Below are positions 1 to 13,614 of a DNA stretch of 13,614 bases, piece by piece. Below the pieces are notes generated by a model. That model made no database searches. It worked only from the letters and a program-made list of their open reading frames with translations, and was not told the DNA's origin. The translations under genes and the position numbers were made by a program. Each line of letters starts with the position of its first letter. Positions within the stretch are counted from its first letter, which is position 1. Source of the stretch: an uncultured Deferribacteres bacterium (GTDB lineage Bacteria > Zhuqueibacterota > Zhuqueibacteria > Zhuqueibacterales > Geothermadaptataceae); assembly GCA_964014485.1 (NCBI GenBank), contig CAXHAT010000205.1, forward strand, positions 1 through 13,614, read 5' to 3'.

Positions 1-32
1 CGTCGGCAGCGTCAGATGTGTATAAGAGACAG
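1..32 (+). other. Untrimmed Nextera read-1 adapter including the 19-bp Tn5 mosaic end (library artefact)
   Basis: CGTCGGCAGCGTC-AGATGTGTATAAGAGACAG is the Nextera adapter TCGTCGGCAGCGTCAGATGTGTATAAGAGACAG minus its first base. The mosaic end is at 14-32 and the sequence sits at the extreme end of the window. Confidence 0.99.
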
Positions 33-33
33 C

Positions 34-834
34 TGGAATAACTTTGCAAACGCAATTTTTATCGGTCTTGTGCTGCTGCCGGTCGCCTTCACTTTTTCCA
101 TAAAAACCTTCCCGCTTTACTTGCGCCTCGCGTCTATCGACTGGCCTGTTCGAAGTGCGGCAATCATTTATCTCGCGGGGCTGCTTTTACAAATCCTCCC
201 GTTTTCTCCGGTTATCAAAAGCATCCCGCCTCAAATTGCATTTCCAATCATCTATGTTGCAACCATCGTAAAAGCGCTCGTCATCATTATTTTTGTCTGG
301 AAGCTCGATCTTTTCTACAAATCAAGACCGGCCTGGAGCGCCGCGATTAAAATAACGCCCAAAACCGACCGCAAGCCGACGCGGAAAAATATGCCGGATT
401 ACGGGGAGTTCGGACGATTTGAGCGTTTAATTTATTCTGCGTACTTTTGGCTGGTTGTCGGGGCGGTTTTCGAAGCGTTCTACGCACTTTCGGATTTGCT
501 GCAACTGGGAATTCCCCACGGCGGCGATCTGGTGCGGCACGCTTATCTGTTGGGATTTATCACTTTGCTCATTTTCGGCATGTCCGTACGGATGATCCCC
601 GGATTTTTGAAAAAAAAGCGCATTGCCAGCACAAAGCTCGTAGACGCGACTTTTTGGCTTGGCAACACAGCGGCCGTATTTCGAATTGCACCCTTGGCTT
701 TTCCCGCCACGGCGTTTGACAAAATTCCGCTGCTAACGGAAATAAGCGGCGGCGCGTTTGCCTATTCCGGCGTCATCGGCATGGCCGCGATTTTGTGTCT
801 GATGATCAATTTGCAGAAGACGATGAAGCAATGA
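34..834 (+). CDS. 5'-truncated polytopic membrane protein, NnrS-like
   Basis: Open frame from the adapter junction to TGA at 832-834, with about 7 hydrophobic segments. DLVRHAYLLGFITLLIFGMSVRMIPGF resembles the H...G...G...R repeat of NnrS-type proteins. The true start lies outside the native sequence. Confidence 0.6.
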   Translation, partial: WNNFANAIFIGLVLLPVAFTFSIKTFPLYLRLASIDWPVRSAAIIYLAGLLLQILPFSPVIKSIPPQIAFPIIYVATIVKALVIIIFVWKLDLFYKSRPAWSAAIKITPKTDRKPTRKNMPDYGEFGRFERLIYSAYFWLVVGAVFEAFYALSDLLQLGIPHGGDLVRHAYLLGFITLLIFGMSVRMIPGFLKKKRIASTKLVDATFWLGNTAAVFRIAPLAFPATAFDKIPLLTEISGGAFAYSGVIGMAAILCLMINLQKTMKQ

Positions 835-936
835 CCACTGAGACCGGGTAATTTTTGACCGGATTAACAAGATCAACCGGATTTATAACTCCATAAAATC
901 TCATATTAGGATGGCGCCAACGGCCGGTCCTGTTAA

Positions 937-1065
937 CTGATGTTACGCATTCTCGGAAATTTTCCAAGAAGCACCTGAGAAATGTCACTTTTACGTCATT
1001 CCCGCCTGCGCGGGAATGACTTTAATGAGGGCTTCTGCGGCGTCACTGCTGTCGCGTAACATCAG
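937..1065. mobile_element. 129-bp MITE-like element with 12-bp terminal inverted repeats and a 7-bp target-site duplication
   Basis: CTGATGTTACGC (937-948) and GCGTAACATCAG (1054-1065) are perfect reverse complements. CTGTTAA directly flanks both ends (930-936 and 1066-1072). It is too short to encode a transposase. Confidence 0.85.
994..1020 (+). repeat. CGTC-tagged REP-like hairpin with a dRS3-type core (ATTCCC-N8-GGGAAT)
   Basis: C-GTCATTCCCGC-CTGC-GCGGGAATGAC forms a perfect 11-bp stem with a 4-nt loop. Related copies lie at 8528-8600. Confidence 0.85.
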
Positions 1066-1129
1066 CTGTTAATCTGGTTGATCCTGTCAAAAACAGAAAA
1101 AGCACAAATTATAGAGCTGAAAATACTAA

Positions 1130-1996
1130 ATGAATGATCAAATCATCAGTGTTGAAAATCTCCGTTTCGCTTATCCCAAAAGCGCGGACGAGACGCTGAA
1201 ATCGCTGAGTTTTTCTATTCGTCGCGGCGAAATTTTCGGCTTTTTGGGGCCAAGCGGCGCAGGCAAAAGCACGACACAAAAAATACTCATCGGGCTGCTC
1301 AAAAGCTTCTCCGGACAAGTTGATTGTCTAGGCCGCTCCGTTAACGCCTGGAAGTCGGACTATTACGAACGCATCGGGGTTTCGTTTGAGCTGCCCAATC
1401 ATTACCTGAAAATGACGGCGCGGGAGAATCTGAACTATTTTCGCGCCCTATACGCCGGGGAGGTTGAAAACGCTGAAGCGGTTTTGGAGAGCGTCGGGCT
1501 CTTGGAAGACGCCGACAAGCGCGTCGGCGCATTTTCAAAAGGTATGAAAAACCGGCTGACGCTGGCGCGGGCGCTGCTTAACAAACCGGAATTGTTTTTT
1601 CTCGACGAACCAACCGCAGGTCTCGATCCCGCCACCGCCCGCACCATCAAAAATTTGATTCGACAAAAACGGCAAGACGGAGCGACTGTTTTTCTAACAA
1701 CGCACGACATGAGCGCAGCCGATCAGCTTTGCGACCGCGTCGCGTTCATTGTCGACGGCGAAATCAAATTGATCGATTCGCCGGAAGCGCTGAAATTACG
1801 TTACGGCAGACGCAGTGTAAAAATCGAATTTGAGCAAAAAAACGGCGTTTGGAAAAAAGAATTTCCATTACAGGAAATTGGCGGGAACGAAGCGTTTCTG
1901 AAAATATTGCGCGAGGAGAAGATTCGAACCATCCACACCCAGGAAAGCACGCTCGAGAATATTTTTATTGAAGTTACGGGAAAAAGCCTGCGATGA
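1130..1996 (+). CDS. ABC-2 type exporter ATP-binding protein (Rv2688c-like)
   Basis: Walker A GPSGAGKST, signature FSKGMK, Walker B/D-loop LFFLDEPTAGLDP and H-loop TTH. ATGA overlap with the next gene. Confidence 0.95.
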   Translation: MNDQIISVENLRFAYPKSADETLKSLSFSIRRGEIFGFLGPSGAGKSTTQKILIGLLKSFSGQVDCLGRSVNAWKSDYYERIGVSFELPNHYLKMTARENLNYFRALYAGEVENAEAVLESVGLLEDADKRVGAFSKGMKNRLTLARALLNKPELFFLDEPTAGLDPATARTIKNLIRQKRQDGATVFLTTHDMSAADQLCDRVAFIVDGEIKLIDSPEALKLRYGRRSVKIEFEQKNGVWKKEFPLQEIGGNEAFLKILREEKIRTIHTQESTLENIFIEVTGKSLR

Positions 1997-2676
1997 AGCG
2001 ATTTCTTGCCGCCCTGCGCACGGATATTTTGATTCAATTTCGCAATGGTTTTTACCTTGTTGGCGGAATTATCACGGTCGGCTTGATCGCCACAGCGGGT
2101 CTTGTCCCGAAGAGCGTGAGCCTTGATTTGATTTTGCCGCTTTTTATCGTGCAGCATTCCATCGTCACGACTTTTTTCTTTGCCGGCGCGCTCATTCTTT
2201 TGGAAAAAAGCGAAAACGTGCAATCGGCGCTGGCCGTGACTCCGTTGCTGCCAAGTGAGTACTTGTGGAGCAAAATCATTTCGCTGCAAATACTTGTGTT
2301 GCTGGAAACTTTGCCGATTTTGTTGATCTTGCGCGGTATTGATTTGGCGTGGGCGCCGTTTTTCGCTGCGATATTTCTACTTTCCATATTGTTCTCAGCG
2401 CTCGGGATCGCGCTCGCAATGTGTTACCACACAATGAATACATTTTTGCCGCCGTCCATCGGAGCGGTGTTGTTGTTATTGTTGCCATACCTCGATCATC
2501 TCGAATTGGTCGAAAGTCCGTTCTTTTTCTTCCATCCGGTACAGCCAATTTTTGCATTGCTGCGCGCGGCGCTTCAACTTGGGACGTCGTTTGAAATTAT
2601 TTTTGGCCTAACAGTCGGGGCTGTGTGGGCGTGGATTGCTTTCATCATTGCCGGAAGGATGATCAAAAAAGCATAA
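1993..2676 (+). CDS. ABC-2 type exporter permease (Rv2687c-like)
   Basis: About 6 TM segments and the motif GALILLEKSENVQSALAVTPL...YLWSK. Translationally coupled to the ATPase. Confidence 0.88.
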   Translation: MKRFLAALRTDILIQFRNGFYLVGGIITVGLIATAGLVPKSVSLDLILPLFIVQHSIVTTFFFAGALILLEKSENVQSALAVTPLLPSEYLWSKIISLQILVLLETLPILLILRGIDLAWAPFFAAIFLLSILFSALGIALAMCYHTMNTFLPPSIGAVLLLLLPYLDHLELVESPFFFFHPVQPIFALLRAALQLGTSFEIIFGLTVGAVWAWIAFIIAGRMIKKA

Positions 2677-2681
2677 ACGAA

Positions 2682-2706
2682 GTACGGATGCGACGCTTCG
2701 CACCCT
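2682..2706 (+). repeat. Degenerate REP-like hairpin between the two permease genes
   Basis: GTAC-GGATGCGA-CGCT-TCGCACCC-T forms an 8-bp stem with one mismatch, preceded by GTAC, one base off the GTAG tag. Confidence 0.4.
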
Positions 2707-2734
2707 TATTTTTCGCGGGAAAATATATCGACTT

Positions 2735-3478
2735 ATGTCTAAACCCTATTTTCACTTAAACCGCTATCTCACCATCGCGCGCGGCGATTTTCGAAATGTC
2801 TGGCGCGATCCCATGCTGATCTGGACGCCTTTCCTGGCCGTCTTCGTCGCTTTGATTCTGCGCGTCGGCCTGCCAATTGCGCAATCCATTGTTCTCGAGG
2901 AATTTGCCTTCGATCTGACGCCTTATTTTCCGTTAATCGTCAGCACATACATTGTCCTAACGCCGCAGCTCACAGGCTCGCTTGTCGGCTTTTTGCTGCT
3001 GGACGAACGTGACGAGCGTACGTTGACCGCAATGCGCGTTACGCCAATTTCCATGTCGCGCTACCTGGCTTTCCGTCTTGCCTTGCCAGTGCTGTTGTCG
3101 ATCATTCTCACCATGAGCTGCTACCCAATGATCGGCCATATCCCGCTGCCCTTTTTGAAACTATTGTTGGTTTCGTTGCTTGCCGCCTCAACCGCTCCGG
3201 TGATGGCGCTTTTTATGGCCGCCTTCGCAGAAAACAAAGTCGCCGGATTCGCTGTAATGAAATTCGCCAACGGCTTGATGATGATTCCGATGGCCGCGTA
3301 TTTTTTTGAGACGGATTGGAGTTATTTGGCAGGGATTATTTCGACTTTCTGGCCGGTAAAAGCTTTCTGGTTGGCGTCGGCGGGAGAGAGTTTTGGGAGC
3401 GTTTTCTGGGGCGGGCTTGGAGCAAATTTGATCGTTACGGCGCTTTTGTTTCGCAGATTTAAGAAGCAATTGTCTTAG
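2735..3478 (+). CDS. ABC-2 type exporter permease (Rv2686c-like)
   Basis: About 6 TM segments and motifs RDPML, GFLLLDERDERTLTAMRVTP...YL and AENKVAGFAVMK. Paralogous to the upstream permease. Confidence 0.9.
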   Translation: MSKPYFHLNRYLTIARGDFRNVWRDPMLIWTPFLAVFVALILRVGLPIAQSIVLEEFAFDLTPYFPLIVSTYIVLTPQLTGSLVGFLLLDERDERTLTAMRVTPISMSRYLAFRLALPVLLSIILTMSCYPMIGHIPLPFLKLLLVSLLAASTAPVMALFMAAFAENKVAGFAVMKFANGLMMIPMAAYFFETDWSYLAGIISTFWPVKAFWLASAGESFGSVFWGGLGANLIVTALLFRRFKKQLS

Positions 3479-4172
3479 CTTTCGATTCGTTCTCTCTTAA
3501 TCGACAGGCAAGACCGTAAGTCAAAAGCGCAGTGATAATAATCGGCAGCACAAAATTCAGTAAATTTATAAGTCCGGTAAGTTCCGCGTAATTTTCTCCT
3601 TTAACAGCGATGAGTATTTGATCTCCAATTGGGCCTTTTGAAAAAACGCTGTTTGTGACGTAATTCCAGCCAAAGTGCAGGCCAATCGGCAGAGCCATCG
3701 ATTTCGTGGCCGTGAACGAATAGGCCCAAGCCAGGCCCATTAAGCCTGTAGCCCCAAAAACGACCGTCATGGCTATCGGATTCCCAATCACGCCGAAGGA
3801 GAACCAATGGTAAATTCCAAAGGCTGCGCCGGAAAGCAGAACGCCCTTTTTTACGCCCAATCTTTCGACGGCAATGAACAGCAATGCACCGCGAAATATG
3901 AATTCTTCAAATAAGACGGATTTTAGATTCCACCAAATTGACTCCCCGAATATATAGACGTCAAGATTGTCGTTGAGCTTCCAATCCAAATGCGTCAGCC
4001 ATGACTCAAACAATTGGAAGGCGCCGCACAACACGCTGGCGAACATCACCCCGATTAAAAACTGAAAGAACCGTTTTTTAAAAGGGCGGTAACCAAGTGC
4101 GGATAAATCTTTTTGTTGAACAAATCTGAGTAACGCCCACGAAACCAGCAGTTGAACGAAAATACCGAGCAT
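3459..4172 (-). CDS. CPBP family (CAAX/Abi-like) intramembrane glutamic endopeptidase
   Basis: Motifs EEFIFRG, FGIYH and HFGWN with multiple TM helices. Start placed at ATG 4172, just after the folD stop, rather than TTG 4208, which overlaps folD. Confidence 0.9.
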   Translation of the reverse strand: MLGIFVQLLVSWALLRFVQQKDLSALGYRPFKKRFFQFLIGVMFASVLCGAFQLFESWLTHLDWKLNDNLDVYIFGESIWWNLKSVLFEEFIFRGALLFIAVERLGVKKGVLLSGAAFGIYHWFSFGVIGNPIAMTVVFGATGLMGLAWAYSFTATKSMALPIGLHFGWNYVTNSVFSKGPIGDQILIAVKGENYAELTGLINLLNFVLPIIITALLTYGLACRLRENESKAKTIAS

Positions 4173-4179
4173 TACATTC

Positions 4180-5025
4180 TCATGCCCCAACGCTTTCCGC
4201 GGACTCAACCGTCTGCGCGATCAAAGTTGCAATCGTCATCGGGCCGACGCCGCCGGGGACGGGGGTGTAAGCTTGACATTTGTCGATGATCGCCGAGATT
4301 TCAATATCGCCGACCGGGCCGGGGTTATAGCCAGCGTCAACCACTATCGCGCCGTCCTTGATCCAATCACCGCGAATAAACTCCGGCCTGCCCACGGCAC
4401 CAACGACAATATCCCCCTGCTTTACAATTTCCGACAGATTTTGAGTACGTGAATGACAAATGGTCACCGTTGAGTGCTCATTCAAAAGCATCATCGCCAT
4501 CGGCTTGCCGAGAATCGGGCTGCGCCCCACAACAACGGCGTTCTTGCCGGAAATGGGAAGATCATAGTGTTTGATCAATCGCATAATTCCAGCCGGCGTT
4601 GCGGAACCGTACGCTTCCTCGCCCATTGCCATGCGTCCAAAGCCATGCGTCGTTACGCCGTCAACGTCTTTGGCAATGCTGATTCGGTCGAAGCAGGCGC
4701 GCTCGTCGATTTGGCCAGGCACTGGGTGCTGCAATAAAATGCCGTGCACGTCGGGCGTATCATTCAGGCGGTCGATTTCAGCAAGCAGTTGTTCGGTGGT
4801 CGTTTCTTCCGGTAGAACGACTTTCAAGGATTCCATACCGACGCGTTCGCAAGCGTTGCCTTTCATGCGAACGTAGGTTGCGGAGGCCGGGTCGTCTCCG
4901 ACCAGAATCGTCGCCAAAATTGGCGCTTTACCGCCGGAGTTTTGTTTGAGTTTTTCAACGCGCTGACGCAAGTCAGCTTCCATTTCCTTGGCGAGCGTTT
5001 TTCCGTCTAAAAGCAGTCCGGGCAT
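4180..5025 (-). CDS. folD: Bifunctional methylenetetrahydrofolate dehydrogenase/cyclohydrolase
   Basis: YVRMK (YxxxK), [23 protein letters not shown] and [16 protein letters not shown] over 281 aa. AAGGA lies upstream of the ATG. Confidence 0.98.
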
Positions 5026-5057
5026 TTATAGTTTTCCTTTTTCCGTTTAAACTTTAC

Positions 5058-5082
5058 AGGGGCTTATTGCGATACGCCCTAC
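5058..5082 (-). repeat. GTAG-tagged REP-like palindrome; its TAG is the cysteine desulfurase stop codon
   Basis: The minus strand reads GTAGGGCGTATCGCAATAAGCCCCT: a GTAG tag followed by an imperfect palindrome. Confidence 0.7.
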
Positions 5083-6257
5083 ACGCTGTTTCGTCGGGAA
5101 GAATCGCCATTCTTGCGCAATTTTGCAACGGCTTTTGCGAAAATTTTTACGATAGCGTCGACTTCTTCGGCGGTGGTGAACTGCCCGGTTGAAAATCGAA
5201 TCGTGCCCATGCCGTAATCTATCGGCGTTTTCATGGCTTTTAGCGCGGCGGAGAGTTCAATCGCATCGGCGTCGCAGGCGGAACCGGCAGAAACCGCAAC
5301 TTGCTCTCCGGTTTCCATCAAAAGATCGGTAGAACGCACATTTCGAAACCCCAAGCTCAAAGTGTTTGGCAAACGATTTTCCGGATGGCCGTTTAATCGA
5401 ACGTCGGCAATGCTTTCCTCCAGTCCTTCGTGCAGGCGATCACGCATATTTTTTAGGTGCTCCGCTCCGCCTGCTTGCAATTTTTTTGAGGCCAAATCAC
5501 AGGCCTTGCCAAGCCCGACGATTTGCAGCGCATTTTCCGTCCCCGCCCGGCGACCGTTTTCATGACCTGCGCCATGAATCAGCGGTTCGAATTTCACGCC
5601 TTTGCGACAATAAAGTGCGCCGACGCCCTTCGAGGCATAAAGCTTGTGCCCTGCCAGCGAAAGAAAATCAACGCCAAGTTCTTGCACGTCGCAAGTGATT
5701 TTTCCAGCGGATTGAGCGGCGTCGGTATGCAGCAAAACGCCGTTTTTTCGGCAGATGTGAGAAATATCCCGGATCGGCTGAATCGAGCCGACTTCGTTGT
5801 TGGCGTGCATAACGCTGACGATCACGGTCTCCGGAGTAATTGCACGCGTGACGTCTTCCGGAGCGACAACGCCGAAGCGATCCACCGGCAAGTATGTCAC
5901 TTTCCACCCAAGTTTTTCGAGAAATTTGCAGACCTGAATCGTCGCCGGATGCTCGACGGACGAGGTGATAACGTGCTTGCGTTTTTCAACATTTGCGAAC
6001 GCCGCACCCTTGATCGCCGTGTTGTTCGATTCGCTGCCGCCGCTCGTAAAAACGATTTCCGACGGCTCGCAATTGAGCAAGGCCGCAACTTGCCCGCGCG
6101 CTTTTTTGATTGCCGAACGAACTTCGCGGCCAAAAATGTGGCTGCTGGACGGGTTGCCGAAAAACTGCGCCAGAAAAGGCTGCATCGCTTGCGCAACATC
6201 CGGGTGGACGGGCGTCGTGGCGTTGTAATCCAGGTAAATCGGCTTCATCGATATCAC
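5079..6257 (-). CDS. iscS: Cysteine desulfurase, IscS/NifS-like (class V PLP enzyme)
   Basis: IYLDYNATTP, GNPSS, FTSGGSESNN, MHANNEVG, HTDAAQ, PLP lysine in AGHK, RAGTEN and catalytic Cys in SAGSAC. The start is either GTG 6257 (GTGA overlap with the GH16 stop) or ATG 6248. No isc scaffold genes are adjacent, so the symbol indicates family only. Confidence 0.93.
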   Translation of the reverse strand: MISMKPIYLDYNATTPVHPDVAQAMQPFLAQFFGNPSSSHIFGREVRSAIKKARGQVAALLNCEPSEIVFTSGGSESNNTAIKGAAFANVEKRKHVITSSVEHPATIQVCKFLEKLGWKVTYLPVDRFGVVAPEDVTRAITPETVIVSVMHANNEVGSIQPIRDISHICRKNGVLLHTDAAQSAGKITCDVQELGVDFLSLAGHKLYASKGVGALYCRKGVKFEPLIHGAGHENGRRAGTENALQIVGLGKACDLASKKLQAGGAEHLKNMRDRLHEGLEESIADVRLNGHPENRLPNTLSLGFRNVRSTDLLMETGEQVAVSAGSACDADAIELSAALKAMKTPIDYGMGTIRFSTGQFTTAEEVDAIVKIFAKAVAKLRKNGDSSRRNSV

Positions 6258-7096
6258 TCGGCCTTCTCGTAAACACGAACGTAATCGATCTCTAATGTTT
6301 GAGGAAACTGCGTGGTCTCATCGGGATTTCCTGGCCAGTTCCCGCCGACAGCAAGATTCAACAAAATGTGAAATCGCTGATTAAACGGCGCGGGGAACGG
6401 ATGCCCTTCCGTACTCCACTCTTTTTGAGTTTGGTAATGCTTGCCGTCTACCGACCAACGAATTTCCCCTTCCTCCCATTCTATGGAAAAAACATGAAAA
6501 TCCTGCGAAAATGTTCCAACAGACAGCGTGTAGGATCCGCCGGTAAATTTATTTTTGGGCCAGGCTGCGCCATAATGCAGCGTCCCGTGAACTTTGTTGG
6601 GCTCATGGCCAACCAGTTCCATGACATCGATTTCGCCGCTGGCCGCCCAGCCGCCGTAGACGTTATCCGTCGGCAGCATCCAGATCGCCGGCCAGATTCC
6701 CTGCCCGAAAGGCAGTTTGGCGCGCACTTCGATACGCCCGTACTTCCAATCGCCCTTGTTCAGCGTGCGAAGACGCGCGGAAGTGTATTCTCGCGTCCCT
6801 TCAACATCGGTGTACGTTTCACGCCGCGCCTGAATGACAAGAACGCCGTCTTTTACAAAAGAATTCTCCCGCCGTGCCGTGTAATATTGCAATTCATTAT
6901 TTCCGCCGCCCCAAGCGTTGACTTCGTGGCTCCACTTCGTCGGATCAATATTAACGCCGTCAAATTCATCCTGCCAAACGAGACTCCAGCCGTCAATTTC
7001 CCACTCCGAGGTTTCCTCGGTTTGGCTGATTGTTTTTTCACTGCAAGCAGTGAGTAAGAACAGGATGCTCAAGCACGTAAGAAAACGTCTGCACAT
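6254..7096 (-). CDS. Glycoside hydrolase family 16 (laminarinase/beta-1,3-glucanase-like) lipoprotein
   Basis: WQDEFDG, GGGNNELQYY, YTSARL, WPAIWML, catalytic EIDVME, LLNLAVGG and IDYVRVY. Lipobox LTAC follows a basic/hydrophobic leader. AAGGAG lies 6 nt before ATG 7096. Confidence 0.95.
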   Translation of the reverse strand: MCRRFLTCLSILFLLTACSEKTISQTEETSEWEIDGWSLVWQDEFDGVNIDPTKWSHEVNAWGGGNNELQYYTARRENSFVKDGVLVIQARRETYTDVEGTREYTSARLRTLNKGDWKYGRIEVRAKLPFGQGIWPAIWMLPTDNVYGGWAASGEIDVMELVGHEPNKVHGTLHYGAAWPKNKFTGGSYTLSVGTFSQDFHVFSIEWEEGEIRWSVDGKHYQTQKEWSTEGHPFPAPFNQRFHILLNLAVGGNWPGNPDETTQFPQTLEIDYVRVYEKAE

Positions 7097-7345
7097 TCGG
7101 AACTCCTTGGTCAAAAAGTATTCAAAAATTGTTCAGGTAAAGTATCGCCAAAGCAGGTTTTGAGGAAGGACATTTCTTTAAAAAAAACAAGGAATGCGCA
7201 ACAAAGATGTGAATTGCGTTATCGGGAGTGCGATGATTTATCGTCGCCAGTGACGGCAAACGCACTCAAATGCTGAAGCGATTGACTCCGAATCTAGCGC
7301 ATTTTGGTAAAGCAGACAATCATGAGGAAGCCATGCGACGGTCGA

Positions 7346-8710
7346 TTAATTACGTTCCTGCGTATTCAGTTTCGCCAGTTCGAGCATCAGTTTTTCAAGC
7401 TCTTTGTAAAAATCTTCTTCGGCCATTTCGCTTTTCTTCTCCTGCAGCGCCTTGACTTTAGCGAGAATAGCTTGCTTTTCCGGCGAGGCTGGCTGAGCCG
7501 CCGCACGCGTTGAATCGCTCGTACCGGCAAATTGCGCGCGACGTTCTTGTTGGAAATAAAAGCTTGAAGCGAGAGCGCCGTCTCCGGTGAGCAAGTCCGG
7601 CGTTTCGGAACCAACCCCGTCGCCGTCATCGTCGAGCAGAGGATGCTCTGCGCGCAATTCTTTTTTCTGATCGTACTCGCTGATGAGATTATCACGGGTA
7701 AAAATGAACGCTTCCGTCACGGAAAGTATGCCGTCTTTGTTGAGATCGGCTTCGTTGTCTTTTCGCAGGGCGTCGATGAAATGATCGGCAAAGCGAGTAA
7801 TATTTCGTTCCATGCCGTTCCGCGTCGCCGTGACGATAACGCGCTCTTCCCGGCTCAATTTTTCAAGAAAAGGGCCGCTGGCGCTGGCCATGTTGATGAA
7901 GAGCACTTTTTGTGTCGGCAGTTTGTCGAAAACATTGGCGAAATCAACATCGCGCAGGTCGGGGCCGGTGATGTTAACTTTCGCCCATTCGCCGTCGAAG
8001 GAGCCGTGCCCGAGTATGAAAACGAGCAGTTGGTCGTCGGTCTTCAGATCTTTTGACAATTCTTCAAAGCGAGTCTGGATATTTTGAGCGGTGTTTTCCG
8101 GGTGGAGGTCAAAAGTGTCCGGCGCTTGCTCAGTAAATAAGAAAACATCGTCTTTTTCATAACTATAGCGATCTATCAGAAGGGCGGAAATCATCGCTCC
8201 TTGTTCGAAAAAACGCTCGACAAACTCAATCTCGCCGCCGGAGCCCGCGATAATAACGACTTTTTTGTCGGCTTTTAAAGCGGAAATCTGAAACAGAAAA
8301 ACAAGCGCGGTAACTAAAAACGCAAAGCGTTTAAAAATCCCCCCTTTGAAGGGGACTAGATGGATGTAACGAGCATTGCCGACTGGTGAACAGTCGACGC
8401 GATGCTCCGAATTTTCGATTTTTTTTCGTCCGAAAGCAGTCGTTTTCCTAAACGCAGACGCTGCTACATCCTTCCGCCCTCCCCTTTTAGAGGCAGGCTT
8501 TTCCTTTTTGCTCGAAAGCGCCGCTTCTGTCATACCCGCCTGCACGGGTATCCAGCTTTTGGGCGCCGTTGTCTGGATACCCGCCTGCGCGGGTATGACA
8601 CGGCGGATTACGCTCAGATTTTCAAAAAACCTACCCTTGAAAGCCTGCATCTCTTCTAAGGGGGGAGTTTTCGGCGCTTTGCAAGCTTTATTCTTATAAA
8701 AATTCATCAT
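7346..8710 (-). CDS. Exported caspase/peptidase C13-fold protein lacking the catalytic Cys, with a repeat-derived N-terminal extension
   Basis: VVIIAGSGG, FILGHGS, FINMASASG, IVTAT and an EF-hand-like DLNKDGILSVTE. Signal-like segment KRFAFLVTALVFLFQISALKA. ATG 8710 overlaps the upstream TGA (ATGA). The start is uncertain. Confidence 0.7.
   Translation of the reverse strand: MMNFYKNKACKAPKTPPLEEMQAFKGRFFENLSVIRRVIPAQAGIQTTAPKSWIPVQAGMTEAALSSKKEKPASKRGGRKDVAASAFRKTTAFGRKKIENSEHRVDCSPVGNARYIHLVPFKGGIFKRFAFLVTALVFLFQISALKADKKVVIIAGSGGEIEFVERFFEQGAMISALLIDRYSYEKDDVFLFTEQAPDTFDLHPENTAQNIQTRFEELSKDLKTDDQLLVFILGHGSFDGEWAKVNITGPDLRDVDFANVFDKLPTQKVLFINMASASGPFLEKLSREERVIVTATRNGMERNITRFADHFIDALRKDNEADLNKDGILSVTEAFIFTRDNLISEYDQKKELRAEHPLLDDDGDGVGSETPDLLTGDGALASSFYFQQERRAQFAGTSDSTRAAAQPASPEKQAILAKVKALQEKKSEMAEEDFYKELEKLMLELAKLNTQERN
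8335..8501. repeat. Degenerate inverted pair of CCCCTTTGAAGGGG...GGATGT repeats enclosing a further hairpin
   Basis: 8335-8370 AAATCCCCCCTTTGAAGGGGACTAGATGGATGTAAC resembles the reverse complement of 8463-8501, AAAGCCTGCCTCTAAAAGGGGAGGGCGGAAGGATGTAGC. An internal hairpin GAGCATTGCCGACTG/CAGTCGACGCGATGCTC lies at 8371-8407. Confidence 0.55.
8528..8600. repeat. Inverted REP-like doublet (two ATACCC-N8-GGGTAT palindromes)
   Basis: 8528-8555 TGTCATACCCGCCTGCACGGGTATCCAG and 8573-8600 CTGGATACCCGCCTGCGCGGGTATGACA are inverted copies with a 17-nt spacer. Same family as 994-1020. Confidence 0.9.
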
Positions 8711-11076
8711 GACAATCCTTTCGCTCTGCGCACAAACCACTCTATACCCAGCAACAAAATGACGGCAATAAACACCGCCGGAGAATCCCACAAATCGCGT
8801 TCAACGGTTTTGGAGTAACTGGATTCCGCGACGACCAACTCGTCCGCAATGTCTTCAGCGTCGGTAATGTGCTGGTACTTGCCGCTGGAAATTTCAGCAA
8901 TGCGCTGCAATAAATTCTCACGCAAATCCGGGCGTGCAAACTCGCGCTGTTCATCGCCGACATAAAACGCCGCTGTACTCGCGCCAAGAAACCGGCCTTT
9001 CGCGTCATTCGCAAAAACTTCAATTTCATACAAACCCTCGCGATCCGGGACGAATGAGGCTTTGTAGTGGCCGCTGTTTTCTAAATCCGGTACTGCATTC
9101 GCGGGAACAACGCCGCCAACGGGGGGATCGCCTTGCCCGGGCGCGTCAGCGCTTTTCGCGGCAAATGAAAACGGGGTGCGAACTTGTACGGAAATGTTGG
9201 CGTCCCGCACGGCTTCGTAGGTGCTGTCCAAAACGCTGATTTGGATCGAGACGCTTTCGGCAAGGCCGTAATTGTCTTTTGGAATCGTAGCTTCAACAGG
9301 CTCAGGGGCGCTCATTGCTAACCATCGTCCGACTTGCCGCCAAAAGCGTTCGTGACTCATGTCTTCCGAGTGCATCCGCATTTGCCACGCCCAGGTTGAA
9401 GAAGTGGCAATAACCATCGAGCGGCCTCGCCCATATCGCTGCTCGGCAATGATAATTTTTTCGCGATTCGGCTGGCTTAACGGATGGATGCCAAGAACAG
9501 TGGCTCCGGGCTTGGCCGCCCCCACCGGGTTGTAGCCCTTAAGGTCGGCGATGTCGAGCCAGTTTTGCCGATTCGATTTCAAATCATTGGCGAGCTTCAG
9601 CAGCGGCGAGCGAAGACCTTCCGGAGTCAATTGTAATTTAAACGGCGCGATGCGCATTTGGGGCGGGGCGGCTTTGGTCGCTTCTTCCGCCCCCAAAAGA
9701 TAGACCGGCAGAGCTTCCGCGGCCGGGCTGTTTTGCCAACCGCCTTGCGAAAAAGCGCTCGGCCCGCCAATCATCAAAAGCCCGCCGCCGCGCACGGAGA
9801 CAAAATCACGAATCCACTCGTGCTGCCGGTCGGTCAAAACATCAGCGGCCATGCTCCCGATGATGAGCGCATCGTAGGAAAAAAGCTCACTGCGCGTTTT
9901 CGGGAAGCCGTCCGGGTACATGCCTTCGTTATCTATACCTTGGCCGTACCACTTGTTCGTGCCAGTGGCAACCATTGACGACATTTTTAAGTTTTTGTCC
10001 AATTCAATGGCGCGCTTGATATATTTGAAATCTTGCGGGTGCAGCGTTTCAATATAAAAAACTTTACCGACGCGCTCTTCGTTTTTGACCAGAAAATTTT
10101 TCCGGTTGTTGACTTCGATCACTTCTCCGGCGTCCGACTTGACCCGCGCTGTATAGAGCAAATTGCCTTTGCGCGTTGGCTTATGGCCGAGTTCGACACG
10201 GGTGTATTTTTTCTCGAGCTGAACTTGCTTTTTCTGCACCACGCGGCCTTCCTCAAGCAACTCTACGTCTACGCTTTTGCCTTCCATACCCTTTGCATGA
10301 ATCAGCGCCGCCATATCGACGATGTCATTTTCCAGAACGGAGCGAGAAGAAGAAACGCTGGTCAATTGTACGTCGTTGGCCACCTGCGCACCGACGCCGA
10401 CGGTGTAAATTGGAATGCCCAGATTCTTGAACAGTGCAGCGGCTTCAAGCGGATCGCCGTCACGTCGGGATTCGCTGTCTTCCGTCGTTTGCTTTGAAAC
10501 CTGTGCGCCGTCGGAGGCGAGAATAACGGCGGAAACAGGATAGGTTTGTGCCTGGCGTTCCGCAAATTGCAGCGCTTTGACGATTTCCGAATAGGCGCCT
10601 TCCGCGAGCATCGAATCACCCTGTTGCAAAGGGCGCGTCTCATCATTGAAAGTATAGCTGAGAACGTTGAAGTTTTCCTGCAGCGCATCAAAAACGCCGT
10701 CAGCGCCTTCGCCGTTGTACCAATTATTAATTTGTTGAATCCGACTCGGTTCGCCGGAATTGTCTTCCAGCGACATGCTCGAAGAATTGTCCAACAAGAC
10801 GACAACCGAGCCTTTCTTGGGAACAATTGAGGTCACGCTGATGAACGGTTCCGCGATGGCGAGCAAGACGAGCGTAATCGCCAAAGCCTTGATTGCAGCC
10901 AACGAAAACCGAAACAGGCGCGTGGTCGGCGCAATCGTTCGGCTGTAGATAAAAGCGATAACCGCAAATCCAACGACGACGCCAATCGCTAGCCACATGA
11001 AGCCTGGCAAGTAGCGAAAAGTCCACTCTCCATTCTCGTAGACGGCGGGGCTGTATTTAAATAAAAACTCAAACAT
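8707..11076 (-). CDS. Membrane-anchored VWA plus glutamine-amidotransferase-like (DUF1355/GATase1-like) domain protein
   Basis: Two N-terminal TM helices, MIDAS-like LLDNSSSM and ILASDG, IPIYTVGVG, FVSVRGGGLLMIGG, RYGRGRSMV...W.W.M...HERFW, and a C-terminal TM ending IEWFVRR..GL. Confidence 0.8.
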   Translation of the reverse strand: MFEFLFKYSPAVYENGEWTFRYLPGFMWLAIGVVVGFAVIAFIYSRTIAPTTRLFRFSLAAIKALAITLVLLAIAEPFISVTSIVPKKGSVVVLLDNSSSMSLEDNSGEPSRIQQINNWYNGEGADGVFDALQENFNVLSYTFNDETRPLQQGDSMLAEGAYSEIVKALQFAERQAQTYPVSAVILASDGAQVSKQTTEDSESRRDGDPLEAAALFKNLGIPIYTVGVGAQVANDVQLTSVSSSRSVLENDIVDMAALIHAKGMEGKSVDVELLEEGRVVQKKQVQLEKKYTRVELGHKPTRKGNLLYTARVKSDAGEVIEVNNRKNFLVKNEERVGKVFYIETLHPQDFKYIKRAIELDKNLKMSSMVATGTNKWYGQGIDNEGMYPDGFPKTRSELFSYDALIIGSMAADVLTDRQHEWIRDFVSVRGGGLLMIGGPSAFSQGGWQNSPAAEALPVYLLGAEEATKAAPPQMRIAPFKLQLTPEGLRSPLLKLANDLKSNRQNWLDIADLKGYNPVGAAKPGATVLGIHPLSQPNREKIIIAEQRYGRGRSMVIATSSTWAWQMRMHSEDMSHERFWRQVGRWLAMSAPEPVEATIPKDNYGLAESVSIQISVLDSTYEAVRDANISVQVRTPFSFAAKSADAPGQGDPPVGGVVPANAVPDLENSGHYKASFVPDREGLYEIEVFANDAKGRFLGASTAAFYVGDEQREFARPDLRENLLQRIAEISSGKYQHITDAEDIADELVVAESSYSKTVERDLWDSPAVFIAVILLLGIEWFVRRAKGLS

Positions 11077-11080
11077 GGTT

Positions 11081-11135
11081 TTAGGTGTTTAGGCTGTTAG
11101 GCCGTTAGGTGTTTAGGCTGTAGACTATTAGGTTT
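11081..11135 (+). repeat. Tandem array of seven TTAGGnnn units; contains the left arm of a 26-bp inverted repeat
   Basis: TTAGGTGT TTAGGCTG TTAGGCCG TTAGGTGT TTAGGCTG TAGACTA TTAGGTTT. Bases 11110-11135 are the perfect reverse complement of 11508-11533. Confidence 0.95.
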
Positions 11136-11496
11136 ATCTGGAGCAACGCAGATATCTGATCAAAGCTGCGAGTACTTTTTCGGTTTCTGTTATTTTTGCT
11201 TCAAAGGAAATTGTGCTTTCATGACCAGTTAAATATTCTAATCTGACGGCAAGACTGAATTGATAGTGTAATTCACGCAGTGAAGCGAAAGCAATTTCTA
11301 AAAAGCGTAAGTATTCAGTTTGACTTGCCCGCGCACAGCCTTCAACAATGTTTGAAGGAACCGATACCGCCGCTCTCCGCATCTGGGAAGTAAGACCATA
11401 CATCTCCGATTTTGGGAAATTCCGAGTTATTCGATAAATCATAATCGCCAATTCATCCGTCAGCTCAAACGCCCGTAACTTTCTATGGTCTCTCAT
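11134..11496 (-). CDS. Four helix bundle protein (23S rRNA intervening-sequence protein family, TIGR02436/PF05635-like)
   Basis: 120 aa with FPKSEMYGLTSQMRRAAVSVPSNIVEGCAR...YLRFLEIAFASLREL.YQ, the hallmark motif of the family. SD-like AGGGGGT lies upstream of the ATG. Confidence 0.95.
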   Translation of the reverse strand: MRDHRKLRAFELTDELAIMIYRITRNFPKSEMYGLTSQMRRAAVSVPSNIVEGCARASQTEYLRFLEIAFASLRELHYQFSLAVRLEYLTGHESTISFEAKITETEKVLAALIRYLRCSR

Positions 11497-11499
11497 CTT

Positions 11500-11538
11500 A
11501 CCCCCTAAAACCTAATAGTCTACAGCCTAAACAACCTA
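11500..11538 (-). repeat. Tandem TAGG-core units forming the right arm of the inverted repeat
   Basis: The minus strand reads TAGGTTGT TTAGGCTG TAGACTA TTAGGTTT TAGGGGGT. The first TAG is the stop codon of the upstream gene. Confidence 0.95.
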
Positions 11539-13614
11539 CTTTCCTTTCTTGGTTTCAGCAAGCTTGCGATAATATTCTTCAATCAACGCTCGAAATTCCG
11601 GTGGAAGCGGCTGATCTTTCACCGTTTGCAAGGCTTCATCGCCGCGCATGAGTTGCAATTGCGCTTCGATTTCAATTTCTATCCGTCGCAACGGATCAAC
11701 AATTTGCTCGGCGATTTCCTGCAATCTTTTAGGATCGCCGCCGGTGAAGGTGCGCAGATAGCCGCTCAGGTGAACGGAAAGATCGCTGGTCATTTGCTCT
11801 AATTGTTCAAAGCGTCCGCTTTCATCCTGCTCGGAATTCTGCTTCAAGTCGTCTCGCAATTGCTGCAATCTCTGCTTTGCGCCCCAGAGCGATTCGCGTA
11901 ATTCGGAAGCGTCTTCTTTACTCAAGCGGCCGCCTCCGCCGCCTTGCGGTCTGCCGGAGTCTCGCTGCTGTGATTGACCTTCTTCGCCGGATTTTCCACG
12001 CTCGCCTTGTTGGCCGGATTGAGACTCATTTTCGCCTTGCGACTCGCCTTCCTGCTCGCCCTGTGATTGACCTTGTTGTTCGCCTTGCTGCTGTCCGCTT
12101 TCACTGTTTTCAGATTGACCCTGCCCTTGTTGCTTACCCAATTTTTCACGAAGCTTTTCTTCCAGGTCACTGCGCACGTCCTGGAGTTCATCTCGCGCCG
12201 AAGCTAATTTTTCCTGCGAAGATTCGCCAAGACCGTCAGCCAGCTTTTGCGCTTGCTTCGCGCCTTCTTCCAAATCTTCGGCAACGGACTCTTGGAGTAA
12301 TTGCGCGCTGCTGAAGCGTCCGCGCTGTAGTGAAAGATCACTGCGCTGCATTTTGTCCAGCGTCTCCGCTTCCTGCAGCGACTTGGAAAGGTCGCGCATT
12401 TTTTGTTGAAATTCCGGATTTTCCTCGGCGTTGGTTGCGATTTCGCGCATATCATTCATGGCGTTTTCAAGCTTGTCGCGCGCCGCTTGCTGCTGGTCGC
12501 GTTGTCTCTGCGCCTCAGCGATTTGTTCGCGCAGCGCCTCGCGTTTTTCGCGCGTACTGCCGCCGCCCGCCATAATAGAATCAACGGCTTTTTGCAGTCC
12601 GCCGCTCTGCTCGGCAAGTCGTTGCTGCTGCTCGGCAAGATTCTGAAAATCCTGGCTCAAATTGTTGAGTTCATTCTTGGCGGCGTCGCGCTGCGTCTTT
12701 TTGAGACGATCCTCCAGCTTTTTCAAACGATCTAACGCCTGCTGCCCGCTCGCTGCTGCGTTTTGCGGATTGCCTTTTTGCAGATCGCGACTCGATTGAT
12801 TCATCGCGTCAGTCGCTTGTTGCAGATCATTCGCTGCGTCGTTGGCGGCTTGTTGCTGCTTCTGCAACGAATTCTCAACTTGCTGCATCGCCTCCTGAAC
12901 GTCGCGATTCAACTGCTCCTGCTGACGCTGCAACTTTTTGATCTCGCGCTTCTTTTCTTCCTCTTCCAGATCGCGCTGCGACAACATGCGATTCTGTTCG
13001 TTGAGGTTTTGCTGACGACGCGCTAATTCCTTGATCTCTTGCAGCGCATCATTCACCGCCTGCTGCTCTTGAGCGCGATCTCCTTGCTCCAACGACTCAT
13101 ATTTATTGCGCAGCTTGTCTAACTCATCCTGAAACAGACGCGAAAGATCATCGGTATTCTGTTGCGCGCCGCCCCCGCCGCCTCCGCTCTGCGACATTTG
13201 CAAAACGCGTTCGTCGTTGAGAGAATTGGCTTTCATCAAATGATGATACGCCGTTCTTTCCGGCTTCAAAGCGGCTTTGAGAGAATCTTGCGCCAACAAT
13301 TCCTGCGCTTCCTTCATAGCGTCGCGCGCAAGTTCGAATTCCTTTTGCACTTTTTCGTCCGAATCGCCGACAAAACCCATACGCATGTTCATCATTTTAA
13401 TCACGTCCGCAACCGAATCATGCAAATTTTTCTGAGCGTCGTGAATTTTTTCCGTCGATCTCTTTAATTCGTCTTCCGAAATTTCGTCCTCGCGCTGCAA
13501 AAGCTTTTGCGTCGCGGAAATAATGTCGCGCTGGTAGAGGTGGAAATCTTCTCCGCCGGAACCGCCGCCGCCCCCTCCGCCGCCGCCCTGGCTGGTTTGA
13601 GCGCGATAGATCTC
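11536..13614 (-). CDS. 5'-truncated long Gln/Glu-rich coiled-coil protein, DUF4175-like
   Basis: The frame stays open past TTG 13500 to the window edge (EIYRAQTSQGGGGGGGGGSGGEDFHLYQRDIISATQKL). It has extended helical Q/E/K-rich repeats, poly-Gly linkers, a Q/G/E/S low-complexity tract and C-terminal PPEFRALIEEYYRKLA. Confidence 0.75.
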   Translation of the reverse strand, partial: EIYRAQTSQGGGGGGGGGSGGEDFHLYQRDIISATQKLLQREDEISEDELKRSTEKIHDAQKNLHDSVADVIKMMNMRMGFVGDSDEKVQKEFELARDAMKEAQELLAQDSLKAALKPERTAYHHLMKANSLNDERVLQMSQSGGGGGGAQQNTDDLSRLFQDELDKLRNKYESLEQGDRAQEQQAVNDALQEIKELARRQQNLNEQNRMLSQRDLEEEEKKREIKKLQRQQEQLNRDVQEAMQQVENSLQKQQQAANDAANDLQQATDAMNQSSRDLQKGNPQNAAASGQQALDRLKKLEDRLKKTQRDAAKNELNNLSQDFQNLAEQQQRLAEQSGGLQKAVDSIMAGGGSTREKREALREQIAEAQRQRDQQQAARDKLENAMNDMREIATNAEENPEFQQKMRDLSKSLQEAETLDKMQRSDLSLQRGRFSSAQLLQESVAEDLEEGAKQAQKLADGLGESSQEKLASARDELQDVRSDLEEKLREKLGKQQGQGQSENSESGQQQGEQQGQSQGEQEGESQGENESQSGQQGERGKSGEEGQSQQRDSGRPQGGGGGRLSKEDASELRESLWGAKQRLQQLRDDLKQNSEQDESGRFEQLEQMTSDLSVHLSGYLRTFTGGDPKRLQEIAEQIVDPLRRIEIEIEAQLQLMRGDEALQTVKDQPLPPEFRALIEEYYRKLAETKKGK

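Follow-up and report, generated by a model that had tools for sequence, protein, structure and literature searches.

An inserted four-helix-bundle gene with inverted repeat arms in a bacterial operon spacer, and its horizontally spread relatives

Introduction

To our knowledge, the PF05635/TIGR02436 proteins are among the commonest small protein families without known function, and they have been discussed almost only in connection with the intervening sequences (IVSs) of 23S rRNA and with Avd, the nucleic-acid and enzyme adaptor of diversity-generating retroelements (DGRs). Here we describe a member of this family in a window of 13,614 nt (the whole stretch of DNA that was analyzed) from an uncultured Deferribacteres bacterium, where the gene and its repeat arms form a compact cassette.

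The 23S rRNA IVSs of Coxiella burnetii and Leptospira, as portrayed in an excerpt of PMC4990558, resemble this cassette in several respects. They hold an S23p-family ORF in the loop between terminal inverted repeats (a stem of ∼28 bp, compared with 26 + 4 bp in the window), tandem heptamer repeats precede the ORF as the repeat units do in the cassette, and their size is 428–444 nt compared with 459 nt (PMC4990558, excerpt). That these IVSs are mobile elements is an old hypothesis (same excerpt). RNase III excision has been demonstrated for the rRNA elements and would be a putative property of the window cassette; relatives of the cassette show transposon termini and target duplications, of which the excerpted text of PMC4990558 makes no mention for 23S IVSs. 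The two also differ in location, the 23S IVS sitting in helix 45 or 25 of 23S rRNA and the window cassette between protein-coding genes of an operon.

Mobile insertion cassettes and MITEs are IS-derived elements, and relatives of our cassette share with them IS-type ends (here of the ISBst12 group), 8-bp duplications, the lack of a transposase and gene-less, internally deleted derivatives that occur in bursts. Unlike in those elements, the passenger is always the same small gene and evolves under purifying selection. Inside the termini lie long inverted arrays, sub-terminal in position and built of clade-specific 7–8-nt units, and the window copy and most clade members have no termini. Maize En/Spm encodes TNPA, an accessory protein bound to sub-terminal repeat arrays. 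Its inverted short-repeat arrays inside the termini and its non-catalytic element gene make it a working analogy for a protein that binds its own arms, but TNPA and the cassette protein share no homology, and binding by the latter is proposed by analogy. The STRR heptamers of cyanobacteria and the REP/RAYT systems are abundant intergenic short repeats or palindromes; like the cassette, they comprise intergenic 7–8-nt tandem arrays, palindromes and a small gene flanked by inverted copies. Unlike REP/RAYT, the cassette has no tyrosine transposase, and its units are specific to each four-helix-bundle clade. Avd is a homologous four-helix bundle (PMC10053308, excerpt); unlike Avd systems, the cassette contains no reverse transcriptase and no template or variable repeats, and its protein scores below the cut-offs of the Avd models.

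Results

The cassette spans positions 11077–11535 of the window, the whole space between the stop codon of one operon gene (11536–11538) and the start of the next (11076). In the direction of transcription, the locus consists of the following features.

11536..13614, minus strand: upstream operon gene, 3' part, 692 aa, open at the contig end; coiled-coil, stop codon TAG at 11536–11538; weak PF13779/DUF4175 match (E 3.6e-4, below cut-off)
11497..11538, minus strand: 5' arm in gene orientation, TAGGTTGTTTAGGCTGTAGACTATTAGGTTTTAGGGGGTAAG; four TAGG-type units of 7–8 nt, beginning on the neighbor's stop codon (sequence and repeat search)
11508..11533, no strand: inverted-repeat core on the 5'-arm side, 26 nt, perfect (repeat search)
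11501–11506, minus strand: Shine-Dalgarno AGGGGG of the cassette gene, at the end of the 5' arm (sequence)
11134..11496, minus strand: four-helix-bundle gene, 120 aa, PF05635/TIGR02436 (23S rRNA intervening-sequence protein family; distant Avd relative; profile matches)
11110..11135, no strand: inverted-repeat core on the 3'-arm side, 26 nt, perfect, overlapping the ORF stop TAA at 11134–11136 (repeat search)
11077..11109, minus strand: outer 3' arm with additional CCTAA-type units that are unpaired in the 5' arm, ending 2 nt before the downstream ATG (repeat search)
8707..11076, minus strand: downstream operon gene, 789 aa; GATase1_like, weak VWA match (ORF and profile search)

The first-pass annotation had described the interval as one 120-aa ORF plus opposed TTAGGnnn arrays between two operon genes, framed by a perfect 26-bp repeat that gains 4 bp across a 1-nt indel and lower in GC than its flanks, and each of these points is borne out. 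The ORF at 11134–11496 is the only one of at least 80 aa in the interval, and TTAGGnnn units with a period of 8 run through 11081–11121, with their complements in the opposite arm. The repeat search returns two 26-nt arms (11110–11135 and 11508–11533) that are 100% complementary with 372 nt between them, and the sequence itself shows the stem growing by 11106–11109 with 11535–11538 past one unpaired base, 11534, an extension that takes in the minus-strand TAG stop codon of the upstream neighbor. A perfect inverted repeat of 26 nt within ∼800 nt has a chance expectation of ∼1e-10 (∼3e5 position pairs × 4^-26); the arm score of the window is 50, and among 1,461 control small ORFs from its own genome a score of 40 is reached by 5 and a score of 52 by 2. 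GC content is 0.40–0.43 over 11000–11599 compared with 0.51–0.56 on either side (300-nt windows).

The window cassette can be aligned through both arms to the canonical elements described below. Its 5' arm matches their left arm from the AGGT of the terminus inward, and its outer 3' arm corresponds to a 24-nt block that is absent from them; the 3' arm contains a 17-nt direct repeat (11081–11097 = 11105–11121) with a spacing of 24. Neither a promoter nor a terminator was predicted for the cassette gene on the minus strand, and no Rfam family matched. There is no rRNA match in 10800–11800 and both flanks are protein-coding genes, so the cassette does not lie inside a 23S rRNA gene. Inspection of the sequence, repeats and ORF profile matches of the window copy revealed no target duplication and no recombinase. 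Of three DNA runs of one study (one run possibly being the source), the first yields a contig identical across the cassette and the other two yield short pieces of the flanks; none of these assembled contigs bridges an empty site or shows a variant, a joint or a loose end. The same look-up of sequencing runs listed no RNA run containing the locus.

We searched related genomes for an empty site, as had been suggested from the sequence. An orthologue of the downstream gene is present in 33 of the 41 genomes searched (own genome counted), and in 16 of 19 usable relatives, all of them at family or order distance (the neighbor gene of the nearest one is 56% identical), the two genes are directly adjacent with gaps of 5–164 nt. 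Two of the remaining junctions are occupied by an unrelated hydrolase-like gene and one (G025) is filled by a different four-helix cassette with 28% identity and arms of its own. Because 16 of the 19 junctions are empty, the cassette is an insertion in the short spacer of a conserved operon and not an ancestral gene.

Of the candidate stretches returned by a search with the window protein alone as query, relatives are encoded by 506 of 599 in metagenomes and by 520 of 603 in genomes; we studied the best 80 of each set closely. These ∼155 relatives share 67–77% protein identity with the window protein, and the titled records of relatives name at least 12 phyla; two complete Desulfosarcina genomes are among the carriers of clade members (L161 and L165). 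The neighbor genes of the window occur in none of the best 80 metagenome loci. Upstream of the gene, 73 of 120 loci have at least two TAGGCTG-like units; downstream, CAGCCTA units occur in 70 of 120. The control zones give 0 of 120 in both cases. Because the loci of both collections are mutually related, these counts overstate the number of independent events. At the DNA level, no sampled relative comes closer to the window gene than 70% identity. As judged from these sequence comparisons, the window clade has spread horizontally over many phyla together with its arms.

Canonical relatives are elements of 442–487 bp with 14-nt inverted termini (GTAACTnCTCAGGT) and without a transposase. With up to 4 substitutions allowed, 19 of 80 metagenome loci and 8 of 80 genome loci have the terminus GTAACTACTCAGGT at both ends. 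At the 18 two-ended metagenome loci with enough flank, the flanking octamers are identical at 8/8 positions in 7 cases and at 6/8 in 3, compared with 0 of 306 between-locus pairs at 8/8; the genome set adds a perfect duplication in one of 7 new two-ended loci. L075 and L087, two copies on different contigs, share 98.1% identity that spans the 473-nt element exactly and carry different duplications, and homology between near-identical copies stops exactly at the termini. Copies with both ends also have much closer sampled relatives: the median DNA identity to the nearest neighbor is 0.962 when both termini are present (n = 19), falls to 0.913 when there is only one (n = 21) and is 0.832 when they are missing altogether (n = 103; p = 8.5e-6). 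The first-pass proposal that gene and arms form a unit spreading horizontally at gene junctions agrees with these boundaries of homology, with the empty junctions, and with a common arm family in relatives that occupy unrelated contexts in many phyla.

The canonical ends resemble those of a known transposon group. ISDge4, a member of the ISBst12 group of the IS66 family, has the TIRs GTGACTACTCAGCA and GTAACTGCTCAGCA and an 8-bp direct repeat (PMC12898284, excerpt), and the cassette termini are identical to one of these TIRs at 12 of 14 positions. Two complete genomes contain single-ORF elements of the IS66 family whose ends are of the GTAAGCGTTCAGGGGG type; among copies with one clear boundary, 4/4 show perfect 8-bp duplications. 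Both genomes also carry members of the cassette clade. We found no transposase element with exactly the cassette's terminus. On this sequence evidence, a minority of the clade carries ISBst12-group ends and 8-bp target-site duplications. A 13-nt core of the terminus (CTCAGGTGGATAG) also matches tRNA D-arm regions in the window's genome, which we take as coincidence; the terminus cannot form the D-stem.

Most clade members (39 of 80 metagenome and 56 of 80 genome loci) have no recognizable termini on either side, and this arms-only majority shows no duplications at lengths of 5 through 10. One therefore has to assume either another mode of spread or ends that are lost quickly. An unanchored scan of 146 loci for direct repeats of 5–10 nt abutting an inverted repeat of at least 10/12 was not above displaced controls (8-mers 4 versus 3, 3 and 1), its low-complexity filter having discarded several true A/T-rich duplications, and the duplication evidence thus rests on the terminus-anchored test. 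In the window copy the GTAAC termini are absent, the outer ∼10 nt missing on both sides in the alignment to canonical elements. The window's genome has 2 12-mer matches to the canonical terminus, compared with ∼8 expected by chance, and an IS66-family transposase only as an end-less fragment; in its phylum, 3 of 167 genomes contain the terminus, with 4 matches, too few to locate an autonomous partner there. PF03050 has no match in G031 (a 99%-complete assembly) or in G093. The earlier description of the cassette as transposase-less and lacking a target duplication therefore stands for the window copy, but it does not extend to intact-ended relatives with their IS66/ISBst12-type termini and 8-bp duplications.

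The window protein matches PF05635 (E 8.6e-32, 110 bits, cut-off 33.8), TIGR02436 (E 1.6e-33, 115.2 bits, cut-off 24) and the structures 2gsc_A (E 4.2e-24, residues 2–112) and 2rld_A, with five chains in each PDB entry. The homologue structure is pentameric as cited in PMC4990558 and PMC10053308, and 2GSC has been published as five four-helix bundles (all as given in excerpts). Comparison of the window gene with its closest relatives yields pN values of 0.16–0.17 and pS values of 0.79–0.97; the median dN/dS is 0.12 (65 unsaturated pairs), and internal stops occur in 2 of 154 ORFs. By these measures the cassette protein is under strong purifying selection. Anti-phage defense models (PADLOC) matched with 0 families at E ≤ 0.01. 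The unit motif of the arms is kept even though synonymous sites are saturated, which suggests recognition in a sequence-specific manner, the simplest candidate being the protein that the cassette encodes.

The arms might instead act in RNA. The first-pass annotation had raised an mRNA intervening sequence. In this reading the arms would pair in the operon transcript as a ∼30-bp stem cut by RNase III, as in 23S rRNA, freeing the cassette RNA and keeping the insertion non-polar as the upstream stop and the downstream start are brought close. We consider this possible, if on the unlikely side, and it would be compatible with mobility as DNA. When we folded 11060–11560 on the minus strand, a check proposed together with that reading, the arms paired with −147.1 kcal/mol (z = −4.4; none of 100 shuffles as stable). 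The geometry fits as well: the closed stem leaves ∼33 nt from stop to start, compared with the 11–164 nt of empty junctions from the same family, and at 52 loci with both neighbors called the cassette gene runs along both in 35 and is opposed to both in 3. In the Coxiella 23S IVS, RNase III cuts in the middle of the 28-bp stem, upstream of whose S23p ORF the heptamers lie (PMC4990558, excerpt). Against an RNA function, arm mismatches show no G·U excess on the mRNA strand (54 versus 60; isolated mismatches only, 26 versus 36, p = 0.25), and the unit sequence itself is conserved beyond complementarity. The fold and geometry thus fit, but the reading as a whole is so far unsupported.

All 7 non-DGR TIGR02436 genes of the assembly are flanked by short-period repeats, with units that differ between the paralogues, and the C111-type paralogue clade has TGGA(G/T)TNN arrays at 8 of 8 genes examined. 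The two questions asked of these genes in the first-pass annotation, whether each has repeat flanks and whether the unit tracks the protein clade, are hence both answered in the affirmative, the latter in two clades (TAGGCTG/CAGCCTA and TGGAGTnn). Across the sequences compared, members of one protein clade keep a common unit motif, and this motif changes from clade to clade. Together with its conservation at saturated synonymous divergence, this lends indirect support to the first-pass suggestion that the protein may recognize the repeats. We also considered an "insulator" role for the stop codons TAG/TAA, which occur in every unit and in three frames; this is true of the window clade and fails for the CAAAGG and CGGAGGA units of other paralogues.

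Repeats of this kind are also found without a gene. Three gene-less copies in the window's genome (C24, C159 and C306) have exact arm segments of 21–25 nt in common with the window, a sign of activity in this lineage, and gene-less foldbacks are among 18 TAGGCTG-type clusters. The same genome contains 128 intergenic arrays whose period is 7/8 or a multiple; 41 sit at contig ends, and 48 of the 128 have an inverted partner within 1.5 kb, mostly 5–40 nt off and with no gene between. On a rival view, the arms belong to this genome-wide population of intergenic short tandem repeats, which would form spontaneously through slippage and hairpin-templated repair, and the gene was inserted into or captured by an existing foldback. 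We regard this as improbable. Across at least 12 phyla the protein clade is accompanied by a single unit family, a second clade using a different one, and the empty junctions of relatives contain no TAGGCTG-type arrays. In G031, which has 38 array matches, the copies examined are gene-less derivatives that retain the cassette start codon together with the final ∼15 nt of the ORF, and they therefore derive from gene-bearing copies.

A vertically inherited operon accessory gene or a DGR (Avd) remnant is hardly credible, for although the protein has weak Avd similarity (NF033474, 36.1 bits; PF22296, 27.8 bits) and the window's genome contains a true DGR on contig C135, these scores lie below the curated cut-offs of 80 and 40, no reverse transcriptase matches among the 12 window ORFs scanned, the window gene is missing from the junction in 18 of 19 relatives, and the C135 Avd gene has no arms.

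Discussion

We favor the reading that the interval represents a single member of a widely distributed kind of hairpin cassette, whose PF05635/TIGR02436 gene lies in the loop between two long inverted arms of TAGGCTG-type units. The cassette was inserted in an operon spacer and belongs to a family probably moved by an ISBst12-type transposase in trans, with a protein that likely binds its own arms. The literature searched on this question yielded no published description of this cassette type. The family would be moved as DNA by a DDE transposase of the ISBst12 type supplied in trans. The window copy appears to have lost its outer ∼10 nt at both ends and is therefore probably immobile by the transposase route. 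Read-through from the host operon is the probable source of its transcript, and translation would use the gene's own Shine-Dalgarno, which lies within the final repeat unit. For the presumably pentameric protein, the most likely ligands are the repeat units of the cassette's own arms, as the conservation of the motif suggests; it could be an element-encoded adaptor that brings or holds both ends together, or it may instead bind the stem of the transcript.

Avd recruits the DGR reverse transcriptase, which offers a parallel for the adaptor role. Extending this analogy, PF05635 proteins might in general be clade-specific readers of their own 7–8-nt units, the pentameric ring binding both inverted arrays (in DNA or in the transcript), pairing the ends and recruiting an enzyme that the cassette does not encode, either an IS66/ISBst12-type transposase or RNase III. 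We put this forward as speculation that is unlikely to hold.

The window copy is an ordinary member without transposon termini, and its value is that of a clean example in a conserved gene pair with many empty-site comparators. Outside rRNA, the PF05635/TIGR02436 gene and its clade-specific repeat arms move together as one compact unit, and the vague idea of a "selfish element" becomes testable through repeat binding, trans-mobilization and stem processing. Assemblies are broken up by short intergenic repeat arrays, 41 of which terminate contigs in this genome, and some of these arrays may have originated from such cassettes. If PF05635 proteins are indeed clade-specific readers, many unexplained bacterial heptamer and octamer arrays and foldbacks would be gene-less footprints of such cassettes, and this very large family would represent a natural library of short-repeat-binding specificities.

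The cassette and its operon junction

The interval between the two operon genes is occupied by a single four-helix-bundle gene within inverted repeat arms:

11110-11135 and 11508-11533: inverted-repeat arms, 26 nt each, perfect complements, 372 nt apart
11134-11496, minus strand: four-helix-bundle ORF, 120 aa, the sole ORF of at least 80 aa in the interval

The first-pass annotation had described a perfect 26-bp inverted repeat of TTAGG units around one ORF of low GC content, and our arm pairing, ORF scan and GC windows fully confirm this (GC content is 0.40-0.43 across the cassette and 0.51-0.56 on both sides). Reading the sequence, four more base pairs extend the arms (11106-11109 with 11535-11538, with one unpaired base between) and take in the upstream gene's TAG stop. 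The 3' arm is built of period-8 TTAGGnnn units, the complements of which make up the other arm. It also contains a 17-nt direct repeat at a spacing of 24 (window 11081-11128) that has no mirror copy in the 5' arm, and that asymmetry shows that the array has recently undergone slippage or duplication. In profile searches the ORF matches PF05635 with 110 bits (cut-off 33.8) and TIGR02436 with 115 bits (cut-off 24), and models of Avd, the accessory protein of diversity-generating retroelements, score under their cut-offs; the relation of the family to Avd is stated in an excerpt of PMC10053308. No promoter-like or terminator-like site is predicted on the strand of the cassette gene, and an Rfam scan of the region matched no family.

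We located orthologues of the downstream gene in 33 of the 41 genomes searched, counting the window's own genome and two unpublished genomes left out of later comparisons; the closest relative is 56% identical. The junction could be retrieved from 20 relatives, 19 of them usable and one with a contig that ended. The flanking genes are adjacent in 16 of the 19, separated by 5-164 nt and no four-helix gene. The empty-site comparison proposed earlier thus identifies the window cassette as an insertion, because 16 of 19 relatives have an empty junction. In relative G025 the junction (locus L007, G025:C61:74070-77400) is occupied by another four-helix gene, 124 aa long with 28% identity, which is enclosed by its own inverted arrays of the GGTTAGCC/GGCAAAC type. 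At least two independent insertions have struck this operon junction.

Other features were seen at these loci. About 1.2 kb beyond the G025 junction cassette (G025:C61:78625-79077) lies a C111-type four-helix gene, of a paralogue clade with TGGAGTnn units, with 65% identity and two in-frame TAA codons. The junctions of G013 (L005) and G028 (L020) carry a secreted dienelactone-hydrolase-like gene of ~266 aa, followed in L005 by a foldback of 8-nt AAACGTAA/TTACGTTT units. The 163-nt 'empty' junction of G014 (L013) has an AATCATT-containing hairpin similar to a AATCATTCTGACTTC-like, period-15 repeat family that recurs in the window's genome (C300:191-219, C316:824-852 and C326:3606-3634).

Relatives with transposon termini and target duplications

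Scans confirmed 506 of 599 metagenome candidates and 520 of 603 genome candidates as relatives of the window gene. The best 80 of each set share 67-77% protein identity with it, and five genome-set loci duplicate metagenome-set loci. By record title, the hosts are candidate division KSB1, Bacteroidota, Desulfobacterota, Planctomycetota, Acidobacteriota, Verrucomicrobiota, Lentisphaerota, Ignavibacteriota, Spirochaetota, Calditrichota, Nitrospirota, Gammaproteobacteria and Patescibacteria. The window's neighbour genes occur in 0 of 80 metagenome loci.

Many relatives are bounded by GTAACT(A/G)CTCAGGT and its complement, a conserved terminus that is not part of the repeats. With up to 4 substitutions allowed, 19 of the 80 metagenome loci have it at both ends, 6 have just the left copy, 16 just the right copy, and 39 have none. 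Two-ended metagenome elements measure 442-487 bp. Flanks were long enough for comparison in 18 two-ended loci; there the 8 nt next to the two ends are identical in 7 and match at 6 of 8 positions in 3, compared with no 8-of-8 and one 7-of-8 match in 306 between-locus control pairs. In near-identical copies, homology covers the element and stops at its ends: L075 and L087, from different contigs of one metagenome, are 98.1% identical over 473 nt and have different duplications, and homology is likewise confined to the element in L024/L043, L047/L079 and L037/L078. The genome set gives a weaker signal (both termini in 8 of 80 loci, a perfect duplication in 1 of 7 new ones).

The terminus matches the published ends of ISDge4, a single-ORF element of the ISBst12 group (IS66 family) that an excerpt of PMC12898284 describes as actively transposing; its TIRs are GTGACTACTCAGCA / GTAACTGCTCAGCA, and its direct repeat is 8 bp long. 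Two complete genomes carrying clade members contain single-ORF IS66-family elements of 1,564-1,570 bp with ends GTAAGCATTCACGGGG / GTAAGCGTTCAGGGGG and perfect 8-bp duplications in 4 of 4 copies with one clear boundary; no transposase with exactly the cassette's terminus was found. Median nearest-neighbour DNA identity is 0.962 for loci with both termini (n = 19), 0.913 with one (n = 21) and 0.832 with none (n = 103) at up to 3 substitutions (both versus none, Mann-Whitney p = 8.5e-6, the loci being non-independent samples). This pattern is consistent with intact elements having spread in recent bursts and later lost their ends. The 13-nt terminus core (CTCAGGTGGATAG, in loci such as L083) is also identical in sequence to the D-arm region of two tRNA genes in the window's genome (C94:~3680 and C102:~2730), probably by coincidence.

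The window copy aligns with ten of these canonical elements through both arms and the gene. On the left its homology sets in only at AGGT within the terminus, whose CAG is aligned with the neighbour's TAG stop; its right end lacks ACCTGAGTAGTTAC and its 3' arm has a 24-nt block extra to the canonical elements. The window's genome contains no canonical terminus, and its IS66-family transposase is an end-less fragment only. The nearest sampled relative of the window gene has 70% DNA identity. In G031, of the same class, 38 matches to the array pattern were found (e.g. L197-L206), and those examined are derivatives of the window-clade cassette that have lost the gene by internal deletion and still carry the start codon and the ORF's final ~15 nt, often with one terminus. 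The single partial gene-bearing copy found there (C340:3989-4294) is 69% identical, and PF03050 has no match in this 99%-complete assembly.

Constraint on the gene and its arms

Against its ten closest relatives the window gene has pN of 0.16-0.17 and pS of 0.79-0.97 (saturated); median dN/dS is 0.12 among 65 unsaturated pairs of relatives, and 2 of 154 ORFs contain internal stops. Among 120 loci flanked on each side by 400 nt or more, at least two TAGGCTG-like units lie upstream in 73 and at least two CAGCCTA-like units downstream in 70, versus 0 in control zones for each (unit profile T.78, A.98, G.96, G.69, C.87, T.88, G.71). The two zones are complementary, with a median aligned arm of 26 nt at 90% identity and a median arm score of 31, versus 15 in the reversed, non-complemented control. 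By crude neighbour calling, in 35 of 52 loci the gene shares the orientation of its two neighbours and in 3 it opposes both, and the median gap is ~65 nt on each side, so that the arms usually abut neighbour genes. C111-type genes have TGGA(G/T)TNN arrays upstream in 8 of 8 cases (the window genome's own and seven of 57-67% identity from published genomes of the same order). In these two clades unit sequence tracks protein clade, a check that the first-pass annotation had proposed. Since non-coding arms keep one motif at this depth and the other clade keeps another, the unit sequence itself is under constraint, beyond complementarity.

The arms could also act as an RNase III stem in mRNA, by analogy with 23S rRNA intervening sequences. 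An excerpt of PMC4990558 describes a Coxiella element with a 28-bp stem, RNase III cuts and heptamer repeats ahead of the ORF, a pentameric Xanthomonas homologue, and older mobile-element hypotheses for such sequences. In the minus-strand RNA fold of the window cassette the arms do pair, as proposed (-147.1 kcal/mol, z = -4.4, equalled by 0 of 100 shuffles). An mRNA stem constraint should, however, favour G·U mismatches on the sense strand, and there is no such excess (54 G·U versus 60 A·C over 78 loci; in 80 distinct arms, 26 versus 36 when isolated mismatches alone are counted, p = 0.25), so that this comparison lends the stem no support.

Cassettes and arrays in the window's genome

The window is an entire contig of an 8.4-Mb, 465-contig assembly, in which a profile search returned eight TIGR02436 stretches. 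A check for inverted microrepeat flanks had been proposed for these genes, and seven lie between short-period arrays, each with its own unit as read by eye (CAAAGG, CGGAGGA, CTGTGAG, GAGCAAT, GTGAGAGGG, TGGAATnn and TTAGGnnn). Periodicity scores reach the controls' 99th percentile on both sides in five of the seven, and on one side, within 130 nt, in the remaining two (C9, at a contig end, and C58). The upstream/downstream complementarity score lies above the 99th percentile for small-ORF controls (n = 1,461) in four of the eight; scores of at least 28 occur in 14 of 1,536 small ORFs, four of them TIGR02436 genes. The only match without repeat arms, on C135, is a true Avd adjoining a reverse transcriptase and two target-like genes, in a complete-looking diversity-generating retroelement outside the window (C135:5262-10638):

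C135:8403-8789, minus strand: Avd-like gene
C135:6615-8363, minus strand: reverse transcriptase, 582 aa, YVDD
C135:5262-6494 and C135:8842-10638: two genes with similar C-terminal lectin-like ends

Strongly complementary flanks also surround small genes at C241:9803-10348, C27:34972-35508 and C180:14073-14438, which, judged by eye from their translations, are two Y1/REP-associated-transposase-like ORFs and a DUF559-like endonuclease ORF; palindromic, GC-rich arms of 75 nt enclose the endonuclease ORF.

The genome contains 2,324 merged tandem arrays, 318 of them outside any open frame of at least 100 aa; among the 318, period 8 is commonest (69 arrays), followed by period 7 (64). Periods of 7, 8 or multiples account for 128. 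Of these, 41 terminate a contig, and for 48 an inverted partner lies within 1.5 kb, in most cases at a distance of 5-40 nt with no intervening gene. Perfect 7- or 8-nt arrays at contig ends include C307:1-110, C70:1-90, C256:9263-9341, C9:1-55 and C250:1-54. Such repeats are apparently among the main causes of the assembly's fragmentation; two TIGR02436 genes are located at array-terminated contig ends, and the gaps there may hold further cassette genes. The window's TAGGCTG family forms 18 clusters, and gene-less foldbacks or solo arms match the window arms exactly at C24:23755-23779 (25 nt), C159:11097-11117 (21 nt) and C306:5598-5618 (21 nt); the C159 foldback begins directly on a TAG stop codon, like the window cassette. 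Solo CAGCCTAA-type arrays lie 1-6 nt upstream of the ATG of other genes (C55:18002-18038, C57:37567-37603, C55:10733-10762 and C55:14423-14444), and the window has the same layout, CCTAAAACC and then ATG. They could be cassette remnants or leaders.

Our literature search found no paper with PF05635 genes as cargo of IS66-type cassettes or tying them to clade-specific repeat arms. The best-supported reading is a mobile hairpin cassette, present in the window as an end-less copy. Its canonical form would be a transposase-less element with ISBst12-type ends, and the window copy, having none, would be transcribed by read-through from the host operon. Most likely, to judge from the sequences, the cassette protein recognises its own repeat arms.
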